Source of the DNA: a virus | DNA length: 64,000 nucleotides | Direction: 5' to 3' (one strand) | IMG/VR virus record: IMGVR_UViG_3300045988_098116 | Coordinates: 19,627-83,626 of that record | Part shown: positions 1-64,000 of the stretch, in pieces | Position numbering within the stretch: the first letter of the stretch is position 1 | Layout of the letters: each line of letters starts with the position of its first letter | Notes under the pieces: model-generated | The model's database searches: none | Told to the model about the DNA's origin: nothing | The model's input: the letters and a program-made list of their open reading frames with translations, nothing else | Position numbers and translations under genes: made by a program

Positions 1-1
1 A

Positions 2-451
2 CAGGGCCGCCAGTACATCACGGACGGCTTCACCCTCCTGCGCCTGAACACGCCCTCCACCGCGCTGCAATGGGCGCCGCCGCCTAACGACCCTCACGTC
101 TACGACACCATACCGGAGCTGCTGAACAGCGACGGCGCCACCATCACCCTCAACCTACCAACTGCCGCCGAGGTACGCGCCAAGATCGCCAGCGACCGGG
201 CAAAATACAAGGCCGAGTCCCACCCCGCAGGGGACACGCTCTCCACCTGCTTCAGCTGGGGCGACGGTCTGCCAATGGTCAACGCCCTTTATCTCTTGGA
301 CATTCTGGAGGCGCTTCCCGGCTGCACCGCCGCTTGCCGCCCCGGTGAGCTGTCCATCGTCTATTTCCACAGCCCGGACGGCGACGCACTCATCATGCCC
401 ATCCGCAGGCACATCGCCAACAGCACCGACGAACAGGAGGAACGGGAATGA
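2..451 (+). CDS. hypothetical protein, C-terminal fragment (5' end outside window)
   Basis: Frame open from window edge to TGA 449-451 (...IMPIRRHIANSTDEQEERE*). Stop overlaps next start (ATGA). Absent from ORF track because it has no start. Confidence 0.5.
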   Translation, partial: QGRQYITDGFTLLRLNTPSTALQWAPPPNDPHVYDTIPELLNSDGATITLNLPTAAEVRAKIASDRAKYKAESHPAGDTLSTCFSWGDGLPMVNALYLLDILEALPGCTAACRPGELSIVYFHSPDGDALIMPIRRHIANSTDEQEERE

Positions 452-639
452 AAAACAAATTCTGCCCCTACAAAAAGACCTGCCGCGACATCTGCTACGG
501 CGAGACTCCTTGTGCATTTGCACAAGCCTTTGACGGCCTCGCCCGCAAGATCGACCGCAAGACCGTCTGCATAGATTCCCTACGCGCTGAAAACGCCGCA
601 CTGAAAGCACGGCTGGAACAGGAGGAACACAACGTATGA
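448..639 (+). CDS. small hypothetical protein (Cys-rich N-terminus, coiled-coil C-terminus)
   Basis: 63-aa ORF, start/stop coupled to both neighbours. Confidence 0.5.
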   Translation: MKNKFCPYKKTCRDICYGETPCAFAQAFDGLARKIDRKTVCIDSLRAENAALKARLEQEEHNV

Positions 640-947
640 GCCACATCTGCAAAATGACCGGCATGGAGGCCGTGCTGCCCTGCGCCGCCCCTCAGTGCCC
701 CGCCTACGGCGATTGTGCATCTGCCTATGCCAAATCCCAGCAGGGCTTCCATCTGGAACGGCACCCCAAAACAAACCTTGAACACTTCCGCGAGATGACC
801 GCCGAGCAGTTGGCGGAGTGGATCATGTGTCCCTACTCCGCCGACCCCGACCTCTGCCTCGACGAGGATTGCGTCAAATGCTGCACCGACTTCCTTAACG
901 CCCCCTATGACGGCTTTGACCTCGACCCCGGCGAACAGGACCCGTAA
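636..947 (+). CDS. hypothetical Cys-rich protein
   Basis: 103-aa ORF, ATGA-coupled to upstream ORF. Confidence 0.5.
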   Translation: MSHICKMTGMEAVLPCAAPQCPAYGDCASAYAKSQQGFHLERHPKTNLEHFREMTAEQLAEWIMCPYSADPDLCLDEDCVKCCTDFLNAPYDGFDLDPGEQDP

Positions 948-1068
948 CATACGAACAGGAGCGCCAAAAACGCTCCTGTTTCGTCGCAATCCCCACAGAA
1001 CGCCCTTGCTATTGCCGCTTGAATGTGCTATTCTGACGACAAGAACAGCAAGGAGGCCAATACCGCCC

Positions 1069-1518
1069 ATGACACGAGAGGAATTTATTTTTGCCGCCCA
1101 CAGCATCCTGCCCTACAGTTTCGAGGACACCAACATCGCCCTGGACCGTGCCTTTGCCGCATCACCGGAGAAGCAGGCATACACGCCCCACGACGTACAG
1201 GCGCTGGACCTCGCCCTCCGCCTATCCGGGGCAGCGCCCGAGTTGTCCGGCATCGTCATGGACGAGCAGGACATAGAGGCGCTTTCCGATCCGGAACAGC
1301 AAATGACCGCTGCGCAGTTCATCGACGAGGCGGAGCGCCAGGGCTTCCCCCGTCGCCTTGCGGAGCTGGTGACGCAGCACAGTGAACAGGAAACCTACGA
1401 CATCGCCGACCTGGACGGACTTGGCATTCTCGATCTCGTCATCACCCCGGACCGCTACGACGACCCGGAGATCCACAAAATCATGCAGGCCATTTTCTCC
1501 GTTTTCGACGGGGAATAA
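1069..1518 (+). CDS. hypothetical protein
   Basis: ATG 1069 preceded by AAGGAGG (1050-1056); MTREEFIFAAH...; the longer track ORF from 907 has an implausible Arg/Pro-rich N-terminus. Confidence 0.55.
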   Translation: MTREEFIFAAHSILPYSFEDTNIALDRAFAASPEKQAYTPHDVQALDLALRLSGAAPELSGIVMDEQDIEALSDPEQQMTAAQFIDEAERQGFPRRLAELVTQHSEQETYDIADLDGLGILDLVITPDRYDDPEIHKIMQAIFSVFDGE

Positions 1519-1549
1519 TGATACATAAAATCGAAAGGGGAACAAAACT

Positions 1550-2038
1550 ATGACTACAAACTACACCTGCCCGGAGTGCGGCGCCACCGTTACCCAGGAA
1601 CAGCTCAGCATCAAGGGGATGTGCCCGGAGTGCGGCTGTCCCTCATCTGCCATCTACGCCGCCCAGCAAAAAAAGGACGCGCAGGAACGCCGCGAAAACG
1701 CCGCCAAGGAAGAAGCCGCAGCCGCCGCGCTGCCCAGGACCTCCGACATTCGCTACAAAACCGGAGCCGCCCATATGCTGGAGGTGTTCGCGTACATCGT
1801 CTGGGTATGCGGCGGTATCAACGTTATCGCCATCGCCATCTCGGCCAGCCAGCTTCGTTATTCCTACTATTCCTCCGGCGCAACAGGCACCACGCTGTTT
1901 TTCCTGGCGGTTGCCGCCGCGGTATCCGCCCTGGTTTTCGGCGGCCTGCTCTACGGCGCATCCAAACTGCTCATTGACGTTCACGCCGCCCGCGTAAACC
2001 TGGAACAGCTCAACAAAAAGAAGGAGGCGCAGCAGTAA
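1550..2038 (+). CDS. zinc-ribbon membrane protein
   Basis: N-terminal CPECG...CPECG ribbon, Lys/Glu linker, two hydrophobic helices. Confidence 0.6.
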   Translation: MTTNYTCPECGATVTQEQLSIKGMCPECGCPSSAIYAAQQKKDAQERRENAAKEEAAAAALPRTSDIRYKTGAAHMLEVFAYIVWVCGGINVIAIAISASQLRYSYYSSGATGTTLFFLAVAAAVSALVFGGLLYGASKLLIDVHAARVNLEQLNKKKEAQQ

Positions 2039-2499
2039 TGGCCCTAAAGACCTGTCCCCACTGCGGCCACAGCGTAAGTGACCAGGCCATAAAGTGCCCC
2101 TCTTGCGGCAAGGACCCCCGTTATACAGACTTCCAGCTGGAACAGCAGGAACAGCAGCGCAAGAAAAAGCGCAGAACCGTCGGCATCATCGTCGCCATCC
2201 TCGTAGTGATTATCGCTACCGTCTGCGCTATCTTTCTCCCGAACAGGATTCGCTATCAAAAAGGAATTGCTTGCCGCGAAGCTAAGGACTACGAAACTGC
2301 AGTTGATATTTTTAATTCTCTTGGCAGTTACAGAGATTCCGACCAAATGGCACTATTATCCATGATGGATTACATTTTTGCCCACCCCACCAGTAATGAT
2401 CCCATATCAGTAAAGTACGCCGAGCGGTTAATGGAGGCCGGGTATGCTACATCTCTCCCATCAGACAATCCCAGGGGCACGATTACCCATTCTTCTTAG
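2038..2499 (+). CDS. zinc-ribbon, single-pass membrane protein
   Basis: CPHCG...CPSCG ribbon, basic stretch, TM helix (VGIIVAILVVIIATVCAIFL); TAATG coupling to upstream gene. Confidence 0.6.
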   Translation: MALKTCPHCGHSVSDQAIKCPSCGKDPRYTDFQLEQQEQQRKKKRRTVGIIVAILVVIIATVCAIFLPNRIRYQKGIACREAKDYETAVDIFNSLGSYRDSDQMALLSMMDYIFAHPTSNDPISVKYAERLMEAGYATSLPSDNPRGTITHSS

Positions 2500-2510
2500 T
2501 ACAAAAGCAA

Positions 2511-2546
2511 AACCCCGCACGGCATCAGCCGTGCGGGGTTCTTTTG
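2511..2546 (+). terminator. rho-independent terminator
   Basis: AACCCCGCACG-loop-CGTGCGGGGTT followed by CTTTTG. Confidence 0.7.
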
Positions 2547-2561
2547 CCCATAAAATTGTTC

Positions 2562-2590
2562 TTGACATTTTGCGTTCCATAAACTATAAT
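2562..2590 (+). promoter_or_regulatory. sigma70-type promoter
   Basis: TTGACA (2562-2567), 17-nt spacer, TATAAT (2585-2590), ~30 nt upstream of the RHH gene. Confidence 0.65.
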
Positions 2591-2623
2591 CTAATTATCG
2601 GAACGCAGAAAGTGAGGTGTAAC

Positions 2624-2797
2624 ATGAGTCCGAAAACCGGGCGCCCGAAGTCTAAGCACCCAAAGAATGTTGACGTTAAAGTTCGTTTCGACGAGCTTAC
2701 GCACGAAAAGTTACTGGCGTATTGTGAAGAACACAACATAACCAGAACCGAAGCATTACGGCAAGGTGTGCAGTTACTTCTGACGCAAAAAAAATAA
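2624..2797 (+). CDS. ribbon-helix-helix (CopG/Arc-like) DNA-binding protein
   Basis: 57 aa. Basic N-terminus then VKVRFDELTHEKLLAYCEEHNITRTEALRQGV (beta-strand/helix/helix pattern). Internal ATG of track ORF 2444-2797. Confidence 0.6.
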   Translation: MSPKTGRPKSKHPKNVDVKVRFDELTHEKLLAYCEEHNITRTEALRQGVQLLLTQKK

Positions 2798-2886
2798 ATG
2801 TCTCGCCTCCACCCTTCCACAAGCGAAGCGAAACACTTATCCGCCAGCACCGCACGGGCGCCGTCTAAATCTTATTATAGACGCCG

Positions 2887-2925
2887 CCCCTGCGAAAGTC
2901 AACAGCTTTCTGCAGGGGATTTTTG
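2887..2925 (+). terminator. rho-independent terminator
   Basis: CCCCTGC-loop-GCAGGGG followed by ATTTTTG. Confidence 0.6.
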
Positions 2926-3016
2926 CGCTCATTTTTGGAAATCCACCCTCGGAATCCCTTGACACGGCGTATAGTATGCTGACTACCAAAGATAAACCGA
3001 AAGGAGATTTTCACAG

Positions 3017-3829
3017 ATGAACGACCTCGTGACCATCGGCAACACCCAGTTCACTGCCAAGACGCTGGACGGCAAGCCTGTTCTCACCTTCCATGACATC
3101 GACGCCATCCACCACCGTCCCGAAGGAAGCGCCAGAAAGCGCTTCAACGACAACCGTCAGAGGTTTGTAGAGGGCGAGGACTACATGAAAATTTGCGCGT
3201 CCGAATTTCGGACGCACTTCGATGGACTTTCCAGCAAGGCCACCGAGGACGTATACCTTCTTACCGAGTCCGGCTACCTGATGATCGTCAAGTCCTTCAC
3301 CGACGATTGGGCCTGGGAGGTACAGCGTCGCTTGGTCAAGACCTATTTCCGCGCCAAGGAGCTGGCTGCCGAAAAGCCCAAGCCTATGTCTACCAATGAT
3401 TTGTTTGAGCTGCAGGTAAAAATCAACCGCGAGTACGAGAACAAGATCAATGCGCTGGAGGAACGCGCCGAAAGCGCCGACCGCAAAATCAGCACCATCA
3501 CCGACGTGTTCGCTGCCCCTCCCACCGACGAGGAACGCTGGCGTGACGTGATGAACCGCAAGGTACGCACCATGTGCGAGGAGTACGGTCTGAACTACCA
3601 CACCACCATCGGTGAGATGTACGCCGAGTTGGAGCGCCGTGCCCATGTTAATCTCTCCGTCCGGCAGAAGAACCTCCGTGAACGTATGCGTCTCGGCGGC
3701 GCGAAGTACGCCCAGCGGGAAGCCGTCAGCAAACTGGTGGTCATCTCCCAGGATGCAAAACTTCGTTACATCTACGAGGCTATTGTCCGCGAGAAGGGCG
3801 CCCAACTTGCCGCCTCCCGTATGCACTGA
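3017..3829 (+). CDS. phage antirepressor-like protein (ORF6N/KilA-N type N-terminal domain)
   Basis: N-terminus TIGNTQFTAKTLDGKPVLTFHDIDAIHHRPEGSARKRFNDNRQRFVEGEDY...LLTESGYLMIVKSF is typical of ORF6N/KilA-N DNA-binding domains; RBS AAAGGAG upstream. Confidence 0.7.
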   Translation: MNDLVTIGNTQFTAKTLDGKPVLTFHDIDAIHHRPEGSARKRFNDNRQRFVEGEDYMKICASEFRTHFDGLSSKATEDVYLLTESGYLMIVKSFTDDWAWEVQRRLVKTYFRAKELAAEKPKPMSTNDLFELQVKINREYENKINALEERAESADRKISTITDVFAAPPTDEERWRDVMNRKVRTMCEEYGLNYHTTIGEMYAELERRAHVNLSVRQKNLRERMRLGGAKYAQREAVSKLVVISQDAKLRYIYEAIVREKGAQLAASRMH

Positions 3830-3890
3830 TTACACATTATATACCCACATTCACATCATACACCATTTATACAGCAGGAGGAAATTTATC

Positions 3891-4109
3891 ATGACAGTCC
3901 TTGAAGCGTGCGCCATGCTGGAGCTTGGCGACGGTATCAAACCCAATATTGAACTCACATTCGGCTCTTGCGGCGTTCCGTTCAACCCACAAAACGGCCT
4001 TGAGATGATGGCCTACGGCGATTTCCTCATCGAAACTTGCCACGTCTGGGAGGGCGGTGTCAACCTCGTCCTCAAGCAGCAGTTCTGCAAAAAGAACTGG
4101 AACGCATAA
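3891..4109 (+). CDS. hypothetical protein
   Basis: ATG 3891 preceded by AGGAGG; 72 aa. Confidence 0.45.
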   Translation: MTVLEACAMLELGDGIKPNIELTFGSCGVPFNPQNGLEMMAYGDFLIETCHVWEGGVNLVLKQQFCKKNWNA

Positions 4110-4121
4110 GGAGGGCACAGC

Positions 4122-4286
4122 ATGATCCCCTCCAACATCAATTTGGGCGATACCGTCACCCGCCGCATCGAGGCCACAGACCGCAAGGCCACCGGAACAG
4201 TCGTTTACATCCACCCGGAGGGCCGCTACTACACCGCCGAATTTGACCTCGGTCTCTACAAAATCCGCGAGTCCTTCAACACCTGA
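4122..4286 (+). CDS. small hypothetical protein (54 aa)
   Basis: ATG 4122 preceded by AAGGAGG; MIPSNINLGDTVTRRIEATDRKATGTVVYIHPEGRYYTAEF...; below the ORF-track length cutoff. Confidence 0.4.
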   Translation: MIPSNINLGDTVTRRIEATDRKATGTVVYIHPEGRYYTAEFDLGLYKIRESFNT

Positions 4287-4543
4287 AAATTCTTTCAAAA
4301 ACTTTCAGAAGTTCCCTTGACACGGGGCGCATACTTAAAATTGCCGAAGGGGAGACCCCTTCCCCGACGGCTTCGGTGTACCCCCCGAATTATATAAGCC
4401 CTTCCGTAAGAAAGGCTGCACCGGTCTTACATCCATTCTTCCGGTGTTCCCAGCGCAATTCTGGCAGGAACGCGGTCACGGGGGCGCAAGCCCCTCTGTC
4501 GCACGTCAGCTCGCCCACCAGGACGTAAACAAGGTGGGGGTCC

Positions 4544-4619
4544 GGTGTCGTAGCTCAGCTGGCAGAGCAGCTCATTCGTAATGAGCAGGTCGTGGGTCCG
4601 ATCCCCACCGATACCTCCA
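4544..4619 (+). tRNA. tRNA-Thr (anticodon CGT)
   Basis: Hand-folded cloverleaf. Acceptor GGTGTCG/CGATACC. D arm GCTC-AGCTGGCA-GAGC. Anticodon arm GCTCA-TTCGTAA-TGAGC. T arm GTGGG-TCCGATC-CCCAC (T-loop has C at position 55). Encoded CCA. Confidence 0.85.
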
Positions 4620-4793
4620 ATTCTACGTGGACACCGCGAGTGACGAGCGTATAGCGGAACAGCCGTATGGGTGATGCGAAGTCCTGAAGTAAGCCCCTCA
4701 AGCCTCGATGTTGTAATTGCGCCTGTGATCTGCTGGCAAAAGCGAGGCACGGAAAAGATCTGGCGGCTCGGAAAGACGAGCAACCCCCTCAAT

Positions 4794-4884
4794 GCAGATG
4801 TACCTCAGCCGTGGAAGAGGGTCTGATCGTAGCGTAAAGCGCGAGCTCGGAAAGTCGCAGGTTCGAATCCTGCCGTCTGCACCA
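4794..4884 (+). ncRNA. aberrant tRNA-like element (91 nt) with oversized anticodon arm
   Basis: Good acceptor (GCAGATG/CGTCTGC), D arm (CCTC/GAGG), canonical T arm (GCAGG-TTCGAAT-CCTGC) and CCA. But the anticodon stem TCTGA/TCGGA encloses 20 nt instead of 7. Confidence 0.4.
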
Positions 4885-5210
4885 TAGGCGTGACCTCTTG
4901 CCTCGCAGCCGCACGGAGCGTAAGCCTGCGGAAGTGGTCTTTCCTGTGCGCTGTACGAAAGCGGCAGGACGAAGTAATTTATGTATTGGCTGGCACCGGC
5001 TTTGTAAAGATGAACGGATGCGACCGACGTACCGGCGCAGGGCTGAAAAGTTCCGTGGTTGGTTCGGGTGCCGGCGTGTGCGGCGAAAATCCGAGGCGAT
5101 AACCTATAGATGTGGAAGCGGCGTGGTGGCGGCTGTCTTTGGACAAGGCCGCCGTGTAGGTCAGTAGCCATCCGCACCGGCACCCCGCCAACTGTGTCCC
5201 CGCAAAATTT

Positions 5211-5287
5211 GCAGCGTTAGTGTTCAACGGTCAGCACACCAGCCTTCCAAGCTGGGAGTGGCGGTTCGAATCCGCTACGCTGCTCCA
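5211..5287 (+). tRNA. tRNA-Gly (anticodon TCC)
   Basis: Acceptor GCAGCGT/ACGCTGC. Anticodon arm CCAGC-CTTCCAA-GCTGG. T arm GGCGG-TTCGAAT-CCGCT. Discriminator T, encoded CCA. Confidence 0.85.
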
Positions 5288-5457
5288 TGCCCGCCTGATG
5301 GATGACTTCCCCCGTCAGGAATGAAACCTCCGCATCTGGCAGCGGTGTCGCCGGGTCGAACCAGCCGGTAGCATGATTTGGGCGTGACAGCGAACGAAGG
5401 ACGCCCCACCCCATCGGGGAGGCGGGCATCCCCCAGCCCGTCCTCCCCACTCTCTAC

Positions 5458-5605
5458 GCAGGAGCGCCGTTGGGGCGCTTGCACGGCACACACAGAGATC
5501 TCCTTTCTGCTGCTGTTGTTCGGACACATCAACACCTCCAATGTTCATGTTCTATTTTCCGTGCGCCGGCAAGCCATGCGGGTTCGACTCCCGCCTCCTG
5601 CTCCA
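5458..5605 (+). ncRNA. 148-nt element with tRNA-type ends (perfect acceptor and T arm) but ~75 nt of extra internal sequence
   Basis: GCAGGAG...GCGGG-TTCGACT-CCCGC-CTCCTGC-T-CCA. 5' hairpin GCGCC-GTTGG-GGCGC. Interior does not fold as a standard anticodon or variable arm. Confidence 0.3.
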
Positions 5606-5778
5606 TCGGACGCGATAGGCGTCCGCGGTCCAGATAGGACCTCCTTTATAAATGCTGCGGCTGTAAGAAGCAGCACCGGGTTTTGTTCATTTTCCCCGGC
5701 TCCTGTTGGAATACAGGCAGGCCAAGCGATTTCTCCTTCCGGGCGGCGCGGTCTGGGCAGCCCGCCGCCCAACCCCCT

Positions 5779-5854
5779 GGGGGATTAGCTCAATCGGCAG
5801 AGCAGGCCGCTCATAACGGCCCGGTTCCGGGTTCAAGTCCCCGATCCCCCACCA
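5779..5854 (+). tRNA. tRNA with CAT anticodon (elongator Met or Ile2-type; G1-C72 argues against initiator)
   Basis: Acceptor GGGGGAT/ATCCCCC. D arm GCTC-AATCGGCA-GAGC. Anticodon arm GGCCG-CTCATAA-CGGCC. T arm CCGGG-TTCAAGT-CCCCG (one mismatch). Encoded CCA. Confidence 0.8.
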
Positions 5855-5912
5855 GCCGCAAGGCGATAAAACGTTTCAGTCTGAAATCTACAACAGAAAG
5901 GAGGCACATTCC

Positions 5913-6188
5913 ATGACCAAGAGCGAGTTTATTTCTACTCTGGCAGCAGCGACCGACATGAAGAAGTCCGACGTCGAGCGCGTGATCGCCGCCGCTGCCA
6001 ACACCCTTACCGGCGTCATGCGCTCCGGCGACAGCGTGAATATCTCCGGCTTCGGCATCTTCACCAGCAAAGTCCGCGACGCGCACCCCGGTAAGAACCC
6101 CGCTACCGGCGAGGCCATCACCGTCCCCGCTAAGCGCGTGGCCATCTTCAAGCCCGCAAAACAGCTCAAGGATGCCGTCAACAGCTGA
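5913..6188 (+). CDS. hup: HU/IHF-family histone-like DNA-binding protein
   Basis: 91 aa; GFGIFTSKVRDAHPGKNPATGEAITVPAKRVAIFKPAKQLKDAVN matches the HU beta-arm signature; RBS GAAAGGAGG. Confidence 0.9.
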   Translation: MTKSEFISTLAAATDMKKSDVERVIAAAANTLTGVMRSGDSVNISGFGIFTSKVRDAHPGKNPATGEAITVPAKRVAIFKPAKQLKDAVNS

Positions 6189-6228
6189 CGGCGCAGGGCC
6201 GTACCCACACAAAATATCCCACATTACG

Positions 6229-6263
6229 AGCCGGACGGCACACCGCCCTCCGGCTTGTTTTGT
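6229..6263 (+). terminator. rho-independent terminator after the HU gene
   Basis: AGCCGGA-13 nt-TCCGGCT followed by TGTTTTGT. Confidence 0.6.
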
Positions 6264-6269
6264 AAACTA

Positions 6270-6293
6270 TATTTCCGTTGCGTTTTGAATATT
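6270..6293 (+). repeat. 24-nt element TATTTCCGTTGCGTTTTGAATATT, identical copy at 29475-29498
   Basis: Exact 24/24 match read by eye; here it sits just upstream of TATAAT (6297-6302) and the cysteine desulfurase gene. Confidence 0.85.
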
Positions 6294-6333
6294 TCCTATA
6301 ATCCACACACAAACCACGAAAGGAGTAATTCCC

Positions 6334-7389
6334 ATGATCTACTTCGACAACGCCGCCACCACACCGGTGCTTCCCTGCGCGTGGGAGGCCATGCAAGCCG
6401 CGCCGGAGGCAAACCCATCCAGCAGCCACGCCGCAGGGCGTGAGGCAAAAGCCGCGCTGGAAAACGCCCGCGCCGCCATCGCCCGGTGCCTCAACTGTGC
6501 TCCCTGCGAGGTCTACTTTACCTCCGGCGCCACGGAAAGCTGCAACTGGATGGTCAAATGTCTCCGCATAGAGACAGACAGCATCATCTACAACGACACC
6601 GTTCACCACGCCGTCAGCGGGGGCATCCACGCCTATTCTTCCCCCAATGCGCCCCGCGGAAAGCCCTCCGCCGTCCTTTCTCTCGTCAACAATGAAACCG
6701 GGCAGATATGCGATGTGGACGCTTTCTGCCGCAAAAACCGTCCGCACCGCATCGGCATAGACGCCACCGCCGCCGTAGGCCACATCCCCGTGGACTTCAA
6801 GGCGCTGGGTGCGGACTACATGGCTTTCGGCGGCCACAAGTTCGGTTCCCTCAAGGGCATAGGCGCGTTGATTGTCAAGGAGGGGTGTCCCATCGCCCCC
6901 ATGATCTTCGGCGGCGCACAGGAGCGCGGTATGCGCGGCGGCACGGTCTCCGTCCCCCTTGTCAGCTCTATGGCCGCCGCCCTCACCTGGCGCTCCCTCC
7001 ACATGGAGGAAAACGAGAAAGCTATCCGCGCCGTCGCTCAAGAGCTTATCATTTCCCTTGGTTGCCACCGTGTGGATTTCGACATCAATCTGCCCGGCGG
7101 CAAAAGCAGCAAGGATTGCGCTCCCCACATCCTCTCCATCCGTTTTCCCGGCGTCTACGGCGCTGCCCTCGCCGCCGCCCTCAGCGTAAACGGCGTCATG
7201 GTGTCTACCGGCTCCGCCTGTTCCTCCGGCGACAACGCCGCCTCCGCCAACCTCATGGCCAGCGGCCTTACCGAGCAGGAGGCACTGGAGACCATCCGCT
7301 TCTCCTTCGACTGGTACAACACCACCGCCGAGGCATCCGAGGCCGCCGGCATCATCGCCGATATTGTCCCCACACTCCGTCGCGGCTAA
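6334..7389 (+). CDS. cysteine desulfurase (NifS/IscS-like class V aminotransferase)
   Basis: YFDNAATTP, SGATESCN, PLP-lysine context HKFGSLKGIGALIV, GGAQERGMRGGT, catalytic-Cys loop STGSACSSG. 351 aa, slightly short for the family. Confidence 0.85.
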   Translation: MIYFDNAATTPVLPCAWEAMQAAPEANPSSSHAAGREAKAALENARAAIARCLNCAPCEVYFTSGATESCNWMVKCLRIETDSIIYNDTVHHAVSGGIHAYSSPNAPRGKPSAVLSLVNNETGQICDVDAFCRKNRPHRIGIDATAAVGHIPVDFKALGADYMAFGGHKFGSLKGIGALIVKEGCPIAPMIFGGAQERGMRGGTVSVPLVSSMAAALTWRSLHMEENEKAIRAVAQELIISLGCHRVDFDINLPGGKSSKDCAPHILSIRFPGVYGAALAAALSVNGVMVSTGSACSSGDNAASANLMASGLTEQEALETIRFSFDWYNTTAEASEAAGIIADIVPTLRRG

Positions 7390-7478
7390 ATTTTGAAAAT
7401 TTTTTCAAATCCCTTGCACAAAATCCGCATTTGCCGGTAGACTATACTATGACAAAATTCTGTAAGGAGGACACCACC

Positions 7479-7763
7479 ATGTCTATCAGCCCTGAAAAAC
7501 TCAAGCAGTACATCTCCCTCAAGGAAGCGGCCCTCACCCTGCGCCCCGACTTCGCCGTGGACTTCAACGATCCCAAACCCGAAAGCGAAGCCGCCACAGT
7601 CTCCGTTGTGCTCCATACGCCGTTCATCGGTCTGGACAGGACAAAAACCGCCATCGCTTCCCTGTTCACATTCTGCGACACGTTCATTGTCGCCGACAGC
7701 GATGTGATCCACAATATCGTCCGCTTCACCTTTGGCGTGGACGGTATGCAGAAGGAGGAATGA
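7479..7763 (+). CDS. hypothetical protein
   Basis: ATG 7479 preceded by TAAGGAGG; 94 aa; ends ...QKEE*. Confidence 0.5.
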   Translation: MSISPEKLKQYISLKEAALTLRPDFAVDFNDPKPESEAATVSVVLHTPFIGLDRTKTAIASLFTFCDTFIVADSDVIHNIVRFTFGVDGMQKEE

Positions 7764-7767
7764 CCCC

Positions 7768-7941
7768 ATGCTCGTCACCAACGTGATAAAGCGCGAATAC
7801 CCCTTCACCGTCCGCCGCAAGCGGGACGGCGAGATTATGACCATGCTCATCACCGCCGAAAGTGAGTCCGCCGCCCGTCTGCTGCTTCCCGACACCGTGG
7901 AGCTGGTGGGACCACGCGAACCCCACAGGAAGGAGGAATGA
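7768..7941 (+). CDS. hypothetical protein
   Basis: ATG 7768 preceded by GAAGGAGG; 57 aa; ends ...RKEE*. Confidence 0.45.
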   Translation: MLVTNVIKREYPFTVRRKRDGEIMTMLITAESESAARLLLPDTVELVGPREPHRKEE

Positions 7942-7948
7942 CCCCATT

Positions 7949-8950
7949 ATGCCAAGACCCGCCCCTCAAATCATTGGGAAAAAGTTTGGACACCTTACCG
8001 TCGTCAAAAAAGCCGAAGAAAAAGGCCGTACAAGATACCTTTGCCAGTGCGATTGTGGCAACAGCGTCGAGGTCTTTGCATCGAGCATTATAAGTGGTCA
8101 CACGAAAAGCTGTGGCTGTATAAAGCGCGATCAGCCTGCGCATAACTTCTTCGATATTACCGGGATGAAGTTCGGGCACCTCCATGTGCAAGGTGTCGAC
8201 CACAAATTTAACGGGAGGGTTTATTATAAATGTCTGTGCGACTGTGGGAAAGAAATCGTTGTTCTCGGAAACTCTTTGAAGCGTGGTGCTACACACAGTT
8301 GTGGATGCGCACGATCTCAGGCGATTTCAAAAAAAATACGCACACACGGCGAGTCCTCCACACGGTTATTCCGGGTTTGGACCGGCATGAAAAACCGATG
8401 CTATAACAAAAACGAGCCGTCCTACCAGAATTATGGCGCTCGCGGAATCGGTGTATGCTCGGAATGGTTAAACAGCTATGAAGCGTTCCGAGACTGGGCT
8501 TTAGCAAACGGCTACGACGAAAATGCGCCCTACGGGGAATGTACGCTTGACCGAATTGACACAAACGGAGATTACTCTCCGGGGAATTGCCGTTGGGCAG
8601 ATCTTACAGTTCAGGCCAACAATAAGACTACCAGCCACTTTATTGACTTTCGCGGTGAGCGCCATACCATAGCAGAGTGGAGCAAAATTTTGGGCATCCC
8701 AAAGCATATTATAAACACTGGGCTCCGTGCCGGTAAGCCTTTTTCGGAAATCATTGAGCTACCACATATTAGGAGAACCTATATAACACTTGGTGGAAAG
8801 ACTCTCTCTATTTCGGCATGGGAACGCGAAATGAATCTTGCGCAAAAAACTATTTCGCGGCGATTAAAGCAAGGGTGGAGCGCCGAGGATGCAATATTAA
8901 CACCCTCAGCCAAAAAGAAAAAGGAGTGTGCAAAAAATGGGCAGAAGTAG
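7949..8950 (+). CDS. DNA-binding protein with two tandem Zn-ribbon modules and a degenerate HNH/AP2-associated region
   Basis: Two repeats of G-KFGHL-V...C-CDCG...SCGC. Then RVWTGMKNRCYN...YGARGI..C.EW and LDRIDTNGDYSPGNCRWA..QANN, a pattern common in phage HNH/AP2-type proteins. Visibly A/T-richer than flanks. Confidence 0.55.
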   Translation: MPRPAPQIIGKKFGHLTVVKKAEEKGRTRYLCQCDCGNSVEVFASSIISGHTKSCGCIKRDQPAHNFFDITGMKFGHLHVQGVDHKFNGRVYYKCLCDCGKEIVVLGNSLKRGATHSCGCARSQAISKKIRTHGESSTRLFRVWTGMKNRCYNKNEPSYQNYGARGIGVCSEWLNSYEAFRDWALANGYDENAPYGECTLDRIDTNGDYSPGNCRWADLTVQANNKTTSHFIDFRGERHTIAEWSKILGIPKHIINTGLRAGKPFSEIIELPHIRRTYITLGGKTLSISAWEREMNLAQKTISRRLKQGWSAEDAILTPSAKKKKECAKNGQK

Positions 8951-9980
8951 CCGTGCAGAAATGAAATTGTGCCAAGCAACAGATTCCTACATCAAAAACT
9001 GCGCCGCCACCGGCGCTTCTCCCCGCACCGTCGAGGCGTACACCGCCACGCTGGAGAACTTCGTCAACTTCTTCATCGAGTCCAAAGAGAATTACGCCGA
9101 CCCCTCCTACGCCACCATCCTTTTGTGGCGCGACAACCTGATCGACAGCGGCTGCAGCAACTACACCGTCGCCCTCTACGTCAACCGGCTCCGCACCTTT
9201 TTCGACTACGCCAGCGACCCCGAGTGCGGCGGCTGGTACGCCAACAATCCTGTCTCCCGTCGCCTGACGCCCGACACCCGCAAGACCGCCCGTCGTCCCT
9301 ACGATGTGCTTCTCACCGACCAGCAGGTGATGAAGCTTTGGCGCAACGACAAGCCCGCCACCGCCAAGGCGAAAACATGGCCCCGGAATTACGCCATCGT
9401 CATCATGCTTCTAACCACCGAGCTCCGCAACGCCGAGCTTCTGGACCTCACCCCGGCGGATCTCCACTGGGAGGACGGCGAACTCTCCGTCGAGAGCGGC
9501 AAGGGCAGTAAGTTCCGCCGCATCGAATTTCCCGACATCGCCCAGTCCGCCGTCCGTATCTATCTGGCCAGCGGCATCCGCCCGAAGGATCTTCCCGACA
9601 CAGCGCCCCTGTTCGGCAATACCGCGCCAAAGGGTTCCTTCGGTCCCCGCACCGGCGATGAGAACCGCGAGTGGCAGCGCGGCTCTCGTCAGTGGCTCTC
9701 CACCCTTGTGGAATCCCACGTCAGGGCAGTCACCGGCGTTCCCGACATCCGCAGCCACGACCTGCGCCATGTAGGCGCCCGCATCGACCTCAACGCCGGT
9801 ATGAAGCAGGAGGAGCTTCAGTCCAAGCTGGGTCACACCAATCCCAACGTTACCCAGCGCTATTCAGGCCGTCTGCTTTCCCGCACCGGCAAGCGCTCCG
9901 CCGCCCTCGTTCTCGAAGCCCGTGAGCGTCAGGCGGACATCAATGCCAACATTTTGGCCGGGAGGGTACAAAATGCGTAA
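8937..9980 (+). CDS. int: tyrosine recombinase/integrase
   Basis: ATG 8937 ten nt after AAGGAG. SAM-like core-binding N-terminus (SPRTVEAYTATLENF). Catalytic region RNAELLDL...SHDLRHVGA...LGHTNPNVTQRYSG (R..H-R-H..Y). Confidence 0.85.
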   Translation: MGRSSRAEMKLCQATDSYIKNCAATGASPRTVEAYTATLENFVNFFIESKENYADPSYATILLWRDNLIDSGCSNYTVALYVNRLRTFFDYASDPECGGWYANNPVSRRLTPDTRKTARRPYDVLLTDQQVMKLWRNDKPATAKAKTWPRNYAIVIMLLTTELRNAELLDLTPADLHWEDGELSVESGKGSKFRRIEFPDIAQSAVRIYLASGIRPKDLPDTAPLFGNTAPKGSFGPRTGDENREWQRGSRQWLSTLVESHVRAVTGVPDIRSHDLRHVGARIDLNAGMKQEELQSKLGHTNPNVTQRYSGRLLSRTGKRSAALVLEARERQADINANILAGRVQNA

Positions 9981-9997
9981 AGATTTGTCACCCGCCA

Positions 9998-10026
9998 TTG
10001 ACGCGCCCGCCCGTTTGTGCTACAGT
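9998..10026 (+). promoter_or_regulatory. candidate sigma70 promoter of an orphan ~140-nt transcription unit
   Basis: TTGACG (9998-10003), 17-nt spacer, TACAGT (10021-10026). Confidence 0.4.
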
Positions 10027-10144
10027 AAATGTGATGCAGCCCTCCCTTTACACACAGGTTGCGTCTCCCACTTTTCAAGCCCTCCCGCCGCCGAGTGTTA
10101 CCCCCCTTCACTCCCGGCGGGAGGCATCTTTCTATTTCGCCCGT

Positions 10145-10171
10145 AAACGCCCTCTGCGGCGTTTCTTTTTT
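10145..10171 (+). terminator. rho-independent terminator
   Basis: AAACGCC-loop-GGCGTTT followed by CTTTTTT. Confidence 0.7.
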
Positions 10172-10201
10172 ACCCGTCAATCTACCCTCCTGTTAAAGTA
10201 G

Positions 10202-10249
10202 AAAGCCCCCTGTGACACTCTGTGCGCCGCAGGGGGCTTATTTTTATTT
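10202..10249. terminator. bidirectional terminator between the integrase arm and the endolysin
   Basis: AAGCCCCCTG-17 nt-CAGGGGGCTT flanked by GAAA on one side and ATTTTTATTT on the other. Confidence 0.7.
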
Positions 10250-10289
10250 CTCCGGTCGTTTTTGTCCTATCGCCTTATGCGCTCCGCGG

Positions 10290-11564
10290 TCACTTCACGA
10301 TCTCCCACGTGCCGCTTTTCCCGTCCGCGCTCCGCGTCACCTTCACGGTGTACGTTTCGGTCACGGCCGGCTGTTCCGGTGTCTCCGGCTGTTCCGGCTC
10401 CTGCGGCTTTTCCGGCTCCACATATTCCAGCCCGCAGAACTCGCACAGCGCCTTGCAGTCCGCCACAGCGCAATCCTCCATGTGCTCGTGGAACCACGCC
10501 GCGTCCTCCGGGTTGTCGTGGTACACGTGCTCCTGGTACACGGCGTAAGCGTTGGTGTCGTCCAGCTCGTGCAGGTCGCTCCGCGTCGCGGTCCGGCAGC
10601 CGTGGGGGTAGATGGCCTTGCGGTACTTCACCATCAGCTCTGCCAGCTTCTTCCCGTTGGCGCTGCTGGGGTGGTACATGGACAAAAATCCCTTTACCGT
10701 GCCGTGCCCGGTGGGGCCGTTGGTGCTGCCGTTGGTGTGGGACACATAGTGCACCTTTGCGCCCCACTCGTTGCTCTCCTTGATGGCGCGGTACATATAG
10801 TCCGGGCCGTACTCGTCGCTCATGGGCGTCCGGCGGGGACCGCGCATGATGTCAAAGCCGCACCGCTCCAGCATGGGCTGCAAAATATCCAGAAACTCAT
10901 TGTTTTCGAGAGTTTCAAAACATTGCTGGCCATCGGGACGCTTATAGCAGCACTGGTTGGCCTTGTGGTACGCCGGGGACAGATAGATCTTCGGCTTCTC
11001 CGCCGGCGCGTCCTCGTCGCTCTCCTGATAATCCGGGTAGCCGAAGGTGTACGAGGACTTCACGCTGGCGTACTCCTTCTCGTACACGCCGCCGCCGTTG
11101 ACCACCACGCCGCTCTGCGGGCTGGTGTTGCCCTCTATGGTGCGGAAGCCCTTGCCCACGATCTCCGTCACAATGCCCGTGTGATCGTCGCCGAAGAATA
11201 CCTGTGCGCCCACCTTCGGCGTAGTGCCCAGCTGCCCCGCAGCCTTGAAGTACCGCTTCAGGTAGTACACGCCCGCGCCCAGACTGTCATCCGGCAGGTT
11301 CTGCAGCCGCTTCGCCTCTGCTACGCCGAACGCCTGCACGTTCACCCACGCCACGAACGTGGTGCACCACGGGTATCCCTGCTTTTTCCCGTTGTAGAAA
11401 TGGGGGATGGCGTCAATGTCCCGTGCGTACTTCGTGAAGTTCTTGTCCCCTGCGTTGGCGGTCTTGCTGTCGAGATAGTGTGTCTCCGGCGTGTCGTTGG
11501 AAGCCTTCTCAAGATAGCCCAGCTCCTCCCGGGCTATCTTGATGACCTTACTGGCGCCGTTCAT
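10290..11564 (-). CDS. endolysin: N-terminal CHAP domain plus Amidase_3-type N-acetylmuramoyl-L-alanine amidase
   Basis: CHAP Cys/His context (GYPWCTTFVAW...DDHTGIV). Central IYLSPAYHKANQ...VSHTNG...YQEHVYHDN pattern of MurNAc-LAA. Last gene of the lysis cassette. Confidence 0.85.
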   Translation of the reverse strand: MNGASKVIKIAREELGYLEKASNDTPETHYLDSKTANAGDKNFTKYARDIDAIPHFYNGKKQGYPWCTTFVAWVNVQAFGVAEAKRLQNLPDDSLGAGVYYLKRYFKAAGQLGTTPKVGAQVFFGDDHTGIVTEIVGKGFRTIEGNTSPQSGVVVNGGGVYEKEYASVKSSYTFGYPDYQESDEDAPAEKPKIYLSPAYHKANQCCYKRPDGQQCFETLENNEFLDILQPMLERCGFDIMRGPRRTPMSDEYGPDYMYRAIKESNEWGAKVHYVSHTNGSTNGPTGHGTVKGFLSMYHPSSANGKKLAELMVKYRKAIYPHGCRTATRSDLHELDDTNAYAVYQEHVYHDNPEDAAWFHEHMEDCAVADCKALCEFCGLEYVEPEKPQEPEQPETPEQPAVTETYTVKVTRSADGKSGTWEIVK

Positions 11565-11782
11565 GCTGCTTCCCCCAGGTCCTTCTCCTTCTTATAGCTG
11601 GCGCTGGAAATGCCCAGCACAGCACCGAGGAAAACGGTGATGCAGGAGATGGTGCTCACGATCTGCTCCGCATAGGGCCAGCCCCAGATACCGGCCAGAC
11701 CGGAGTACAGCGCCGCAATAGCGGGCAGCACGATGATAACGCACCACTTGATGATGTCATACATACGATTGCTCAGCTTCAT
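11561..11782 (-). CDS. holin (Dp-1-like, two TM helices)
   Basis: 73 aa; IIVLPAIAALYSGLAGIWGWPYAEQIVSTISCITVFLGAVLGIS resembles the Dp-1 holin family pattern; overlaps endolysin start. Confidence 0.7.
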   Translation of the reverse strand: MKLSNRMYDIIKWCVIIVLPAIAALYSGLAGIWGWPYAEQIVSTISCITVFLGAVLGISSASYKKEKDLGEAA

Positions 11783-11801
11783 AGTTACTTCCTTTCCGGC
11801 T

Positions 11802-12110
11802 TTACGCCTCTCGCTTGATGGGCAGCTTCCTTACTTCCTCCATGACCCGTTTTGCACTGCCGTTGCCGCCCATCTTTTCATACGGCTGGTACAGATAGTC
11901 ATTGAGGTTTTCGTACTCATCCTGCGTGACGTACCCTCTCGTCACGTACACCATGCCAAGATGGATGATGCGGTCATGCGCCAGACCCACCAGCATCTTC
12001 CGCTCCGCGTTGTTCTTGTCCGCACGCTTCGATACCAGTGCCCACAAACCGCTGCTTGTCAGCACCGCTACCGCCAGCGGTACGGCGATCTGCTGTACCC
12101 ACGGTTCCAT
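11802..12110 (-). CDS. N-terminally membrane-anchored protein of the lysis cassette (function unknown)
   Basis: 102 aa, one N-terminal TM helix, position immediately upstream of holin. Confidence 0.45.
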   Translation of the reverse strand: MEPWVQQIAVPLAVAVLTSSGLWALVSKRADKNNAERKMLVGLAHDRIIHLGMVYVTRGYVTQDEYENLNDYLYQPYEKMGGNGSAKRVMEEVRKLPIKREA

Positions 12111-12212
12111 TCGCCGCGTTCTCCTCTCAAATTATTTTTGCACCCTCGACACCCTTCGACCGTTTCTGACACGCCACCTGTGCTATCCTGCTTGCAGAAA
12201 GGAGGTGTTCCC

Positions 12213-12338
12213 ATGCCCGAGTATTTCACCCTGTTCAACGCCGTCACCGACGCCATTGCCCAGCTTGAAAAGGCCGTTGCCGCACTTAAACAGGCACAGA
12301 TCCGTGCCGAGGAAGCCTACATCCAGCGGGGGGAGTAA
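12213..12338 (+). CDS. 41-aa coiled-coil micro-ORF on the opposite strand
   Basis: ATG 12213 preceded by AAAGGAGG; MPEYFTLFNAVTDAIAQLEKAVAALKQAQIRAEEAYIQRGE. Confidence 0.35.
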   Translation: MPEYFTLFNAVTDAIAQLEKAVAALKQAQIRAEEAYIQRGE

Positions 12339-12350
12339 TCTCCCCGCCCT

Positions 12351-12506
12351 TTATTCTGCGTACACGCTCTCGATCAGCGCACACAGGTCCGTGTACTGCT
12401 CGTCCGTGATGCGCCCCACGGCGAAAAATACGTCGCACTTCTGCTGCGCCTCCTCCCGGGTCTTGTAGAACCGCTTGTTGATGAGCTTCGTCATAATGTT
12501 GTACAT
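12351..12506 (-). CDS. XkdX-like small tail-fibre-associated protein (51 aa)
   Basis: AAAGGAG RBS. MYNIMTKLINKRFYKTREEAQQKCDVFFAVGRITDEQYTDLCALIESVYAE. The ...ITxEQYxxL tail and its position after fibre genes recall XkdX-family proteins. Confidence 0.5.
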   Translation of the reverse strand: MYNIMTKLINKRFYKTREEAQQKCDVFFAVGRITDEQYTDLCALIESVYAE

Positions 12507-12530
12507 AGTCGTTCTCCTTTCAGTTTGTCG

Positions 12531-13365
12531 TTACGCTTCCTTGTGCAGGCGGATGCACACGATGCCCGAGCCGCCGGCAGCACCTTTTGAGCGCCCTTGG
12601 GGCGAATCAGAAGCAGTACCGCCCCCTCCACCAGAGCCCGTATTTTCCTGACCAGAGGTTGCCTCTCCAGCGATACTTCCACCATTTCCTCCCCCGCCTT
12701 CGCCCCCAACACCTGCGGTACCTTGGCCGTTCCTATCGTACGTAGAGCCACCGCCACCTCCGCCGGCATAAAGCTTACCGGTAGTCTCGCCAAACTCTCG
12801 TGTAGTAGTGCCTTGTCCAGAACCGCCTGTGGAATAATTGTTATATGTGTTTCCTCCGCTGGAGCCGTCGGAGCCACCATTAGCTGCATTTTTTGTAGCC
12901 GTCGTGTTAGTTGTTCCACCAGCTCCTCCACCAGAGCCACCAGGGCTGCCAATGTAATATGAACCTGAATTCCTACTGCCGCCTTCAACAGAGCTGCCAA
13001 AAGCAGACGTAGAGCCTCCGGGGTTTGATGGGTCAGTATAAGAAGCACTTTCTGCACCACCGCTTCCAATGATTATTTGATATCCCTGTTTCGCCATTGG
13101 GATTATATTGGTTAGCGTTTTTGTAAACCCGCTACTGCCACCAGCTCCACCATTGCCGCCGTTGGACGCTGCTCTCCCACTGGCCCCTCCCCCAACAAGG
13201 AATACATCAATAGGTGTTTCCTTCTTGAACGTAATCACACCACTGGTCAGCAGCTCTACCACACCATCCTCAAGCCGTTCGTTGTACGTTCCGGTGTACT
13301 CAAACTCTAACCGTTTAGCAGTACCCCCCCCCCGCAATTAACGCTTTGCCGATAATCATGCTCAT
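12531..13365 (-). pseudogene. glycine-rich fibre-like paralog P3; start codon and body are in different frames because of a G10 tract
   Basis: ATG 13365 (GGAGG RBS, ATGA-coupled to upstream gene) reads MSMIIGKALIAGGGYC* and stops at 13315-13317. The body (TAKRLEFEYTGTYNE...GGSGIVCIRLHKEA) is in the +1 frame. 9 or 12 G would give one ORF colinear with P1/P2. Confidence 0.7.
13324..13333 (-). repeat. homopolymer G10 (C10 on + strand)
   Basis: Counted directly in the sequence. Confidence 0.95.
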
Positions 13366-13628
13366 CCGATAACCTCCATATCCGCCTGATAGATGGTTTC
13401 CACAGCCTCGCCCAGCTGCTGCGTCAGGCTGTCTATCTCCTTGTTGGCCTCCTCCAGTGCCGTCAGAACCTCTTTGCCGTCACGGTAGAACTTCCCCTCC
13501 GTGTACGTGTCGCCCATGCCCACAGGCCGGTCGCCTGTGTACACCGCCGAGGGAAAGAACTGCTCGTTCCGCTTGTCCATTTCGATGATGTTCGTAACAA
13601 CACCGTTTTCCACTAATGCGTATCTCAC
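13362..13628 (-). CDS. hypothetical protein (possible fibre assembly factor)
   Basis: 88-aa ORF between glycine-rich paralogs, translationally coupled to P3. Confidence 0.5.
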   Translation of the reverse strand: MRYALVENGVVTNIIEMDKRNEQFFPSAVYTGDRPVGMGDTYTEGKFYRDGKEVLTALEEANKEIDSLTQQLGEAVETIYQADMEVIG

Positions 13629-13641
13629 TTAATCACGCTCC

Positions 13642-14763
13642 TTAATCCGAAATCTTGGTGGCGTTTGCGGTGAACCATGCGTAGAACTCCGGAGAAACTA
13701 CTTGATAGCGATTCCAGAATTTTATGGTTTTTGCTGTTGATTGCCTCCACATGTTATGTGTAAAGTCATATACCAGTACATAATTTGTCGACAAATCACC
13801 GGAGTTATGCCCAAAGCACAGATCGGTTGTGCCAGAGAATGCTCTTGCGCCCATCACGGCATAAAGGCTGGAACCGGCATAGACAAATGTCCCGTCATAA
13901 TCGAAGTTCTCTGTAAACAAAGCGCTCGGCATGGTAAGTGTGTCATTAAACCTCCACGTTCCACTCAGCACGTTCTCAGTGGGGTCGTCTTGGTGCAGGC
14001 GGATACACACGATACCGCTGCCGCCAGCAGTCCCTTGACCGCCGGTGCCTCCACCACCAGCAAACCCTTTCCCGCCGCCGCCACCGCCACCGGTATTAGC
14101 TGTAGCGTCAGTTGTGGAATTCCCGTTTGCACCGCCCCCTTCACCGCCAGCTCCCGCAGTTCCATAGTTTCCGTATATTCCTTGACCGCCGCCACCTCCA
14201 CCGGCATACAGTTTTCCGGTTGCTTCGCCAAACTCTCTTGTGGTGGCGCCTTGCCCTTTCCCAGGGTTTCCGGTTGTTGCGCTACCGACATTGCCACCAT
14301 CAGCTCCGTTTGACCCTCCATCACCAGCGTTTGTTTGCCCGCTTGCAGAAACGCCGCCTTTACCGCCGCCAGAGCCGCCGTTAGCAACAGTTCCACCTGT
14401 AACTGTGTAACCAAAAGCCGAAGTCTCCCCGCCGGAGTTGCCACCACCGGTGCCGCCCGCGCCAATAACAACTTGGTATGCCACCCCTTTTCGCAACAAA
14501 GCGTTTACAATAGTTCTTGTGCATCCACCGCTACCTCCGGCTCCGCCGTTGCTGGATGTTCCAATAGACACACCACCGGCACCACCGCCAACCATGAATA
14601 CATCCACATACGTATCCTTTTTCATCGTAAGGATACCGGTTTCCAAAAACTCCACTACACCGTCTGCGGTACGCTCATTGAATGTACCGCCCGTGTAGGT
14701 GAAATCCAGCCGATTGGCAATTCCGCCGCCCCCTGCTGTCACCGCTCTGCCTGTAATTGCCAT
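13642..14763 (-). CDS. glycine-rich fibre-like paralog P2 with extra ~110-aa C-terminal domain
   Basis: GGAGG RBS. Shares N-terminus (..AGGGGIANRLDFTYTG...VVEFLETGILT), core TTREFGEATGKLYAGGGGGG and GGSGIVCIRLH with P1/P3, then a non-Gly domain (WRFNDTLT...FYAWFTANATKISD). Confidence 0.75.
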   Translation of the reverse strand: MAITGRAVTAGGGGIANRLDFTYTGGTFNERTADGVVEFLETGILTMKKDTYVDVFMVGGGAGGVSIGTSSNGGAGGSGGCTRTIVNALLRKGVAYQVVIGAGGTGGGNSGGETSAFGYTVTGGTVANGGSGGGKGGVSASGQTNAGDGGSNGADGGNVGSATTGNPGKGQGATTREFGEATGKLYAGGGGGGQGIYGNYGTAGAGGEGGGANGNSTTDATANTGGGGGGGKGFAGGGGTGGQGTAGGSGIVCIRLHQDDPTENVLSGTWRFNDTLTMPSALFTENFDYDGTFVYAGSSLYAVMGARAFSGTTDLCFGHNSGDLSTNYVLVYDFTHNMWRQSTAKTIKFWNRYQVVSPEFYAWFTANATKISD

Positions 14764-14802
14764 ATAAACCTCCGTTCCCGACCTCCGAAACGGAGGCCGT
14801 GT

Positions 14803-15645
14803 TTATTCTTTGTGTACGCGCATACAGATGATGCCCGAGCCGCCGCTTCCGCCCGAGGTACTGTCGCTGGGAGAATAGGCGTAATTAAAACCACCGCCTC
14901 CGCCTCCACCAGTATTAGGAGTTCCGTCCCCAGCAGAACCACGGAATTTTGCACCATTGCCACCGCCGCCTGCGCCACCGGCTCCGGAGTCTGCATTATA
15001 TCCGTCGTCGTATGTAGCGCCACCGCCGCCGCCGCCGGAATACAATTTCCCGGTAGTCTCGCCAAACTCCCTTGTAGTTGTGCTCTGTCCGGTTCCGCCT
15101 GCGCCACCGCCATTGGCACCGGAAGCACCATCAGAACCACCGCCCCCGCCAGGTGCACGACTGGCACTATTCGCATAGCTGCCTCCACCACCGCCAGAGC
15201 CGCCGTTGCCACCTTCCCTGGTACTGGTTGATGCGTGTTTTCCACCCTCCGATGCTGTAAAAAACCCATCGGATCCAGTGATAGATGTTGTCCCTCCGTC
15301 TGTGGGGCTCGCTCCAGTTTTTGTCGACCCCCCTGTGCCACCAGCCCCAATAACTATGTTATAAGTGCCTTTTCGAAGTAGGGTATTCAAAACCGTCTTT
15401 GTGTAGCCTCCACCACCCCCACCGTTACATAAAGCTGATAGTTGGCCGTTTTGTGCGCCTCCACCGCCGCCGCCCACAAGAAACAGGTCCGTGTACACGT
15501 CCTTCTTGATGGTCAGCACGCCGGTAGACAAAAACTCCACAACGTTGTCCTCTGCGCGGCGGATGTACTGCCCGGAATACTCGAAATCAATATCCGGTGC
15601 TACACCACCCCCCCCCGCAATTTGCGATTTACCGATAATAACCAT
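14803..15645 (-). CDS. glycine-rich fibre-like paralog P1
   Basis: AAGGAGG RBS; MVIIGKSQIAGGGGVAPDIDFEYSG...TTREFGETTGKLYSGGGGGG...GGSGIICMRVHKE; contains an in-frame G9 tract at codons 10-13. Confidence 0.75.
   Translation of the reverse strand: MVIIGKSQIAGGGGVAPDIDFEYSGQYIRRAEDNVVEFLSTGVLTIKKDVYTDLFLVGGGGGGAQNGQLSALCNGGGGGGYTKTVLNTLLRKGTYNIVIGAGGTGGSTKTGASPTDGGTTSITGSDGFFTASEGGKHASTSTREGGNGGSGGGGGSYANSASRAPGGGGGSDGASGANGGGAGGTGQSTTTREFGETTGKLYSGGGGGGATYDDGYNADSGAGGAGGGGNGAKFRGSAGDGTPNTGGGGGGGFNYAYSPSDSTSGGSGGSGIICMRVHKE
15608..15616 (-). repeat. homopolymer G9 (C9 on + strand) inside the P1 5' end
   Basis: Counted directly in the sequence. Confidence 0.95.
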
Positions 15646-15647
15646 CG

Positions 15648-16046
15648 TTAGCTTACCTCCTTTACTTCGTACACCGTCACCTGAACGATCAGGTCAGCGG
15701 TGGGTTTCTCGCCCACAGCCACGGCGGTGAACGTCCCGTTCTCGTTCTTGATGTAGATGGCGTTGGTGCTGTCGTCCAACATCTGCTGGATGACCGTATC
15801 ATCCGCTTGGATGTCCACCTGTGTGGTGGCCGTGCCGCCTGTGATGCTTACCCCCTGGCTGTACGGGCTTGCGCTGCCTGTCCAGCCCGCCGCCGTCAGC
15901 GTCAGCGTCAGCTTGTCTATCTGCTCCTGCTTGTCCGGCACAGCGCCGCTCAGTTCCTCCACCTCGTTGCACAGCGCGTTCAGGTTCTCCGCGTTCAGTG
16001 CAGGCGGCGCACCGTTGTTCCATCCGGGGTTCTTGTAACCTGCCAT
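15648..16046 (-). CDS. hypothetical tail-fibre-associated protein
   Basis: 132-aa ORF, AAAGGAG RBS, between tail-tip protein and glycine-rich genes. Confidence 0.5.
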   Translation of the reverse strand: MAGYKNPGWNNGAPPALNAENLNALCNEVEELSGAVPDKQEQIDKLTLTLTAAGWTGSASPYSQGVSITGGTATTQVDIQADDTVIQQMLDDSTNAIYIKNENGTFTAVAVGEKPTADLIVQVTVYEVKEVS

Positions 16047-16070
16047 ATCGTCCCTCGCTCCTTTCGTCCG

Positions 16071-18149
16071 TCAATTTTTTGCTACGGTCCACAGGGCGTC
16101 GCCCTGCCGTATCAGTATCTGTGCGCCCTCCGCGCTCCCGGTCTCAGCCCACGGCACCGCGCAGATCAGCGCCTGCTGCCGCGTGTTGTCCTGCGTCTCG
16201 CAGGTGATCTCCGCGTTGACAAATACCCGCAGCACCTCGCCCTTTCGGTTTTTCAGGAATAAGGTGTTCTGCGTCAGCGCCAAAGCAAACAGCGCGTCCC
16301 GCTTCGCCAGCGTGTCGCTGTACTCCGCATTGGCGCCCACCTCGCCGATATAGCCGCTCAGCTCGCCGCTTTGGTACAGCTGCGGTACCATCTGTACCGT
16401 GGGGTATCGGGTGAAGTTTTCCAGCAGCGTCGGTCGGTTGTTGTTGCTCACCGTCCCGCTCTCCACGTTCAGGCTGAACCGGAATAGCTCCTCCACCCGG
16501 TATACGTTGTCGCCGTCCTCCGCGCAGGAGAGTATCGTCCAGTCCCACAAGCACACCGTCACCGGCTGGCTGGGCAGCGCCGTGGTCACAAAGGATCTCT
16601 CCCCCACGCCGAATACGTAGTAGGTGTACGTTCCCTGCGAGGCCGCCGCGCAGTCGATCACGCTGCGCTCCGCGTACCCTACGTCCGCCACGTGCACCAG
16701 CGACGCTGCGCCCTCCTCTCTGCGGTATACGGCCCAGCCCGTCAGCGGCTCCTCCGCCACGATGTTGCCGCCCCGCAGGTCTGTGGCGAAGTCCGCCAGC
16801 AGCAGCGTCCTGCCGCCGAACTCCGGTGTGTACCCCGCTGCGCTCATCAGTGCCGTCACCACCGTGTCCGTCAACTCGCCCTCCTCTATCCACAGGTAGT
16901 CGCACACCTGTGCGCCAACCAGCTTCACGTTCACCACGGTCATGTCCGCCATCACCGCGTCAGCCATGTATTTCAGCACCGAGAATTGGCTGGCCCGGGG
17001 GAATAACCGCACCGACGGTTCCAGACTCTCCGCCGGGAATAGTCCACGCTCATACCGCCGCCGCACATACAGTTTTCCGCCCGTCAGCGCCACCGTCAGC
17101 TCGTCCTCCGGGGCAAAGGCAGCGTCCACCCGGCCTATCTCCGCGCCGCCCTGCATAGCCCGCACCGCCGTTGTGCTCACCGTCACCGTCAGCGACTTTC
17201 CGTCCGCGCCGGTCAGGTTGAATAGCGTCGCCGGCAGCGCCTTGACCGTTCCCTTCCATACGATGCTTATGGGCGTCGTCAGCGCCATCGCTTCGCCCGT
17301 CACCGTGTCCCATGTCACCGTGGATCCGGTGCTCAGGTTCAGCTCCCCGTTTCGGATGGTGTATTCGCCCTCCGCCGTGCCCGGTATGTCGTAGGCGCCC
17401 GGCCACGACACCAGCACGCCGCTTTGCTTCCGCTTTACGCACGTCACCACCGCGCCGGTATAATTGCTGGCGCTGTATTGCACCGCGAACTGTACCCAGC
17501 CCGTGTCTGCCACCACGCCGTTGCTGGTCTCCACCCGGCACCGCACGGCGTATTCCTGCCCGGTGAATAAGCCGTCGTAGTAAAACGCCAGCTGTGCCGT
17601 CGCCACGTTGCCCGTGTCGTACAGCACGTCCTCCGTGTCCATTGCCGGTGCAATCTGCCACCGCGCCCAAATAATGGGGTCGCCCTGCGCCTGCGAATAG
17701 CTGGCCGTCCACGTCATCTCCTTCGCCGCCACCGGCTTCGTAAAGTCGTTGATGGTCAGCACCGGTGCGCTCCGGCACACGAATACCGATGCGCTCTGCT
17801 GCGTCACGCTGTCCGCGTCTGTCCACCACTGGGTGATGAGCAGCTTGTAGCTGTTTCCGTTGGTGATTCCCGCCGCAGCCAGCGCCGCCGCCGTGATCGT
17901 GTAGCTGAAAAACACCACATCGCCCTTGGCGTTTCGCCCGTAAAAGGGGCAGTTGTCCGTCCGTTTTCCCGAGTCGTACAGCTGTGCGCTCTCCGCCGTG
18001 TTGGCCAGAATTTTTATCTCAAACGCCGTCATGGCGTTCTGTCCGTCCACCTGCCAGGTCACGGTCATGTTTTGGCTTGCATCCACCGTCCCGTTGCCCA
18101 GCGCTCCCAGCGTGGAGGGCGTGATATTTGTAGGCATAAAAAGTGCCAT
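16071..18149 (-). CDS. large tail-tip/baseplate protein
   Basis: 692-aa ORF with strong RBS (GGAAGGAGGG); second large gene after the tape measure; beta-rich repeats. Confidence 0.6.
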   Translation of the reverse strand: MALFMPTNITPSTLGALGNGTVDASQNMTVTWQVDGQNAMTAFEIKILANTAESAQLYDSGKRTDNCPFYGRNAKGDVVFFSYTITAAALAAAGITNGNSYKLLITQWWTDADSVTQQSASVFVCRSAPVLTINDFTKPVAAKEMTWTASYSQAQGDPIIWARWQIAPAMDTEDVLYDTGNVATAQLAFYYDGLFTGQEYAVRCRVETSNGVVADTGWVQFAVQYSASNYTGAVVTCVKRKQSGVLVSWPGAYDIPGTAEGEYTIRNGELNLSTGSTVTWDTVTGEAMALTTPISIVWKGTVKALPATLFNLTGADGKSLTVTVSTTAVRAMQGGAEIGRVDAAFAPEDELTVALTGGKLYVRRRYERGLFPAESLEPSVRLFPRASQFSVLKYMADAVMADMTVVNVKLVGAQVCDYLWIEEGELTDTVVTALMSAAGYTPEFGGRTLLLADFATDLRGGNIVAEEPLTGWAVYRREEGAASLVHVADVGYAERSVIDCAAASQGTYTYYVFGVGERSFVTTALPSQPVTVCLWDWTILSCAEDGDNVYRVEELFRFSLNVESGTVSNNNRPTLLENFTRYPTVQMVPQLYQSGELSGYIGEVGANAEYSDTLAKRDALFALALTQNTLFLKNRKGEVLRVFVNAEITCETQDNTRQQALICAVPWAETGSAEGAQILIRQGDALWTVAKN

Positions 18150-18170
18150 ATCGTCCTTCCCTCCTTCCGT

Positions 18171-19445
18171 TTATGTCTTTGTCTCCGTTTTCAGCGGCCA
18201 CACCGTCACCGTCGCCACCGGGAAGTCCGCCACGCTGGTGGCGGATATGGTCATTTGCCCCTCTCCTGTCAGCGGGCGGGAAAAGCCGGTGATGAGATGC
18301 CGCTCCGTGGGGCTCCCCTGCTTGTCCCGGCGCACCAGCGTCACAAGCTCGTTCTCCTTAATGTGAAAGATCTGCCCGCAGCTGATGTCCACGCTCTTCT
18401 GCAGCACCGTGGACCGCTTTAGCTCCCACTCTGCCCTGTCCCGGCACATGGTCTCCGTTGCGTAGCCGCTCTCCTCCGCCCACACCGTCTTGCGGCCTAT
18501 CAGCTGCACGTTGGTATCGCTCATGGGGTCGTTGTTGGTGGCTCTCGCCCCCGGCTGGCTGTTGTCGTCCAGCGCCGCCCCCAGCACGATGTAGTCGTTG
18601 TACACCTCGGTGTTTTGCGCCGTGTATGTCATGCCCAGCAGCGTCGCCTCCCCCATCGAGAAGGCGTAGCTGACGGGCTTTTCACTGTCCAGCAGGTCGT
18701 CCTGGCTGGGGTCTATCCGCAGCCGTCCCGTGGCGTCGTAGCCGATCCATGCGTTCAGCATCTCCGCAAAGCCCAGTATCACCTCCGCGTATGTGCCGCT
18801 TCCCGGATCCACCTCCAGCGTGTACGGCGCGTCCACCAGGTTTACTTCCGTGCCGTCCGTCAGCTTCTGCTTCTTGCCGTTGTAATACTCCGTGTACACC
18901 GGGGGGATGGGGTCCACCTTCCGCCCGTTTCCCTTGTCGTCCTGCAGCAGGGCGTTGATCTGCTGAAAGATGTTCACGTTCAGCTTTCCCTTATAGGTGC
19001 CCTCCAGCTTGCCCCACAGCGTCCCGTCCAGATTGGCCCACTTGTCCACCAGCTCGTACTGCATCAGCCGCCGTCCCGGCTCCACCGTTTCCTGCGGACT
19101 CTGTATCAGGAAAACGCCCTGCTGTATGTAGTAGTCCTCGCCGTTTGGCAGCACCAGCCCCTCGTCCAGCGCGATCTCCTGCCCGAACCACAGGTGGTTT
19201 ACGTTGTAGTCGAACGCGCCGTCCACGTTCCCCAGCATCACACTGGCCGTTCGCCTTACCCCGTTTTGCAAATTCACCGTCAGCGCCCCGTCCGCAACAA
19301 AGGCGCCGCTGTGCTTATTTCGCGGGTTATTGTCCACGAAGAACGCCGTGCTCCCGTCCGGGTTCAGAAAGCGCAGCCGGCACAGCTTCTGAAACCGGCC
19401 CTTCAGCGCTCTCAGGTACGCCAGATATTTCTCCTGCTCCGTCAT
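18171..19445 (-). CDS. distal tail/baseplate hub-like protein
   Basis: 424-aa ORF, GGAGGG RBS, first large gene downstream of the tape measure. Confidence 0.55.
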   Translation of the reverse strand: MTEQEKYLAYLRALKGRFQKLCRLRFLNPDGSTAFFVDNNPRNKHSGAFVADGALTVNLQNGVRRTASVMLGNVDGAFDYNVNHLWFGQEIALDEGLVLPNGEDYYIQQGVFLIQSPQETVEPGRRLMQYELVDKWANLDGTLWGKLEGTYKGKLNVNIFQQINALLQDDKGNGRKVDPIPPVYTEYYNGKKQKLTDGTEVNLVDAPYTLEVDPGSGTYAEVILGFAEMLNAWIGYDATGRLRIDPSQDDLLDSEKPVSYAFSMGEATLLGMTYTAQNTEVYNDYIVLGAALDDNSQPGARATNNDPMSDTNVQLIGRKTVWAEESGYATETMCRDRAEWELKRSTVLQKSVDISCGQIFHIKENELVTLVRRDKQGSPTERHLITGFSRPLTGEGQMTISATSVADFPVATVTVWPLKTETKT

Positions 19446-19461
19446 GGCACGTGCCCTCCGT

Positions 19462-19665
19462 TCAGCTGCGCTTACGCTTCTTCCTGTCCTCCGCCGCCGT
19501 CAGCGCGTCGCACTCCTCGTCCGTGGCCGCCCTGATCTTCCGTATATCCGGGTTTCCCTTGCGGTACTGGCTTTCACGGGTGATGTAGTACCGTCCCGTG
19601 ATGCCCGTTATCGGTATTTCTCTGCCGCTTTTCATCACCAGGATGTGCCGTGTCTTTTTCGCCAT
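19462..19665 (-). CDS. hypothetical protein
   Basis: 67-aa ORF from internal ATG (MAKKTRHILVMKSG...). Confidence 0.4.
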   Translation of the reverse strand: MAKKTRHILVMKSGREIPITGITGRYYITRESQYRKGNPDIRKIRAATDEECDALTAAEDRKKRKRS

Positions 19666-19682
19666 AGTCCAGCCGTCCTTTC

Positions 19683-19988
19683 TCACATATTCCGTCCGTC
19701 CGCATACATGAAAACCATGTGGTTCCCTGCGTTCTTCCCCTCGCCGAATACCAGCACCACCACCTGCGCCCCCACCGGGGCCGCCGCCATCGTGCTCACA
19801 TAGGGGAGAAAGCTCTCCGTTTCGTCAAAGGGGCGTTTTACGCCGATTTTCCCGTCTGCCGCCGCGGTCGTCACCTGCGCCCGGTACTGCCGTACCATAT
19901 CCGTCTGCGTCTCCCGTACCCGCCGCACATAAAAGTTGTCCCACAACCGCTTTGCCAGCTCCGCCAGCGTCTTTGCGTTCTCGTCCAT
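19683..19988 (-). CDS. hypothetical tail protein
   Basis: 101-aa ORF directly downstream of the tape measure. Confidence 0.5.
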   Translation of the reverse strand: MDENAKTLAELAKRLWDNFYVRRVRETQTDMVRQYRAQVTTAAADGKIGVKRPFDETESFLPYVSTMAAAPVGAQVVVLVFGEGKNAGNHMVFMYADGRNM

Positions 19989-19992
19989 GCTT

Positions 19993-22900
19993 TTATCCTC
20001 CGTAGGGCTTCACGTTGTGCGCCATCCGGCACATCTGCGCCACCGTCAGGTGCTCCGCCTGCTGCTCCGTCAGCGTGATGCCCTTCACGTTGTAGGTGGG
20101 CCCGCTGTGGTCGCTGTAGCTGCGGTTATCGCTGTCCCCCGCCACGCTGCGGCTCACCGGCGTTTCGCCGTACAATCCGCCCAGCTCGTTCACCCTGGCC
20201 CTGAACCGCGCATCCGCCGACGGCTTCAGCATCTTCGCCGTCACGTCGGGCGGCAGCACCATCTCGTCGTCCACCGTGGCCTTTATGCCGCCCAGCCCGT
20301 GCAGCACACCGCCGCTGTCGTACTTTTTCTTCCGTCCCCCGCTGACGGCGCCGATAATGCTTCCTGACACGACGCTGGATTTGCCTACCGATCCGCCTAT
20401 CGCCCCGGCGATCACTCCCGACAGGGCGCTGTCCGCCGCTGGGGATTTCTCACTTCCGCCGCCCAACGCTCCTGCCGCAGCGCCGCCCACGGCACCCGCA
20501 GCGGCTGCCGCCCGCGCTGCCGCGATTTTGGCCGCCGCCTTCTCATTGGCCGCTACTTCGTCCTCCAGTATTATTTTTTCCTGCTCAACCGTCTCTCTCA
20601 GCGCGTTGATGTATTCCTCCAGCGCGTCAATTTTCAGCTGGTACGCCGCCTCGATGGCCTTCTTCCTCGCCTCCAGCTCCTCAATGGCGAGGTCCAGTTC
20701 CATCTCCCTCTCATAGTCCCGCAGGTCCTTCTTCGCGTCCGCAAGGTCCTCCTCGGCCTGCTTCACCTTCTCCGGGTCCGCGATCCACTCCCACTGCCCG
20801 GACTCGGCGTTGTACATCCGCACCGTGCGCTCGTTCCGGGCGTTCAGCAGCGCGTCCTGCTTCCGCATGACCTCCAGCCGCAGCTCCTCCAGCTTCTCGG
20901 CCCGGTCTATCTCCTCGTTCTGCTTCTTCAAGGCATTGATTTGCGCGTCTATGGCCGCCAGCTCCGCGTCCCGCTGCTTTTCCAGCGCGTCGATCTCGTC
21001 CTGATACTTCTTTTTCGCCGCGCTGCTGCCGGAGGACCCGCCGCCGTAGCCACCACCGCCAGACGTCACTTTGCTCGTCGTATTGCCAATAGACCAAGAC
21101 AAATACCGTTGCATCTCAGACAGGTACTTGGCCTCAGCTTGCTTGCGGCCCATTCCCTGCTGCATATACGCCTGAATCGTGCGTTCACGATTTCGCACTT
21201 GGTCGGCAGAACTCATGTTCGTGCCAAACACGGCATTCATCTGGGCGGCGGTAAGCCCCGCTTGATAACCAAGGGCTTGCAGGGCGGCAATCTGCTGACT
21301 GAAATTTAGGTTTGTCTTGCTTGCCGTGATCTGTGCCGCCACCAGGTCGTACAGCGCTTTACCCGTATACCCTGCCTGCTGTGCCTCGGCCAGCAGTCCA
21401 TTTACCACCCTTTGCGATTCGGCTTGCTGCCTGACCTCGGCCGACATCAAATTCTCAAGAGCCGTCTTTTGGATAATGTACCCATCAGCCGTCTGTGTCG
21501 CCGCAGACGCCAGTTGCGGGTATAGGCTGATTAGCCGCTGATACTCGCTTTCTGTAAGCGCGGTAGATTGCGCCACCTTGTTGTATGCCTCAACAAGCAG
21601 CTCTTGGCCATTGACCGCACGGTCAAACGCCTGTTGCAGTTCCTCATAGGCCGCAATCATATTTTTCTGCTCGTCGGTCAGCGATTCGCCATTCGCCTCG
21701 AGTACGCGCAGCCATTCGACCTGTGTGGCAATTTCGGCGTTCATGCTGTCAAAATGCGCACGTTGCTCGTCGGCTATTTCACCTGTTTTATCAAGCTGAT
21801 TGGCAAACGCCTTCAACTGCTCTGTCGCAACCTTATACGCATTTTCGCCAGACCGCGTAATCTCGGTGGTTACAGTGACCGGAGTTACTGTGCCAACAAA
21901 TTCTTCCTCTGTCTTATATTCGCCAGTATGGAATATGAAGTTGTCGCCCGTTTCCTTGTCGGCCTTTTTCTTGCGCTCCTCATCAAGCAAATCAAGTTGC
22001 TTTTCAAGCTCCTCATTTTCTTTTTCAAGAGCGGCCTTTTCATTTAAGATTTCGCTTGTCCGCTCGTTCCACGGCATTGCGTTGATTTCTTCCAGCCGAG
22101 TCTTGTTGGTTTGAAGCTTGTCGTTGGCATCCGCGATCTCTGCATCAAAATCGGCGATAGACTTTTGCGACGCCTTCACAACTTCCAGCACAACCCCTAT
22201 TGCCGCGCCCGCGGCCATAATGCCCAGCACCCACGGGTTCAGCGATCCCAAGCTAAGTGCCGTCGCCGCTTTTTTTATGGCGTTGATCGCCGCAACGACA
22301 CCTACCAGTGCTGCAGACACAGCACCCGCCGTCACCACAGCACGCCCGAAGTCCGTGTCCAGCATCTCCACCAGCCCGATCACGCCGTCCAGCGCACCCT
22401 TTATGGTGTCCGTCTCCACCAGGTGGCTCACAAACTCCGTCCAGCTTGCGGTGAGCTGCTTGCTCTTGGCCTCCCAGCTGTCCAAATAGATCTCGTTTTC
22501 TCTCAACGCAGAACCCGCGCCGTCGGCGTAGTCCTGCATCATTTTTTCAACAGTGTCCCAGTTGCCCATCAGGGCGGTCAGGATGTTGGCCTGTCGCTTT
22601 CCAGCCAGCGCCTCGGCTATCGCCGACTGCGCCACCGTGTCCAGCGTGTCCCACTTCCCTGCAAGGTCACTCAACACCGCAGAGGACTCGCGGAGCTGCC
22701 CGTTCGCCATCGTGCTGATACCGGCGTACTCTCGCAGGGCATTGGACGCCTTTGCGATGCTCTCTCCGTCTATCAGCTCTCCGTCCTCGGTCTCGCCCTT
22801 GATCTGGCGAATGTTCATCACGATGGTACGCAGGCCGCGGGATATCTCCGAGCCGCTGCGCTGCGTGGCCGCAACACCTGCGCCCACCAGTGCAGAGAAC

Positions 22901-24123
22901 GTCTGCACGGACTCACCGGCCTCCGCAAACACGCTGCCCGCCACGGTGATACCGCTGGTCAGCGCTTCCATGTCCACGGCGTTTTTGTTGGTGATCTCGT
23001 TCAGGCCGTCCATGACGGTCATCAATTCGCTTTCGCTGCCGTTCAGTTTCCACGCCGCGTCTACCGCAAGCAGGAACTTTGCGGCGGTGTCCTGCGAAAT
23101 ATCACCGATGTTTGCCAGCAGAGTGCCCAGCTCCGCCATGCTGTCCAACTGGTCATCCAGATAACCCGCACGAGCGAAGGTGGTGTACATGGCGGTTATC
23201 TCATCCGCCGTCCTGCCGTATGCGCTGGCGAGACTGTAAGCGTTCTCCTCCAGCTCCTTCATCTGCGTGTTGGAGTAGTCCGTGACCTTCTGCACGTTGA
23301 CCATTTCCGTATCAACGTCCTTGAGGGTATTTATCGCCTCGCGAAAAGATCCAATCACCTTGGAGATCATGTCGCCGAATATCTGCCACGCGGCCATTTT
23401 CAGCAGGACTCTGCCAATACTGTCGCCCAGCAGCGAGTTTTTCTTCGCCGCATCCACCGCGCCGTTAGCCAGTTTGTACACTTCGCCGGTGCTCTCATTG
23501 ATGGCAAAGGTGAAGTTGTCAGTCGTGCCTTTGGCTCCGTTTACCGCCGCAGAATAGGTCTGGAATACGCCCGCCGCGTTCCGCACGTTGCCGGTCGCTT
23601 TGACCGTTGCGCCGGACATTCCATCCAGCGAAGCTATCCACTCCTTGGCCTCCGCCGCATTGCCGCTGAACGTTCCGATGTTGGTTCCCATTGAACCGAG
23701 AACGTTCTGTATCTTCTGCGCTTCCGCTGCGGCTCTGTTCGCTTCAGCGTCCTGCGCTTTCTGTGCCGCCTCCTGTGCTTTTGCCTGTACCTGTGCGGCA
23801 CGTTCAGCAGCCTTCGCCACCTTTTCGTAGTTCTGGGTGACTTTCTCCTGCGTGACTTCCAGATTTCCGGTTTCCTTGTTCAGCCGCCGCGTAACCTGTA
23901 CCGTTTCGCCAAGTTTGCTGTTGTACTGCTGCACAGCTCCCGTCAGCTGTCCGCCACCATCGAAGGTCTGCGTCATCTTGGAGAGGTTTTGCGATGTGGC
24001 TTTTATCTTTGCTATGACCGGCGTAGTGTCTATGTCGATCTTTATGGGTGTAGACTCCAGCCCGGAGATCGCGCTTTTCAGTTCAGTAAAGTCGGGCTTT
24101 GCCGTTACCTTAAAAATCGCCAT
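19993..24123 (-). CDS. tail tape measure protein
   Basis: 1376 aa. Ala/Gln/Glu-rich coiled coils. Conserved TMP core (GRVLLKMAAWQIFGDMISKV...TSGITVAGSVFAEAGES...ISRGLRTIVMNI). Internal hydrophobic segments. Confidence 0.9.
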   Translation of the reverse strand: MAIFKVTAKPDFTELKSAISGLESTPIKIDIDTTPVIAKIKATSQNLSKMTQTFDGGGQLTGAVQQYNSKLGETVQVTRRLNKETGNLEVTQEKVTQNYEKVAKAAERAAQVQAKAQEAAQKAQDAEANRAAAEAQKIQNVLGSMGTNIGTFSGNAAEAKEWIASLDGMSGATVKATGNVRNAAGVFQTYSAAVNGAKGTTDNFTFAINESTGEVYKLANGAVDAAKKNSLLGDSIGRVLLKMAAWQIFGDMISKVIGSFREAINTLKDVDTEMVNVQKVTDYSNTQMKELEENAYSLASAYGRTADEITAMYTTFARAGYLDDQLDSMAELGTLLANIGDISQDTAAKFLLAVDAAWKLNGSESELMTVMDGLNEITNKNAVDMEALTSGITVAGSVFAEAGESVQTFSALVGAGVAATQRSGSEISRGLRTIVMNIRQIKGETEDGELIDGESIAKASNALREYAGISTMANGQLRESSAVLSDLAGKWDTLDTVAQSAIAEALAGKRQANILTALMGNWDTVEKMMQDYADGAGSALRENEIYLDSWEAKSKQLTASWTEFVSHLVETDTIKGALDGVIGLVEMLDTDFGRAVVTAGAVSAALVGVVAAINAIKKAATALSLGSLNPWVLGIMAAGAAIGVVLEVVKASQKSIADFDAEIADANDKLQTNKTRLEEINAMPWNERTSEILNEKAALEKENEELEKQLDLLDEERKKKADKETGDNFIFHTGEYKTEEEFVGTVTPVTVTTEITRSGENAYKVATEQLKAFANQLDKTGEIADEQRAHFDSMNAEIATQVEWLRVLEANGESLTDEQKNMIAAYEELQQAFDRAVNGQELLVEAYNKVAQSTALTESEYQRLISLYPQLASAATQTADGYIIQKTALENLMSAEVRQQAESQRVVNGLLAEAQQAGYTGKALYDLVAAQITASKTNLNFSQQIAALQALGYQAGLTAAQMNAVFGTNMSSADQVRNRERTIQAYMQQGMGRKQAEAKYLSEMQRYLSWSIGNTTSKVTSGGGGYGGGSSGSSAAKKKYQDEIDALEKQRDAELAAIDAQINALKKQNEEIDRAEKLEELRLEVMRKQDALLNARNERTVRMYNAESGQWEWIADPEKVKQAEEDLADAKKDLRDYEREMELDLAIEELEARKKAIEAAYQLKIDALEEYINALRETVEQEKIILEDEVAANEKAAAKIAAARAAAAAGAVGGAAAGALGGGSEKSPAADSALSGVIAGAIGGSVGKSSVVSGSIIGAVSGGRKKKYDSGGVLHGLGGIKATVDDEMVLPPDVTAKMLKPSADARFRARVNELGGLYGETPVSRSVAGDSDNRSYSDHSGPTYNVKGITLTEQQAEHLTVAQMCRMAHNVKPYGG

Positions 24124-24142
24124 ACGCTACCTCCGTTTTGTC

Positions 24143-24171
24143 TTGCATTGTCTTTATATTTGTGGTATAAT
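24143..24171 (+). promoter_or_regulatory. near-consensus sigma70 promoter driving the opposite-strand cassette
   Basis: TTGCAT (24143-24148), 17-nt spacer ending in TGG (extended -10), TATAAT (24166-24171). Confidence 0.7.
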
Positions 24172-24195
24172 TTCAGGTGAAAGGAAGTGATTTTT

Positions 24196-24339
24196 GTGTC
24201 TGAGAAAACCGAGTCTTACACGTTCCGCATCCCCTCTGACTTGCGGGAGAAATTGGAACTCCGCGCCGCTAATGAGGGGCGTTCCCTGTCTAACCTCATC
24301 ATCTTCCTGTTGAAAAAATCCGTTGCCGCAAAGGGGTGA
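24196..24339 (+). CDS. ribbon-helix-helix (Arc/CopG-like) protein, 47 aa
   Basis: GTG start after GGAAG; SYTFRIPSDLREKLELRAANEGRSLSNLIIFLLKKS is a typical RHH pattern; below ORF-track cutoff. Confidence 0.55.
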   Translation: MSEKTESYTFRIPSDLREKLELRAANEGRSLSNLIIFLLKKSVAAKG

Positions 24340-24343
24340 TCTC

Positions 24344-24556
24344 ATGGATTTCTTTGAAAGCATGGCCTTGTCTGGCGGCGATCCCGCGGTGGCTGCCGGT
24401 ATGCACACAGCCGCCAATTCATCTCCCGAACGTCCTGCACCCGCTGGGCGCCGCGGTCCTCCGCCTCCCGGTGTGACAATTCCCCCGAACGCCTACGCCA
24501 TTTACTCTCGTTCCGGGAAGTATCTCGGCTGGGCTTACCATGAGGAGAAACTATGA
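24344..24556 (+). CDS. hypothetical Pro/Ala-rich small protein
   Basis: 70-aa ORF whose stop overlaps the GIY-YIG start (ATGA). Confidence 0.4.
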   Translation: MDFFESMALSGGDPAVAAGMHTAANSSPERPAPAGRRGPPPPGVTIPPNAYAIYSRSGKYLGWAYHEEKL

Positions 24557-25485
24557 GCAGCGGCATCTATGGCATCCACAACCTCGTCAATGACAAGTGG
24601 TATGTGGGTCAGGCGGCAAACATCCGTATGCGTTGGAACGCTCACCGGAGTTTGCTTTCGCGGGGCGCTCGTGATTCCATCCACTTGCTTCGCGCATGGA
24701 GAAAGTACGGTGCCGATGCCTTTGAATGGGTAGTCCTTGAAGAGTGCCCTGTGGAAGAACTTGATCAAAAGGAAATTGAGTGGATCAATAGAAAAGACTC
24801 ATATCGTAACGGCTATAACCGCACCGTAGGGGGCGGCGGTTGCCGGGGGTTTTCGATGCCCGAAAGCGCAGTACAATCCAAATCAGAAATTACTAAGGCG
24901 TATTGGGCAGACCCTGTTCACCGCGAGTTTCGCTTGGCTCGTATGCACGAGACTATGACTACTCCCGAATACCGAGCCAAATTGTCCGCCGCTGGTCAGC
25001 GGAATTGGAACGACCCCGCTTTCCGCGATGAATCCTTACGCCGTATGCAGGACGGCGCTCGTGACCCCGAGAAGAAAGCTAAACGCTGCGCGGCTATTGC
25101 CGCTTCTCTGCAACGCCCATCTACCCGCGTTCTGTTATCTGAAAGTTCTAAAAAGAACTGGCAGTCTGAAGAATATCGGGCGAAAATTTCTGCCAAACGT
25201 TCGGAGTGGTTAAATGATGAGTACCGGGAAACTATCAGGCAGAAATCTCTTGCCCGTTGGCAGGACCCTGCGGAAAGGGCCAAAATGTGTGCCGGGGATT
25301 CTCGTGCTGCGCGGAAGCGTGCGCCCCGCGTTGTGTTGGTTGAAACCGGTCAGGTTTTCGAGTGTGCCGCCGAGGCGGCGGAGTTCCTTGGGCTGAAAAA
25401 TCACTGCCATATTGGTTCCGTGTGCCGTGGTAAGCGGAATGTGGCCTACGGCTACCACTGGCGCTACGCAGACCCGGAAGATTAA
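24553..25485 (+). CDS. GIY-YIG homing-endonuclease-like protein with NUMOD-type repeats and C-terminal HTH module
   Basis: GIYGIHNLVNDKWYVGQA..R...H, EIEWI, YN. Repeated W.DP..R motifs. C-terminus VVLVETGQVFECAAEAAEFLGLKNHCHIGSVCRGKRNVAYGYHWRY. Confidence 0.85.
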   Translation: MSSGIYGIHNLVNDKWYVGQAANIRMRWNAHRSLLSRGARDSIHLLRAWRKYGADAFEWVVLEECPVEELDQKEIEWINRKDSYRNGYNRTVGGGGCRGFSMPESAVQSKSEITKAYWADPVHREFRLARMHETMTTPEYRAKLSAAGQRNWNDPAFRDESLRRMQDGARDPEKKAKRCAAIAASLQRPSTRVLLSESSKKNWQSEEYRAKISAKRSEWLNDEYRETIRQKSLARWQDPAERAKMCAGDSRAARKRAPRVVLVETGQVFECAAEAAEFLGLKNHCHIGSVCRGKRNVAYGYHWRYADPED

Positions 25486-26021
25486 TCCCAATCGTCCTCT
25501 TCCCGTATCATCCCGGTATCTTCCGCCAGCTCCAGTGTGGGGTCCGCTCCGTTCATGGCCCGCACCAGTGTTTCTTCCGCCCTGCCGTCCAGCATCTCCT
25601 CCACGAAGTTGCGGAAAAAGGGTCTGTTCTTTGGCCGTCTGCCCCAGTTGTACGCGGGGTCGTTTTTCTCGATCCGGTTCACCAGGTCGTCCCCGTCCAC
25701 ATGGGGGGTTATGGGTTCTCCGTTGCCGTCCGTTGCGCCGCTGGGGTGATACAGCAGCGTCAGGTTCATGCCGCCGTCCCGCTCATCCGAATACACCGTG
25801 GCGCTGGCGTTCATGTCCGCCAATCCCTTCGTGCCGCGCCGGCGCACATACTCCTCCGGCACCAGCTTGTCGTATACGTCCTCTACCACGTGCTCCCGCA
25901 AGCACTGCCGCATTTCCTCCGCCAGTGCGGGGCGCGATGCGCGAAAGGCATCCTTTACCTGCTTTTCCAACGCCGCCATGTCCTGCTCAAACCCGCTGAA
26001 CTGCCCCACCAGCTTCGCCAT
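25482..26021 (-). CDS. tail assembly/completion protein (by position upstream of tape measure)
   Basis: 179-aa acidic-tailed ORF; its stop overlaps the GIY-YIG stop on the other strand (TTAA). Confidence 0.4.
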   Translation of the reverse strand: MAKLVGQFSGFEQDMAALEKQVKDAFRASRPALAEEMRQCLREHVVEDVYDKLVPEEYVRRRGTKGLADMNASATVYSDERDGGMNLTLLYHPSGATDGNGEPITPHVDGDDLVNRIEKNDPAYNWGRRPKNRPFFRNFVEEMLDGRAEETLVRAMNGADPTLELAEDTGMIREEDDWD

Positions 26022-26130
26022 GTCTCGCGCCTCCCCTCTCTCACATACGCCAATGCGCTGTCTTGCTTCAGCGCACTCGCGTCTGCCCCCTCCCCCGCCT
26101 TGCGGCAGGGGAGGGGATTTTTTGTTGTCG

Positions 26131-27246
26131 TCAGGCTTCCTTCACGCTCACAGCGCACTGGTCGGTGTAGGTCGTGTCCTCGTACACAAAGGTCACGGTC
26201 ATGTCGCAGTCGCCAGCAGTGGCTCCTGCGGAGATCAGTCCGCTTGCGTTCACGGTGGTGCCGCTGGGTGCGCCGTTCAGGCTGTAGGCGCACTTGGCAG
26301 GATCCAGCACCGCCAGCTGGCCGTTCTCCAGCACCGCCTGGGGCTTCACCTGCGCCGTGCCGCTGACGGGGACGTTGATAACGCCGCCGATGGCGGTCAC
26401 GATGCCCGTCACTACCTCAGCGCCGTTGTCCGGCACGTACACGTACCAGCCCAGGGTGCCGCCGGCGCAGTCCTCGCACTTGTCAGAGATCACGCTCTCG
26501 TCCGTGCTCAGTGCGCGTCCCACGATCTGCGTGGTGTCGTAGTTGCTCTGGCTGCCGGTCACGGTGGCGGTGTCCGCCTGCAGCTTCAGCGGTACGTTGA
26601 TGTACAGCCAGCCCTGGCGGGTTCCCTCGTTGGTCTTGGCGTTTACGTTGCCGTACACCGCCAGCTGGGCGGTGAAAAGGCCCACCTTGCCGTTCATGCC
26701 GGTGTTCAGCTTGCCGCACATGGCGCTGAGCTTGTTCACGAAGTACCACACCTTGTACTCGGTGCCGCTCACCGCGGTAAAGCCGCTGATGGTGCCGTCC
26801 GCCGCGATCTCATAGGCGATGCCTCCCTGCTGGATGCCGGAAGCCTTCTTGGTCTCCTGCACATAGGCGTAGGGCTTTGCCATCGCATACTGCGCCACAG
26901 GGGCGCCGTCGGTCACGTCCACCTTCAGCACGGTGCTGTTTGCTGTCACCACCTGGCACACCGGGGCCACAGCGTTGTAGGTCACAGCGCCGCCCACGCC
27001 CGCCATCTTCGTCCGCAGGTCGAAGTTGGCCTGAGTGAAGTTCACCTGGATGTCCGGGTCGCTCTCGATGATGGTGGCAATGCCGTTGTTCAGTCCGGCA
27101 CGCAGGGGATCGCCGTTCACGGTCACGGTGATGTTGCCTTCCTGGAACTTATTGCTGCTCAGCAGGATCTGACCGGTTTCCATGTCGGCGAACTGTGCAG
27201 CGCAGATGCCGCGGGTATACAGTCTCGGATCGGTAAAAGTAATCAT
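26131..27246 (-). CDS. major tail protein candidate with C-terminal Ig-like (BIG2-type) domain
   Basis: ATG 27246 after AAAAAGGAG; C-terminus YSLNGAPSGTTVNASGLISAGATAGDCDMTVTF resembles bacterial Ig-like group 2 domains; position upstream of chaperone/TMP. Confidence 0.55.
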   Translation of the reverse strand: MITFTDPRLYTRGICAAQFADMETGQILLSSNKFQEGNITVTVNGDPLRAGLNNGIATIIESDPDIQVNFTQANFDLRTKMAGVGGAVTYNAVAPVCQVVTANSTVLKVDVTDGAPVAQYAMAKPYAYVQETKKASGIQQGGIAYEIAADGTISGFTAVSGTEYKVWYFVNKLSAMCGKLNTGMNGKVGLFTAQLAVYGNVNAKTNEGTRQGWLYINVPLKLQADTATVTGSQSNYDTTQIVGRALSTDESVISDKCEDCAGGTLGWYVYVPDNGAEVVTGIVTAIGGVINVPVSGTAQVKPQAVLENGQLAVLDPAKCAYSLNGAPSGTTVNASGLISAGATAGDCDMTVTFVYEDTTYTDQCAVSVKEA

Positions 27247-27357
27247 TCCGCTTTCACTCCTTTTTGATATAAAAAATGGAGGCAAAGCCCCGGTTTCCCG
27301 TTGGCTTCGCCCCACTTGGCGTTCCGCCCTGCCCGCTTGCAGGGCCTATTCCCTTCT

Positions 27358-28164
27358 CTATGCCTGTCCCATGCCACGTGTCGCTTCCTCCACGGGCCGC
27401 AGTGCCGTGTTGCCGTCGCTTCCCCGGTCATAAAACAGGCTCGGCCACGGGTTGCCCCGTTTCCACTGTGTTCCTCTCGCCTCCGCGATGGTGCAGGTCA
27501 TGTACCCCAATATCCGCTGCCACGTTTTTGCTTTCGTTTGCAGCTTCAGCAGTGGCCACGACTCTATTTCCGTCTCCTCCGCGTGTTCCAGCGCGGCCAC
27601 CGTCGCCACCCGTTCCCACGCATCTCCGCTCAGTTTTGCGCCGCCGTTCATCTCCGCCAGCTCCCGCTGCGCTTCCACCAGTTCCGGGTTGGCCTCCGGC
27701 GGCGTCAGCTCAATTCCGTTCTGTGCGGCGATGATCTCCCGAAGGTACTGGAACTGCGCCGGCGTAATGCGCCACAGCTCCTCTCCGTGCAGCACGAACT
27801 CCACCGCCGTCAACCGGCTGGGGTCTTTCGTGTCCACCTTGCAGCGAAACGCCTTCAAGCGCTCGTCCAACGGCTTTCCTCTCCCCAGCCGCAGGGAGAG
27901 CGCCAGCATCAAAAGCGCCCTTGACAGCAGCCCCACTGTCTCCTCTCCGCGCCCCATCGCGTCGTACTCCATCTTGTAGTAGGCCGCCAGCAGCGGCATC
28001 ACAGCATACGCCACAGGGAGGCTCTGCTGCACGATGTCAATGCCCGGTCGCGCCAACTCGAATGTCTCCATCTCCTCCACAAGGATGGGGTACAGCGTCA
28101 GTCCCTCCGCCTGTACTTCCTCGTACCTGCGGCAGGCCCTTTCTATGCTCTGTGAGATCGGCAT
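27358..28164 (-). CDS. hypothetical structural-module protein
   Basis: 268-aa ORF in late operon. Confidence 0.5.
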   Translation of the reverse strand: MPISQSIERACRRYEEVQAEGLTLYPILVEEMETFELARPGIDIVQQSLPVAYAVMPLLAAYYKMEYDAMGRGEETVGLLSRALLMLALSLRLGRGKPLDERLKAFRCKVDTKDPSRLTAVEFVLHGEELWRITPAQFQYLREIIAAQNGIELTPPEANPELVEAQRELAEMNGGAKLSGDAWERVATVAALEHAEETEIESWPLLKLQTKAKTWQRILGYMTCTIAEARGTQWKRGNPWPSLFYDRGSDGNTALRPVEEATRGMGQA

Positions 28165-28337
28165 ATCAGCTCTTTTCCTCCCTCACGAAACACCTTTACG
28201 ATAATAGCCTTGACTTCATTTCCCGGCTCCAGCACCATGCACCGGCAAACTTTTTTCCATTTTTCATCCATAGCAAACGTAGCCAGCTTTCCGCAGTACG
28301 GACACGTTGCTGTTTTATAGAAAATTACTCTGTTCAT
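28143..28337 (-). CDS. small Zn-ribbon protein
   Basis: 64 aa, CPYCG...C.C. Confidence 0.4.
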   Translation of the reverse strand: MNRVIFYKTATCPYCGKLATFAMDEKWKKVCRCMVLEPGNEVKAIIVKVFREGGKELICRSHRA

Positions 28338-28371
28338 AATTTCTATACTCCTTATTGATTATGCAGTTTTC

Positions 28372-28674
28372 TTATAAATGGATTCCCGCCTGTACCAGCA
28401 GCGCCGTCACCGCGCCGCCCAGTACCAGCCACACCAGTTTCTCTACCACGTCGTTCCACCGCTTTGCCGGCAGGTTCGTCAGGCTCTTTACGTCCTTCTT
28501 GACCTCCGACAGGTCATCCCGCATATTCTTCTGTTCCCGGGTCATCAGCGCCACCGAGGTCGCCAGTTCGTTCATCGCTTTCTGCCACTCGGCCAGCTCG
28601 TTTATGCGGTGCGTGTTGCTTTTGCTCCGCTGTTCCACCTCCGTCAGCCGGTGGTCAAAAGTCACTTCATCCAT
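28372..28674 (-). CDS. coiled-coil protein with C-terminal TM anchor (XhlA-like architecture, tentative)
   Basis: ATG 28674 after GGAGGG; MDEVTFDHRLTEVEQRSKSNTHRINELAEW...VWLVLGGAVTALLVQAGIHL. Confidence 0.4.
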   Translation of the reverse strand: MDEVTFDHRLTEVEQRSKSNTHRINELAEWQKAMNELATSVALMTREQKNMRDDLSEVKKDVKSLTNLPAKRWNDVVEKLVWLVLGGAVTALLVQAGIHL

Positions 28675-28694
28675 CTGCGCCGCCCTCCGTTCTC

Positions 28695-29390
28695 TCAGAA
28701 TGTAGTCACGACGCTTTCTTCGTCGCTGTCCGCCCAAGCAAGGCTCATGTGTACGCGCCGTCCCACGTTCATTCCCTGGTCGTATATGGCATGGGATCCG
28801 TTGTCCGTATGTGCCCCTCTGTCAAAGGTCATCACCCCGGCTCCGCCTATGTTCACGCCGTTCAGTGCCTCAATGATGCACTGCTCCATGTCATAGCTGC
28901 GGGAGTAATCGTCCGTCCGTGTGGTGGTCTCGTGTCCGTAGTTGCACAGTATGTCGAAGTATATTCCTACCGCCGCTGTAAAGGGTGTCTTTGGAATCAC
29001 CCGCCCGATGTACACCTTTACCACCGTCTGCGCCATGCTCTGCGCCTGTCCCCAGTATTCCAGCGGGAATAGCCTGTACCCCTTGGGGTGCTTTGCCTTC
29101 TGCTCCTCCGTGTCCACCGCCGGCGACTCACCGTCAAACACAATGCTCAGCTTTTCCTCCGCCGTGGGCAGGGGCTGGGCCAGTGGGTTCGCCCCGTCGC
29201 AGCAGATGTACTTCATCAGCCGCACCCTGGGTCTTGCGTTGTCGTCCACGGGCGTGTACCCGTTCCTGTCCGGCAGGTCCAGCAGGTAGTTCACGATCTT
29301 TTTCGGTATCTTCTCCGCACCCTTAAAGGTGCCGTAACCGGTTTCCACACGCTCAAATGGATAGTAGGGGCTGTCGAAATCTGTGTTCAC
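28695..29390 (-). CDS. hypothetical structural-module protein
   Basis: 231-aa ORF (GTG start) following a 106-bp intergenic region. Confidence 0.5.
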   Translation of the reverse strand: MNTDFDSPYYPFERVETGYGTFKGAEKIPKKIVNYLLDLPDRNGYTPVDDNARPRVRLMKYICCDGANPLAQPLPTAEEKLSIVFDGESPAVDTEEQKAKHPKGYRLFPLEYWGQAQSMAQTVVKVYIGRVIPKTPFTAAVGIYFDILCNYGHETTTRTDDYSRSYDMEQCIIEALNGVNIGGAGVMTFDRGAHTDNGSHAIYDQGMNVGRRVHMSLAWADSDEESVVTTF

Positions 29391-29420
29391 GCCCTCACCC
29401 CGCTTTCCGTTTTCCTAATT

Positions 29421-29498
29421 GTTTCACATGAAACATTGTATTATTCGTTGCGTTTTTGATATTTTTGCAACTTTTATTTCCGTTGCGTTTTGAATATT
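29421..29498. promoter_or_regulatory. intergenic control-like region: palindrome GTTTCA-CA-TGAAAC plus two tandem copies of the CGTTGCGTTTTGA(A)TATT element
   Basis: Exact 24-mer at 29475-29498 identical to 6270-6293; degenerate copy at 29441-29464; only sizeable gap inside this part of the late operon. Confidence 0.5.
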
Positions 29499-30054
29499 AT
29501 TTTGTTCCCTTCTGCACCTGTTCCGCCAGCTCCACCAGCTCCTTCATGCTCTCCGGCGTCATGGCCGCCGCGCTGCTCATGGCCATCCGCGCCACCACAT
29601 CGTTCATCACCGCCAGATTGGCGTTGATCTCCGTGTTCAGCATCTTCTCCAGGTCCCGGTAATCCGCCAGCAGGTCATACGCCTTGTCCCGCAGGGCGTC
29701 GCTCTGCTTCTTCATCCGGTCGATCTGGTTGACCAGCTGCACACCGCCCACCAGGTCGTAGTCGTCGGCGCTCATCAGCCACTTGTCCTCCTCGCAGCCC
29801 TCAAAATCCAGCCGCAGATACGCCCGCGACAGTATGCCCATCAGGTAGCGCCGTTTCCGCTGTCCGTTCTCCCGGTACATGGGCGGCACGTCGCCCCGGA
29901 AGCGCTCCCCGGTATCCACCACCACCCGGTCAATGCACCTCTCCGCGCAGTGGCTCACGATGGCCGCCTTCTCCATCAGCGGCACATAAGCGTTGGCCTT
30001 GGCGAATACCTCCTTCATGGTAATGGGCTTGCGCTCTTTAATGCTGTTTTCCAT
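29497..30054 (-). CDS. hypothetical structural-module protein
   Basis: ATG 30054 after GAAAGGAG; 185 aa. Confidence 0.5.
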   Translation of the reverse strand: MENSIKERKPITMKEVFAKANAYVPLMEKAAIVSHCAERCIDRVVVDTGERFRGDVPPMYRENGQRKRRYLMGILSRAYLRLDFEGCEEDKWLMSADDYDLVGGVQLVNQIDRMKKQSDALRDKAYDLLADYRDLEKMLNTEINANLAVMNDVVARMAMSSAAAMTPESMKELVELAEQVQKGTK

Positions 30055-30099
30055 CTCTCCTGCTCCTTTCAGATTCATAATGGAAATTCCCTCACGTAT

Positions 30100-30279
30100 T
30101 TACTTTTTCTCCATACAGCGCAGTGAGCAGTGCCGCCACTGCGCTGCGTTTTCGTACCGTCCGCTGTCCGGGCAGTGGTACTGGTAGCAGCAGAAGTCGT
30201 GCTCTCCCGTCTGCTTCCTGCACCGTATGATGATCTCCCCTACCTTCCGGTAGGCGCTCTCACATATCGGCTTTGCCAT
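30100..30279 (-). CDS. small Cys-rich protein (59 aa)
   Basis: MAKPICESAYRKVGEIIIRCRKQTGEHDFCCYQYHCPDSG...; only the 3' end of track ORF 30100-30702 is credible. Confidence 0.4.
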   Translation of the reverse strand: MAKPICESAYRKVGEIIIRCRKQTGEHDFCCYQYHCPDSGRYENAAQWRHCSLRCMEKK

Positions 30280-30284
30280 CGTTC

Positions 30285-31604
30285 TTACCACCCCTCCAGT
30301 GTGATGTCCGCGCTCACGCTCTTGCCCTTGCAGGCTGCCGTAACCGTCAAAGGCTTTACGCTCCCGCCCCAGCAGTACACGGTGGCGGTGCTGCCGTCCA
30401 CCTCTGCGGTGTAGCTGTCCTCCGCCGCCCCGGTGAAGGTCCATTCCACCGCGTCTCCGGTCTCCGCGCCGTTCTCGGTGTATATGGCCGTCAGCACGGT
30501 CTTGCCGTAGGCTTCCAGTCTCTCCACCGGATCCGTCTGCCAGTGTACGCCGCTTACGCTCTCTGCCACCGTCACGGCATAGGTGCCGTAGTGCTCCTCG
30601 TTCTGCACCAGCACCGCCGTGATGGTGCACTCTCCCTCGCCCACCGCCGTCACGTTTCCCGTGGGGTCCACCCGGCATACGCTCTCGTCGCTGCTGTACC
30701 ACAGATAGCGGGTGGGGTGTTCTGTGTCTCCGTCCGCCGCCTCTCCGTTTCGCAGGGATGCGGCGGTAAACTTTGCCTTTTCTCCCGTGCTCATGGCCGC
30801 CCTGCCGCTCACGTTCACCTCCCAGGTGAAGGGATAGGCGTTGGCCACCCGGCGAACCAGGTCGTCCTTCTCCCTATCCGGCTCCGTCATCCGCGCCGTA
30901 AACCGCAGCAGCCGGCAGCTCTCGTCGTCTCCGGTGAACTCCTGCGCCACGTCCGCGTAGCCGGTGATCTGATACGCCATCCGCCCCAGGATCAGGCGGC
31001 TGTTCACATCCAGGTTTTTCGTTTCGCCGTTGCGCTGTATGGTAATGTTGAAGTACCCCTGCATGATGAGCATGGTCTCCTGAAAGTCGTTGGCGTTGGC
31101 GTTCAGTTTCACGTTTTCCACCACCATCGGTTCCTTCAGCACGTTGCCGTACCAATCCAGATGGTTCCATGTGGCGTTGCACCGCCTTATGATGCCCCCG
31201 CCCACGGCAGAGGATATGTTGGCCGGGTTCGTCACCAGCCATGTGGAGCCCATTGTCTCCATTTTTGCGCCCTCCGGCACATATTCGATGCGCCGGTTTA
31301 CAAACAGAACTTCCTTATAGTTGTCTATGGGCCGGTCTATGGCGTTGCCCTTCTTCCGCGCATCGGCAAGGCGTACCAGCTGTTCGCTCCACTCGTAGAA
31401 GTTGTTGGGGTCGCTGTCCAGCCCCTGCACCCGGCACGCGGTGTAGTCGCTGGCGTATTTGCCGTATGTCTGCACGAATCGCGCCGTTGGATCTCCAAAG
31501 TAGGGGTTGCGCCTGTCGTTGTACTGTGCGGGGCGGTTGGTGGGTGCCTGCGGTCTCTCCGCCATTGCGGCGATATTGCCAAGATTGTTCTTTACGTCCG
31601 CCAT
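30285..31604 (-). CDS. structural protein with C-terminal Ig-like (BIG2-type) domains
   Basis: 439 aa; YLWYSSDESVCRVDPTGNVTAVGEGECTITAV and a second Ig-like repeat near the C-terminus. Confidence 0.6.
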   Translation of the reverse strand: MADVKNNLGNIAAMAERPQAPTNRPAQYNDRRNPYFGDPTARFVQTYGKYASDYTACRVQGLDSDPNNFYEWSEQLVRLADARKKGNAIDRPIDNYKEVLFVNRRIEYVPEGAKMETMGSTWLVTNPANISSAVGGGIIRRCNATWNHLDWYGNVLKEPMVVENVKLNANANDFQETMLIMQGYFNITIQRNGETKNLDVNSRLILGRMAYQITGYADVAQEFTGDDESCRLLRFTARMTEPDREKDDLVRRVANAYPFTWEVNVSGRAAMSTGEKAKFTAASLRNGEAADGDTEHPTRYLWYSSDESVCRVDPTGNVTAVGEGECTITAVLVQNEEHYGTYAVTVAESVSGVHWQTDPVERLEAYGKTVLTAIYTENGAETGDAVEWTFTGAAEDSYTAEVDGSTATVYCWGGSVKPLTVTAACKGKSVSADITLEGW

Positions 31605-31623
31605 CGCCCGTCACCTCCCCGTT

Positions 31624-32346
31624 TCACAGGAACTGGTATCGTCCGTACCCGCCCCGGCCTCTCTGCACCGTGTTCAGGAACGTACAGTCCTGCTCATACT
31701 TGTGCATCTCGTCCATCAGCCTTGCCCGGTTCTTCTCCTGCTTCGCGGCGCCCTCCTTCATATAGGTGCCCTCGTTCACCGTGTCAAAGCTCGCGTCCTT
31801 TATCTTCATTTGGTCGTTCAGCCAGTTGCGGAAGAACCGCTCGTCCCATACGCTTGCCACGCACAGCCCAAGTATTCGCTTCTGCTCCATTGTCAGCTCG
31901 TGACCAAATTCACCGTCTGTGTAAAAGTCCAGCGTGTAGTTTATTCCCGCCATGTCCTGCATAGGGAACGTCACCACGCCTGTTTCGGCGTTGTAGCTCG
32001 CCCCGGTGTACGGCACCGCCGTCATGCCGCCCGTCACATCCTGCTCCACAATGGCGCAGGAAAACAGCTCGTAGCCCACCATTCCGGTGTCCACTTCCGT
32101 TTCTCCCACCAGGCTGTCCTCGCTGCTGGTCCAGTAGTAGTCGCCGTAGCTTGGCTGTACCAGCCCCTCACCCAGATACGCTCTCATCTGCACCGGCAGG
32201 GAGAATAGGGGGATGGCGTTCACCATATACAGGCTCATCCTCCGCAGGAACGCCGCCGGGTCGTTGGCTGCCTCCTCCTGCAAGCGCACGTCGTCTATGG
32301 CCACCATCGCGTGGTTCGATATGACCTCGCTCCACTTCGTCCCCAT
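31624..32346 (-). CDS. hypothetical head-tail module protein
   Basis: 240-aa ORF in late operon. Confidence 0.5.
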   Translation of the reverse strand: MGTKWSEVISNHAMVAIDDVRLQEEAANDPAAFLRRMSLYMVNAIPLFSLPVQMRAYLGEGLVQPSYGDYYWTSSEDSLVGETEVDTGMVGYELFSCAIVEQDVTGGMTAVPYTGASYNAETGVVTFPMQDMAGINYTLDFYTDGEFGHELTMEQKRILGLCVASVWDERFFRNWLNDQMKIKDASFDTVNEGTYMKEGAAKQEKNRARLMDEMHKYEQDCTFLNTVQRGRGGYGRYQFL

Positions 32347-32358
32347 GTTCTCCCCTCC

Positions 32359-32886
32359 TTATGCCGGAATATAGATCGTTATCAGTTCTCCCGCCGTGCC
32401 GTCCGTCAGTGCCACGCCGTCCGCGCCGGTCGAATTTCCGCCCAGCCCCTCCACCAGCGGCGCGTTGCTGGGGTATGTGCTCCTGCCGGGGTACAGATTG
32501 CTGCTGGGCATCAGTCCCGCCTTTTCCGCCTGTGGATACAGGCTTTCCGACGGGTACAGTGTCGCCGAAGGGAATAGCCCTTTCGTGATCTTTACAAAGT
32601 CTCCCACCTGTACCACGGAGCCGGGAGCCACCCGGTAGGTCGCCTCCCAGTCTCCGTTTCCGTACAGGTACAGGGCGTAGCCTTCGCCCTCCGCCAGTGG
32701 GAAGCGCATCTGCCCGATGTTCGGGTAGGTGGAGTTGTTTATCTTCAACCCCGCTTTCCACTTTTCCAGCGCTCCGGGCGCACCATTGACTTGCATGAAC
32801 CGTGCCGCGCCTCCCTCGGCCAGCGGCACCTGCACGACGGAGACGCCCGTATAGGTCACGCCGTTGATCTTTACATCTCTCGCCAT
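32359..32886 (-). CDS. hypothetical head-tail module protein
   Basis: 175-aa ORF in late operon. Confidence 0.5.
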   Translation of the reverse strand: MARDVKINGVTYTGVSVVQVPLAEGGAARFMQVNGAPGALEKWKAGLKINNSTYPNIGQMRFPLAEGEGYALYLYGNGDWEATYRVAPGSVVQVGDFVKITKGLFPSATLYPSESLYPQAEKAGLMPSSNLYPGRSTYPSNAPLVEGLGGNSTGADGVALTDGTAGELITIYIPA

Positions 32887-32904
32887 GCGTTTTGTTCCTC
32901 TCCG

Positions 32905-33090
32905 TCAGGCTATCGTCATCACGCTGCCCGCCACACTGATCTGCGGCGTTGTCATCGTTCCTACGATGGGTGCCCCTCTTTTGTCGTGGGCGGTAGCGCC
33001 TTTCGCCAGTGTGTTGGCCGTCACGCTGTCCATTGACAGGTCCAGCTTCACCGCGCCGTCCACCACGACCTTGTTTACGTTTTTCGCCAT
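32905..33090 (-). CDS. small protein paralogous to the N-terminus of 33119-33706
   Basis: MAKNVNKVVVDGAVKLDLSMDSVTANTLAKGATAHDKRGAPIVGT versus MANQYINKVILNGQVKIDLTADSVVPAKLLKGITAHDKTGATITGT. Confidence 0.5.
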   Translation of the reverse strand: MAKNVNKVVVDGAVKLDLSMDSVTANTLAKGATAHDKRGAPIVGTMTTPQISVAGSVMTIA

Positions 33091-33118
33091 CGCCCTTTTA
33101 CCTCGTTTCCTCCGCTTC

Positions 33119-33706
33119 TCAGGCGCCGATGGTCAGCGTCACGCCGCCGGCCTCGTTGTCCGTCTCGCTCACGGGGATAGCGTTCACCGTCACGCTGGAC
33201 AGGCAGTTGAACCCCTCGTCGGGCAGGACCTCCTGGCTGGCAAAGGTGGGGGTCACAGTCTTGGCCTGTGCCTTCATGTCCTCGCTGCCGGACATGGTGC
33301 CCTCCACGCCCAGAATAGTCACACCCTCGCGGATGTTGGTGGCGATGAGCTTGGCCTGCTCCGCCTCGGCGATCTGCACGGTGCCGCTTCCGTCGTGGAA
33401 GCCCAGGGGCACGGTATACACCTGCGCCTTGGTGGTGATGCTGCCAGCCACAGCGCCGTTGTTGGGCATCGTACCAGTGACCTCCGCGCCCTTCACAAAT
33501 GCGGTCTTGCCCAGCAGGATCTCCGCAGCGGACGCGGTAGCGCCGGAGGTATCCGCATCAAAGGTACACGTACCCGTGATGGTCGCACCCGTCTTGTCGT
33601 GGGCAGTAATGCCCTTGAGCAGCTTGGCAGGCACCACGCTGTCGGCGGTCAGATCGATTTTTACCTGTCCGTTCAGAATTACTTTGTTGATGTACTGATT
33701 AGCCAT
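33119..33706 (-). CDS. hypothetical structural protein
   Basis: ATG 33706 after TAGGAG; 195 aa. Confidence 0.5.
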   Translation of the reverse strand: MANQYINKVILNGQVKIDLTADSVVPAKLLKGITAHDKTGATITGTCTFDADTSGATASAAEILLGKTAFVKGAEVTGTMPNNGAVAGSITTKAQVYTVPLGFHDGSGTVQIAEAEQAKLIATNIREGVTILGVEGTMSGSEDMKAQAKTVTPTFASQEVLPDEGFNCLSSVTVNAIPVSETDNEAGGVTLTIGA

Positions 33707-33998
33707 ACTCCACATCTCCTATCGTTAAAGTTTTTCCGCCGGCGGCATTACTGACTTCGTACTGGGGAATTTTCTTCACCGTCACATCGTCGTTCATGCG
33801 TTTGGCTTTTGTATGCAGCACAACAGGCTTGTCCACCTGTGGTGTTACCTCATATTCGCCCTCGTAGGTGGGGATGATCTCTCCCCCGGTCTGTATCACT
33901 ACATCCCGTATTTCTATCTCCACCACGGGCTGCCCCACCGGGGCGGTGCTGGCGTTGGCGTTCTTCTTCTGTTCCGCCGCGAACTGCTGCAGCGCCAT
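33699..33998 (-). CDS. hypothetical structural protein
   Basis: 99-aa ORF, coupled to neighbours. Confidence 0.5.
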   Translation of the reverse strand: MALQQFAAEQKKNANASTAPVGQPVVEIEIRDVVIQTGGEIIPTYEGEYEVTPQVDKPVVLHTKAKRMNDDVTVKKIPQYEVSNAAGGKTLTIGDVEYG

Positions 33999-34307
33999 TT
34001 ACATCACCCCTTTGGACCGGCTTGCGGAGACGTATATGGTCTTGCCCTTTGCCCCCACCACGCTCTCGTCGTTGAATTTTATCCGCGCCTGCACCGGGGG
34101 CGTCCTCCCGGCCTTAAAGGCGAAGGTCTGCTCCTGCGTCAGCGGAAACAGCCACTGTCCGTTCTCCTCGTCGTAGCGCACCACGCCGGGGTACGTCCTC
34201 GTCAGGGTCCCTATGGTGATCTCCAGCCGCAGTACCATCTCCGGCGTTATCAGCAGTTCCCCCTGCCGCAGCACGATGGGCAGCGAATAGGCGTCGCCCT
34301 GCATCAT
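33999..34307 (-). CDS. hypothetical structural protein
   Basis: 102-aa ORF, abuts next gene. Confidence 0.5.
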   Translation of the reverse strand: MMQGDAYSLPIVLRQGELLITPEMVLRLEITIGTLTRTYPGVVRYDEENGQWLFPLTQEQTFAFKAGRTPPVQARIKFNDESVVGAKGKTIYVSASRSKGVM

Positions 34308-34350
34308 GGCCGTTCCCTCCTTCCGCTTTTATGGTCAAGAACTCCCTTTC

Positions 34351-35184
34351 TTACTTGGTGTCCTTTTCGTTCATGTCCTCGATAATGGCAATGAAGTCGC
34401 CCTTCTCGTGGCCCTTGCGCTTGCTCAGCGCGTTCAGCTTCACCGTGCGCTCCCGCGTCACATACCGGCTGCCCTGGCGGTAGGCGTCGGCGTACATCTG
34501 CGCCGCCATCACCTTGTGCCCCTCGCACAGTGCCGGGTAGATGTTCAGCAGCTGGTCCCCCAGCTCCACCAGCTTGGCAAAGGCTCTCTTGTCCAGCACC
34601 TCACCCGGCTTGTAGTCCACACCCAGCGCCTCGCGCTCCTCGTCCGTCAGGCCGCTTACCACCAGCAGCCACCGCTGCGCCATGAACCGGCGGTTCATCT
34701 CCGTCAATATGCGGCTCAGGTCCGGCTTCGGCACGTAAAAGCTGCCCGTCTTGCCCACGATATTTCCGTACATTCCGCCGTCGCCGAACTGCACCACGTT
34801 GTCGTCCGCCACCGGCGCCATCCACAGGAAATGTACCTGCTCCGCGCTGGTACTCACCTGCACGATCTGCGGCGCCGTCTGCTGGGGAATGTTTTTCAGC
34901 GCCTCCGCCACGGCGGCGGCAGCGGCCTCCTTCATCATCTGCTGCACCTGCTCCGCGGTGTACATCACCGGCGCGGCGGGCTGTTCCGGATATGCCTTGC
35001 CGCCCTCCCTCACATTGGAAGAAGTCGCTTCCTGCGCGTCCTTGCTTTCCGCCGTGTTCGCGTCCGCAGCGTTGTCCTCCGCTTCCGTGCTCTGCTGGGC
35101 CGCCAGCATCACCTGGTCGTTCTCGCTCTCCTCCGCCGCGATCTGCGCGGCCAGTCTGTTTCCGCTTTTTCTCTGCTTACCCAT
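34351..35184 (-). CDS. hypothetical protein with acidic low-complexity N-terminus
   Basis: ATG 35184 after AAAGGAG; 277 aa. Confidence 0.5.
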   Translation of the reverse strand: MGKQRKSGNRLAAQIAAEESENDQVMLAAQQSTEAEDNAADANTAESKDAQEATSSNVREGGKAYPEQPAAPVMYTAEQVQQMMKEAAAAAVAEALKNIPQQTAPQIVQVSTSAEQVHFLWMAPVADDNVVQFGDGGMYGNIVGKTGSFYVPKPDLSRILTEMNRRFMAQRWLLVVSGLTDEEREALGVDYKPGEVLDKRAFAKLVELGDQLLNIYPALCEGHKVMAAQMYADAYRQGSRYVTRERTVKLNALSKRKGHEKGDFIAIIEDMNEKDTK

Positions 35185-35310
35185 GCTTTCTGCTCCTTTC
35201 AGATTCCTTTCATGGTCTGTTTCTATCTGCCGCAATGCGTCAAGGCTCCCACCGCTGCCCCGTTTACACGTCGGCGCATTGCATACCCGCGGCTTCGCCG
35301 CACAGCCTTA

Positions 35311-35386
35311 TGGCGGAAACGGCAGGGTTTGAACCTGCGCCCCTCTGATTAACAGTCAGATGCTCTGCCAACTGAGCTACATTTCC
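35311..35386 (-). tRNA. tRNA-Asn (anticodon GTT)
   Basis: Reverse complement folds as GGAAATG-TA-GCTC..GAGC-A-TCTGA-CTGTTAA-TCAGA-GGGGC-GCAGG-TTCAAAC-CCTGC-CGTTTCC-G-CCA. Confidence 0.85.
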
Positions 35387-35446
35387 GTATGGGGCTTGCG
35401 CCCCCATAAACTCCCTTTCGGGCGAAAACGATCCAACGTTTTCATC

Positions 35447-35521
35447 TGGCACGGACGCGAGGACTCGAACCTTGAACTGCGGTTTTGGAGACCGCCGTTT
35501 TCCCGGTTAAACTAAATCCGC
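35447..35521 (-). tRNA. tRNA-Trp (anticodon CCA), weak acceptor stem
   Basis: Anticodon arm GCGGT-CTCCAAA-ACCGC. D arm GTTT/AAAC. T arm CAAGG-TTCGAGT-CCTCG (one mismatch). Acceptor GCGGATT/CGTCCGT has 4 WC pairs, 2 GU pairs and 1 mismatch. Confidence 0.65.
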
Positions 35522-35527
35522 ATATCC

Positions 35528-35552
35528 GGGGAGGGGCTTTCGCCCCTTCCCC
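35528..35552 (-). other. GC-rich stem-loop immediately after the capsid gene (terminator or processing signal)
   Basis: GGGGAGGGGC-TTTC-GCCCCTTCCCC; no clear U-run on the transcribed strand. Confidence 0.4.
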
Positions 35553-35565
35553 AGTGTGGTTTCCC

Positions 35566-36783
35566 TTACACGGTGAAGTGCGCGATCTTGGACGCGAACG
35601 TGGCCACAGAGTCCAGAGCGATGGTCAGGTTCAGGCCGATCTCGAAATCCCCGGTGCGGGTGGGATCCATCTCAATAGAGATGGGCGTTCCGCTGGTGTA
35701 GCCGATGGTCAGCGGCTTTCTGCCGTTGCCAGCCAGCATCCAGATGTCGTTCTCGCTGAGCATGGTCTCCACGGTGGTGTTCTGAGTGCCGGGGATGATA
35801 ACGTCCCGCATGGGCATCAGGCGCACCGCCATGAACTCGCCCAGGTAGCCGGCCTTGGTGTAGTCGGCGCCCAGCAGCGTGGCGATAGCGGCGTCCATGT
35901 TCACGTTGGTGGAGCCGGTCACAGTGTTGGGCAGTACCTTGCTCAGGGCCACGGTGCCGCCGGTGGCAAACACGTCAGAGATGGTGGTGTTGTTCAGCGC
36001 GGCGATCTTGTTGGCGCCCTTCACCCAGTTCTGGTTGTTGAAGGTGAAGTTCAGGTTGGTGGGGATCAGGCTGGTGTCCTCCGTGGCGGTGGTCATGGCC
36101 TCATTCCACATACCCATGGTCTTGGCGTACATACCCGCCACCATGTTGGCGAAGAAAACGCCGAAGTCCATGTTGGCGCCCACCAGCTGCATCCACTTGG
36201 CGGTGATCCAGCAGCTCTTGGGGGTGGGGTTCAGCGTGTAATCGCGGGAATAGAAGCGGTTACGCGGCACGCTGCGGCTGGCTCCCCAGCTGGAGTCCTG
36301 GAAAACGGGGATGTCGTTGCTGCCGATGCTCACGGCGTAGGTCTGGCCCAGCTCGATCTCCACGGTCTCGGCGAAGTCGCTCAGCGCCTCGGAGTACACG
36401 GCGGGCAGAATGGGGATGATGACCTCCTGCCAGATGCCCTGCAGCACGGCGTAGAAACGGGCGTTGCCGTAATACTCGCCGCCGTTGCGCTTGAACTCCT
36501 CCCAGCTCTCGGGGGCCTTCTTGCCAGTGCTGGCGCAGGCCAGCTTGGCGGCGTACAGCAGGCTCTCCCGCTGGAACTGCTCGTTCAGCTGCTTGTAGCC
36601 CCGGTCGTTCATGGTGCGCTGCACGGGGGTGTTCTGCCCCTTGGCGCTCAGAACGGCCATCTTGCCCTTCAGGGCGTGTTCATAAAACAGCACGCGGCCC
36701 TTGGCCACGATGTCCTCGCGCTGGTCGTTTCCGTTGATGGCGAAAACCTCGTTGGAAACGCTGTTCAGGTTCAGCTTTGCCAT
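35566..36783 (-). CDS. major capsid protein candidate
   Basis: 405-aa ORF, strong expression signals, position after scaffold-like gene in terminase-portal-scaffold-capsid order. Confidence 0.7.
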   Translation of the reverse strand: MAKLNLNSVSNEVFAINGNDQREDIVAKGRVLFYEHALKGKMAVLSAKGQNTPVQRTMNDRGYKQLNEQFQRESLLYAAKLACASTGKKAPESWEEFKRNGGEYYGNARFYAVLQGIWQEVIIPILPAVYSEALSDFAETVEIELGQTYAVSIGSNDIPVFQDSSWGASRSVPRNRFYSRDYTLNPTPKSCWITAKWMQLVGANMDFGVFFANMVAGMYAKTMGMWNEAMTTATEDTSLIPTNLNFTFNNQNWVKGANKIAALNNTTISDVFATGGTVALSKVLPNTVTGSTNVNMDAAIATLLGADYTKAGYLGEFMAVRLMPMRDVIIPGTQNTTVETMLSENDIWMLAGNGRKPLTIGYTSGTPISIEMDPTRTGDFEIGLNLTIALDSVATFASKIAHFTV

Positions 36784-36806
36784 TTCTTACTCACTCTCCT
36801 CTCTTG

Positions 36807-37400
36807 TCACGCGGTCACGGTGCTGACCTTGCAGGCCCACACGTCGTAGTACACGAAGCTCTGCCCGGCGCCCTCGGTGAAGTTGCCGGTGCCCTTCAGC
36901 TTGAAGTAGATGGCGCCGGTAGCAGTGGGGGCGGCAGCGGCGGGCACCAGCAGACCGTTGGCGATGGTGAAGATGGTATTCTCGCCGATGGCGGTGCTCA
37001 GGTTGCCCTCGCCGAAGCGGTAGGCGTGCTTGCCGTCAAACACGATCTCGGTGAAGGTGCCGTCCCGGCCCGCAGGAACGCCCAGCCCCAGCGTGGCGGT
37101 GCCCACGGCGTAGTTGTTGCCGTTGCGTCCGCCCAGCGTGGGCCACTCGTAGGTGTTGCAGGCGTACACGCCGGTGTCGGCGTTGGCGGCAGCGCCCGCA
37201 GCGTTCATGTAAAAGGCGTTCTCGTTCTTAACGCCCTTGAAGCCCGCACAGGGCAGCTGCTCGCCGCGTACCACCAGCAGACCAGCGGAGCAGTCCGCAT
37301 CCGCATCGGACACCTGATAGCGTCCCGTGATGTTGCACAGTTCGTTGTACTCGTTGTTGGTGATCCGCGGCTCAAACGCGGTTTTCTCAATGTATGCCAT
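36807..37400 (-). CDS. hypothetical head protein (decoration/auxiliary candidate)
   Basis: 197-aa ORF between scaffold-like and capsid genes. Confidence 0.45.
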   Translation of the reverse strand: MAYIEKTAFEPRITNNEYNELCNITGRYQVSDADADCSAGLLVVRGEQLPCAGFKGVKNENAFYMNAAGAAANADTGVYACNTYEWPTLGGRNGNNYAVGTATLGLGVPAGRDGTFTEIVFDGKHAYRFGEGNLSTAIGENTIFTIANGLLVPAAAAPTATGAIYFKLKGTGNFTEGAGQSFVYYDVWACKVSTVTA

Positions 37401-37423
37401 GTTTGTTCACTCTCCTTTTCGTT

Positions 37424-38818
37424 TTACTTGCCGGCATCGATGCCCCACTTGTTCAGCAGAGCGTCCACACCCTCGCTTCCCTCGCCGCTGTTGCCGGCGA
37501 TGTGCTCCCAGGCATAGGTGGTCTTGCGCTTCTGTGCGCTGCGCTTGTCGCTCTCCATCACGGCCTCGCCGCACACGGCCAGCACCGCCTCGCGCACCAG
37601 CTTCTCGCCCAGCCACGCACCGTCCTTGTCGCAGCTATTGGCGTACAGTCCGGCCTCGATGTTCTCGTTCACGGCCTTGATGGCGTCCTCTGCCACCTTT
37701 TCCTCGCGGTTGGCGTTGAAGGCGTCCAGCGTTGCCTTGGCGGAAGCCTTGCAGGCACTCAGCCGGCGCTTGCTCTCCGCCTCCTGCATGGCGCTGATCT
37801 GCTCATTGGCGGCTTCCAGCCTGGCGTTCAGGCTCTTCACATCGCCGTCGGTCTCCTTCACGGAGGCCACGGTGTAGTCCACCACGTCCGCCACATCGGC
37901 GTTCAGCTCCACCTCGCCCACGCTCAGCACGATGTGCGCTGCGCAGGGCATGATCTTTCTGGCGATCACCTCTCCGTTGTCGTCAGCGTTAAAGGTGTAG
38001 CCGAAAAGATTGCCGGAAGCGTCCAGCAGTGCCACGTTCAGCCCGTCCTCGCTCATGGAGAGCACCTTGTGGTTGGGGAACTTGGTCTGCATCTGCTCCA
38101 TCGCTCTCTTGTTCATGTTGCTTTTCACTCCTTTTTTTGTGTTTTTGTCGGGTTCCTTGCCGTCGCTGCCCTCTGCGGCTGTGTGCAGCGACGCGGCCCG
38201 CAGTTTCAATTCCTTAAATTCCTCCTGCATGGCCGCCAGCTTTGCGATGCTCGCACCCGGTATCGCCGGGTTTACCCTGTCGCCCAGAATGGTCACGCCT
38301 ATGCCCGACCATTTGGTAAACACGTCCACATCGCCCTCTTTGTGGCTCTCCGACACCATCGTCTCGGCGGAAACGTCCATCGTGCCCTGTTCCACGATCT
38401 TCCGCGTCAGCTCCGGGGCGTAAAAAGCAAATAGCCGTCCCTTCGCTCTGAGCCATGTATGACCGCCCCTCTCCACAAGGGTAAAGTCCTTTTCGTCATC
38501 GGACAGCGTTCCCACGATGCGCTCCGCCGTCCCCTCCATGAAGGATTGGTACTCCTCCCCGGTCTTGGGATCCCGGCGCTTGCTCATGTTGTGTCCGTCC
38601 CCCACCTGCTGCCCCACATAAGCGATCAGGATGGGCTGCCCGATGAAGGTCTTGTAGTAGTCCCGCAGGTTGCGGTAGTCCCACTTGTTCCGGTTCTCGC
38701 CTTCGCGCATGACCCACAGTTCCACGCCGAACTCATATTCATTCAGCCGCTGCATCACCCGCAGGGTGCCGCTGGCGCTCACCTTTTTGGGCAGCGCTTT
38801 GGTTTTCAGCGTGCTCAT
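37424..38818 (-). CDS. scaffolding protein, possibly fused to a prohead protease-like domain
   Basis: 464 aa. C-terminal half is coiled-coil and Ala/Glu/Lys-rich (LNARLEAANEQISAMQEAESKRRL...). Position after portal. Confidence 0.5.
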   Translation of the reverse strand: MSTLKTKALPKKVSASGTLRVMQRLNEYEFGVELWVMREGENRNKWDYRNLRDYYKTFIGQPILIAYVGQQVGDGHNMSKRRDPKTGEEYQSFMEGTAERIVGTLSDDEKDFTLVERGGHTWLRAKGRLFAFYAPELTRKIVEQGTMDVSAETMVSESHKEGDVDVFTKWSGIGVTILGDRVNPAIPGASIAKLAAMQEEFKELKLRAASLHTAAEGSDGKEPDKNTKKGVKSNMNKRAMEQMQTKFPNHKVLSMSEDGLNVALLDASGNLFGYTFNADDNGEVIARKIMPCAAHIVLSVGEVELNADVADVVDYTVASVKETDGDVKSLNARLEAANEQISAMQEAESKRRLSACKASAKATLDAFNANREEKVAEDAIKAVNENIEAGLYANSCDKDGAWLGEKLVREAVLAVCGEAVMESDKRSAQKRKTTYAWEHIAGNSGEGSEGVDALLNKWGIDAGK

Positions 38819-39351
38819 TCGTCCTCACCGCCTTCAAACAGTTCTCTGCACCAGCTGTCAAAGGTGGCGCGGCTCATGCCCCCCTGGTCCCACATGGTCC
38901 AGGCATCCAGCAGCTTGCGCCTGTCGTCGGTGTTGGCGATCTGCAGCTCCTCCGCCTTCAGGGAAAGCGCGTTGAACTCCCCATCCGCCGTGGCGCGGAT
39001 AAATCCGCCCAGTGCCTCGTTGACACCGTCCACAATGGCCACGCACACTTCGAATACCCGGTCCAGGTCGTTGTCAAAGTCCTCGTCCAGCTCCGGCGTA
39101 CCCGGGTACATCAGCCGCAGGTGGTAGTCGTGGGGTATCTCCGCGAACTCGTCTATCCGCTCAGGCTGCTTATGCTCCAGCTTGTGAATCGCATCCGACA
39201 GAAACGGCATACCCATGTCGCACAGCACCCGGTCCTTGATGTCCGCAAACCACTTTTCCGCATTGCCGTATGCCTCCATCACCCGGCGCATCGGCTCCCG
39301 CATAGGTGCGAACCGCGGGTTATCCCAGCTGGCGTATTCCTGTGCTCTCAT
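38815..39351 (-). CDS. hypothetical head-morphogenesis protein
   Basis: ATG 39351 after GGAGAGAGGGAG; 178 aa. Confidence 0.5.
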   Translation of the reverse strand: MRAQEYASWDNPRFAPMREPMRRVMEAYGNAEKWFADIKDRVLCDMGMPFLSDAIHKLEHKQPERIDEFAEIPHDYHLRLMYPGTPELDEDFDNDLDRVFEVCVAIVDGVNEALGGFIRATADGEFNALSLKAEELQIANTDDRRKLLDAWTMWDQGGMSRATFDSWCRELFEGGEDE

Positions 39352-39372
39352 GTCCTCACTCCCTCTCTCCGC

Positions 39373-39421
39373 AAAATAAAAATGGGGCCGCAGCCGGTGT
39401 TCTCCACCGGCGCAGCCCCAT
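39373..39421 (-). terminator. intrinsic-terminator-like hairpin inside the late operon
   Basis: On the minus strand: TGGGGC..CCGGTG-loop-CACCGG..GCCCCA followed by TTTTTATTTT. Confidence 0.55.
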
Positions 39422-39571
39422 TCGGCTTTCCCCGCAGCCCCTTTGCCGCGGTTATCCACTTTTCACGGCCATTGTGCCTACCTCAATACCCCGCGCATCC
39501 GCGCAAGCCTTCGGTCACAGCAGCCGCATTCTCTGTTTTAATTCCCCACTGTCGCAGGGGCTCTCGCCGCC

Positions 39572-39748
39572 CTATCGGTCTGTCGGCATCGGCAGTGCCG
39601 GGCCTTTCTTTTTCTTCACCGTGTGTACGGTGTGTGCCTTTATGGCCAGTCCCTCAGCCGTCCGGCGTATCTCCACGTCGTTCCCCCGGGCCAGCTCCCG
39701 GTTGATCTCGTGCAGGTCGTCCGCCGTCAGTATTGCCGTCATGCCCAT
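39572..39748 (-). CDS. small hypothetical protein (58 aa), weak paralog of 59262-59402
   Basis: MGMTAILTADDLHEINRELARGNDVEIRRTAEGLAIK...; starts 7 nt after portal stop. Confidence 0.4.
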   Translation of the reverse strand: MGMTAILTADDLHEINRELARGNDVEIRRTAEGLAIKAHTVHTVKKKKGPALPMPTDR

Positions 39749-39754
39749 TTCTTC

Positions 39755-41545
39755 TCAGCCTCCCGCGTCCTCTGACGCTTCCTGTCCCTCGGTCCCCGGC
39801 GCCCCTTCCGATGCCGGTCTCCCTCCGGGGTTCATGTCGTGGGCCGCCTGCGGCGGCAGTCCGCTTTCGCTCTGCTTGGCGTTGTAGCTGGTCACAAGGG
39901 GCAGCCGCAGGTCCATAATGCCGCTTTCTTTCACCGCACGGCTGATGGCCATGTCGTCCATCACGCTCATGTCCAGCATCGCCATGTAAAGCATGGTCTG
40001 GGGCAGTATGCCCAACGTCATGCCCTGTCTGGCGTTTTCAAAGGTCTTTTCGTCCTCCGCGATGTTGCCAAACATGGTGAATCTCCATGAATACTTCAGG
40101 TTCAGCCCGTCCATGATGCCCTGCATCATCCGCTCGTAGCAGCGGTATATCTGCTCGGCGAACTTGCTCTCTATCTGCAAACTGATGTTCGCCACGCCCG
40201 CCCGCGGCTCGTCGCTGGTGGGGATCAGTGCGCTCAGCCCCGCCTTCGCCATGGTGTAGCCGTACCCTGCTGAGCTTATCTTCGTAGCGCTGGGCGCTTC
40301 CGCCAACTGGTGCAGCTCCATGTTCCGCAGCGGCGCGGCGTACCAGCCTATACCGCTGGTGTTGTTTTCCGCCAGCTCGTCGTAAAACCGTGTGCGGAAA
40401 AGCTCCCACCCCGCGTTGCTCAGCTTGTAGGCATCGGACAAATTGCGGTTGTTGTCATCCGCGTACTCTATCTCGCCCGTCAGCAGGGAGATCAGCGGGT
40501 TCTGCACCAGCTCCAGCTGTATCTGCTCGTACTGCGCGATCTGTATAAACGATAGGAAAAGTCCCGTCAGCGGTGATACCACCGCCGTCTGCGCGTCGTC
40601 TATCTCAAAGGGGTAAACAGCGTCCACCGGCAGCGTCACCCAGTAGCACCATTTCCCGTTCTGATAGTACACGTCCGGGTCTCCCGGCAGCACGCCGCCG
40701 TCCTGCTCCGCTGCTGTTTTCAGTTCTGTAAAGCGGTTCATATTGATGGTGTTCTTCGCCGCGTATACATACCGGGTTCCCGCGCCCTTGGGCGGTCTCG
40801 CCGCCACCTGGGTGAATATGCCCCAGTAGGGCTTAAACAGCTCCCCGAACTGCGCCGGCTCACATCCCGGCTTCAGAAAGTACATCATGTTAAAGGCCAC
40901 GGTGTACTTCGACACGCTGTTGAACCCCACGATCTTTATCCAGTCGCTGGGCAGCTGCTGCATAAAAGCGTAGTTCACCTTGTTGTGGGGCTTGTCCACG
41001 CTCACGCGGGGGTAGTAGAATACTTTGCCCTCCTGCACCGCCTGCCCCGCCAGCTTGTGGGCCGTGGTCTTTACGTCCAGCTTGCGCCGCAGCTTCTCCA
41101 GCAGCTTCCACTCCCGCCAGAACTCGTCGTTCTTCGCCGTGTCTTTATCGGTGAACTCCGGGGCGATGTAGCTGTGATACGTCAGCAGATCCTGGTACAT
41201 CTTCCGGGTGTGGAAAAGCGGATAGGCCGTAAATTCCAGCCCGTGCTCCACCTGCCGCAGCCCCTGCTCGTTGCCAAGCGGGGCGGTCAGCATCTCTGCC
41301 ACCGTATTCTTGGTATAGTCCTCCGGCAGCGATGAGATGGCCTGCACCCTTCGGTTCTGTATGTAGGGGTTCACCCGTGCCGACTGGCTCATGCTCACCC
41401 GGCTGAAGGCGCTGGCCAGCGCCCCTGCCGGCATATTGCCGTACTGCTCCGCCAGCGCGTTGAAGCGCTGAAATATCTCCGGGTAGGTGCCGCAGGCTAC
41501 GCTCTGCAATTCACTTGTCAGGTTCCTCCGCTTCTCCTGCTCCAT
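39755..41545 (-). CDS. portal protein
   Basis: 596-aa ORF downstream of the large terminase; size and position typical. Confidence 0.7.
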   Translation of the reverse strand: MEQEKRRNLTSELQSVACGTYPEIFQRFNALAEQYGNMPAGALASAFSRVSMSQSARVNPYIQNRRVQAISSLPEDYTKNTVAEMLTAPLGNEQGLRQVEHGLEFTAYPLFHTRKMYQDLLTYHSYIAPEFTDKDTAKNDEFWREWKLLEKLRRKLDVKTTAHKLAGQAVQEGKVFYYPRVSVDKPHNKVNYAFMQQLPSDWIKIVGFNSVSKYTVAFNMMYFLKPGCEPAQFGELFKPYWGIFTQVAARPPKGAGTRYVYAAKNTINMNRFTELKTAAEQDGGVLPGDPDVYYQNGKWCYWVTLPVDAVYPFEIDDAQTAVVSPLTGLFLSFIQIAQYEQIQLELVQNPLISLLTGEIEYADDNNRNLSDAYKLSNAGWELFRTRFYDELAENNTSGIGWYAAPLRNMELHQLAEAPSATKISSAGYGYTMAKAGLSALIPTSDEPRAGVANISLQIESKFAEQIYRCYERMMQGIMDGLNLKYSWRFTMFGNIAEDEKTFENARQGMTLGILPQTMLYMAMLDMSVMDDMAISRAVKESGIMDLRLPLVTSYNAKQSESGLPPQAAHDMNPGGRPASEGAPGTEGQEASEDAGG

Positions 41546-41882
41546 GCGCCGCCTCCTCGTCTATGCGGGAGCGCTCTTTTTCCAGCTCCCTCTCCCACGC
41601 ATCCAGCAGCTCGTTCAGCCGCTTCTGCGTGTCAGCCCTGTTCTTTTTCACCCCGTCCGCCAGCGCCGCCGCGATGCAGTCCGCCAGCCACAGCCGGTCT
41701 CGCTCCGTCAGGCGTTTCAGATCCGCGCCTTTGATCTCCACCGTCTGCATTTTTTTCGGCGCCGTAGTGCGGTACAGCAGCATATACCCCGCCGTTATCC
41801 GTACAAAGCGCTCCTTTTCCGCCAGCGCCACCGTTTCACCTGTCACCCGCGCCGCGTACAGTCTGTACTTCCTTGCCGCCAT
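41511..41882 (-). CDS. hypothetical protein between terminase and portal
   Basis: 123-aa ORF, coupled to both neighbours. Confidence 0.5.
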   Translation of the reverse strand: MAARKYRLYAARVTGETVALAEKERFVRITAGYMLLYRTTAPKKMQTVEIKGADLKRLTERDRLWLADCIAAALADGVKKNRADTQKRLNELLDAWERELEKERSRIDEEAAHGAGEAEEPDK

Positions 41883-41883
41883 T

Positions 41884-43740
41884 TCAGCATATCCTCCCGC
41901 CGCGCCGCGCCGTCACCGTGCGGCCTCCCGCGCCGGCTGCCGCCGCTCTGTGCGGTGCCGCGGCACGGTTTTTGTATTTTGCCAGTTCCGCGTCCCAGTC
42001 GCTCTTATGCCGCACCGCCTGCGCCAGCTCCTCGCGCTCCAGTATCTGCGCCACCCGCAGCGCATATTTCAGTGCCGACCATATATCGCGCTGTATGTGC
42101 TTGGAAATGCGTTCTTCCTTCTGCGTCGTGCCGCTGGCCACCTTTTTCAGGTTCTGTATCTGCCCCACCAGTTCCCGGGTCTTTATGTAGGGGTCTGCCA
42201 GCATGGCATCCATGCTGTCGTCCTTGATCCGGTGGTACTTCTTGTAGTTCTCCACGCCCTCGTTCACGTTAGAGCACAGCAGTTCCACATTCCGGTTCTC
42301 AAATTGCAGCTCCGCGTACCGCACCATCTCCGCGTCCGGGTCCGTCACGCCCGCGCCGCCCGCCTTGATGGGGTACAGGCATGGCACGGCGTTTTCCTGT
42401 TCCAGTTCCGTGAAGCTTGCGTGGTTCCTTACGCACAGCGGCGCAAGGCCGTCACCAAGGTCCATCATCAGGTTCTCCACCACGCTGGTGCCGTACTGCC
42501 ATGCGTCTATTGCCAGGTATGTCGCGGCCCCTCCGTCGTAGCAGAAGCGGCTCCACACGTCCTTGATCCGCTGCGCCTGCATCATGCTCTTTACCGGTGG
42601 GTTCCAAACGTCCACATACACCACCTGCTTCAGGTAGCGGTCCCGCTTCAGCCAGTCCGTTTGACGTGTGCATTTCAGCACCACGCAGGCGCATTTTGCG
42701 TTCTTCTTGTCGTCGGCGTAGGATACGTCGTACCCCACGATATAGATCACGTCCTCCGGCTTCAGTTTGTTGCCTATGTCGTAGGCGCAGTGCCGGTTCT
42801 CCGCGATCATCAGTTTGCGGCACTCTGTCAGCACCTCGTCCCGCACGATAGGATTGCTGTCCGCGCCGGTGTACCGGCTTTCGAACTCGCGCATCCACTT
42901 TTCCGCCGTGCATTTTCGCTTATACTTCAGCGCCCATGTGAAAGGCCGCATCTGCTGCAGTATCACGCACTCCCATGAAATGTCATAGGCAAAGGCGCTC
43001 TCGCCCGCCAGCATGGCTTTCATGTTCTCGCACCGCGTTTCGTAGGCGTGGTTTTGCTTCCGCCCCGCGCTGGTGATGGCGTGGTCCTTATACGGGATGT
43101 AGTTGGGATCCGGCTTGCCGTTCACATTATGCGTCAGACGCACCGCCGGCAGCACCACCGTGGTATACTCATTGAAGTCAAACGCCGGGTTCTCCTCCTG
43201 TGCGTACTCCTCCGCCGTCACGTCATGCAGGTTGTCTCCTCGCATGGCAGATATGTAAAAGGCGCTCCCGCAGTCGGTCTCTATCTTAAAGTCGTCCTTG
43301 CTCTCCGCCGTCACCCGCCACTGTTTTGCCAGCGCCGGGTAGTCGTGCTCTATCTGGCGGAAGGTCTTGCTGCCTATTGTCGCCATTTGTTTGTATGCTG
43401 GGCCATAGTAGGCGCTCTGCGTCCCCGGCCACACCAACCCGTTTACCAGCGCATACTTGAACTTCGTGTTGGTCTTTGTCATGCCGCGGGTGCCCGTAAA
43501 CGATGCCGAGGCTTTCCGGGCGTATACCCGCATCATCACCCGCTGCAGCAGTTCTTCATTCCCAAAGTCCGCCTCTGTGCTTCTGAATACATCGCACGCC
43601 TTATCCGGGTACCAGCGGAATACCCACATAATAAACGCCCAGAAGGCATCCTCATAGTTCTCGTATCTGCGCTCCTGCGTGGGCTTTTTTGTCACCCAGC
43701 CCAGGCCCGCCACATATGCTTTACCCGTTCGCCTCGCCAT
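41884..43740 (-). CDS. terL: terminase large subunit
   Basis: 618 aa; Walker A-like FTGTRGMTKT; C-terminal RNaseH-like nuclease context (IYIVGYDVSYADD...LAIDAWQYG). Confidence 0.85.
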   Translation of the reverse strand: MARRTGKAYVAGLGWVTKKPTQERRYENYEDAFWAFIMWVFRWYPDKACDVFRSTEADFGNEELLQRVMMRVYARKASASFTGTRGMTKTNTKFKYALVNGLVWPGTQSAYYGPAYKQMATIGSKTFRQIEHDYPALAKQWRVTAESKDDFKIETDCGSAFYISAMRGDNLHDVTAEEYAQEENPAFDFNEYTTVVLPAVRLTHNVNGKPDPNYIPYKDHAITSAGRKQNHAYETRCENMKAMLAGESAFAYDISWECVILQQMRPFTWALKYKRKCTAEKWMREFESRYTGADSNPIVRDEVLTECRKLMIAENRHCAYDIGNKLKPEDVIYIVGYDVSYADDKKNAKCACVVLKCTRQTDWLKRDRYLKQVVYVDVWNPPVKSMMQAQRIKDVWSRFCYDGGAATYLAIDAWQYGTSVVENLMMDLGDGLAPLCVRNHASFTELEQENAVPCLYPIKAGGAGVTDPDAEMVRYAELQFENRNVELLCSNVNEGVENYKKYHRIKDDSMDAMLADPYIKTRELVGQIQNLKKVASGTTQKEERISKHIQRDIWSALKYALRVAQILEREELAQAVRHKSDWDAELAKYKNRAAAPHRAAAAGAGGRTVTARRGGRIC

Positions 43741-44740
43741 CGGTGTTCACATCCTCTGCGTCCGCTTTCGGCTTACCCGGATTTTTCTTCTTTTTCACCG
43801 GGCGCATCCGCACCAGCCCCAGCTTTTCGTAGGCTTCTTTCTCCGCCTCGTTTGGTTTCTCTGCAAACTCGCCCAGATTGTCCTCCAGCCGCATCTCGTC
43901 CGGCAGCTCTGTCAGCTCCGGCAGTCCGTCGTTCTGCCGCATCCGGTTTTCGTTTATCAGTATCATCTGGTCTGCGGCATCCCGCGTGTAGGGGTACTTG
44001 CACGGCCTTCCGAAGAATATGCGGAACGCCTCGTCCGGTTCGCAGGGTTTCCCGTTTTTCAGCAGTCCCGCCCGCTCCAGCGCCACCACCATGTTGTCCA
44101 GCCGCAGGTCCTCCACCGGCTTCGTGTCCTTCTTCCGCAGGTTTTCCGATGCCAGATTCTCCTGTATCATGCTGGATAGCTTCTTGGCCTTGTCTATGGC
44201 GCCCATCTCCGCGGCGTCGTTCATCTGCTTCGTCCACTTCGCCACGTTCCGCAAGATCAGCTGCTGCTTGGCGCTCACCGCCTGCTCCCCGCCAAAGTCG
44301 GCGCACAGCGCGTTGTAGATGCGGTCAAACTCGTTGTAGTCCTCGCTGGTGTAGGGCATTTTCCCCGTTCCCTCGCCCCAGTCGGCGGCCTGCCGCTTGG
44401 TGCCCTGCCTGCCGTCCCGTGCGCTCTTCTCCGCGCTCACCGCCTTGGTGAAGTTGCCGTTCTCCAGCCCCTCTCCGAATATCTTGGTGATGTCCGTCAG
44501 CCCATCGAGAAAGCCCAGCTCTCCGCCTCCCGGCGTCCGATCCAGCTTTTTCTTTGCCAGCTTATCGCAGTAGGCGGTCCACTTGTTTTTGCTCCCGCTC
44601 GCCGGCAGCGCGTTCATGTCGAAGGGCTTGTTGAAGCGTATGCAGGCATAAAAATAAGCCAAACTCTCCCCCACCGCATCATTAAGCTGGTCGTAATACG
44701 CCTGCTGCTTTTCCGCGTCCATAGGTAAAAGTTCGGCCAT
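43721..44740 (-). CDS. terminase small subunit candidate
   Basis: ATG 44740 after AAAGGAG; 339 aa; first gene of late operon, overlaps terL start. Confidence 0.5.
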   Translation of the reverse strand: MAELLPMDAEKQQAYYDQLNDAVGESLAYFYACIRFNKPFDMNALPASGSKNKWTAYCDKLAKKKLDRTPGGGELGFLDGLTDITKIFGEGLENGNFTKAVSAEKSARDGRQGTKRQAADWGEGTGKMPYTSEDYNEFDRIYNALCADFGGEQAVSAKQQLILRNVAKWTKQMNDAAEMGAIDKAKKLSSMIQENLASENLRKKDTKPVEDLRLDNMVVALERAGLLKNGKPCEPDEAFRIFFGRPCKYPYTRDAADQMILINENRMRQNDGLPELTELPDEMRLEDNLGEFAEKPNEAEKEAYEKLGLVRMRPVKKKKNPGKPKADAEDVNTDGEANG

Positions 44741-44756
44741 CCTGCGCTCCTTTCGG

Positions 44757-44807
44757 ATAGTAAAAATGGTACAAAAGAGAATTATCCACTCTCTCGTGTA
44801 CCATTTT
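44757..44807 (-). terminator. intrinsic-terminator-like hairpin directly upstream of the terminase genes
   Basis: 11-bp arms AAAATGGTACA/TGTACCATTTT with 23-nt loop, followed on the minus strand by TTTTTAC, 17 nt before the terS RBS. Confidence 0.55.
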
Positions 44808-44855
44808 CGCAGGTTTTCACTTGTCTGATTCCCATGTAAGGGAATGGCGCAAAAA

Positions 44856-45068
44856 TTATTTTTCATCCCGCCCCAGCAGGTAGTCCGTCGTCACGTGGAA
44901 GTAGTCCGCCATCGCCTCCAGCGATGAGGCCAGCGGCTCCGCCGTCCCCTCTTCGTAACGTTTTATGGTCTCCTTACTCAGCCCGCACAACTCTGACAGT
45001 ACGCACCGCTTCAGCTGCGCTTTCTCCCGCAGATAGCGTATGCGCCCCGGCAGCACTTTGTTAGCCAT
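44856..45068 (-). CDS. XRE-family helix-turn-helix protein
   Basis: 70 aa; IRYLREKAQLKRCVLSELCGLSKETIKRYEEG...LEAMADYFHVTTDYLLG. Confidence 0.7.
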   Translation of the reverse strand: MANKVLPGRIRYLREKAQLKRCVLSELCGLSKETIKRYEEGTAEPLASSLEAMADYFHVTTDYLLGRDEK

Positions 45069-45074
45069 TTCTGC

Positions 45075-45284
45075 TCATTCCTCCCGCCACCCCTCTCTCC
45101 ACAGGTACGCGCTGCCCGCAACCAGAAACGCCATATCCGCTGCCACCACCACCATGCACAATACGCCCACAAGCGTTTTATATACACCCGCCGCCATCAG
45201 CAGCGCAAGCACTGCCGCCATCAGCAGCGCCAGCAGTATGTACAACACCGCCCACCGGCGGTATTTCTTTTTCTCGTCTTTCAT
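45075..45284 (-). CDS. small two-TM membrane protein
   Basis: 69 aa, two hydrophobic helices. Confidence 0.5.
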   Translation of the reverse strand: MKDEKKKYRRWAVLYILLALLMAAVLALLMAAGVYKTLVGVLCMVVVAADMAFLVAGSAYLWREGWREE

Positions 45285-45288
45285 GCGC

Positions 45289-45633
45289 TCATCTTCCCGC
45301 CTTTCGTAGCACCCGCAGTGTCCCGCGCATCAGCGTCGCATCCTCCACGCCCGGTATCCCATCTACCATCTTATACAGCGCCGGTTCCTCCTCTCGTGGC
45401 ACTTCTTTCCACTCCACCAGCCCTGCCTTGTCCGCCTTGCAAGCTATGATTGCAAGGTTGTCCCATTTGAAGCGCTCATCCTCTTGCCCTCTTCCGAATT
45501 TCCAATATCGGCACGTCAGTTCCTCCATCGTGTAGCTTTCCGCCGCGGCCACGGGCCGTGGCTGTACCTCGTCCATAAGCACGCCGCCCAGTTTATGTAT
45601 CAGCTTCCGCCGTAGTCTTTCAGTCCAGTTCAA
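45289..45633 (-). CDS. hypothetical protein
   Basis: TTG 45633 six nt after GGAGG (alternative ATG at 45576). Confidence 0.45.
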   Translation of the reverse strand: MNWTERLRRKLIHKLGGVLMDEVQPRPVAAAESYTMEELTCRYWKFGRGQEDERFKWDNLAIIACKADKAGLVEWKEVPREEEPALYKMVDGIPGVEDATLMRGTLRVLRKAGR

Positions 45634-46243
45634 TGCTGCCCTCCTTCCACCCCTCCGGCACGATAAATGCCCCTGTCTCCTTGCACACCGCCGACCCATC
45701 GTCCGCTATGTTCTCCGGTTTCAGCGACATCATCTCCGCCTTTTCCTCCGGGTCGATCACACCCACGTCCGCCTCGGGCGTCAACAGCTGAACGTCCAGG
45801 TCGCGGCCCGTCACCAGCACCTGCGCCATGCCCTTCTGCGCGTACCCTATGGCCGGGGACAGGTCCACCATCCGGCTCTCCTCATAGGCTTGCAGCCTTA
45901 CATAGTTGGCCACCGCGCTGGTGTATGCGCCCACGTTCATGCTGCTGTCCGCGGCCACGTCCAGCACCTTCCGGTAGTTCCTTGAGTCACCCTCTTTTTT
46001 CAGCATATCTATGGTGTAGCGTATGCACCTCTCCACGCCGCGCCAGTCGCTCATGCCGAACTTCTCCGCCACCTTCTCGTACACGCCGCCCTTCTTCGTC
46101 CACTGTATCGGTCTTTCCACGGCGCCCTCCAGCACCAGCCGTACCGCCTCCACCGTGTAGTCGAAGCCTGCCAGATCCTCCCTCACGCCCATCGTCCGCA
46201 GCGCCTTTATGGCGTATGCCTCATATTTGCTGATGGTTTTCAT
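45620..46243 (-). CDS. Spo0A C-terminal-domain-like DNA-binding protein (no receiver domain)
   Basis: LRTMGVREDLAGFDYTVEAVRLVL...VYEKVAEKFGMSDWRGVERCIRYTIDML aligns by eye with the Spo0A effector domain (..GVPAHIKGY.YLREAI...[28 protein letters not shown]). Confidence 0.65.
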   Translation of the reverse strand: MKTISKYEAYAIKALRTMGVREDLAGFDYTVEAVRLVLEGAVERPIQWTKKGGVYEKVAEKFGMSDWRGVERCIRYTIDMLKKEGDSRNYRKVLDVAADSSMNVGAYTSAVANYVRLQAYEESRMVDLSPAIGYAQKGMAQVLVTGRDLDVQLLTPEADVGVIDPEEKAEMMSLKPENIADDGSAVCKETGAFIVPEGWKEGSIELD

Positions 46244-46246
46244 GTG

Positions 46247-46585
46247 TTATCTCTCCTTTTCCGGTCTCTCTTCGTAGTATTCTGCCAGCACCAGTTCTTC
46301 GTCCCGTATCTGGCAGTGTATGATGCCGCACTTCCGGCACTTTCGGCTCCGAAGATCGAGCCATGCGTCCTCCTGCACCGTTTCGCCCCACTCATGGCTG
46401 CAGCCGTACACTTTTTTCAGGAACTCCTCGTACTCGCTTCCCAGCGCGTCCTTGCTGCCCACAAAACGGTCATATTCCGCCAGTTCCTCCGGTGCCACGC
46501 TCTCCCGCGATGGCAGGATCTTTTTCAGCAGTTCAAACGGCGCGTACAGTTTCGTCTTTGGCGCATAGTTATTTTTGGTCTCCAC
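46247..46585 (-). CDS. hypothetical protein
   Basis: 112-aa ORF in early/middle operon. Confidence 0.5.
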   Translation of the reverse strand: METKNNYAPKTKLYAPFELLKKILPSRESVAPEELAEYDRFVGSKDALGSEYEEFLKKVYGCSHEWGETVQEDAWLDLRSRKCRKCGIIHCQIRDEELVLAEYYEERPEKER

Positions 46586-47075
46586 TCCGCCTGTTCAGCT
46601 CCTTTCCGCACATGATCTGCACGTCCCTTGTCCACGCGCACAGGTGCTTATACCGGCACTCCTCCGGGCACCGTGTCGTCCCTGCGCAGCCAATATACTG
46701 GTGCATCTTCACCCGCATGGCCGTCACCACGCCGTTCCACCTCTCCAGCTCCGTGTCTCCCCATTTTGCGGGGTCAAATGCCATCATGTGTGGTGTCTCC
46801 TCTCCGTCCATCCGCGCCCCGCAGCCGGGGCAGAACCTCTCGTGCCCATCTCTGGACACTTCGCCGCACGCCGAGCACTCGTAGTGCCCTATGCTGCACT
46901 CCTTGTCCGCCCAGTCCTTGTGACAGTGTTCGCAGAATGCCTCCCCGCATATCTGGCACTCCGGTCCGTTGTGGACCCCATAGTCCAGCCTCCACTCATC
47001 TATCTCGCCGTGACTGTCCCTATACCATAGGTGCTTTTTGGTGAATACCCATTTGGCACGCTTTATCTCATCCAT
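46569..47075 (-). CDS. Cys/His-rich (multi-Zn-finger-like) hypothetical protein
   Basis: 168 aa, GAGGAGG RBS, many CxxC pairs. Confidence 0.5.
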   Translation of the reverse strand: MDEIKRAKWVFTKKHLWYRDSHGEIDEWRLDYGVHNGPECQICGEAFCEHCHKDWADKECSIGHYECSACGEVSRDGHERFCPGCGARMDGEETPHMMAFDPAKWGDTELERWNGVVTAMRVKMHQYIGCAGTTRCPEECRYKHLCAWTRDVQIMCGKELNRRSGDQK

Positions 47076-47090
47076 CCCCCCATAACCTCC

Positions 47091-47291
47091 TCAATAATCC
47101 GTGACCACGACCGGCAGCCGCCTGAATGGGTCAAACACCACCTTGTCAACCTCGAATGGCTTTACATCGTCATACAGCAGGCCGAACCTCTTAATAGCCT
47201 GTTTCTTTGTCCAGCAGAAGCAGTATGCTACATCGTCTGTAAATTCGTGGTCCTCCATTTGTGAAGCACGGGTGAATATCCAGCAGAACAT
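47091..47291 (-). CDS. hypothetical protein
   Basis: 66-aa ORF, TAATG coupling. Confidence 0.45.
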   Translation of the reverse strand: MFCWIFTRASQMEDHEFTDDVAYCFCWTKKQAIKRFGLLYDDVKPFEVDKVVFDPFRRLPVVVTDY

Positions 47292-47560
47292 TACTCCGCA
47301 CCCTCTTTTCTCTCGCCGTAGGAGCAGAAGTCATCGTCCTTCGGCACCGCAAAAAAGCTGTCCGGGTTCAAGCACTTTTTTGTTCCGACATTGTATTTGC
47401 AGTCCTTACACCGCACTACCGGGACAACATCAGCGGCGGGAAGTTTCAACATATCCATCTGGATAATCGATAGCATCCTATTTTGAGCCACGCTGTTCTC
47501 CGGTCTACGCATCCGCAAAACAGATTTTACTGCCGCTGCTCGATCAATGTATTCAGCCAT
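47291..47560 (-). CDS. hypothetical protein, tandem paralog A
   Basis: MAEYIDRAAAV...PAADVVPVVRCKDC...; GAGGGAGG RBS. Confidence 0.5.
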   Translation of the reverse strand: MAEYIDRAAAVKSVLRMRRPENSVAQNRMLSIIQMDMLKLPAADVVPVVRCKDCKYNVGTKKCLNPDSFFAVPKDDDFCSYGERKEGAE

Positions 47561-47564
47561 TGGC

Positions 47565-47834
47565 TTATCCTCCCTCGTGGCAATATCCGTTTTCGTCCGT
47601 GTCCTTGCTCCAATAGGTGCAGTGCAGGACATTTCCGATCACCACTGATTGATAGCAGTCCTTACAGCGTACCACCTCTACCACATCGGCTGCAGGGATG
47701 GCATTTATGAGTTCCTTGATGTTCTTCATGCCAAACCCATAGTCAACTCCACCGAAGTCGTCTGTTTCGCATACATCCGCATCGGCATTGTCGAACTGTT
47801 CAAACACTGCCGATCTTTTAATATATTCCGCCAT
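47565..47834 (-). CDS. hypothetical protein, tandem paralog B
   Basis: MAEYIKRSAVF...PAADVVEVVRCKDC...; AAGGAGG RBS. Confidence 0.5.
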   Translation of the reverse strand: MAEYIKRSAVFEQFDNADADVCETDDFGGVDYGFGMKNIKELINAIPAADVVEVVRCKDCYQSVVIGNVLHCTYWSKDTDENGYCHEGG

Positions 47835-48000
47835 CACAATTCCTCCTTATCTCCTGTTCCATAATGCCCAACGGCGTGTGCTTCCGCATCCATGCGTACA
47901 CCCACGCTCGACTTTCCGCCGTGCCCATCGGCTTCTTCTTCGGCGGCAGTTCGCCGTTCTTCGCGGCGACGGCAGTGGGGTTGTGCTTGTGCTCTCCCAT
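47818..48000 (-). CDS. small basic hypothetical protein
   Basis: 60 aa, GAGGAGG RBS. Confidence 0.45.
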   Translation of the reverse strand: MGEHKHNPTAVAAKNGELPPKKKPMGTAESRAWVYAWMRKHTPLGIMEQEIRRNCDGGIY

Positions 48001-48012
48001 TACTCCACCTCC

Positions 48013-48174
48013 TCATCCGCACATCTCTGATACCACAATGGCAATTATTGCCGCTACATAAACCACGGCGAAAGCGGCAAAGACGGTGCAGCCCCGTTTC
48101 TTATGCATCGTGTATATGGCGGTAATAAGCAGCGCAATACAGTACACGCCGAGCAAGGCATAGAACCAGCCCAC
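48013..48174 (-). CDS. small two-TM membrane protein (start uncertain, up to 48210)
   Basis: Hydrophobic 53-65-aa ORF. Confidence 0.35.
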   Translation of the reverse strand: MGWFYALLGVYCIALLITAIYTMHKKRGCTVFAAFAVVYVAAIIAIVVSEMCG

Positions 48175-48713
48175 TACTCCACCACCTTCCCCCAGAACTT
48201 GTGTCGGCATTCATAGCAGTTCGTTCCACGACAAGCAGCTATGAGTTTGTTAAACTCTTCACCTCTGCATAGCTGTTTAGGGCAAATGATAACATTACCC
48301 TTTTTGTCAAGTTGTGTATCTGGCCACTGCTCCAGAAACACGCTCTGCCGTGTCTTGCGGGGATGTGCAGCAGCCCATTCTTTAACGATATTGATTTGTT
48401 GCTCAGGAGCAAAACCACTTCGCACGTTAATGCAACACCCATCGTCCAACCACGCTGGGCACAAGAGACAAGATCCACAGGCTTTGCACATTCTCTCTTT
48501 TTCTTTAAGAAATTCAATAGCGTCCATTTCCTTTTCCGCCCTCTCCTTTTTCACCACATTTTCCCAAGGTTTAACTCTCTCATCATGTGTAGCAAAAATT
48601 GGATTGTAGGTCACATATCCCGGACACGGTTTGCCTTCCAGGTCACACCCTTTACATCCGGGATAACTATCGCACGTTCTAAGACGGCTATTAAGAAACT
48701 TCACAGCATCCAT
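48174..48713 (-). CDS. Cys-rich hypothetical protein with two internal MDA(V/I)(K/E)FL modules
   Basis: ATG 48713 after GGAGGGAG, TAATG-coupled. Confidence 0.5.
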   Translation of the reverse strand: MDAVKFLNSRLRTCDSYPGCKGCDLEGKPCPGYVTYNPIFATHDERVKPWENVVKKERAEKEMDAIEFLKEKERMCKACGSCLLCPAWLDDGCCINVRSGFAPEQQINIVKEWAAAHPRKTRQSVFLEQWPDTQLDKKGNVIICPKQLCRGEEFNKLIAACRGTNCYECRHKFWGKVVE

Positions 48714-49156
48714 TACTTCTCCCTCCATCGGCACCCGTCACAGGCGCCCTCATGTGCTTGTTTGTACTTCCCGCAGTATTGGCATAGCTCGTTGATGAGG
48801 TCTTTCCTGTCTGCCGCCAACTTCTCGTTTGCGGCCCTCAAACTACTATTGGCACCATCCAATTGCGAAATGCTGTCGTAAGCAGTTTTTAACTCCTCGC
48901 GCTTGTCAACCAATGCTTTTCTCAACTCCGAAATGGTGGAAAGCGCATTGCCATGTGCCACCTTCATGTTGTTCACATTCAACGGCGCAAGCCCTGTGTC
49001 CTCGTAGGCGGCAAGGAGGCTCCACGCCGCTTCTTCCCACTTGCAATTCATGGCGCAGTTCCCGCCAACTCCGATGCATTCGGGGCCGAGAAAATGTGTG
49101 CAACATACGCCGTTTTCATGCGTGGTTTCCTTGCTGTACGTAGTCAACCGATCCAT
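48713..49156 (-). CDS. Cys-rich/coiled-coil hypothetical protein
   Basis: 147-aa ORF with RBS. Confidence 0.5.
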   Translation of the reverse strand: MDRLTTYSKETTHENGVCCTHFLGPECIGVGGNCAMNCKWEEAAWSLLAAYEDTGLAPLNVNNMKVAHGNALSTISELRKALVDKREELKTAYDSISQLDGANSSLRAANEKLAADRKDLINELCQYCGKYKQAHEGACDGCRWREK

Positions 49157-49427
49157 CGTGTTCCTCTTTCACCGCCACAGCCTTTGCCAGCTGTGCCATC
49201 CCCTGCTTCATGTCCTCTATCTGCTTATCCCGCCGCGCAATGGCGTCCTTCAAACTGTCGTTGGCTTTCATCAGCGCCTCGATGTGCCGCCGCTGGTTCT
49301 CGATCAGGTCAGCGGTGGCATCCAACACTCGTTCTTGGCAACGCTGCGTGTCATTGTGGAGTGTGCAGCCATGACACTCTCCCTCGGCACAGCACCGCAG
49401 CGCGGTCACGATCTCATCTCTTGTCAT
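49116..49427 (-). CDS. Cys-rich/coiled-coil hypothetical protein
   Basis: ATG 49427 after GGAGAGG; ...ALRCCAEGECHGCTLH... Confidence 0.5.
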   Translation of the reverse strand: MTRDEIVTALRCCAEGECHGCTLHNDTQRCQERVLDATADLIENQRRHIEALMKANDSLKDAIARRDKQIEDMKQGMAQLAKAVAVKEEHDGSVDYVQQGNHA

Positions 49428-49428
49428 G

Positions 49429-51219
49429 TCATTCCTCTCCAAACCATTTTTTTGTCACCGCGATGGGGAACGGCTCGATCTCGCTTGCCCACCGCGCCGT
49501 GCCTTTGCCGTGTATGCGCTCAAAGCACAGCGCGAACCCACCTATTCCATCAAACAAGCTATCCAGCGTCGCGTCCTCCGGCAAATACCGTGCCATGCGC
49601 CGCAGCATCCAGCCCCAGAAGGGCAGGGCGATGGAGTTGCCCAGCGCCTTGTACCGTGGGCTGTCCGCACTTCCTTTCACTTTTATTTCGCGCCCGCGTT
49701 TATCTGTTTTAACCCAATCTCCAATATCTGTCCATCCGTCCGGGAACCCCTGTAAGCGTTCGCATTCCAACGGGGTCAGACGGCGAACCACCATGTTTTG
49801 GCGGACCGTATTGTTCAGGTTCATGCTTTGGCCTCCGCTTTCCTTTGCCTGCAAGGTTCCGTTGATTTCCCCGCCCTCTGTAAAGTTTCGGCAGTCTACG
49901 GAACATACAAGATCAGTGCTGTCCTTGAAATCTCTCTGCTTGCAACTGCTTGCAACGTCCCCCTCGCGGTAATCGCCAAATCCCTGCATTTGGTACGTCA
50001 GCGGGATTTGGTTGCCGCCTGTTCCCATACGGGCTTGCAACCTCGGCACGATCTCGCCGCAGTCTCGGATGACATCGCAAGCATGGCTCATATCCAGAAT
50101 GGAGGGCTGGTACCCATGCTCCTGTGCTCTCAGCGTCCCGGAAACATCATGGCTCACGCCCATCACATTCCCGCCTTGATCGTTCAGGCACATCACCGCC
50201 GGTTTGTTTCCTCCGTACGCCGCAGTCAGCGTAGAGGCCTGTTCCTCGGCGTATCCGATGCTCCTCGCCTGTTCACTGTTGCCCAGCTTAAAACCGGCAC
50301 ACAGTACGGCTTCGCGGTTCAGACCACTGTTTTCACGGGAACTGAGCGTAGGTGAAACGCCGTTACCATCGTATACGCGCTGGCTCTGTGCGTCCCAAGG
50401 CGTCATGCACACAACCTCCGCACACACAGCAGGACGATCTATGGTATTCAACGTATAGCACACATCTTCCCGCCAGCCTTTCCCATTGCATTCTGCGGTG
50501 TCGGCTCTGTCGATACCGTTGCCTTGCAGGCAGAAAATCGTCTGGTCGTTGCCGGTGCCGAGCGTTCCGCTTTTCTCTGTCTGCACTAACGCGCCTTTTC
50601 CTCCTCCGTCACAGCCCCCCCTGATGCGGACTGCATAAGAAGCACCTGCTTCAGCAGCTTCGGCAAATCCTTCCCCCGCCTCTCTGCTCTCCGCAATATC
50701 CCCTGACACGCTTTCGCGGTCAAATTGTATTTCGGATGCGGTGTCTCCTCCAAAATCTGCGACAACCGAGATACGACGGCGGCGTTGGGGCACTCCCCAG
50801 TATTGCGCATCATGAGTTCGCCACACCACGCTCCATCGTCCTCCCATTTCATCGTGGTACCCTCCCCAGGTAGTCCAGCCCTTTTCAGGCACTTCAATAC
50901 CGGGGGCTTCCGGCTCGACGATTTTGATGATCTCTTCGAGCACGGCTGCGAAGTCTTTTCCTTTGTTGCTGCTAAAGGCTCCGACCACGTTTTCCCACAC
51001 GAGATACCGAGGTCTGACCATGTCACCTGTCCGTCCATTCCTTTTGTCCGCCTCCCTCATTTCTTTTACGATGCGTACCTGCTCCATAAACAGGCCGCTT
51101 CGCGCTCCCGCCAAACCGGCGCGTTTCCCGGCGATGGATAGATCTTGGCACGGACTGCCGCCGGTGATGCACCACACCGGCTCGATCTCCGCACCGTTTA
51201 TCTTGCAGATGTCTCCCAA
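49429..51219 (-). CDS. DNA (cytosine-5)-methyltransferase, apparently circularly permuted, with ~300-aa variable region
   Basis: Motif order along the ORF: GDI, GGSPCQDLS (IV), LVWENVVG (VI), VPQRRRR (VIII), long variable region, RRLTPLECERLQGFP (IX), ALGNSIALP (X), then LFDGIGGF (I) and ASEIEPFP (II) at the C-terminus. Only a TTG start is available. Confidence 0.85.
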   Translation of the reverse strand: MGDICKINGAEIEPVWCITGGSPCQDLSIAGKRAGLAGARSGLFMEQVRIVKEMREADKRNGRTGDMVRPRYLVWENVVGAFSSNKGKDFAAVLEEIIKIVEPEAPGIEVPEKGWTTWGGYHDEMGGRWSVVWRTHDAQYWGVPQRRRRISVVADFGGDTASEIQFDRESVSGDIAESREAGEGFAEAAEAGASYAVRIRGGCDGGGKGALVQTEKSGTLGTGNDQTIFCLQGNGIDRADTAECNGKGWREDVCYTLNTIDRPAVCAEVVCMTPWDAQSQRVYDGNGVSPTLSSRENSGLNREAVLCAGFKLGNSEQARSIGYAEEQASTLTAAYGGNKPAVMCLNDQGGNVMGVSHDVSGTLRAQEHGYQPSILDMSHACDVIRDCGEIVPRLQARMGTGGNQIPLTYQMQGFGDYREGDVASSCKQRDFKDSTDLVCSVDCRNFTEGGEINGTLQAKESGGQSMNLNNTVRQNMVVRRLTPLECERLQGFPDGWTDIGDWVKTDKRGREIKVKGSADSPRYKALGNSIALPFWGWMLRRMARYLPEDATLDSLFDGIGGFALCFERIHGKGTARWASEIEPFPIAVTKKWFGEE

Positions 51220-51240
51220 ATGCTTTATCTCAATCGCCTC

Positions 51241-51516
51241 CTAATCTCCAAACACAACGCCGCACTCGTCCTTCAGCACGTCCTTGATGTGCTTCCGCTT
51301 GATGCGGCCCTCGTTTATTTCCTCTGCCAGCTTCTCCAGGCACTCATACAGATACGCGATGCTGTGGGTGTCCCGGCTGTCCGATGTCTCCTCTAAGACG
51401 TGCCAGCCGCATTTGTCCATCAGCACCATTGCCACCATGTCCATGTTCTCCCGTGTGCCTTGCAGCTTGCCCCGCATAAAGATGCGGTCGTCCCTGCTCA
51501 AATGCTGTTTACCCAT
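51241..51516 (-). CDS. hypothetical protein
   Basis: 91-aa ORF from internal ATG. Confidence 0.45.
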   Translation of the reverse strand: MGKQHLSRDDRIFMRGKLQGTRENMDMVAMVLMDKCGWHVLEETSDSRDTHSIAYLYECLEKLAEEINEGRIKRKHIKDVLKDECGVVFGD

Positions 51517-51709
51517 TCCCGTCGTCCTCCGAAATGTGCACCACCTCATAGCACCCGAACCGTCCGCCGTTTCGATACGCCTTGCATATCGCGCTTCGTG
51601 TGCTGGCGTAGGACCGCCCGGAACGCCGCGCCAGCTCCGCCGTACTCGTGCCCCACCAGCGGGGCAGGCGGTATTTGTCCCGTGACACGATCATATACAC
51701 CGTCGTCAT
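51509..51709 (-). CDS. hypothetical protein (possible small HTH)
   Basis: 66-aa ORF. Confidence 0.45.
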   Translation of the reverse strand: MTTVYMIVSRDKYRLPRWWGTSTAELARRSGRSYASTRSAICKAYRNGGRFGCYEVVHISEDDGNG

Positions 51710-51713
51710 GGGC

Positions 51714-52031
51714 TTACACCTCCCCGCACCGGTGCAGGCGCAGGCTGTCTGCCAGCTCCCGAGCTGACTGCTTCCGCTTGCGCTTCCGGTCCCGCGCCTG
51801 CTCCCAGCAGTTGCGGCACTCCGGGTACGGGCAGTTCATGCACTGATCTATGCGCTCCTGCGGCTCATGCTGGCTGTCCTCCACCGCGCCGCTCAAAAAT
51901 CGTCCTGTTTCTCCGCAATGTTCCTGCCGCCGGCTCTCCGCCGCGGCATCCACCGTCAGCCACGGTGCCTTGGCGCTGCCCAGGCTCCGCATAAATGCGC
52001 CGACGCTCATCGTTCCCTGCATTGCGTACAT
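51714..52031 (-). CDS. hypothetical protein
   Basis: 105 aa, GAGGGAGG RBS. Confidence 0.45.
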   Translation of the reverse strand: MYAMQGTMSVGAFMRSLGSAKAPWLTVDAAAESRRQEHCGETGRFLSGAVEDSQHEPQERIDQCMNCPYPECRNCWEQARDRKRKRKQSARELADSLRLHRCGEV

Positions 52032-52037
52032 GATGTT

Positions 52038-52529
52038 CTAAACCTCCCTCACCGTGATGCCGTGGAAATACAGCATCATCTTCCTTTTCATCACAAATAG
52101 TCTGTATGCGGCGCTGCTGGTGTCGCGGAAGCCCTTGCTGTCCTCCACCACCGTCTCGCCGCCCTGCTCGTATACGAAGTCGGCCACGTACTCTATGCCT
52201 TTCTCCTTCGTGCCGTCCTTGTGTACCTGCTTCGGTATCAATTCGTACTTTACCTGCGTCCGCAGACCGGATATTTCGCCGGCTCTCTGCATCAGCCAAA
52301 GGTCCATGTACCGCCGCGCCTCCCGCTTGCTGTCGAAGTGCATCAGCGTCCCGTCCGGCATGGTCAAGTCCACTTTCTCGGCGTGGAGTTTGTTGCCTTT
52401 CTTCGGCTTTTTGGCCTTTTCCGTCTCCTGTGTTTCTTTCTGTGCCGCCTGCTGCGCCTGTACTTTTTGCAATATCTGCGCCTGAGCCTTCTGCCCGAAG
52501 CGGCCTATGTCCTCCATCGTCAGTCCCAT
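52038..52529 (-). CDS. DUF1064-like (PD-(D/E)XK-type) phage protein
   Basis: C-terminal half FDSKREARRY..L......I..L..Q..YEL....H......EKGIEYVADFVYEQ.GETVVED.KG matches the DUF1064 pattern seen next to phage replication genes. Confidence 0.55.
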   Translation of the reverse strand: MGLTMEDIGRFGQKAQAQILQKVQAQQAAQKETQETEKAKKPKKGNKLHAEKVDLTMPDGTLMHFDSKREARRYMDLWLMQRAGEISGLRTQVKYELIPKQVHKDGTKEKGIEYVADFVYEQGGETVVEDSKGFRDTSSAAYRLFVMKRKMMLYFHGITVREV

Positions 52530-52534
52530 GCGGT

Positions 52535-53914
52535 TCAGTCCCCCTCCACCGTGCCCATTTCCAGGCGCCGCCTCCGTGGCCGCTGGTGGAACTTGTCGAC
52601 CGGCTCATCGTTGTCTGTCCGATAGCTCAGTTCCGTAAAGGTCATCTTCGACCCGTCGAAGTAGAAATTCACGTCCCCTGTGCGGCCCCTTCGGTTCTTT
52701 GCCACCGTGCAGCCCACCTGTGTGTCGTCCCCCGGGTCCGTTTTCCATAGGAATATGACCTTCACCGCGTTCTGCTCCAGCTCGCCGCTGTCGCGCAGGG
52801 AGTTCAGCTTCGGCTTGTCCGTTTCGTTCACCGTGCGGCTCAGCTGCGCCGCCGCCACAATGGGTATCTCCAGCTCCGACGCCAGCAGCTTCAGCTCCCG
52901 GCTTATTCCGCCCAGTTCCAGGTTGCGGTTCTCGGCTTTTTTGTCCTTTTCGCCGATCATCAATCCCAGATAGTCCACCACGATCATTTTCAGGTCATCT
53001 ATGCCCAGCGCCAGTTCCCGTATGCGGCTCACCGTCACATCCGGGCCGTCATAGAAGTACACCGGCAGCCGGCTCTCCCAGCTTGCCGCCTCAGCCACGC
53101 TGGCCCACAGGTCCTCATCCTCCGGCATCCCGTCAATGAGCTGGTCCATCGTCACGCCGTCCGCCCGCTTGGCCAGCAGTCTCTCGCCCACCTCTCCGGC
53201 CAGCATCTCCGCCGTGATGTGCAGCACCGTCTTGCCCTTCATGGCGGCGGCTTCCGTCATCTCCATGCACATGGCGCTCTTTCCGCAGCCCGGTCTCGCG
53301 CCCACAAGGATCAGCTGTCCCGGCCACAGCCCTTTCAGCGTCGCGTCCAGCAGGGGGAAACCTGTGTCTATCCGCCCCTCCTTTTTGCCGCTGATGCTGC
53401 TCATGGCCTCGCTCATGGCATCCGACATGGTTTTCAGCCGTCCGCCCCGGCGTGAGCGCATCTTCTGGTGGCATATCGCCGCCACCGCCGCCTGCGGGTC
53501 CTCATCCGTGGCCAGCGCCTCCATCACCGCCTTGGTGAAGCGGCGCTTCTCCGCCTTCTTCCGCACGATCCCGGCGTATTCCAGCACGTTGGCGCTGGTT
53601 GGGGTGATCTCCATGCACTGCAGCAGGTAGTTGCGCGTTTCGCTGCTGTACAGACCCTCCCGCTCCAATTCGCTGGCCACGGTCAATCCATCTATGGGCT
53701 TCGCCGCCACGTGCATCCGCCGTATGGCGGTGAATACCTCCTGGTTGGTGTAGATGTAAAAGTCGTCAGCCTCCACCGCGTTCAGCACGTCCTTTACGCA
53801 CGCCGCGTCGATCAGCATTGAACCGATCACCGCCCGTTCCGCGTCCCCGGAGTAGTCCTGCTGCCACAGCGCTACCTCCGCCGCCGGCGCTTTCTCGATC
53901 ACGCCTATTTCCAT
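52535..53914 (-). CDS. dnaB: replicative DNA helicase (DnaB family)
   Basis: 459 aa; N-terminal DnaB domain (ERAVIGSMLID); Walker A GARPGCGKSA; Walker B IVVDYLGLM; arginine-finger region. Confidence 0.9.
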   Translation of the reverse strand: MEIGVIEKAPAAEVALWQQDYSGDAERAVIGSMLIDAACVKDVLNAVEADDFYIYTNQEVFTAIRRMHVAAKPIDGLTVASELEREGLYSSETRNYLLQCMEITPTSANVLEYAGIVRKKAEKRRFTKAVMEALATDEDPQAAVAAICHQKMRSRRGGRLKTMSDAMSEAMSSISGKKEGRIDTGFPLLDATLKGLWPGQLILVGARPGCGKSAMCMEMTEAAAMKGKTVLHITAEMLAGEVGERLLAKRADGVTMDQLIDGMPEDEDLWASVAEAASWESRLPVYFYDGPDVTVSRIRELALGIDDLKMIVVDYLGLMIGEKDKKAENRNLELGGISRELKLLASELEIPIVAAAQLSRTVNETDKPKLNSLRDSGELEQNAVKVIFLWKTDPGDDTQVGCTVAKNRRGRTGDVNFYFDGSKMTFTELSYRTDNDEPVDKFHQRPRRRRLEMGTVEGD

Positions 53915-53921
53915 GTGTTCT

Positions 53922-55019
53922 TCACTCCTTCACCGCGCCCTGCTCCTTCACCATGTCGGCAAATATCTCGTTGAAATACCGCTTCATGTCATAGGTGCTC
54001 TGCACTTTCTTTCCCCACCACTGGCTGTTCAGTGCGAAGTACAGCACGTTGTCTATCGTGTCCCACGCCACGCCGTTCTGCTCGTGCAGTTCATTCAGCG
54101 CCACGGCCTGCTTCTGCATCTCCGCCTCCGTGGGCTGCGCCCTGCCTGGATTGTCCCGGGCCTTCTCCTGCGCCAGGTACTGCGCGATCTGATAGGCTTC
54201 GCTGGCGTGGTCAACAGTAGGAGCGTCGTTTTCAGGGATGAACTCCTGCGTGTAGTTGCCCTCAAGGGTTTTCTGGAAGTTGTCCGGGCTCGTAATGAGC
54301 CAGTCGAAGCTGGCCACGAAGCCGCGCTTGTTTTTGCCCTTCAGGAACGGGCTGTTCTTCACGTTCTCAATGGCTTTCAGCACACCGTCCACGCCGTTTT
54401 CCCGGATGCGGGCTTTCAGCGCCCGTCCCCGCTTGGTCTCCGCCGTTACCTTCATCACCTGCGTCAGTCCGGTCTCGTTCCACGCCGCCACGATGCGTCG
54501 GACATCACTTGTCCGACACACAGGCTCTTTAGAGCCTGTATATATCTCTGGCTCTATCTCTGACTCTGACTCTATCTCTGACTCTCCGTAACCGATTTCG
54601 CACGGTGTTGTAACATCGTTACGCTCCGGGGCAGGCAAAGCCTTGCTTTTTCGTGCCCGATAGTCCCGCATCCGCTGAGCCGCAGCGCCTTCGCTGCCCA
54701 CATTTTTCACCGCGTAGGGCAGAAAAACCTCCGTCAGGTCACTGGATGCCTCTGCCAACCCGCAGGAGAGCAGATATTGCAGCGTGACCGCTACATTTGC
54801 CGGATCCTCGTCCAGGTCTAAGGCCAGTTCATCGGCGAATTTTTCCTCCAGCCCCGACCATTTCAAGGTGCCGCCGTGCTTCATCGCCATGAGCTGCATT
54901 TTCAGGTAGATGATGACGTAGGTATCTCCACCGGCTATCTTCCGCAGTTTCTTGATGCGCTTCGAGGTAAAGAAGTCATCGTACAGTTTCAGCCAGAAAT
55001 ATCGCTTTTCTTCCGCCAC
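53922..55019 (-). CDS. phage replisome organizer / DnaD-like replication initiation protein
   Basis: GTG 55019 after GGAGGAG; YFWLKLYDDFFTSKRIKKLRKIAGGDTYVIIYLKMQL is the typical replisome-organizer N-terminal region. Confidence 0.75.
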   Translation of the reverse strand: MAEEKRYFWLKLYDDFFTSKRIKKLRKIAGGDTYVIIYLKMQLMAMKHGGTLKWSGLEEKFADELALDLDEDPANVAVTLQYLLSCGLAEASSDLTEVFLPYAVKNVGSEGAAAQRMRDYRARKSKALPAPERNDVTTPCEIGYGESEIESESEIEPEIYTGSKEPVCRTSDVRRIVAAWNETGLTQVMKVTAETKRGRALKARIRENGVDGVLKAIENVKNSPFLKGKNKRGFVASFDWLITSPDNFQKTLEGNYTQEFIPENDAPTVDHASEAYQIAQYLAQEKARDNPGRAQPTEAEMQKQAVALNELHEQNGVAWDTIDNVLYFALNSQWWGKKVQSTYDMKRYFNEIFADMVKEQGAVKE

Positions 55020-55035
55020 GTGAATCACTCCTCCC

Positions 55036-55596
55036 TCAAATGCCCAGGTCGTAGTCCTCGTCCGCGCCGTCCCGGTCCCAGGGCAGCGGCTCGTCATCAT
55101 CTATCTCGTGCAGTGCCGCCGCGCTTTGGGGCGCGGCGTTCAGCATCCCGCTGGGCTTCCCGGTGGGGGTCTCTCCCGTGCACAGTTTTTCCAGCTGCGG
55201 CAGCAGATCCGCCAGCCGTAGGAATACCTCCACCGGCACCTGCAGCAGCGTTTCCAGCGCTCCCAAAGGGATCACATGGTCTGCGCGAAGCTCGCTCCAC
55301 ACCTTTGCCTCGCCGTCCTTGGTGGTGTACGGTTTCTGCCGCCATGTTCCCACCACGCATACTGCATCGCCCTTTTCCAGGCACGCGCTCAGCTTTGTGG
55401 CGGCGTTGTCACCCACGGCGCACACGTTCATAAACTGCTTGCTGTCGTAGCCCATGCCGAACTCCACCTTCGGCAGGTTGTTCTTGGGTATCGCGCCTAT
55501 CCGGGGATCCCGGCTGACGGAGCCGGTACAGATCATGTACTGGCTTCCGTCAGCCTTGCCCTCTCCGTCCAGACGCTTCCGAACGAATAGAGGCAT
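55036..55596 (-). CDS. single-strand DNA-binding-like protein (OB-fold candidate with acidic tail)
   Basis: 186 aa; position between RecT and replication genes; acidic C-terminus ...DDDEPLPWDRDGADEDYDLGI. Confidence 0.45.
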   Translation of the reverse strand: MPLFVRKRLDGEGKADGSQYMICTGSVSRDPRIGAIPKNNLPKVEFGMGYDSKQFMNVCAVGDNAATKLSACLEKGDAVCVVGTWRQKPYTTKDGEAKVWSELRADHVIPLGALETLLQVPVEVFLRLADLLPQLEKLCTGETPTGKPSGMLNAAPQSAAALHEIDDDEPLPWDRDGADEDYDLGI

Positions 55597-56624
55597 TACT
55601 GCTCGCCCTCCCCGAAGAACCCTGCGGAGTAGTCCTTCGCCTCCGTCTTTCCCTCTGCGGGGCTCTGTGTGCGTTTGCGGGACGGGGCGGTGTCGTCACC
55701 CTTCTTCGGCTCTGCGGCGCTCTCAGAGGGTGCTGTGGGGCTGGTGGCGGCTGTTTCCTGCTCTGTGGTGGGGGTATCGTCCTCCACCACGTGTCCGGTA
55801 GTGGGGATGACCGGATCGGTTTCCGCGCCGTCCCCCGTGGCCACCACGGTATCGTCGCTGTCCTCGTTGAAGTAGCTGCGTACCTCGTTGGAAAGCGGCG
55901 CATAGCCGCTGTTCAGCAGCTGGCGCATCATGGTCTTGCGGCACATCTTGTCCTGTCCGCCGTTCACGTCGTACCAGGGCGTACCGTTCAGCAGTTTGGT
56001 CTGCTCCTTGGCGTCCAGCTCGCCATTGATAAGTGCGTTATACTTATCCAGTTTGAAAGCCGGGGAGTAGCGGTCCGCGTGCTTGAGCAGTTTGTCCATG
56101 CTCCAATACTCGTAGCGGAACGTTCCGTCCTTCAGCTCGAAGTAGGCGTAGTAGCCGATGACCTTGTGGCTCTCGCGCTCCTCGTCTGTGTCGTACTTGG
56201 CCAGGTTGATGACCGGCTTGCCCGTGCGGCGGGAGCGCCCTTCCAGTTCGCCCTCGCGCACCTCCACACAGTCGATGTCCGCGTAGTAGCCTGTGGACAT
56301 GGCCAGCTGTATGTAGCCCTTGTACGACATCAGGTAGGTCGCCACACTGCCGTAGGGCACGATGTAGTAGCCGTGTCCGTAGATCAGACCCATGCCCTCG
56401 CCACGCAGGCCGGCGGCAATGATGGTGCCGGGGTCGCAGGCTTTCAGCGCCTCGCTGGCGCTCACCGCGCCGATCAGGGTGCTGGTGAACCGCGCCGCCA
56501 TCTTGTCGTTCTTCAGCGCCCGCGAGATCATCTGCTGGGTGTTGGGCGCCGTGATCGCCATGCTGAATGTGGGCTTCTTGGCCTGCGCCATCTGCGTAAA
56601 GCCCGTCTGATTCTGCGTTTTCAT
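55596..56624 (-). CDS. recT: RecT-family single-strand annealing recombinase
   Basis: 342 aa; core GLIYGHGYYIVPYG...SYKGYIQLA...YYAYFELKDG typical of RecT. Confidence 0.8.
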   Translation of the reverse strand: MKTQNQTGFTQMAQAKKPTFSMAITAPNTQQMISRALKNDKMAARFTSTLIGAVSASEALKACDPGTIIAAGLRGEGMGLIYGHGYYIVPYGSVATYLMSYKGYIQLAMSTGYYADIDCVEVREGELEGRSRRTGKPVINLAKYDTDEERESHKVIGYYAYFELKDGTFRYEYWSMDKLLKHADRYSPAFKLDKYNALINGELDAKEQTKLLNGTPWYDVNGGQDKMCRKTMMRQLLNSGYAPLSNEVRSYFNEDSDDTVVATGDGAETDPVIPTTGHVVEDDTPTTEQETAATSPTAPSESAAEPKKGDDTAPSRKRTQSPAEGKTEAKDYSAGFFGEGEQ

Positions 56625-56639
56625 GTTCCTTCTCCTCCC

Positions 56640-57563
56640 TTACTCCTGCGGCACACGCCCGTAGCGGATGCCCTTAGTCCTCATGTACACACGCAGCTCG
56701 TCCAACTGCGCCGCCGTACCGAATACGCGGAAATCCACGGTGTAGGTAGGTTCCGGCTCAGACACGGCACGCTCAAATGCTTCGCGCTCCACGGTGGCGA
56801 TGACCTGTCCGACTTCACTGTGTTCTTCAATTACAGCGTCACCGGCGGACGCCATGCGGACAGTAGCACAGGCGGCTTTCTGCTCCTCGTACTTCGCCGC
56901 GGCCTCCGCTTCCTTGCGCTTTCGTTCCTCCTCGGCGGCCTTCATGCGGCCCAGTGTCTCGTTCTTCACCAGCACCGCGCTGAGGTTCCTGGTGCGGGTG
57001 TACTCGTCCAGCAGCGTGGTCTCGAACTCGCTGTGCAGCGCACGAATGGCGTTCAAATCGGCGCGGCAGCGGTCTATGGCGGCGTTTATGTCCATCTGTG
57101 CCGTGCTCTCGGCATAGGTGGCGTTCAGCCACTTGGGATTAAAGCAGTCGTCAAAGGTCAGCCACTCCGCCATGTCGCCCACCACCTGGGCGAAGTACGC
57201 AGCCAGCCGGTCCTTTTTCTCCTGCTCCGCCGCCTCCTCCATCGCCTTGATCTGCACGTCCAGCGCACCCGCGGTCTCCTCGCACAGGGCGGTCAGCTCC
57301 TTGCACTTGGTCTCAAAGCTGCTGTACGCCTCCAGTGCCGCCGCCTTTGCCATCTTGCGGCTCTCGTCGATGTGGTCCCGGATCTTCCTCACCGCCGCGC
57401 GATATTGCTTCGCCTGCGCCGTGCTCTCCGGTGTCACCGCCATCGTCCGCAGGGGCTCCAGGTTCTCCGTCAGCCACGCCTTTGTTTCCTCGAAGTTAGC
57501 CCCGATCTGAAACTGCCGAAGCGGAGCCAGGTCTGTGGTGATGCGAAATTCCGCCGCTCTCAT
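56640..57563 (-). CDS. DUF1351-like recombination-module protein
   Basis: ATG 57563; 307 aa; coiled-coil; position next to RecT as in many Firmicute phages. Confidence 0.45.
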   Translation of the reverse strand: MRAAEFRITTDLAPLRQFQIGANFEETKAWLTENLEPLRTMAVTPESTAQAKQYRAAVRKIRDHIDESRKMAKAAALEAYSSFETKCKELTALCEETAGALDVQIKAMEEAAEQEKKDRLAAYFAQVVGDMAEWLTFDDCFNPKWLNATYAESTAQMDINAAIDRCRADLNAIRALHSEFETTLLDEYTRTRNLSAVLVKNETLGRMKAAEEERKRKEAEAAAKYEEQKAACATVRMASAGDAVIEEHSEVGQVIATVEREAFERAVSEPEPTYTVDFRVFGTAAQLDELRVYMRTKGIRYGRVPQE

Positions 57564-57796
57564 GCCCTCACCTCCGCGTCGTACTTGGTGATGTGTTTCA
57601 CCCTGTCCGCCCATGCCGGGTCAATGGCGCTCTCCGGCAGGTCCACCTCTGTAATGATGGCCTTCTTCTCCGTGCCCTCGCCCCCGGGGACAAGCACCTT
57701 GTCCCCGGGGTGCAGCGGCAGGTCGGTGAGAAAGGTGTACGCCTGTCCGCCGTAGCCGTTCAGCTTCGGCTTGTGATACATCGCCTTTACGATCAT
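57560..57796 (-). CDS. hypothetical protein
   Basis: 78-aa ORF, coupled. Confidence 0.45.
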   Translation of the reverse strand: MIVKAMYHKPKLNGYGGQAYTFLTDLPLHPGDKVLVPGGEGTEKKAIITEVDLPESAIDPAWADRVKHITKYDAEVRA

Positions 57797-58128
57797 CCCT
57801 GCTCACCCTCCTTCTTGCCGGCATCCTCCGTCTTGTTGGCATCCTTCTTCCTGGCGCGTTCCAGGCTGTCCATCAGCGTTTTGATCTTCATGAGGGTGTA
57901 GGCTTCTTCCGTTTTGTTTTCGCACACCGCTTTCTTTACCGAGTCCTCCACGCCGCACAGGAAGGAGGCATACGCCAGCGTTGTCACGTCGCGTGCTTCT
58001 GTCCGACACGCCATGTCCACGCCCTCCTCGATCTTGCGCCCATAAGCCATCATGGCGAAGTCAAGGTTAGTCTCCTCCTGCAGCACTTCGCCGGTCTCGG
58101 CGTTGGTCATCGTCAGTTTCAGTTTCAT
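57793..58128 (-). CDS. hypothetical protein
   Basis: ATG 58128 (TGATG coupling); 111 aa. Confidence 0.45.
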   Translation of the reverse strand: MKLKLTMTNAETGEVLQEETNLDFAMMAYGRKIEEGVDMACRTEARDVTTLAYASFLCGVEDSVKKAVCENKTEEAYTLMKIKTLMDSLERARKKDANKTEDAGKKEGEQG

Positions 58129-58487
58129 CACTTGCCCTCCTTCTTGGCCGTGCGCTTGCCACCCTTCTTGGGGGCGGACTTCTTCTTTGCGGCGGCTTCC
58201 TTCTCCGCCTGTGCCGCAGCCCATGCCGCGTCATCCTCCGCCATCTTCTGGCGGATGCGGCTGTCCTTCTCGGTAACGAGCTTTACGGCGTTCTCCGTCA
58301 GGCGCACCAGCAGCCCCGCCGTGCCGATGGGTACGTTTTCGGCTACGTTTGCGGCGGCCACGCCGTCATACTTGTCCTCCTCGCCCTCCTTGGGCATCAC
58401 CGCCGCGCATATCACGCCGCAGGCGTTCCGCACGAATACGCGCTCTTCTCCCGTTTCCATGTCCAGCACGGTCACTCGAAATGCCAT
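58128..58487 (-). CDS. hypothetical protein with Lys/Ala-rich tail
   Basis: ATG 58487 after AAAGGAGA; 119 aa. Confidence 0.45.
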   Translation of the reverse strand: MAFRVTVLDMETGEERVFVRNACGVICAAVMPKEGEEDKYDGVAAANVAENVPIGTAGLLVRLTENAVKLVTEKDSRIRQKMAEDDAAWAAAQAEKEAAAKKKSAPKKGGKRTAKKEGK

Positions 58488-58511
58488 TTCATTTCTCCTT
58501 TCGTTTTTCAC

Positions 58512-59114
58512 TTAAAGTCGTAATATTGCCGCCGGGGGTATCCCGTTGAGCACATTGTTTTGGTAAAAGTCCGTTTCCTTTTCCAGCAGCCACGCCATGT
58601 CCGTCTCCTGCTCCGCCCTCTCGAAGTGATAGGTGCGTATGCTCAGATCGCCGTCCATGTTTTCCAGGCTTGCCATCAGGTCTACGAACTCGTACCCGGT
58701 CGCCAGCATTTGATGCAGGAGCTGGCAGTAGTAGTGGCTGGGTATCTGCCCGTTCCACTTCGCCCATCCCGCTTTGCCGTTTGGTGAGCTGGTCTTTATC
58801 TCCAAAATGCCCTTCCGCCCTCGCTCGTCAGTGACCTCTCCGTCAAGCGTGGCAAATATAAAGGGCCGTTCTTTCTGGTACAGAATGTCGTAGGGGTAGT
58901 AGTCCACTGTTCGTCCCGGGTGTATGGCCGTGTACAGCCCACGCAGTGCCGGTTCCATCCGCACGCCGCGGCTCACCGCCGCGCTGCCGCTCAGATCCTT
59001 GGCTTTCTCCGCGCCCACCTTTAGCCGCCACAGTTCCAATTTCGACATCCACGGGGACATCCCCACCACCGCTGCGGCTTCACTGGCGCCTATGCCCTGC
59101 ATACGTCCTGCCAA
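58512..59114 (-). CDS. YqaJ-type (lambda Exo-like) recombination exonuclease
   Basis: GIGASEAAAVVGMSPWMSKLELW...RGVRMEP...FATLDGEV...ILEIKT...YYCQLLHQM: PD-(D/E)XK YqaJ pattern; TTG start after GGGAGG. Confidence 0.8.
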   Translation of the reverse strand: MAGRMQGIGASEAAAVVGMSPWMSKLELWRLKVGAEKAKDLSGSAAVSRGVRMEPALRGLYTAIHPGRTVDYYPYDILYQKERPFIFATLDGEVTDERGRKGILEIKTSSPNGKAGWAKWNGQIPSHYYCQLLHQMLATGYEFVDLMASLENMDGDLSIRTYHFERAEQETDMAWLLEKETDFYQNNVLNGIPPAAILRL

Positions 59115-59195
59115 CCAGTCCTCCCTGTTCTCAAAGTGCAGCCGTTCCGTTTTTCTCCACTTCCTTCCTGCAAATTAAAAGAGCGCCGACAAGCT

Positions 59196-59212
59196 GTTCG
59201 GAATTTCCGAAC
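59196..59212. promoter_or_regulatory. perfect 17-bp palindrome GTTCGGAA-T-TTCCGAAC
   Basis: 8-bp arms, in the 147-bp gap upstream of the exonuclease gene. Confidence 0.4.
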
Positions 59213-59261
59213 CACTCGACGACGCTCCGCCCTTCCCGCCAACTGACTTAGGCGGGGTACG

Positions 59262-59402
59262 TTATTTGGTTTTCAGCTCGTCCCGCTTTACCGCGACGAC
59301 CTTTATCCGATCCTTGAGGGGGATGATCTCTATCCGCTGCCCCTTCGCCAGCGCCATGTTGATGGCGAATACCTGCTCCGCCGTAAGATTTATTCCCGCC
59401 AT
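59262..59402 (-). CDS. small hypothetical protein (46 aa)
   Basis: MAGINLTAEQVFAINMALAKGQRIEIIPLKDRIKVVAVKRDELKTK; below ORF-track cutoff. Confidence 0.4.
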   Translation of the reverse strand: MAGINLTAEQVFAINMALAKGQRIEIIPLKDRIKVVAVKRDELKTK

Positions 59403-59418
59403 ATTCTCTCCATTTCCC

Positions 59419-59610
59419 TTACCTGAAAAGCCCCAGGGCTTTACAGCTTGTCCATGCGCCCACCAGGGCGGCTCCCGCGAGAAGCAGCAGCCACAGCGAG
59501 CCGCCGTTCTCCACTTCTCCGATGATGCCCCACGCCAGAAAGGCGCTCACACCCAGCAGTACCTTCCACTTCTGCTCACGCCGGCGCTCACTCCTGGTCC
59601 TGCTCATCAT
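59419..59610 (-). CDS. small membrane protein
   Basis: 63 aa, basic N-terminus plus two hydrophobic segments. Confidence 0.4.
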   Translation of the reverse strand: MMSRTRSERRREQKWKVLLGVSAFLAWGIIGEVENGGSLWLLLLAGAALVGAWTSCKALGLFR

Positions 59611-59758
59611 TGTCCTCCTCTATGTACGGTTCTCCGCACACCGGGCAATACATATCCCGGCGTACCTCTATGCCGTTCTCCCCGTCCAGGTTCTCTTTCC
59701 TCTCCCGGATCACCGGCGCGTCAAACCTCACGCCGCATATTCTGCACCGCCAGCTCAT
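59588..59758 (-). CDS. small Zn-ribbon protein (56 aa)
   Basis: MSWRCRICGVRF...MYCPVCGEPYIEEDNDEQDQE; below ORF-track cutoff. Confidence 0.45.
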   Translation of the reverse strand: MSWRCRICGVRFDAPVIRERKENLDGENGIEVRRDMYCPVCGEPYIEEDNDEQDQE

Positions 59759-59997
59759 AGCGTGATGGCCGACCGCAGATCGTCTATGGGGATGTGCAGT
59801 GCCCGGCAGGCTTTCTGAAGCTCCCGCACCGTGAAGTCCAGCGGGTCTTTCTTCCGCTGCCGCAGCGTCTTGGGCGTCATTCCCAGTGCTGCGGCCAGCT
59901 CCTGCTTCTGCACGCCCTCTGTCTCCATCGCGCCGTACAGCAGCGCCACGATCTTCTGCTCCGTGGGGTTCACCCCCAAGGGCTTCACTCTCGGCAT
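59755..59997 (-). CDS. small HTH-like regulatory protein
   Basis: 80 aa; QKQELAAALGMTPKTLRQRKKDP. Confidence 0.5.
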   Translation of the reverse strand: MPRVKPLGVNPTEQKIVALLYGAMETEGVQKQELAAALGMTPKTLRQRKKDPLDFTVRELQKACRALHIPIDDLRSAITL

Positions 59998-60770
59998 TTT
60001 CTCCCCTCCCTGTTGCTTAAAAACCTGTCCACAAAGTATGTCTGCCCTCTACCCGTCACCTTCACTGTTTTGCTGACAGTAACGGAGCCGTCCGACCGGC
60101 TGATGGCAGTTTCTTTGATACTGAAAAGCCCCATTTCCATCGACCGCTGCGTAGGCATATTGTAGTCCGTCCCGCTGCGGCGGATCAGGTAGCCGTTGTC
60201 CCGAAGCCATGCAAACAGCCGGTTCTGTCCGATGTTTACGCCGTTCTGCCGCAGCAGTTTTGCCAACTCACCCACAAGGATGGACGTGTGGGACGCGCTC
60301 ACAGCATCCGCAAACAGCACCTTCGGTCTATCTGCTTCGGCCTGACGCTCCAACAATCTGCGTCTCTGCCGTTCCTCCTTGAGTGTGGTAGCCAGTTGGA
60401 TGATGTAGTCCGGGTCAGTCAGTGTCCGTTCGATGACCTCTGGGGTCATGTATGTACCGTGTTTTCTGATGGAGGGCAGCACCTCCGATGTGACCCACTT
60501 GCGAAAGGGCTTCGCCTCCGGTTTGTCGCTGCGTAGTATCACGTTGTACAGGCCGCTTTCGTTGATGATGGAGGTTTCCTGCTTTCGCCCAAGAGAATCG
60601 GTGAGGTAAGTCTGGCTGACCTCATCCATATCAAGCCTCTGTGCGGTCATTTTGTGGTTCGCAATACCAAGTATCGCACAAACGTCCTTCAACACGAACC
60701 AAGGCTCGCTGTTGATTTCTACGGTTCTGACTTGAGAGTTCTTGTAGTTAAACACCTGCATCTCGTTCAT
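59985..60770 (-). CDS. antirepressor (Bro-N N-terminal domain plus phage antirepressor C-terminal domain)
   Basis: VFNYKNSQVRTVEINSEPWFVLKDVCAILGI...SGLYNVILRSDKPEAKPFRKWVTSEVLPSIRKHG; C-terminus ILVGELAKLLRQNGVNIGQNRLFAWLR. Confidence 0.8.
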   Translation of the reverse strand: MNEMQVFNYKNSQVRTVEINSEPWFVLKDVCAILGIANHKMTAQRLDMDEVSQTYLTDSLGRKQETSIINESGLYNVILRSDKPEAKPFRKWVTSEVLPSIRKHGTYMTPEVIERTLTDPDYIIQLATTLKEERQRRRLLERQAEADRPKVLFADAVSASHTSILVGELAKLLRQNGVNIGQNRLFAWLRDNGYLIRRSGTDYNMPTQRSMEMGLFSIKETAISRSDGSVTVSKTVKVTGRGQTYFVDRFLSNREGRKCRE

Positions 60771-60970
60771 TTCGTGAGCCCCCCCTTGAGAAGCTCATCT
60801 ATCGTGCAGCCGTAGACATCCGAGATTCTCAGCAACGTGTCTGCTGAAGGCTTATACAGGTCACATTCCCAACTGGACACGGTAACGCGGCTTACTCCCA
60901 GTTTCGCCGCAGCCTCTTCCTGAGAAAGTCCCGCTTTAATCCGGGCCAACTTGAAGCCATTTACTTTCAA
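60767..60970 (-). CDS. Cro-like XRE-family HTH regulator
   Basis: 67 aa; LARIKAGLSQEEAAAKLGVSRVTVSSWE; divergent from the cI-like gene. Confidence 0.75.
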   Translation of the reverse strand: MKVNGFKLARIKAGLSQEEAAAKLGVSRVTVSSWECDLYKPSADTLLRISDVYGCTIDELLKGGLTK

Positions 60971-61026
60971 TTCTTCACTCTCCTAACCTCTTTTACTTCG
61001 CGCAGCAAAGTTTCGCTTAGTGCCAC

Positions 61027-61055
61027 TTGACAATTTGCTAAGAGTGTGATTTAAT
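61027..61055 (+). promoter_or_regulatory. candidate lysogenic promoter
   Basis: TTGACA (61027-61032), 17-nt spacer with TG at -15/-14, TTTAAT (61050-61055). Confidence 0.5.
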
Positions 61056-61125
61056 ACAGTTTGTCTGGAACCATATTTAACGCCATCCTTGCACCATTGC
61101 CTTTACTTTGCGCTCGCTTCGTTTT

Positions 61126-61157
61126 TCACTTCGCATACTTAGTATATCACTTCGCAT
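61126..61157. promoter_or_regulatory. operator-like direct repeat TCACTTCGCAT x2 (21-bp spacing)
   Basis: Copies at 61126-61136 and 61147-61157. One lies in the spacer and one just downstream of the -10 of the leftward promoter. Weaker relatives at 60996 and 61104. Confidence 0.5.
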
Positions 61158-61168
61158 TGCTAAGTCAA
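61141..61168 (-). promoter_or_regulatory. candidate lytic promoter
   Basis: On the minus strand: TTGACT (61168-61163), 16-nt spacer, TATACT (61146-61141). Confidence 0.5.
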
Positions 61169-61226
61169 GTGGTTTGGCAGAGGTTGCGTTCGTTTCTATA
61201 TTTTGCACAAAAAAAGGAGACAATTT

Positions 61227-61574
61227 ATGGATATTACGACAATGCTCTACCGCATCGACTGCCTTGTAAAGGCCAAAGGCTGGACAAAGGAGGAGTTTTA
61301 TGCAATGATCCCTATCTCTTCCTCTGCCGTTGCCCAGTGGAAAAGCAAAGGCCGTGTGCCTAAAGATGCCAATATCTTGCGTATGGCCGAGATTTTGGAG
61401 GTCGACCCTGATTATTTGCGCTGTAAAGACCTCGAAGAAAACAAAAAGCCCGCCGATCTTTCGACCAACGAGCTTCATGCCGCGCTTATGAATGTCCTTA
61501 TGGGTCTTTCTTCCAGCGAAGTAGCGGACGTTATTTCTTATGCCGCAAAGCTAAGAGCATCTCATAAAGACTAA
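61227..61574 (+). CDS. cI-like XRE-family repressor
   Basis: ATG 61227 after AAAAAGGAGA; 115 aa; GWTKEEFYAMIPISSSAVAQWKSKGRVPKDANILRMAEILEVDPDYL. Confidence 0.7.
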   Translation: MDITTMLYRIDCLVKAKGWTKEEFYAMIPISSSAVAQWKSKGRVPKDANILRMAEILEVDPDYLRCKDLEENKKPADLSTNELHAALMNVLMGLSSSEVADVISYAAKLRASHKD

Positions 61575-61758
61575 TCATATCCTCTCTTGTCATTCCATCC
61601 AACAATTCCCTTGCTTCCTGTTCGTTCATTTCTCTGTGCCCCCTCGTATGTCGTTTTGTGGCGTTTGCTTGGTTCAATCGTACTCTATGCGTGCCCCGGT
61701 GTCTACGCTCATTTTGGGGAATCGCTCCCCAATTTGGGTAATTGGCGCTCTTAGGCCG

Positions 61759-61798
61759 ATCCATATCTGGGTAGCTGTCACCCAAATATGGATTTTTA
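61759..61798 (+). terminator. rho-independent terminator-like hairpin
   Basis: ATCCATAT-C-TGGGT-loop-ACCCA-A-ATATGGAT followed by TTTT. Confidence 0.5.
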
Positions 61799-61802
61799 CG
61801 GG

Positions 61803-61837
61803 TGAAATAGTATCCGCAGCGGATGAAATAGTATCCG
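61803..61837 (+). repeat. direct repeat TGAAATAGTATCCG x2 (21-bp spacing)
   Basis: Copies at 61803-61816 and 61824-61837, immediately upstream of the RBS of 61861-62472. Confidence 0.6.
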
Positions 61838-61860
61838 TTACCGATAGAAAGGGGAAAATC

Positions 61861-62472
61861 ATGTCAGAAATTCAGGAAATCGCGCAGCATATTCAGGACT
61901 TCCCTGCCCTTGTCCGTAAAGCCAGAATGGACAAGGGCATCACCAACGAGGAACTGACCGAACTATCCGGCATCAGCTATTCCGCCGTCTGCAAGATGCA
62001 GTCCGGCGAGCGTGATCCAAAACTGTACGATGCCGTAGCCGTGATGAAAGCCGTAGGCATCTCCGCCGATCAGACGTTTGAGATCCAGCCCCCTGCGTCC
62101 GCCCCCTCCGCCATGCGGGAACGCATCCATGAGTTGGAACTGGATAACGCCGTCAGCTCCGGCGACGTGGTACGCCTGAAGCAGGTCAACGGTCTTTGTA
62201 CCCAGCGGTTGGATGCCGTTATCCGCCAGCGCGATCATTACAAACGCTGGTCTGTGTTTTCCTCAATTTTTGCCGCGATCCTCTCCCTGTTCTTAATTGT
62301 TTACCTTTTTTTCGACTTCCGCGACCCCCATGCTGGCTTTGTCCTCCAGGACGGGCCTACAGCGTTTGCGTGGCTTGTTATCCTTCTTACGCCTGTTTCT
62401 ATCGTCGTGTGCAGCCTTGTCGGATACCGTGCGCTGCGCGATGCTGAAAAAAATATAATCGAGCAAAAATAG
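61861..62472 (+). CDS. membrane-anchored XRE-family HTH protein
   Basis: N-terminus VRKARMDKGITNEELTELSGISYSAVCKMQSGE; coiled-coil; two C-terminal TM helices (VFSSIFAAILSLFLIVYLFF, FAWLVILLTPVSIVVCSLVGY). Confidence 0.65.
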   Translation: MSEIQEIAQHIQDFPALVRKARMDKGITNEELTELSGISYSAVCKMQSGERDPKLYDAVAVMKAVGISADQTFEIQPPASAPSAMRERIHELELDNAVSSGDVVRLKQVNGLCTQRLDAVIRQRDHYKRWSVFSSIFAAILSLFLIVYLFFDFRDPHAGFVLQDGPTAFAWLVILLTPVSIVVCSLVGYRALRDAEKNIIEQK

Positions 62473-62501
62473 AACATGGGTTCTACTGTGTTCTACATTA
62501 T

Positions 62502-62549
62502 ATATCACAAGTTTCTTGGTTTCAATGCACACATATCACAAGTTTCTTG
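62502..62549 (+). repeat. direct repeat ATATCACAAGTTTCTTG x2 (17 bp, 31-bp spacing)
   Basis: Copies at 62502-62518 and 62533-62549; preceded by GTTCTAC x2 (62479-62495). Confidence 0.7.
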
Positions 62550-62565
62550 AGATTTTTTGTTAAAA

Positions 62566-62597
62566 AAAGAAAAAGCCGCCCAATCGGACGGCTTTTC
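62566..62597. terminator. bidirectional terminator
   Basis: A-run, AAAAGCCG-loop-CGGCTTTT. Confidence 0.65.
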
Positions 62598-62680
62598 CAT
62601 ATAAGCTCTATTCCCGCCAACACCATCACGAGTCTTAAAGAAAGGAGCCTACAACAGTAGGGTAACACGAAAATATCAAA

Positions 62681-63799
62681 ATGTCAACGAAATGCAAGTC
62701 CTGTAAGCGCGAAGTCCCCGACAACGCCACGTTCTGCCCTTGGTGCGGCCAGAAGCAGGTGCGGGAGCGCAAAAAGGACGGCGTTATCAAGGTGCCGGAG
62801 CCAAAGCAGCTTCCATCCGGCAGCTGGCGCATATATCTCCGTGCCGAGCAGCAGTCTGTCACCGAACCTACCAAGGATCGCTGCATCGCAAAGGCCAAAG
62901 CCATCCGCGCCGGCTTTGTGGAGCAGCAGAAAAAAGCAAAAGACCAGCCGCTTCTGCTCTCTGAAGCCATTGAAAATTATATCACGCGCCGTACCCTTCT
63001 CTCTCCCAACACTATCCGCGGCTACCGCATCTATCAGAAAAACCGCTTCAAGTCTTGCCAAGGGGTCAACATACGCGAGCCGGTGGATTGGCAGTCGTAT
63101 ATAAACGAGGAGGCCGCGCTCTGCGCCCCAAAAACGCTGAAAAATGCCTGGGGGTTTATTAAATCCGTCTTAGAGGAAAACGGCATCGCCGCTCCAAAAG
63201 TAACGCTTCCAAAGCTCCCTGTTTCCGAGCATAAGTGGCTCACGCCGGAGCAGATCATCGTATTCTGCAAAGCCATCGAGGGCAAGTCCTTCGAGAAGGA
63301 AGCGCTTTTCGCCCTCCACAGTCTGCGCCGCGGAGAGCTGCTGGCCCTAAAATGGGACGACATAGATTTTAAGTCCGACTCCTTCCGTGTTCATGCCGTC
63401 ATCGCGCAGAACGAAAAGAACGAGTATGTGGAGAAGATAACACCCAAAACCAAAAAGTCCAATCGTGTCGTCCCCTTTATGATCCCCCGCCTCCGCCAGC
63501 TCCTCAAGGATGAAAATGGTCCCAAGGGCAAGCGTGTGTCGTACCAGCCGCCAAACGGGCTCTGGCGCAAGATCAACGATGTCTGCGAAGCAAACGGACT
63601 TCCCAAGGTGGGGGTACATGGTCTGCGCCATAGTTTTGCATCCCTTGCCTACAGTCTCGGTTTCAAGGAAGAGGAATGTATGCGTATCGGCGGCTGGTCA
63701 GATTACAAGGTCATGCACGAAATATATACTCACCTCGCCGCCCGCGACTTAAATGCCCGCGTCAAGGAGATGGAGAATTTTTACAAAGAAAATTTGTGA
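62681..63799 (+). CDS. int: tyrosine integrase with N-terminal Zn-ribbon
   Basis: CKSCKREVPDNATFCPWCG; arm-binding-like SGSWRIYLR; catalytic RRGELLAL...HGLRHSFAS...GGWSDYKVMHEIYTH. Confidence 0.9.
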   Translation: MSTKCKSCKREVPDNATFCPWCGQKQVRERKKDGVIKVPEPKQLPSGSWRIYLRAEQQSVTEPTKDRCIAKAKAIRAGFVEQQKKAKDQPLLLSEAIENYITRRTLLSPNTIRGYRIYQKNRFKSCQGVNIREPVDWQSYINEEAALCAPKTLKNAWGFIKSVLEENGIAAPKVTLPKLPVSEHKWLTPEQIIVFCKAIEGKSFEKEALFALHSLRRGELLALKWDDIDFKSDSFRVHAVIAQNEKNEYVEKITPKTKKSNRVVPFMIPRLRQLLKDENGPKGKRVSYQPPNGLWRKINDVCEANGLPKVGVHGLRHSFASLAYSLGFKEEECMRIGGWSDYKVMHEIYTHLAARDLNARVKEMENFYKENL

Positions 63800-63818
63800 C
63801 CGCCCCAGGTCCGCTTTT

Positions 63819-63840
63819 CGTGTGTAAATCCGTGTGTAAA
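63819..63840 (+). repeat. direct repeat CGTGTGTAAA x2 just after the integrase stop (candidate arm-type sites)
   Basis: Copies at 63819-63828 and 63831-63840. Confidence 0.5.
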
Positions 63841-63923
63841 AACGCAGGAAAACCCCGTTCCAGAGCGCACCAAAAAAGCAGCAAACGAACCGATAAGTTT
63901 TATGCCAAAAATGTGCAAACCCC

Positions 63924-63967
63924 TTGAAACAACAAGAAATCCCGCAGCCTCAACGACTGCGGGATTT
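63924..63967 (-). terminator. rho-independent terminator of the flanking tRNA gene
   Basis: AAATCCCGCAG-loop-CTGCGGGATTT, followed on the minus strand by CTTGTTGTTTC. Confidence 0.6.
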
Positions 63968-63976
63968 CCCTTCATT

Positions 63977-64000
63977 TGGCAGCGGGAGAAGGATTCGAAC
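63977..64000 (-). tRNA. 3' end of a tRNA gene (T arm, acceptor strand, CCA); identity not determinable, gene truncated by window edge
   Basis: Reverse complement reads GTTCGAATCCTTC-TCCCGCT-G-CCA. Confidence 0.7.

Follow-up and report, generated by a model that had tools for sequence, protein, structure and literature searches.

GOLLD and ROOL are large, intricately folded phage RNAs that lie beside tRNA genes, and what they do has stayed a puzzle for 15 years. GOLLD is typically longer than 800 nt, occurs in phages and prophages next to tRNA islands and can carry tRNAs in its linker. ROOL, of about 581 nt, is found near tRNAs in gut or rumen phages; it adopts a pseudoknotted multi-junction structure and has no associated protein. 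The tRNA region of phage T4 gives rise to two small stable RNAs, RNAC and RNAD (species 1 and 2), which are co-processed with the tRNAs and whose biological role also is still unknown. Folds of tRNAs and tRNA-like elements serve as RNase P and RNase Z cleavage signals, by which adjoining RNAs are set free, in mitochondrial polycistronic transcripts and in MALAT1-mascRNA, and spacer RNAs of tRNA operons can be functional in their own right, as for the 3'ETS-leuZ of E. coli.

Here we describe a tRNA-containing tract from an uncultivated human-gut phage. The window analyzed is a stretch of 64,000 nt from the IMG/VR record IMGVR_UViG_3300045988_098116, and the tract within it (Table 1) comprises, in order, a leader, tRNA-Thr, RNA C, tRNA-like module 1, RNA A, tRNA-Gly, RNA B, tRNA-like module 2, RNA D, tRNA-Met and the gene of an HU-family DNA-binding protein. 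RNAs A to D are best read as new families that share their genomic niche with GOLLD, ROOL and T4 RNAC and RNAD. Because these conserved, folded families each lie directly after a tRNA or a tRNA look-alike, the tract is neither a GOLLD or ROOL RNA nor a plain spacer. As in T4, the spacer RNAs are encoded within a phage tRNA region; T4, however, is of a different phage lineage and has a different host (E. coli), a sequence relationship is not expected, and T4 has two such RNAs whereas the present families form a set that is shuffled among many phages. An earlier note, made from the letters of this DNA, had recognized the three canonical tRNAs, which ARAGORN also calls. Its spacer lengths (257, 174, 326, 170 and 173 nt) and its intervals from tRNA-Thr to tRNA-Gly (591 nt) and from tRNA-Gly to tRNA-Met (491 nt) agree exactly with the boundaries found here, each interval does contain one aberrant tRNA-like module, and all seven helices that it listed were found where it had placed them.

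Table 1. Features of the non-coding tract and of the gene directly downstream, in window coordinates; strokes separate the two strands of a helix.
Feature	Position	Strand	Description
Non-coding tract	4287-5912	+	3 canonical tRNAs, 2 tRNA-like modules, 5 spacers
5' leader (spacer 1)	4287-4543	+	TTGACA-containing motif 4317-4322; hairpins 4346-4362 and 4481-4494 (GCAA loop)
tRNA-Thr(CGU)	4544-4619	+	CCA encoded; ARAGORN; Rfam tRNA model, 61.8 bits
Family C structured RNA	4620-4793	+	Helices 4624-4627/4664-4667, 4634-4637/4654-4657, 4669-4672/4693-4696
Family C, further helices	4702-4706/4744-4748; 4721-4726/4732-4737	+	Alignment
Family C, 3' hairpin	4766-4770/4777-4781	+	GCUCG-GAAAGA-CGAGC; 12 nt before next tRNA-like unit
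tRNA-like module 1	4794-4884	+	GCAGAUG...CGUCUGC-A-CCA; 7-bp acceptor stem, D arm, T arm
Family A structured RNA	4885-5210	+	About 320 nt here; 287-336 nt in homologues
Family A, P2, P3 and P3b	4903-4907/4925-4929; 4942-4947/4964-4969; 4949-4952/4960-4963	+	Alignment
Family A, P4 and P9	4988-4992/4997-5001; 5128-5133/5148-5153	+	Alignment
Family A, kissing-loop pseudoknot	4953-4957/5028-5032	+	GUACG with CGUAC; covariation
Family A, near-invariant core	5014-5056	+	Three-way junction, helices P5-P7
Core helices P5 and P6	5014-5018/5052-5056; 5019-5022/5036-5039 plus 5024-5026/5033-5035	+	Family A alignment
Core helix P7	5042-5044/5049-5051	+	GAAA loop cap; family A alignment
Family A, long-range helix P8	5067-5075/5177-5185	+	GGGUGCCGG with CCGGCACCC; encloses 3' domain
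tRNA-Gly(UCC)	5211-5287	+	CCA encoded; ARAGORN; Rfam tRNA, 42.1 bits
Family B structured RNA	5288-5457	+	Helices Ba 5294-5301/5312-5319, Bb 5328-5333/5342-5347
Family B, further helices	Bc 5350-5354/5365-5369; Bd 5380-5385/5401-5406	+	Alignment
tRNA-like module 2	5458-5605	+	GCAGGAG...CUCCUGC-U-CCA; T arm GCGGG-UUCGACU-CCCGC; branched insert of about 95 nt
Family D structured RNA (spacer 5)	5606-5778	+	Hairpins 5607-5613/5619-5625, 5627-5631/5637-5641, 5653-5658/5670-5675
Family D, further hairpins	5676-5680/5695-5699; 5702-5706/5713-5717; 5741-5748/5763-5770	+	MFE fold
tRNA-Met(CAU)	5779-5854	+	CCA encoded; ARAGORN; Rfam tRNA, 59 bits
HU-family DNA-binding protein gene	5913-6188	+	PHROG 379, E = 9e-25; directly downstream

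The absence of a credible ORF from the tract, already remarked in the earlier note, is confirmed, and protein coding was rejected. None of the five longest ORFs of the tract matches a Pfam family, and the 61 homologues of positions 4890-5195 lack a 3-nt periodicity of substitution (0.237/0.243/0.202). Long antisense open frames are present in 40 of these 61, and between homologues the long antisense frame shifts phase (30/17/14) and the lengths of the segment are mixed modulo 3. The tRNAs upstream of the spacer modules are complete, CCA included, by both ARAGORN and Rfam. Elsewhere in the window a further pair of tRNAs (35311-35521) is separated by a short spacer of 60 nt that is unrelated to the tract.

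We compared the tract with known structured RNAs by running cmscan with Rfam 15 on the whole window at the gathering score and on positions 4100-6300 at E ≤ 10 with lax filters. Neither search placed the tract in GOLLD, ROOL, HEARO or tmRNA, the families considered in the earlier note, and all four were rejected. For tmRNA, ARAGORN made no call and a lone permuted-tmRNA match, located at a T arm, scored 12.8 bits (E = 8.7). Self-cleaving ribozymes and group I introns gave no Rfam match at E ≤ 10 in 4100-6300, and in 12 diverse homologous loci (142 kb) cmscan at the gathering score found tRNAs and no other RNA. Like GOLLD, the tract is phage-borne, lies beside tRNAs and has a complex multi-helix fold, and like ROOL it is found near tRNAs in a gut phage, has a pseudoknotted multi-junction structure and comes with no associated protein; it matches the covariance model of neither. 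Its modules measure 170-326 nt, compared with more than 800 nt for GOLLD, and family A, which is one of several independent modules, lacks the GOLLD layout of a conserved 3' and a variable 5' domain. Family A differs from ROOL in having one supported pseudoknot (the kissing loop), a length of 287-336 nt and many more invariant nucleotides. The one or two large RNAs envisaged in the earlier note are thus replaced by four separate spacer modules plus a leader, split by tRNAs or tRNA mimics. Its other suggestion, of an undescribed structured RNA rather than plain spacers, is supported, in that families A, B and C covary and D is conserved, and homologous phages did not carry ordinary short spacers at the position of the tract. 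The literature searched contained no description of a phage operon in which degenerate tRNA minihelices alternate with large covarying RNAs. Nor were the core sequences of the families found printed in that literature, the motif lists of one viral catalogue (PMC10690425) being outside the comparison; that catalogue holds 10,006 candidate structured RNAs, with motifs of at most 151 nt.

Rfam contains none of the four families. Conservation together with covariation is seen in A, B and C, and D is likewise conserved, within a narrower clade. Covarying helices were sought by a stacked-helix search, with MAFFT alignments for A and C; the percentage of paired cells and the covariation were compared with 500 shuffles, and the pairing also with slid controls. 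This examination of homologous intergenic regions, which the earlier note had proposed, was positive for A, B and C. The hairpin density that the earlier note ascribed to the whole tract stands out thermodynamically for positions 5288-5778 (z = -3.48) but not for the first kilobase (4290-5289, z = -1.33), and RNA A folds about as stably as shuffled sequences do (z = +0.15 for the + strand and -0.23 for the - strand). Folding energy was rejected as evidence of structure, and the predicted structures rest on covariation across homologues rather than on folding energy.

Family A was traced through the exact 21-mer that spans 5034-5054. At least 118 IMG/VR contigs carry it, and the matches listed include 96 unique sequences in 60 clusters of <95% identity. 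In the MAFFT alignment (A3), 84.1% of the cells pair compared with 76.4% after shuffling (0/500), 32 pairs show changes on both sides (0/500) and covariation is 0.240 versus 0.122; slid controls gave 35-47% pairing. Paired positions include 293 G-U cells and only 73 A-C cells, and therefore the + strand is the family A RNA. One of the helices listed in the earlier note, at 5128-5153, proved to be the covarying helix P9 of this family. All five pairs of the kissing loop change on both sides, with GUACG/CGUAC, GUAUG/CAUAC and GUGCA/UGCAC as variants, and 98.7% of its cells pair. For the long-range helix P8 an alignment-free comparison was made sequence by sequence: the best helix averaged 10.6 bp against 7.4 in shuffles, and the same offsets are occupied by 38 distinct helix sequences, of which 10 or more are unrelated. 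The invariant core extends over about 45 nt, unpaired bases included, and its helices P5-P7 do not vary so far. Its flanks, AACGGATGCGACC and GTGG, are invariant even though the search did not demand them, and the exact 21-mer is kept in 17 of 19 full-length A copies from loci that were found via B or C.

The window contains a single copy of family A by nhmmer, which led us to reject a paralogue of A in the other spacers. A T-box-like pairing of RNA A with the upstream discriminator-CCA was dropped as well, the candidate UGGN showing no covariation with the discriminator by eye. So was a likeness of GCUGGCUCCGGCUUA and GAAAAGUUCC to CR-V and CR-I of RNase P, for which the order is wrong, the P4 pairing is imperfect and Rfam gives no RNase P match. 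Bacterial genome contigs were scanned with a loose pattern, GCTGGNNCCGGC-N(8-30)-ACGGATGCGA. Nearly all matches were due to chance and came from GC-rich genomes; the genuine ones were L152, in an Oscillospiraceae MAG, and L214, in a scan that samples the cellular host range poorly.

A complete scan of IMG/VR located the family B pattern, ATGAAACCTCCNNNTCTGGCAG, in 93 stretches, and all 72 unique copies begin directly after ..CCA. Among 24 sequences 86.3% of the cells pair, against 78.3% in shuffles (0/500), and covariation is 0.249 against 0.116 (0/500), with slid controls at 33-51%. Pairs changed on both sides are level with shuffles (8 versus 8.3), and the support for B is therefore moderate. 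Only the B subgroup of the window (shared with L244, L296 and L052) has the closing helix 5288-5295/5421-5428, with one mismatch in L291. For family C, a pattern with 16 specified bases returned many chance matches and blastn filtering was applied; blastn matches lie in 53 loci and include about 50 substantial homologues, down to 74-77% identity. Nearly all copies begin right after ..CCA, the exceptions being three very divergent matches and one 37-nt match to the 3' hairpin only. The structure of family C was scored on the alignment that had yielded it (19 sequences): 93.3% of the cells pair compared with 78.5% in shuffles (0/500), double-sided changes affect 16 of the 30 pairs (0/500) and covariation is 0.408 versus 0.153, with slid controls at 32-42%. 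In family C and in one subtype of B a hairpin lies just ahead of the following unit and would cap the 3' end. The pattern of family D was found in 28 IMG/VR stretches, and inspection of its homologues (74-84% identity) by eye reveals compensatory changes such as CUGUU/AAUACAG versus CUGCU/AAUGCAG.

The two tRNA-like modules depart from canonical tRNAs in different ways. In the MFE cloverleaf of module 1 the anticodon arm is replaced by an irregular hairpin of 30 nt with a 5-nt loop. Module 1 exceeds the Rfam gathering score for tRNA (47.5 bits against a cut-off of 29), and the cmscan match, at 4794-4881, carries a 19-nt insert in the anticodon loop region. ARAGORN does not call it, and it lacks the canonical 7-nt anticodon loop with its 5-bp stem that decoding would need. 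Its superfamily numbers 75 distinct GCAGAYG...CGUCUGCRCCA modules, 63-116 nt long, which have a common acceptor stem and very different bodies. Only 21 of the 75 can be called as tRNAs, and in 59 a hairpin of 4 bp or more abuts the 3' strand of the acceptor, at the position of the T arm. The units thus retain the acceptor stem and the hairpin at the T-arm position, with the D and anticodon regions free to degenerate. Module 2 is stably folded (MFE z = -3.08). Neither ARAGORN nor Rfam recognizes a tRNA cloverleaf in it, and only its acceptor stem, T arm and CCA are like those of a tRNA. It occurs only in relatives with 95-100% identity.

Nearly every copy of the modules begins immediately behind a CCA end, either of a tRNA or of a tRNA-like unit. 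Family A is preceded by CCA in about 97 of the 99 unique loci listed (a regex count amended by eye against the alignment) and in a few follows CAA; the upstream tRNA may be Trp, Met, Gly, Thr, Ser or tRNA-like. The first nucleotide after CCA can be U, G, C or A and differs both between and within families. In 71 of the 99 loci listed, what comes after A is not a tRNA but a further conserved segment and then an RBS with its gene, so that RNase P could not produce the 3' end of A there. Genes downstream of A vary among loci; of 122 family A loci among those listed, 28 have an HU homologue downstream in the same orientation, some of these proteins being only 35-43% identical. Families B and C are mostly internal to arrays, and in other phages the modules occur independently, reordered and kilobases apart. 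The modules are also individually dispensable. Phage MT835520, which is 97% identical, lacks tRNA-like module 2, the 3' end of B and the first part of D, and has B fused to D. In the GenBank phage collection just two relatives were found, each an unannotated scaffold from a faecal virome, and neither a cultured relative nor a host came to light.

We propose that the tract is probably a polycistronic non-coding operon in which the tRNAs and their mimics serve as processing punctuation, releasing stable phage RNAs that act in trans. It would be transcribed as one early transcript. Host RNase P would cut at the 5' end of each tRNA or mimic and a putative tRNA 3'-end nuclease would cut after the encoded CCA, so that the transcript is broken up into the mature tRNAs and separate RNAs with stable folds. 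The freed RNAs, chiefly RNA A of about 320 nt, would then act in trans during infection via a conserved host or phage partner. It is the conservation of the boundaries that points to release by RNase P and 3'-end cleavage; in the known tRNA-punctuation systems processing was shown experimentally, whereas here it is deduced from sequence. In a bolder version, which we think quite unlikely, the RNAs would be new effectors and the tRNA minihelices purely cleavage signals, RNA A would be either a ribozyme or a self-assembling RNA that sequesters a target, like ROOL or GOLLD, and the mimics, which lack an anticodon, might be decoys for tRNA-targeting defence nucleases. As a ribozyme, RNA A could for example cut its own 5' end to make the CCA end of the tRNA.

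Processing punctuation is not the only reading of these data. The spacers might act in cis, their folds helping the neighbouring tRNAs to fold, be processed or resist nucleases before being degraded, with no function of their own. This would suit the strict adjacency of the modules to tRNA 3' ends, their dispensability and reshuffling, and the lack of a consistently linked partner protein gene beyond the loose HU synteny. We nevertheless consider it unlikely. One and the same module follows many different tRNAs, so tRNA-specific help with folding is hard to reconcile with the data, and A often ends the array with no tRNA after it. Moreover, the long invariant core of A and its covarying kissing loop far exceed what a processing spacer needs, and the other tRNA pair of the window has merely its short unrelated spacer. 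The start of three unrelated families (A, B and C), and of D in the clade of the window, right after CCA would also be seen if the modules were self-cleaving or self-processing RNAs that cut their own 5' ends and so create the CCA end without a host 3' nuclease; the near-invariant, pseudoknotted core of RNA A is indeed ribozyme-like. This explanation is very improbable given that Rfam ribozymes do not match even at E ≤ 10 and that the first nucleotide of the modules is so variable. A 2',3'-cyclic phosphate left on A76 would, in addition, block aminoacylation, and three or four independent inventions are less parsimonious than one host nuclease that recognizes tRNAs.

Control of downstream protein genes by a folded leader, here of HU, could explain the 71 of 99 loci in which A leads into a conserved segment and an ORF with its RBS, as well as the recurrence of HU homologues. 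It is highly improbable, however, as the downstream genes vary, B and C mostly lie within arrays and, in the window, two tRNAs, a tRNA-like unit and two modules intervene between A and HU. Phage attachment sites often overlap tRNA 3' ends, and the tract adjoins HU and early/replication genes, which would fit a DNA-level element (attP, a replication origin or a packaging site); the long antisense frames could likewise betray an unrecognised protein gene. Either is exceedingly improbable in view of the compensatory changes and of the tolerance of G-U over A-C by a factor of four, which indicate a single-stranded RNA of the + strand, and of the coding tests, in which codon periodicity, a consistent frame phase and Pfam matches were all wanting. 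That the tract is a divergent GOLLD or ROOL, with tRNAs embedded in one or two very large ornate RNAs, is almost certainly wrong, in spite of the shared niche in phage tRNA islands and of the tRNAs that can sit in the GOLLD linker. No model matched, whether at E ≤ 10 in the window or at the gathering score in the 142 kb of homologous loci, and modules of 170-330 nt that are elsewhere separate, reordered and kilobases apart contrast with the approximately 581 nt of ROOL and the more than 800 nt of GOLLD.

The niche of GOLLD and ROOL in human-gut phages therefore holds a repertoire of further families, at least four here, of about 170-330 nt and each known from between about 30 and more than 118 viral contigs, which follow a grammar of a tRNA or mimic and then a folded RNA. 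If tRNAs and mimics do act as punctuation, they would provide a simple, testable rule for where these RNAs start and end, and would account for the abundance of uncallable tRNA-like genes in phage "tRNA arrays". Structural and functional work on RNAs of tRNA islands would also gain smaller conserved RNAs, with an invariant 45-nt junction and a covarying kissing loop, that are more tractable than GOLLD or ROOL because of their size and high conservation.

The tract is co-oriented with the flanking early genes. No consensus sigma-70 promoter was called in the leader and no promoter inside the tract, and the sole terminator-like site of the tract, the helix at 5627-5641, is weak. A U is found at position -1 in 4 of 6 tRNA or tRNA-like units. 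The leader contains no ORF and has homologues mostly in relatives with 95-99% identity. Three loci with partial homologues of 80-88% identity (L351, L301 and L277) keep its TTGACA motif, together with TATAAGC..GCTGCRCCGG..CCGGTGT..GCAATTC around a variable hairpin.

No credible gene lies in the tract that runs from the preceding stop codon (4286) to the start of HU (5913), and its five longest ORFs matched no Pfam family. It is flanked upstream by genes for a repressor-like protein and an anti-repressor together with two small ORFs, and downstream by HU and an HNH endonuclease, all on the + strand. Three tRNAs and two tRNA-like modules divide the tract into five spacers of 257, 174, 326, 170 and 173 nt. 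These lengths and every helix listed in an earlier note, made from the sequence alone, were found in place, so that its description of the tract is confirmed. The best fold of tRNA-like 1 is a cloverleaf in which the "anticodon arm" is replaced by an irregular hairpin of 30 nt whose loop has 5 nt, while tRNA-like 2 carries a branched insert of about 95 nt (fold z = -3.08). The density of hairpins emphasized in the note held for 5288-5778, which alone stands out from shuffled sequence (z = -3.48), but not for the first kilobase (z = -1.33) or for the 326-nt spacer, which folds no better than shuffles (z = +0.15 on the + strand, -0.23 on the reverse). For sequence this GC-rich, hairpin richness alone is not beyond chance.

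Features of the tRNA array, with example modules from homologous loci (L-numbers) and the second tRNA pair
Feature	Position	Strand	Remarks
Leader	4287-4543	+	Kept mainly in close relatives; TTGACA-containing motif in common
tRNA-Thr(CGU)	4544-4619	+	ARAGORN
Family C	4620-4793
3' hairpin of C	4766-4781		12 nt upstream of tRNA-like 1
tRNA-like 1	4794-4884	+	Rfam tRNA model 47.5 bits over 4794-4881, 19 extra nt in anticodon loop; GCAGAYG module
Family A	4885-5210		Single profile copy in the window, at 4850-5204
tRNA-Gly(UCC)	5211-5287	+	ARAGORN
Family B	5288-5457
tRNA-like 2	5458-5605	+	7-bp acceptor stem GCAGGAG/CUCCUGC, discriminator U, encoded CCA, normal T arm
Family D	5606-5778
tRNA-Met(CAU)	5779-5854	+	ARAGORN
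HU-family gene	5913-6188	+	Just downstream of array
GCAGAYG modules	L002:2950-3031; L064:7251-7320; L064:7478-7540		Also L088, others
tRNA-Trp(CCA), tRNA-Asn(GUU)	35311-35521	-	Between capsid-like gene and next ORF

GenBank matches to the tract were two unannotated faecal virome scaffolds, MT835520 (97% identical) and MT835513 (90% identical, over 4854-5058 only). An exact 21-mer (5034-5054), taken from the stretch shared with MT835513, was found in at least 118 contigs of IMG/VR; among the matches listed are 96 unique sequences, in 60 clusters below 95% identity, of a widespread and complex RNA that we term family A and that occupies the 326-nt spacer after tRNA-like 1. A profile built from these sequences found no copy in the other spacers and two in cellular genome contigs (L152, an Oscillospiraceae MAG, and L214). 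The flanks of the core lie outside the search pattern and are still invariant, and the exact 21-mer recurs in 17 of 19 full-length copies at loci found via other families.

We tested 58 curated pairs of family A on a plain MAFFT alignment, unfitted to any structure, against 500 shuffles. Paired cells amounted to 84.1% compared with 76.4% (0/500), 32 pairs showed changes on both sides (0/500), and the covariation score was 0.240 versus 0.122; sliding the partners 1-3 columns lowered the share of paired cells to 35-47%. The most informative structural element is a kissing interaction between loops 4953-4957 and 5028-5032, in which all five pairs covary and 98.7% of cells pair (variants GUACG/CGUAC, GUAUG/CAUAC and GUGCA/UGCAC). 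A long-range helix, 5067-5075/5177-5185, is misaligned by MAFFT and was therefore tested sequence by sequence; it is found at the same offsets with 38 different helix sequences, of which at least 10 are unrelated, and has a mean length of 10.6 bp versus 7.4 bp in shuffles. The three-way junction between these two elements (5014-5056), which includes a hairpin capped by GAAA, is essentially invariant. Protein coding is excluded for family A: homologues show no codon periodicity, and a long antisense open frame differs in phase among them and is a side effect of base composition. Among its pairs, G-U outnumbers A-C four to one (293 versus 73), so that the functional strand is the + strand RNA, and the rival reading of the tract as a DNA element is very unlikely.

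Family B was first seen, in a BLAST search of the whole tract against family A loci, as a second conserved block directly 3' of tRNA-Gly, and its core pattern is present in 93 IMG/VR stretches. In 24 representatives 86.3% of cells pair compared with 78.3% when shuffled (0/500), and covariation is 0.249 versus 0.116, but covarying pairs are no more numerous than in shuffles, and support for the structure is therefore moderate. The covarying pairs for which the earlier note proposed a test in homologues are clearer in A and in family C, which has about 50 homologues with identity down to 74-77%. Covariation in C is strong: 93.3% of cells pair versus 78.5%, 16 of 30 pairs are changed on both sides, and the score is 0.408 versus 0.153, though the tested structure came from the same alignment. 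Family D was identified in 28 contigs, and inspection by eye of homologues with 74-84% identity revealed compensatory changes. A conserved 3' hairpin, GCYSGGAAAGASSRGC, of the form GCYSG-GAAAGA-CSRGC, ends both C and one B subtype a few nt before the next tRNA-like unit, with compensatory variants across many loci (GCUCG/CGAGC, GCCGG/CCGGC, GCCUG/CAGGC, GCUUG/CAAGC). Its presence in two unrelated RNA families may reflect 3'-end protection or processing. The invariant core of B, AUGAAACCUCC (5322-5333), includes ACCUCC, which lies partly inside helix Bb and is identical in sequence to the anti-Shine-Dalgarno end of 16S rRNA.

The families occur in a regular context. B starts directly after ..CCA in 72 of 72 unique copies, as does C in nearly all copies and A in about 97 of 99 among the loci listed (a regex count corrected against the alignment), with a few A copies after CAA. 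The preceding unit varies, being tRNA-Trp, Met, Gly(UCC), Gly(CCC), Thr, Ser, or one that ARAGORN cannot call. Many uncallable units carry the acceptor stem of the window: modules of the type GCAGAYG...CGUCUGCRCCA comprise 75 distinct sequences, which are 63-116 nt long and differ widely in their bodies; ARAGORN calls only 21 of them, often with odd anticodons. Yet 59 of the 75 keep a hairpin, 4 bp or longer, directly against the 3' strand of the acceptor stem; its loop is T-arm-like, with 7 nt, in 38 of them, and in the other 21 a 4-nt loop caps a stem of 7 bp. RNase P and the nucleases that act on tRNA 3' ends need no more than the acceptor/T-arm minihelix as substrate. Both tRNA-Gly(UCC) and tRNA-like 2 of the window also begin GCAG, and this common start hints at an origin of the mimics from genes for tRNA-Gly.

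In other phages, arrays of 1.6 to about 3 kb contain the same ingredients in different orders. At window 4722-4765, inside C, MT835520 carries about 78 nt of net insertion and also has about 20 nt of C replaced; its 215-nt deletion (5419-5633) takes out tRNA-like 2 entirely, together with the 3' end of B and, at the start of D, one complete hairpin and part of the next. Modules have evidently been gained and lost as blocks. The tract is not one giant RNA, nor the one or two large RNAs that had been suggested, but a set of separate spacer modules.

All 4227 Rfam 15 families were searched with cmscan, and at gathering score only tRNAs were returned, as was also the case for 12 diverse homologous loci (142 kb). 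At E<=10 with lax filters, 4100-6300 gave no GOLLD, ROOL, HEARO, RNase P, group I intron or self-cleaving ribozyme, and the sole tmRNA-related line was a 12.8-bit match to a T arm. The proposed membership in GOLLD, ROOL, HEARO or tmRNA was accordingly not upheld. Self-cleaving ribozymes that would create the CCA end are an unlikely rival, and a divergent GOLLD or ROOL is a still less likely one; GOLLD and ROOL share with the tract a niche in phage tRNA islands and a function that is unknown, but the tract failed every homology and size test for them. Literature searches on tRNA-array or tRNA-like phage RNAs yielded no equivalent. We therefore regard A-D as new RNA families and their punctuated architecture as so far undescribed. 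The core sequences did not appear in any of the papers searched, and a catalogue of >10,000 viral candidate structured RNAs, with motifs limited to 151 nt (PMC10690425), may list fragments. The interpretation in the earlier note is partly supported, since the tract is made not of plain spacers but of structured RNA that is genuinely undescribed. T4 RNAC and RNAD, whose roles are still unknown, provide the classical example of a phage tRNA cluster that yields stable RNAs.

From the families, structures, boundaries and pattern of mimic degeneracy observed here, we infer how the array RNAs may be transcribed, cleaved, stabilized and used. In the simplest account, the array would be transcribed early as one unit in which tRNAs and tRNA mimics serve as punctuation; RNase P would cut every tRNA or mimic 5' end and a putative 3'-end nuclease would cut after the encoded CCA, yielding mature tRNAs and discrete folded RNAs that would act in trans. 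A less likely alternative is that the spacers act only in cis, and a much less likely one is that they form a cis-regulatory leader. Two observations count against punctuation: A is followed by another conserved segment, an RBS and a gene instead of a tRNA in 71 of the 99 unique loci listed, and MT835520, without tRNA-like 2, has B fused to D. The segment, absent from the window, is about 120 nt long with two subtypes, both ending ..GUAGCCAAGGGGYGGGGGCUGGURRCAAA, and runs straight into the RBS and a variable ORF (L002:3338-3436, L036, L152, L067, L108 and others); it could represent a fifth module or, alternatively, an element of a 5' UTR.

In the window and in 28 of 122 A loci listed, the array is closely followed on the same strand by an HU-family gene, and this holds also for phages in which HU identity falls to 35-43%. 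The adjacency may reflect a functional link or a conserved order of genes in the early operon; HU binds structured RNAs. No promoter was called in the tract interior, which has one weak terminator-like site only. The start of the leader (4300-4335; also in L351, L301 and L277) has a conserved AAAAACTTT...TTGACACGGGRCG motif. A perfect -35-like hexamer lies within it, yet a -10 element is missing at canonical spacing and the motif was not called as a sigma-70 promoter; it could serve as an operator or as a promoter of non-standard type.

The second tRNA pair of the window, tRNA-Trp and tRNA-Asn, has an ordinary 60-nt spacer and lacks families A-D. GNRA-capped hairpins lie beside it, GGGGCGAAAGCCCC upstream of tRNA-Trp and GGGGCGCAAGCCCC just upstream of tRNA-Asn, the latter being repeated at 4481-4494, upstream of tRNA-Thr.

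Follow-up and report, generated by a model that had tools for sequence, protein, structure and literature searches.

Two polyguanine tracts as probable slipped-strand contingency loci in glycine-rich fibre-type genes of an uncultured gut phage

A run of ten G residues near the 5′-end of a predicted fibre gene, named P3, is probably one of two slipped-strand contingency loci in the fibre or receptor-binding-type genes of an uncultured, siphovirus-like gut phage; the other is a run of nine G residues in its paralog P1. The DNA analysed, referred to below as the window, is a 64 kb stretch from a human-gut phage, with a GC content of 58%. Slipped-strand mispairing during DNA replication would add or remove G residues, so that the start codon and the ten N-terminal residues would enter or leave the frame of the remaining body of the gene, about 265 codons long. 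Tract lengths of 3n (G6, G9, G12) would give rise to a full-length protein with two to four glycines in a disordered N-terminal linker, and lengths of 3n+1 and 3n+2 would cause termination a few codons on. P1 would toggle independently of P3, the state captured in the window being P1 ON (G9) and P3 OFF (G10). A third paralog, P2, would always be made because its tract is interrupted, so that two independent switches plus a constitutive P2 could generate up to four fibre combinations per phage population. We infer that switching occurs at a high rate within populations, that P1 and P3 are receptor-binding fibres of the virion, and that their switching serves bet-hedging in host range or adsorption.

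Glycine-rich paralogs and their G tracts

All the features described here lie on the minus strand. P3 starts at an ATG (13363..13365) that overlaps the TGA (13364-13362) of an 88-aa ORF (13362..13628; phrog_14370), an ATGA arrangement that couples the translation of P3 to that of this ORF. A ribosome-binding site, GGAGG (13373..13377), is located 7 nt 5′ of the ATG. The ATG frame translates as MSMIIGKALIAGGGYC and is then closed, after 16 codons, by a TAA (13315..13317). Within it, the peptide MSMIIGKALIAGGG directly precedes exactly ten G residues (13333-13324), which span codons 11–14 and whose length, 3n+1, corresponds to the OFF state. The body of P3 (12531..13323), containing an intact Gly_rich_2 domain, is open in the +1 frame for 263 codons plus the stop; it opens with GGT ACT GCT AAA (read as TAKRLEFEYTG...) and ends with a stop codon at 12533-12531, the corresponding ORF covering 12531..13337. 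Either nine or twelve G residues restore P3 to a single ORF: with G9 the junction reads AGGG-TAK, one glycine fewer than in P1 and P2, and with G12 P3 is exactly colinear with both. A preliminary description of this locus had reported the ATG at 13365 with its GGAGG and ATGA coupling, the G10 tract at 13324-13333 followed by TAA and by a body open in the +1 frame, N-termini colinear between P3, P1 (15645..14803) and P2 (14763..13642), and a single ORF at G9 or G12, and the sequence bears out all these points.

The same description had placed a candidate switch in P3. This placement holds, but P3 is not unique: P1 (14803..15645), a 280-aa Gly_rich_2 paralog that is in frame in the window (ON), carries a G9 tract (15608..15616; codons 10–13, length 3n) that would constitute a second, independent sister switch. 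The G10 tract of P3 and the G9 tract of P1 lie at homologous codons; no other G/C run in the 64 kb exceeds 7 nt, and they are the two longest homopolymers of the window. P2 (13642..14763), a Gly_rich_2 paralog of 373 aa that is extended at its C-terminus, encodes the same GGGG motif (AGGGG) at codons 11–14 (14722..14733) as GGG GGC GGC GGA, an interrupted and stable form, and appears to be the constitutive member of the family; P2-type genes were found in frame in every relative. Scores against PF21722 (Gly_rich_2) were 67.4 bits for the repaired P3 (E-value 2e-18), 77.6 for P1 (1.9e-21) and 51 for P2, the curated gathering cut-off being 24.3. An exact-protein look-up of P2 found no record, and the exact 88-aa protein encoded upstream of P3 is present in 114 collection blocks.

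The fibre paralogs are located after a TP901-family tape-measure gene and baseplate-like genes, and before the holin and endolysin genes. A gene for a 692-aa tail or baseplate-like protein with weak similarity to known proteins (16071..18149) lies upstream of the fibre cassette. On the other side, a Dp-1-type holin gene (11561..11782) belongs to the closing part of the late operon, which ends with a CHAP/amidase_3 endolysin gene (10290..11564). Fibre or receptor-binding genes are usually found where these paralogs lie, with baseplate-like genes on one side and the lysis cassette on the other, and this supports the fibre label. The element is flanked by tyrosine recombinase genes. A ‘cysteine desulfurase’ gene in its left flank has relatives on contigs of about 70–90 kb, and the one match with an organism in its source name is labelled Caudoviricetes, so this flank may be phage. 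Some of the window may thus be phage DNA instead of host chromosome, which makes the lysogen setting presumed in the preliminary description uncertain.

The fold was modelled with AlphaFold on P0001, an intact relative of 277 aa that was found by a protein search queried with P3 repaired to G9, and to which the P3 body is 98% identical. The model, built with 68 homologues (pLDDT 89.5, pTM 0.88), predicts a TNF-like β-sandwich plus a polyglycine lattice; it is confident outside residues 1–15, which are disordered. The tract would therefore encode a flexible linker, in which two, three or four glycines should be tolerated. The best PDB matches obtained with Foldseek were tail-tip chains of Bxb1 (9d93) and gp24 of cyanophage Pam3 (7ypx/7yfw), followed by the glycine-rich domain of ALK/LTK. 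The Pam3 and Bxb1 matches had a probability of 1.0 and E-values of 1.6e-5 to 9e-4, with modest TM-scores (0.32–0.45). Many phage proteins annotated as ‘glycine-rich domain-containing’ were matched in a viral structure library, and a profile search of PDB sequences matched no chain. The likeness to Pam3 gp24 and the Bxb1 tail tip resides in the predicted β-sandwich plus polyglycine lattice; unlike the Pam3 fibre, P0001 has no N-terminal helical shaft, and shows a 15-residue disordered N-terminus instead. In the glycine-rich-domain fibre of Pam3 these domains recognise the receptor, gp38 of Salmonella phage S16 (absent from the Foldseek matches obtained here) serving as the analogy (PMC9608196). 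Gene order and predicted fold support the assignment of P1, P2 and P3 as putative tail fibre or receptor-binding-type proteins.

The polyG tract is a family-wide indel hot-spot

Relatives were gathered in three sets: 69 IMG/VR loci, 10 contigs containing the exact 88-aa protein, and 64 metagenome loci retrieved with a degenerate DNA pattern. The pooled census covered about 140 related gut-phage contigs, with 296 paralog N-termini and about 200 pure tracts among them. All tract evidence comes from the comparison of assembly consensuses, and the IMG/VR and ENA sets may overlap. A search of 50,697 annotated phage records by megablast and tblastn matched only two contigs, both uncultured and from human faeces. 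In the faecal contig MT835723, a P1-type gene is out of frame, its tract being G10. The contig coding for P0001 (L001) carries G9 at the P3 site, and a further paralog present there, with G7, runs into a stop codon. A scan of GTDB genomes detected distant Gly_rich_2 genes in MAGs of Oscillospiraceae, Christensenellaceae, Bacilli and Muribaculaceae, and the G tract was absent from these distant genes.

A comparison of tract lengths among relatives had been proposed as a check on the original suggestion; it showed that relatives carry the tract and that its length varies widely. In the IMG/VR set, P1-type tracts ranged from G6 to G14, G9 being the commonest (24 ON, 34 OFF), and P3-type tracts from G6 to G12, with G10 the commonest (22/49; 16 ON, 33 OFF). 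The metagenome set contained 17 ON and 33 OFF P1-type genes, as well as 14 ON and 21 OFF P3-type genes, and G10 was again the most frequent P3-type state (10 of 35 genes). P1-type tracts of relatives are, then, mostly out of frame. Over all sets, lengths extended from G6 to G17, a value reached in P1-type genes, and were spread over all three frames; at the homologous tracts of relatives, both wrong frames stop within 2–7 codons. The pooled pure tracts had lengths of 7–14, with a unimodal distribution and a mode of 9–10 in both gene types.

Throughout the family, indels concentrate specifically in the polyG tract, which is a hypermutable hot-spot. Among near-identical flank pairs, defined by 900 nt of flank free of indels and with 1% mismatch or less, tract length differs in 8 of 14 P3-type and in 8 of 11 P1-type pairs. 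The sibling ENA assemblies ERZ27253824 and ERZ27253827 contain two 164-kb contigs that agree at every position of 6,267 nt apart from one G in each tract: L103 has G12/G12 (both ON) and L105 has G13/G11 (both OFF). In another pair (L049 and L050), 3 substitutions were found in 8.8 kb, the sole internal indels being one G at each tract. More than one tract length was present in 8 of 27 identical-flank haplotypes, according to a regex census in which some P1-type lengths are off by one. A C-terminal motif test in this census gave false ‘exceptions’, and the data otherwise drawn from it are body lengths and frame states. Finally, 12 of the 31 indel events detected in 173 kb of alignments with at least 99% identity fell within G/C runs of at least 8 nt, and none in the approximately 90 runs of 6–7 nt present in these alignments.

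A homopolymer sequencing error had been listed among the initial explanations: the true P3 tract would be G9 (or G12), and the gene intact. The window seems to be a contig assembled from a metagenome, errors are frequent in long G runs, and P0001, the relative with 98% identity, is encoded intact with G9. However, G10 is the commonest P3-type state in two contig sets, an OFF consensus was found at coverages of 150–884x, the G6–G17 span is far wider than errors of ±1 would produce, and the flanks are free of other indels. The G9/G10 combination of the window is repeated exactly in an ENA contig (L102; assembly ERZ28570454, sample SAMN02333961) that equals the window over 6,267 nt, both tracts included, although this contig may derive from the same data and thus not be independent. 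A sequencing error does not account for the family-wide pattern and is improbable as a general cause; that it hides an intact P3 in the window is very unlikely.

The frame of the tract depends strongly on whether it is pure. Pooled pure tracts of at least 7 G included 76 ON and 133 OFF, that is 36% ON (p = 0.38 versus one-third), and 67 of 176 were ON when the tracts were dereplicated. Pooled tracts that were interrupted or no longer than 6 nt gave 87 ON and 0 OFF (Fisher p = 1.4e-29 versus pure tracts). The P1/P3 combinations (19 OFF/OFF, 10 ON/OFF, 6 OFF/ON and 7 ON/ON) match the expectation for independent switches. With an ON fraction that cannot be told from one-third, and with both genes OFF in the contig of 884x coverage, from ENA assembly ERZ1034962, the ON state shows no sign of being selected. 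Such a pattern also fits genes that are dispensable, or an expression independent of the DNA frame.

A frameshifted P3 and the abundance of doubly OFF phages might also suggest an ordinary pseudogene, freshly inactivated and decaying, in which the tract has no role. The state of the bodies contradicts it. Among the complete OFF copies, 106 of 109 retain a body of at least 259 codons (full length). The dN/dS of the P3 body was 0.23–0.31 relative to relatives, whether these were ON or OFF, and 0.28–0.31 for the two closest ones, values that, together with the 98% identity to P0001, agree with the earlier view that the body shows no decay and that P3 is not an old pseudogene. Besides, frameshifts are confined to the tract, with none elsewhere and none in the interrupted copies, and the tract is retained against codon usage in about 200 genes. 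Decay into a pseudogene was accordingly rejected, and is extremely unlikely.

The nucleotide composition of the genes points to upkeep of the tract itself. GGG accounts for 11% of the 7,679 Gly codons in the bodies of the fibre genes, and 102 bodies contained 620 runs of at least three Gly residues versus only 3 G runs of at least 7 nt. The rarity of GGG among body Gly codons indicates that the homopolymer as such is maintained, and with long G runs nearly absent from the bodies, the N-terminal tract is highly atypical coding sequence. Despite this, almost all P1- and P3-type genes have a pure tract. Roughly the first 75 nt of the gene, tract included, hardly differ between phages even where the dS of the bodies is above 1.2. 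Part of the ubiquity and apparent conservation of the tract may therefore come from a recent spread of this 5′ module by recombination, as opposed to long-term selection for mutability.

Expression from out-of-frame tracts

An in-frame fraction equal to the neutral one-third, and abundant contigs in which both genes are ‘OFF’ yet have conserved bodies, are also what would be seen if expression were insensitive to the DNA frame. Stuttering of the RNA polymerase, or +1/-2 slippage of the ribosome, would then produce some full-length protein from any tract, which would work as an attenuator and whose length in the DNA would be nearly neutral. Rescue by slippage at homopolymers is known elsewhere. 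Efficient transcriptional slippage, however, is known at A/T runs and not at G runs. In addition, the length of the tract is not conserved, unlike that of programmed sites, and the avoidance of a tract by P2 would be left unexplained. Frame-independent expression is thus unlikely, although a leaky, low-level rescue by slippage is possible and would also give a frame-blind ON fraction of one-third. Programmed ribosomal or transcriptional slippage, another of the options considered at the outset, was discarded: tract lengths of 6–17 fall in all three frames, the RNA downstream of the tract has no predicted stimulatory structure beyond chance (MFE z = +0.37 relative to shuffled controls), and an Rfam search returned tRNAs only, with no match at the tract.

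A different possibility is offered by a TTG (13335..13337) that is in frame with the P3 body when the tract is 3n+1, and that might act as a weak alternative start (MRGGGTAK...). The 3n+1 state would then not be OFF; it would yield a short form lacking the first 10 residues, and the locus would be a three-state switch. At G10, the modal P3-type state, the TTG shares the frame of the body; it is conserved in 87 of 95 P3-type genes, and was the start chosen by the gene caller for a relative (P0008). Against this, the TTG has no recognisable Shine-Dalgarno sequence upstream and lies within the short ORF read from the strong ATG. In P1-type genes it is kept in 45 of 114 cases and replaced by the synonymous ATA/ATC in 67 of 114, and tract lengths, unimodal at about 9–10, show no excess of 3n+1 in either type. 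The lack of a Shine-Dalgarno sequence and the poor conservation in P1-type genes make initiation at the TTG unlikely as the main route, and a three-state P3 switch based on it very improbable.

The idea can be extended to a three-state device operating across a widespread gut-phage clade, in which 3n would give an anchored fibre, 3n+1 a TTG-initiated fibre without the docking peptide, and 3n+2 none; the short form could be a free or differently attached fibre. This extended version is decidedly unlikely. If true, three states in each of two paralogs plus a constitutive third would allow up to nine virion types, a form of three-state bet-hedging versus the variable surface structures of gut Bacillota. 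Among the explanations initially put forward, slipped-strand ON/OFF switching is the one favoured by the hypervariable lengths, the differences restricted to the tract, the absence of frameshifts in all 87 interrupted or short tracts, and the purifying selection on the bodies.

Relation to known switches and significance for gut phages

PolyG tracts drive the ON/OFF switching of receptor-binding protein genes in Campylobacter phages of the genus Fletchervirus (Sorensen et al. 2021, Cell Rep 35:109214; cited in PMC12823448 and bioRxiv 10.1101/2025.10.21.683753). As that system is summarized in the citing works, both cases share G runs of about 7–11 in host-recognition genes (predicted fibres in the present case), several tracts per genome, and fibre subpopulations made by frameshifts. 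In the same summaries, Fletchervirus members are virulent myoviruses of a Gram-negative host without mismatch repair, while the phage analysed here carries an integrase, is siphovirus-like and has Gram-positive-type lysis genes. Their within-population heterogeneity and phenotype are presented there as shown by experiment, whereas the length variation reported here is between assembly consensuses. Also unlike Fletchervirus as so described, the tract is fixed at codons 10–14, in a disordered linker, and one paralog is constitutive. No sequence homology was detected by tblastn between the Fletchervirus receptor-binding proteins and P0001, the resemblance being one of mechanism, not of protein family; a tblastn of P0001 against the 50,697 phage records likewise matched no Campylobacter phage and no cultured phage.

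The locus also resembles the polyG contingency loci of bacteria such as Campylobacter, Neisseria and Haemophilus in having an early coding homopolymer, frameshifts and polymorphism among near-identical genomes, as well as a repeat retained against codon bias and intact ORFs in the OFF alleles. Bacterial contingency loci act on cell-surface structures, while the present one is viral and would affect predicted virion parts. Contingency loci have been described in phages T2 and T4, homopolymer repeats being under-represented in their tail-fibre genes (Gomez, Barrick & Waters, bioRxiv 10.1101/2025.10.21.683753). These share with the present case homopolymer slippage within phage genes and a proposed bet-hedging role, but the T2/T4 tracts are short (at least 6 nt), mostly A/T and distributed over many gene classes, whereas here two long G tracts are conserved in fibre paralogs.

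Diversity-generating retroelements (Mtd of Bordetella phage BPP-1) and the G segment of Mu with its Gin invertase also provide a programmed diversification of receptor binding, as is proposed here. BPP-1 Mtd relies on retro-mutagenesis and the Mu G segment on site-specific inversion, in contrast to slippage in the present case; a non-exhaustive search found no reverse transcriptase or invertase tied to the fibre cassette. The tail assembly chaperone G/GT of lambda is similar in that a tail-module gene changes frame at a slippery run. Sites of the lambda type, however, are a fixed heptamer with a fixed frame relation, while the lengths observed here cover all three frames. To our knowledge, polyG phase variation of phage receptor-binding proteins has so far been shown experimentally only in Campylobacter phages. 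A literature search found no earlier account of such a polyG switch, either in gut phages or in Gly_rich_2 (PF21722) proteins. The class of mechanism is already known; notable here are its occurrence in gut phages and in Gly_rich_2 proteins, the combination of two switches with a constitutive paralog, and the fixed N-terminal position of the tract.

The genes are widely spread in human-gut metagenomes and belong to a common uncultured lineage. The signal provided by public metagenomes is unusually clean, with one-third of the pure tracts in frame and zero frameshifts among the interrupted ones. The switch would, if confirmed, be a concrete and easily testable case of bet-hedging in gut phages, and would account for the fragmentation of these fibre genes by gene callers. 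A confirmed switch would also be relevant to host-range prediction and to the engineering of gut phages, and would imply that fibre genes regarded as ‘pseudogenised’ in gut viromes may be OFF-phase alleles.

Shared and variable parts of the fibre genes

The three predicted fibre genes of the window (P1, P2 and P3, Gly_rich_2 paralogs) were compared with homologous genes in related contigs. At the 5′ ends of the P1- and P3-type genes (window 15570-15645 and 13290-13365, minus strand, together with the homologous ends in L001-L174), the initial ∼75 nt were near-identical as DNA between phages whose gene bodies had a dS >1.2. The conservation of this short segment despite such divergence suggests that it serves as a conserved module for anchoring, or else as a recombination joint through which fibre bodies might be exchanged.

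The opposite end of P2 carries a C-terminal extension of ∼110 aa (residues about 265-373, WRFNDTL...FYAWFTANATKISD; window 13642-13970, minus strand), for which no family match was found. Some P3-like relatives (proteins P0004 and P0005) have the P2-type extension in common, which suggests that it could be a swappable distal domain.

A fourth paralog type (MSNIVGK...) was present in some relatives (contigs L001, at 3785-3791, L051, L005, L035, L043 and L060). In two relatives it contained a pure G7/G8 tract and was out of frame; in four others the tract was interrupted and the gene was in frame. These in-frame copies appear to be ‘locked-ON’ variants derived from the same polyG switch.

Surroundings of the fibre genes

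P3 is followed by a 51-aa ORF, directly downstream of which there is a G+C-rich hairpin (GCGGGGGGAGTAATCTCCCCGC; window 12326-12347). Given its terminator-like score on the plus strand in a consensus scan, this hairpin may form the boundary between the fibre cassette and the lysis genes.

The left flank contains, on the plus strand, a tRNA gene cluster and an adjoining ‘cysteine desulfurase’ gene (window 4544-5854 and 6334-7389). ARAGORN called tRNA Thr-CGT, Gly-TCC and Met in the cluster, and Rfam gave an additional 88-nt tRNA match at 4794-4881 that had no ARAGORN call. Relatives of the ‘cysteine desulfurase’ gene were found on contigs of ∼70-90 kb, and the sole match with an organism in its source name carried the label Caudoviricetes. 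This flank could be of phage origin. If phage-borne, the tRNA-Gly(UCC) would make a suggestive pairing with the three nearby fibre genes, whose glycine content is ∼30%. Two further tRNA genes, tRNA-Asn(GTT) and tRNA-Trp(CCA), occur within the phage region (window 35311-35521, minus strand), surrounded by minus-strand ORFs.

Three plus-strand ORFs look recombinase-like: one called ‘integrase’ by its sources (window 62681-63799; cluster of 313 members), and two overlapping putative ones recognized by eye (window 7862-8950 and 8928-9980).

An abundant relative with both switches OFF

One relative, L170 (ERZ1034962 NODE-42, 71 kb), was highly abundant, with 884x coverage, and had G10 at the P1-type and P3-type tracts alike, leaving both genes OFF. 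Its abundance in this state suggests that, in that sample, both variable fibres were dispensable for the phage to persist or propagate.

Follow-up and report, generated by a model that had tools for sequence, protein, structure and literature searches.

The C5 cytosine DNA methyltransferases are the textbook example of enzymes whose motif order hardly varies, and, to our knowledge, the natural bacterial exceptions identified so far all break in the variable region. In the eukaryotic DRM enzymes, which are guided by RNA-directed DNA methylation, motifs VI-X precede motifs I-V. Multispecific C5 methyltransferases are encoded by the Bacillus phages SPbeta, phi3T, SPR, rho11s and H2, as known from the work of Trautner's laboratory. 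The M.BssHII-type permutants, with the breakpoint in the variable region, show the order IX-X-I..VIII (PMC5944983). Slaska-Kiss et al. (2018) reported that the Class B topology, with the new termini between motifs II and III and the old termini joined, was absent among natural enzymes, and that engineered enzymes with this II/III breakpoint were fully active, with cp62M.MpeI and cp58M.SssI being the most active of the 21 permutants tested (PMC5944983).

Here, we describe a gene with this breakpoint in a 64,000-nucleotide stretch of viral DNA (positions 19,627 to 83,626 of the IMG/VR record IMGVR_UViG_3300045988_098116), hereafter the window. With considerable confidence, we interpret its product as a single-chain, probably active phage C5 methyltransferase and a natural circular permutant that presumably originated by duplication, is probably translated from an AUA codon and is likely to function in anti-restriction. 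No report of a natural II/III permutant was found in the open-access literature.

Motif order and fold of the window enzyme

The open reading frame at 49429..51219 on the minus strand, to which all features described here belong, encodes a C5 cytosine methyltransferase with the motif order III-IV-VI-VIII-TRD-IX-X-I-II. Counted from the TTG at 51219, the start chosen by gene callers, the frame comprises 596 codons and, as the first-pass annotation described it, is uninterrupted and open back to the TAG of the upstream gene (51243-51241); the gene probably spans 49429..51228, from an ATA codon at 51228-51226 to the stop at 49431-49429. Motif III (GDI, residues 2-4, 51216-51208) is followed by motif IV (GGSPCQDLS, residues 20-28, 51162-51136), which includes the catalytic Cys, motif VI (WENVVG, residues 75-80, 50997-50980) and motif VIII (PQRRRR, residues 144-149, 50790-50773). 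Beyond the variable region come motif IX (RRLTPLECERLQGFP, residues 479-493, 49785-49741) and motif X (GNSIALP, residues 527-533, 49641-49621). A head-to-tail junction, LPEDATLDS (49558..49584), then connects helix X, the old C-terminal helix, with motif I through the apparent old N-terminus, TLDSLFDGIGGF. The relocated AdoMet-binding motifs are motif I (LFDGIGGF, residues 555-562, 49557-49534) and motif II (ASEIEPFP, residues 578-585, 49488-49465), and the chain terminates 11 residues past motif II, at the point where canonical relatives go on into '..MKHLGDI'. The residue positions given earlier for these motifs agree with the recomputed ones.

The placement of motifs I and II at the C-terminus, after motif X, which had been proposed from the sequence alone, is borne out by alignments to profiles and to proteins of known structure. 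The Pfam profile PF00145 matches the protein with 107.8 bits (cut-off 22), and the match is split into three stretches, as expected of a reordered enzyme; the best of these begins at profile position 45, and thus there is no motif I at the N-terminus. TIGR00675 (dcm) scores 102.8 bits against a threshold of 100.65. In a phmmer comparison with the PDB, residues 17-33 of M.HhaI, which contain motif I, align with residues 562-578 of the query (in a 603-residue numbering), and motifs IV, VIII and IX are also aligned in the permuted order. A second, normal motif I that might have been missed upstream was sought and not found, and neither Pfam nor PHROG profiles match the upstream ORF (51241-51549). 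All superfamily motifs are present in the window protein (I, FxGxGG; II, acidic; III, D; IV, PCQ; VI, ENV; VIII, QxRxR; IX; X, GNS) but not in the canonical linear order from I to X. Judged by the profile thresholds that it passes, the protein belongs to the C5 cytosine DNA methyltransferase superfamily (PF00145, TIGR00675) and represents a topological variant within it.

The permuted topology also fits the C5 methyltransferase fold in structure prediction. With an alignment of 95 diverse sequences, AlphaFold yielded a model of the large domain, which does not cover the TRD array, with pLDDT >90 for residues 1-165 and 475-596 and with the C-terminal segment folded as strand-helix-strand-helix; a shallow alignment of 40 sequences (77-91% identity to the query) gave an unusable model with pLDDT 31. 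In a Foldseek search of the PDB, all 21 matches with E <= 0.001 were C5 methyltransferases, including M.HhaI, M.MpeI, M.HaeIII, MET1 and DRM, with the collinear N-terminal part alone aligned. The top match was M.HhaI (E = 8e-7; rmsd 1.7-4 A over ~160 columns), so that the comparison with M.HhaI suggested at the outset gave the expected result for the collinear part. The chain would start in the II/III loop, proceed through motifs III-VIII, about eight TRD modules and motifs IX-X, and return through the 9-residue junction to motifs I-II; as the two termini lie side by side in the fold, the AdoMet pocket can re-form in cis. The initial view that such a topology is plausible is therefore supported by AlphaFold, by Foldseek and by the activity of the engineered permutants (PMC5944983).

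The variable region (49795..50631, residues 197-475) consists of approximately eight short TRD-like modules, T1-T8, of 29-37 residues each, most of which have a T-L core ('TL'-type). Among 120 homologues, modules are lost, duplicated or replaced, resulting in a presence/absence polymorphism, and the same module types occur in a canonical Ruminococcus phage enzyme. In this layout, the window enzyme resembles the SPbeta group, whose members are likewise phage-encoded and have an enlarged variable region in which several short TRDs with a 'T-L' core stand in tandem and are gained and lost between relatives; the SPbeta-group enzymes, however, retain the canonical motif order. Given this modular structure, it is plausible that the window enzyme is multispecific.

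Translation start and null alleles

The start of the gene is unusual. A Shine-Dalgarno sequence, AGGAGG (51237..51242), overlaps the TAG stop of the upstream 102-aa gene (51241..51549), which is in frame with the methyltransferase ORF and the counterpart of which in relatives is a separate, conserved 91-aa gene. Eight nucleotides after this sequence, the codon homologous to the ATG or GTG start of the family is ATA (51226..51228), which the first-pass annotation did not note. Among 52 distinct 5' ends, the start codon is ATG in 37, GTG in 10 and ATA in 5, namely, the window and four diverged relatives; the ATG and GTG starts of the relatives are located 8-10 nt behind a GGAGG-type ribosome-binding site. 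Most likely, the window copy is translated from the AUA at 51228, which would result in low expression; the upstream stop, 12 nt away, might assist initiation through coupling.

The alternative that deserves the most weight, although we consider it unlikely, is that the family enzyme is real and permuted but that the window copy is a silenced allele, its start mutated from ATG to ATA and the protein not made. In 47 of the 52 distinct 5' ends, the start codon is indeed ATG or GTG, and apparently null alleles are common enough in the family that the window copy, too, could be silenced. In 22 of 80 loci, a 4-nt insertion (TAGA, in the context TGT-TAGA-CAG) places a TAG directly after the catalytic Cys codon; in a single locus, L095, the Q of PCQ is replaced by an amber codon (CAG to TAG) inside CCAGG, a classic context of 5mC deamination; and poly-G frameshifts are found as well. 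The ATA codon, however, recurs in two different upstream contexts, and the five genes that carry it have diverged (pS 0.25-0.56) with intact ORFs and omega of 0.15-0.29; furthermore, the window ORF is free of any other lesion and keeps a strong Shine-Dalgarno sequence at ideal spacing, all of which argues against a silenced copy.

That translation begins instead at the TTG (51217..51219, the Leu of KHLGD), directly or by reinitiation past the upstream stop, with no role for the ATA, appears quite improbable to us. TTG is a legitimate bacterial start codon, the upstream stop lies only 22 nt before it, and gene callers chose it (P0001), but it is 17 nt from the Shine-Dalgarno sequence, counted from the end of GGAGG and not the 16 nt noted initially, and the equivalent Leu codon varies freely among relatives, many of which have TTA, CTC or CTT. 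In the ATA locus L066, this codon is TTA, so that TTG cannot be a general solution; this locus has neither ATG nor TTG before motif IV, only a lone GTG that has no Shine-Dalgarno sequence and lies six codons ahead of GGSPC. The window itself, contrary to the first-pass annotation, which saw no ATG or GTG before motif IV, contains an in-frame GTG (Val15, 51177-51175) five codons before GGSPCQ; it also lacks a Shine-Dalgarno sequence, and initiation there would remove motif III. Taken together, the purifying selection on the ATA genes, the position of the ATA relative to the Shine-Dalgarno sequence and the L066 locus make a weak AUA start the likelier explanation of the sequence data, compared with initiation or reinitiation at TTG. 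The earlier suggestion of reinitiation or coupling thus survives in part: the TTG start is improbable, given that the family uses the codon placed by the Shine-Dalgarno sequence, whereas coupling to the upstream stop may contribute to the probable initiation at the AUA.

It is highly improbable that the upstream 102-aa ORF and the methyltransferase are made as one protein by readthrough: the two ORFs share one frame with only the TAG between them, but the Shine-Dalgarno sequence overlaps this stop, in relatives, the upstream gene terminates at TAG or TGA, in frames that vary, ahead of an ATG or GTG with its own Shine-Dalgarno sequence, and there is no suppressor tRNA within the window. Recoding or suppression of TAG was also considered for the in-frame TAGs of the family and was rejected on the same absence of a suppressor tRNA from the window, and reading of TAG as Gln was rejected because the 22 TAGA loci remain out of frame with it; the deamination context of the amber codon in L095 also speaks against recoding.

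A family of permuted phage methyltransferases

The permuted order is common to all 120 best homologues and is also found in 80 IMG/VR loci. From 1.84 billion proteins, the best 150 representatives (50% identity) were taken, and a motif scan called 86 of them type B; a second classification, applied to the 122 members of this set with a usable core, assigned 96 to type B. The same order and the same junction recur in hundreds of contigs of phages and prophages that were assembled independently, in different studies and from different hosts, and the complete phage genomes with the permuted order include those of Faecalibacterium phages FP_Toutatis and Lelie. The reading of the order as an artefact, due either to an assembly or rearrangement error, the latter a concern of the first-pass annotation, or to the wrong fusion of two adjacent gene fragments, has nothing but the oddity of the order in its favor and is refuted by the identical order and junction across these independent assemblies, complete phage genomes included, such that its probability is negligible. 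The X-I-II segment evolves under strong purifying selection (pS 0.69, pN 0.21, omega 0.095), and in the 95-sequence alignment, PCQ, ENV, the R of motif IX, GN and the F.G..F of motif I are all invariant. By these sequence comparisons, the II/III-permuted enzymes of gut phages form a large, previously unreported family.

The hosts of the permuted-family loci are represented by metagenome-assembled genomes of Oscillospiraceae and other Clostridia, and other genes in the window encode an integrase, RecT, DnaD-like and DnaB-like proteins and a portal protein. The methyltransferase gene appears to belong to the early/replication module of an Oscillospiraceae prophage, and the enzyme probably methylates several short sequences, which would protect the phage DNA from host restriction.

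The breakpoint can be located precisely by comparison with canonical relatives. The window enzyme begins with (I)KHLGDI and ends with ..ASEIEPFPIAVTKKWFGEE, where canonical relatives read ..FPIRVTTKRLPQMKHYGDV..; these relatives also read '..FPIRVTTKRLPQ-MKHYGDV..' and begin 'M..TLGSLFDGSGGF', that is, with M..TLGSLFDG(I/S)GGF, in exact agreement with the permuted termini and junction. The chain is accordingly opened between motifs II and III, with its former ends joined to each other, which is the Class B topology. The observation that this breakpoint differs from those of M.BssHII and plant DRM holds, given that the chain of the window enzyme opens ahead of motif III and closes past motif II. 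The N-terminus is not in the variable region and motifs IX-X do not precede I-VIII, as they do in the M.BssHII type (Type H), nor do motifs VI-X precede I-V as in DRM, with motifs IV and VI being contiguous at the N-terminus of the window enzyme. The window enzyme shares the position of motif X before motif I with M.BssHII, M.Alw26I, M2.Eco31I, M.Esp3I and M2.BsaI, which break in the variable region rather than between motifs II and III, and presumably, the permutants of this type and the window enzyme alike arose by duplication and fusion. Plant DRM2, structures of which are among both the sequence and the fold matches, is also a permuted C5 methyltransferase fold, but with another breakpoint. 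The closest counterparts are the engineered Class B constructs, which have the N-terminus in the II/III loop, the native termini joined directly and the order III..X-I-II; these, however, are laboratory-made, monospecific CG methyltransferases, whereas the window enzyme is natural, comes from a phage, belongs to a large family and contains a very long array of TRD modules (PMC5944983).

The permutation may have arisen when the gene was duplicated in tandem and fused in frame, with the internal Met ahead of KHLGDI then adopted as the start and the chain finally truncated past motif II. A third topology, TRD-IX-X-I-II-III..VIII-TRD, is represented by a complete gene in three samples and by a 22-member cluster; these enzymes adjoin the subclade of the window, so that rearrangement by duplication appears to be ongoing in this clade. 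A BssHII-like order occurs in the P0125 cluster, which is a sister lineage of the family to which the window enzyme belongs. In a quick neighbor-joining tree of the catalytic core, constructed without support values, canonical and permuted sequences are interleaved at the base, and in the absence of a clean split between them, a single origin of the permutation is not established. The family fills the gap stated in 2018, with the II/III breakpoint used in nature on a large scale, in phages of gut Oscillospiraceae. With canonical, Class B and BssHII-like orders present in one clade, it offers a natural system for the study of permutation by duplication, and the coexisting topologies allow one to address the effect of topology on AdoMet affinity or regulation; a lower AdoMet affinity of the Class B topology was suggested by Slaska-Kiss et al. 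Annotation pipelines and searches based on motif order miss or split such permuted genes.

An embedded +1-frame ORF and a G-run

Embedded in the methyltransferase gene is a second ORF of 150 codons in the +1 frame (50586..51038, with an ATG at 51038), which runs across motifs VI-VIII and the linker; from an internal ATG, the product would be 88 aa long. The predicted translation includes sequence unique to this frame, for example, the peptide LSQILEETPHPK. In every one of the 69 distinct loci, the +1 frame stays open for 144-184 codons; its left boundary is the same throughout, and the ATG and an SD-like sequence are conserved. It is also open in canonical-order enzymes of Streptococcus and Ruminococcus phages. 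Over this ORF, third-position diversity drops from 0.47 to 0.14 and recovers past the alternative stop, and in its last 36 codons, the diversity at position 1 exceeds that at position 3. In the linker, identity in the alternative frame is higher than in the main frame in comparisons with Toutatis and Javan422. A synonymous-shuffle test gave p = 0.003 in the low-GC Javan422 but only p = 0.12 in the window. The frame is open, is conserved more than the main frame requires and has its own start signal, as expected of an overlapping gene.

The +1-frame protein had no Pfam match and no significant sequence-profile match in the PDB, and the only PHROG retrieved, phrog_16143, consists of the same embedded ORF from other phages, labelled 'DNA methyltransferase'. 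A search of 5.8 billion proteins returned 672 matches, of which the best 120 are all short (77-154 aa), domain-less and in the same frame; the idea that the peptide serves elsewhere as an ordinary domain, read in the main frame, finds no support among these best 120. No report of an overlapping gene in a C5 methyltransferase was found in the open-access literature. In Escherichia coli, vsr, which encodes a known endonuclease, overlaps only the last few codons of dcm. The window locus is similar in that a second gene would overlap a C5 methyltransferase gene in another frame, but here, the second frame takes up about 150 codons within the catalytic core, and its predicted product matches no sequence in Pfam or the PDB.

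Our joint reading of these data, which we favor to a modest degree, is that the gene is dual-coding (~150 or 88 aa in the +1 frame), that the embedded gene is older than the permutation, and that slippage or phase variation at a run of seven G (50615..50621), just before the end of the +1 ORF, switches the products. If expressed, the +1 ORF would stand out as an overlapping gene of unusual length within a catalytic core and would be a previously unnoticed component of many methyltransferase loci of Firmicutes phages; if dual coding is confirmed, the locus would present a compact case of a phage anti-restriction enzyme that is plastic in both topology and reading frame. In phase-variable methyltransferases ('phasevarions'), homopolymer tracts inside the gene switch the reading frame, and the G-run of the window is such a tract in a methyltransferase gene, with phase variation being putative in this case. 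One extra G, or a -1 slip, would join the +1 ORF with the TRD-IX-X-I-II part in the main frame and cut the catalytic part short; in the window's subgroup, such fusion may switch the locus between the full methyltransferase and an alternative product or split enzyme. Natural variants with this fusion were detected: P0133, with 8 G, and P0186, in which, as deduced from the protein, the G-run is shortened by two.

Motif order and fold of the window methyltransferase

The methyltransferase ORF (49429..51219, minus strand; 596 codons counted from TTG) has the extent reported in the first-pass annotation, and its frame is open upstream as far as the TAG (51243-51241) that terminates a 102-aa upstream ORF in the same frame. 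The motifs were recovered at the residues and in the order described there, namely, III (GDI, residues 2-4), IV (GGSPCQDLS, 20-28), VI (WENVVG, 75-80), VIII (PQRRRR, 144-149), IX (RRLTPLECERLQGFP, 479-493), X (GNSIALP, 527-533), I (LFDGIGGF, 555-562) and II (ASEIEPFP, 578-585). The match to the Pfam profile PF00145, which scores far over the threshold, is reordered and split in three stretches, the best of which begins at profile position 45, and in phmmer comparison to the PDB, motif I of M.HhaI (residues 17-33) pairs with the C-terminal end of the query, with motifs IV, VIII and IX in permuted order. Profile searches that included the upstream ORF detected no normal motif I, missed on first reading, upstream of the methyltransferase ORF. 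The motif order noted on the first pass is thus confirmed, and the proposed circular permutation is supported and can be put more strongly: the gene belongs to a large natural family with the breakpoint between motifs II and III (hereafter type B, with the order III..X-I-II).

Over 1035 pairs, the median values for the relocated X-I-II segment are pS 0.69, pN 0.21 and omega 0.095, and in an alignment of 95 sequences, every catalytic and cofactor residue is invariant or almost so. In an AlphaFold model, built from a diverse alignment and covering the protein outside the target-recognition (TRD) array, the large domain is confident (pLDDT >90 at residues 1-165 and 475-596). In its C-terminal segment, the model has a strand (552-554), a helix (561-570), a second strand (575-578) and a second helix (583-593), which is the arrangement expected of motifs I-II in a Rossmann-like fold. 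All 21 Foldseek matches in the PDB with E <= 0.001 are C5 methyltransferases (M.HhaI, M.MpeI, M.HaeIII, MET1 and DRM), and those with weaker E-values include further members of this class, DNMT1, Dnmt2 and ZMET2. M.HhaI, the enzyme proposed for structural comparison on the first pass, gives the best match (E = 8e-7); the Foldseek alignments are confined to the collinear part and span only 120-167 columns.

The variable region (residues 197-475) consists of eight modules (T1-T8) of 29-37 residues each, most of them with a T-L core (e.g. ..SGTLGTG.., ..YTLNTIDR.., ..SPTLSS.., ..STLTAA.., ..SGTLRAQ.., ..NGTLQAK..), and the module types are common to the canonical NatCom enzymes. The full set is present in 92 of the best 120 homologues; in the remainder, single modules are missing, duplicated or replaced, which accounts for the length range of 531-775 aa. 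This modular organization resembles that of the SPbeta-group enzymes, which are multispecific, and by this analogy, the window enzyme might be multispecific as well.

Distribution and origin of the II/III breakpoint

The same layout was found in all 120 best matches among 5.8 billion proteins (531-775 aa, at least 56% identity), most of the full-length ones starting with M[KIVLT]HLGDI..GGSPCQ and ending after ..ASEIE.FPIAVTK, and the permuted order recurs in 80 related IMG/VR loci. When 1.84 billion representatives (50% identity) were searched without a word index, 27,902 proteins matched with E <= 0.001. Among the best 150 of these, a motif scan assigned 86 to type B and only ~11 to the canonical order, and most of those incompletely scanned are type B as judged by their termini. 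A second classification, of 122 sequences with a usable catalytic core, placed 96 in type B and 14 in the canonical order; three phage sequences that had been added are among these 14.

Host MAGs of the relatives come from Oscillospiraceae and other Clostridia (Oscillibacter, Dysosmobacter) in human, rabbit and yak samples, and relatives with ~50% identity and an unchanged order are found in two cultured Faecalibacterium phages, FP_Toutatis and Lelie. The window itself is a prophage, with a tyrosine-type integrase gene (62681-63799, plus strand), RecT, DnaD-like and DnaB-like genes (52.5-57.6 kb) and a portal gene (39.7-41.5 kb). Genes for tRNA-Asn and tRNA-Trp are located at 35311-35521 (minus strand), with phage replication and structural genes between them and the integrase. 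Some relatives contain inteins, either just ahead of the catalytic Cys, at GGSP|CQDLS (P0248, P0268), or at WENV|C in motif VI (P0148, P0268), so that both sites are occupied in the protein P0268.

Natural permuted C5 methyltransferases include M.BssHII, M.Alw26I, M2.Eco31I, M.Esp3I, M2.BsaI and 22 other REBASE entries (Slaska-Kiss et al., PLoS One 2018, PMC5944983). Among engineered permutants, activity was highest for "Class B", in which the new N-terminus falls between motifs II and III, and cp62M.MpeI showed activity similar to wild type (PMC5944983). The window family is the natural occurrence of this engineered topology. DRM is permuted at yet another breakpoint. We found no later report of a natural II/III permutant in open-access papers; our results support the conclusion that this breakpoint, previously known only from engineered enzymes, characterizes a large natural family.

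Canonical relatives, among them those of the Ruminococcus phages NatCom_28274 and NatCom_2329, Streptococcus phage Javan422 and Clostridium phage Saumur, open with "M..TLGSLFDG(I/S)GGF" and continue across "..SEIEPFPIRVTTKRLPQ-MKHYGDV..". The permuted protein starts with "(I)KHLGDI" and ends with "..SEIEPFPIAVTKKWFGEE", and within it, "LPEDA" links the old C-terminal helix to "TLDSLFDGIGGF". Compared with the canonical relatives, these termini and this junction are what would be produced by tandem duplication, followed by in-frame fusion and a start at a pre-existing internal Met. This duplication model is established for methyltransferases, and we infer that it applies to the window family. 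Rearrangement seems to be continuing in this clade, given that a third, BssHII-like order, TRD-IX-X-I-II-III-..-VIII-TRD, found in a sister lineage adjoining the window's subclade (the P0125 cluster, 22 members; locus L092, 1637-3259), retains the window-type X-to-I junction along with the II-to-III junction. Three independent samples contain the third-order gene complete and with other genes on either side. In a quick NJ tree, canonical and permuted sequences are not cleanly split.

Translation start

At the codon two places ahead of the His of KHLGD, the 52 distinct 5' ends have ATG (37), GTG (10) or ATA (5), always with a GGAGG-type Shine-Dalgarno (SD) sequence 8-10 nt ahead. In the window, this codon is an ATA (51228-51226, minus strand), which the first-pass annotation overlooked. 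That annotation also held that no GTG precedes motif IV, whereas an in-frame GTG (Val15, 51177-51175) lies 5-6 codons ahead of this motif, and the distance between the TTG and GGAGG is 17 nt rather than 16 nt. The start of the window gene is best explained, in the simplest reading, by a weak AUA start at the codon that the SD serves; coupling to the upstream gene, which terminates at a distance of 12 nt, may help, in line with the earlier suggestion. A reasonable alternative, which we consider rather improbable, is that the window copy, with ATA at a position mostly occupied by ATG, is a silenced allele; ATA occurs in two upstream contexts (the window and L076 in one, L027, L030 and L066 in the other), and the five genes are diverged (pS 0.25-0.56, omega 0.15-0.29), with no other lesions found in them. 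Translation from the TTG, the only start seen on the first pass, is less likely than from the SD-served ATA because in L066 the Leu codon is TTA. The L066 gene has no ATG or TTG in the three-codon open frame before the ATA, nor from the ATA to motif IV, and, like the window, has an in-frame GTG without an SD, six codons ahead of GGSPC.

The embedded +1-frame ORF and lesions of the gene

What is most surprising about the locus is a conserved 150-aa ORF embedded in the +1 frame (50586-51038, minus strand; MDGQVTWSDLG...NTGECPNAAVVSRLSQILEETPHPKYNLTAKACQGILRRAERRGKDLPKLLKQVLLMQS...), which covers motifs VI-VIII plus the linker. In 69 of 69 distinct relatives, this frame stays open over 144-184 codons and has a constant left boundary; in 48 of them, an ATG is among the first few codons of that stretch, and SD-like AAGGAG or GGGAGG is found 10-12 nt 5' of such ATGs. 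Across the embedded ORF, the synonymous fraction of main-frame differences drops from ~0.5 to 0.04-0.2, and third-position diversity drops from 0.47 to 0.14, returning to 0.37-0.60 directly past the alternative stop; in the final 36 codons, variability is greatest at main-frame position 1, which is the wobble position of the alternative frame. In comparison with the FP_Toutatis linker, counted by eye, 17 of 27 residues are kept in the +1 frame, whereas the main frame is essentially unconserved. In the synonymous-shuffle test, Javan422 reached p = 0.003 and the NatCom phages reached 0.03-0.04; the GC-rich window reached only 0.12. Taken together, these sequence comparisons are evidence that the embedded ORF is probably under selection.

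The canonical-order enzymes of the Ruminococcus phages (140 codons) and the low-GC Streptococcus phage Javan422 (130 codons) also carry the +1 ORF and share "KACQGIL.RA..RGK.LP" with the window, so that the ORF predates the permutation. The +1 frame has 672 database matches, and the 120 listed are 77-154 aa long, unnamed and domain-less. Its predicted product has no Pfam match and no PDB sequence match, and the PHROGs entry, phrog_16143, is labelled "DNA methyltransferase". As a lead, its C-terminal half may resemble the "L.eILE..KYYLS" element found in frame after motif VIII in enzymes such as M.Phi3TI.

Just before the end of the +1 ORF, the window's subgroup has a 7-G run (50621-50615, minus strand; the corresponding site in locus L095 is around 3429). 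With one extra G, the +1 ORF is fused to the main-frame TRD-IX-X-I-II and the catalytic part is truncated; such a natural 8-G fusion variant (P0133) occurs on four contigs, each set of samples being different, and another protein, P0186, reads as if the run were two G shorter, as inferred from the protein. Phase variation, slippage and decay are all possible at this run.

In 22 of the 80 IMG/VR loci (L013-L016, L018, L020, L022, L026, L029, L035, L036, L041, L047, L058-L060, L062, L069, L071, L075, L085 and L086; ~nt 2981-3075), the identical sequence GGT GGT TCA CCT TGT TAGA CAG GAT contains a 4-nt insertion (TAGA), which puts a TAG immediately after the catalytic Cys codon and shifts everything downstream to +1. 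These loci represent two diverged N-terminal subtypes, and the 26 upstream codons are intact; the insertion could be a null allele that is common, or else UGU UAG A is a candidate site of +1 recoding. In L095 (nt 2888-2915), the Gln codon of PCQ is changed from CAG to TAG (amber) inside CCAGG, the classic context of 5mC-deamination hotspots; in the window, this codon is CAA, and therefore, there is no CCAGG site. Three cultured gut phages have a methyltransferase gene broken by long poly-G tracts located between motifs VI and VIII, namely FP_Toutatis (L006; 9 G, ~2840), Lelie (L007; 14 G, ~2845) and Saumur (L088; 12 G, ~2330), and this is why two "DNA methyltransferase" CDSs are annotated in Toutatis. 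These tracts suggest that the gene may be switched on and off by homopolymer length changes in all three phages.
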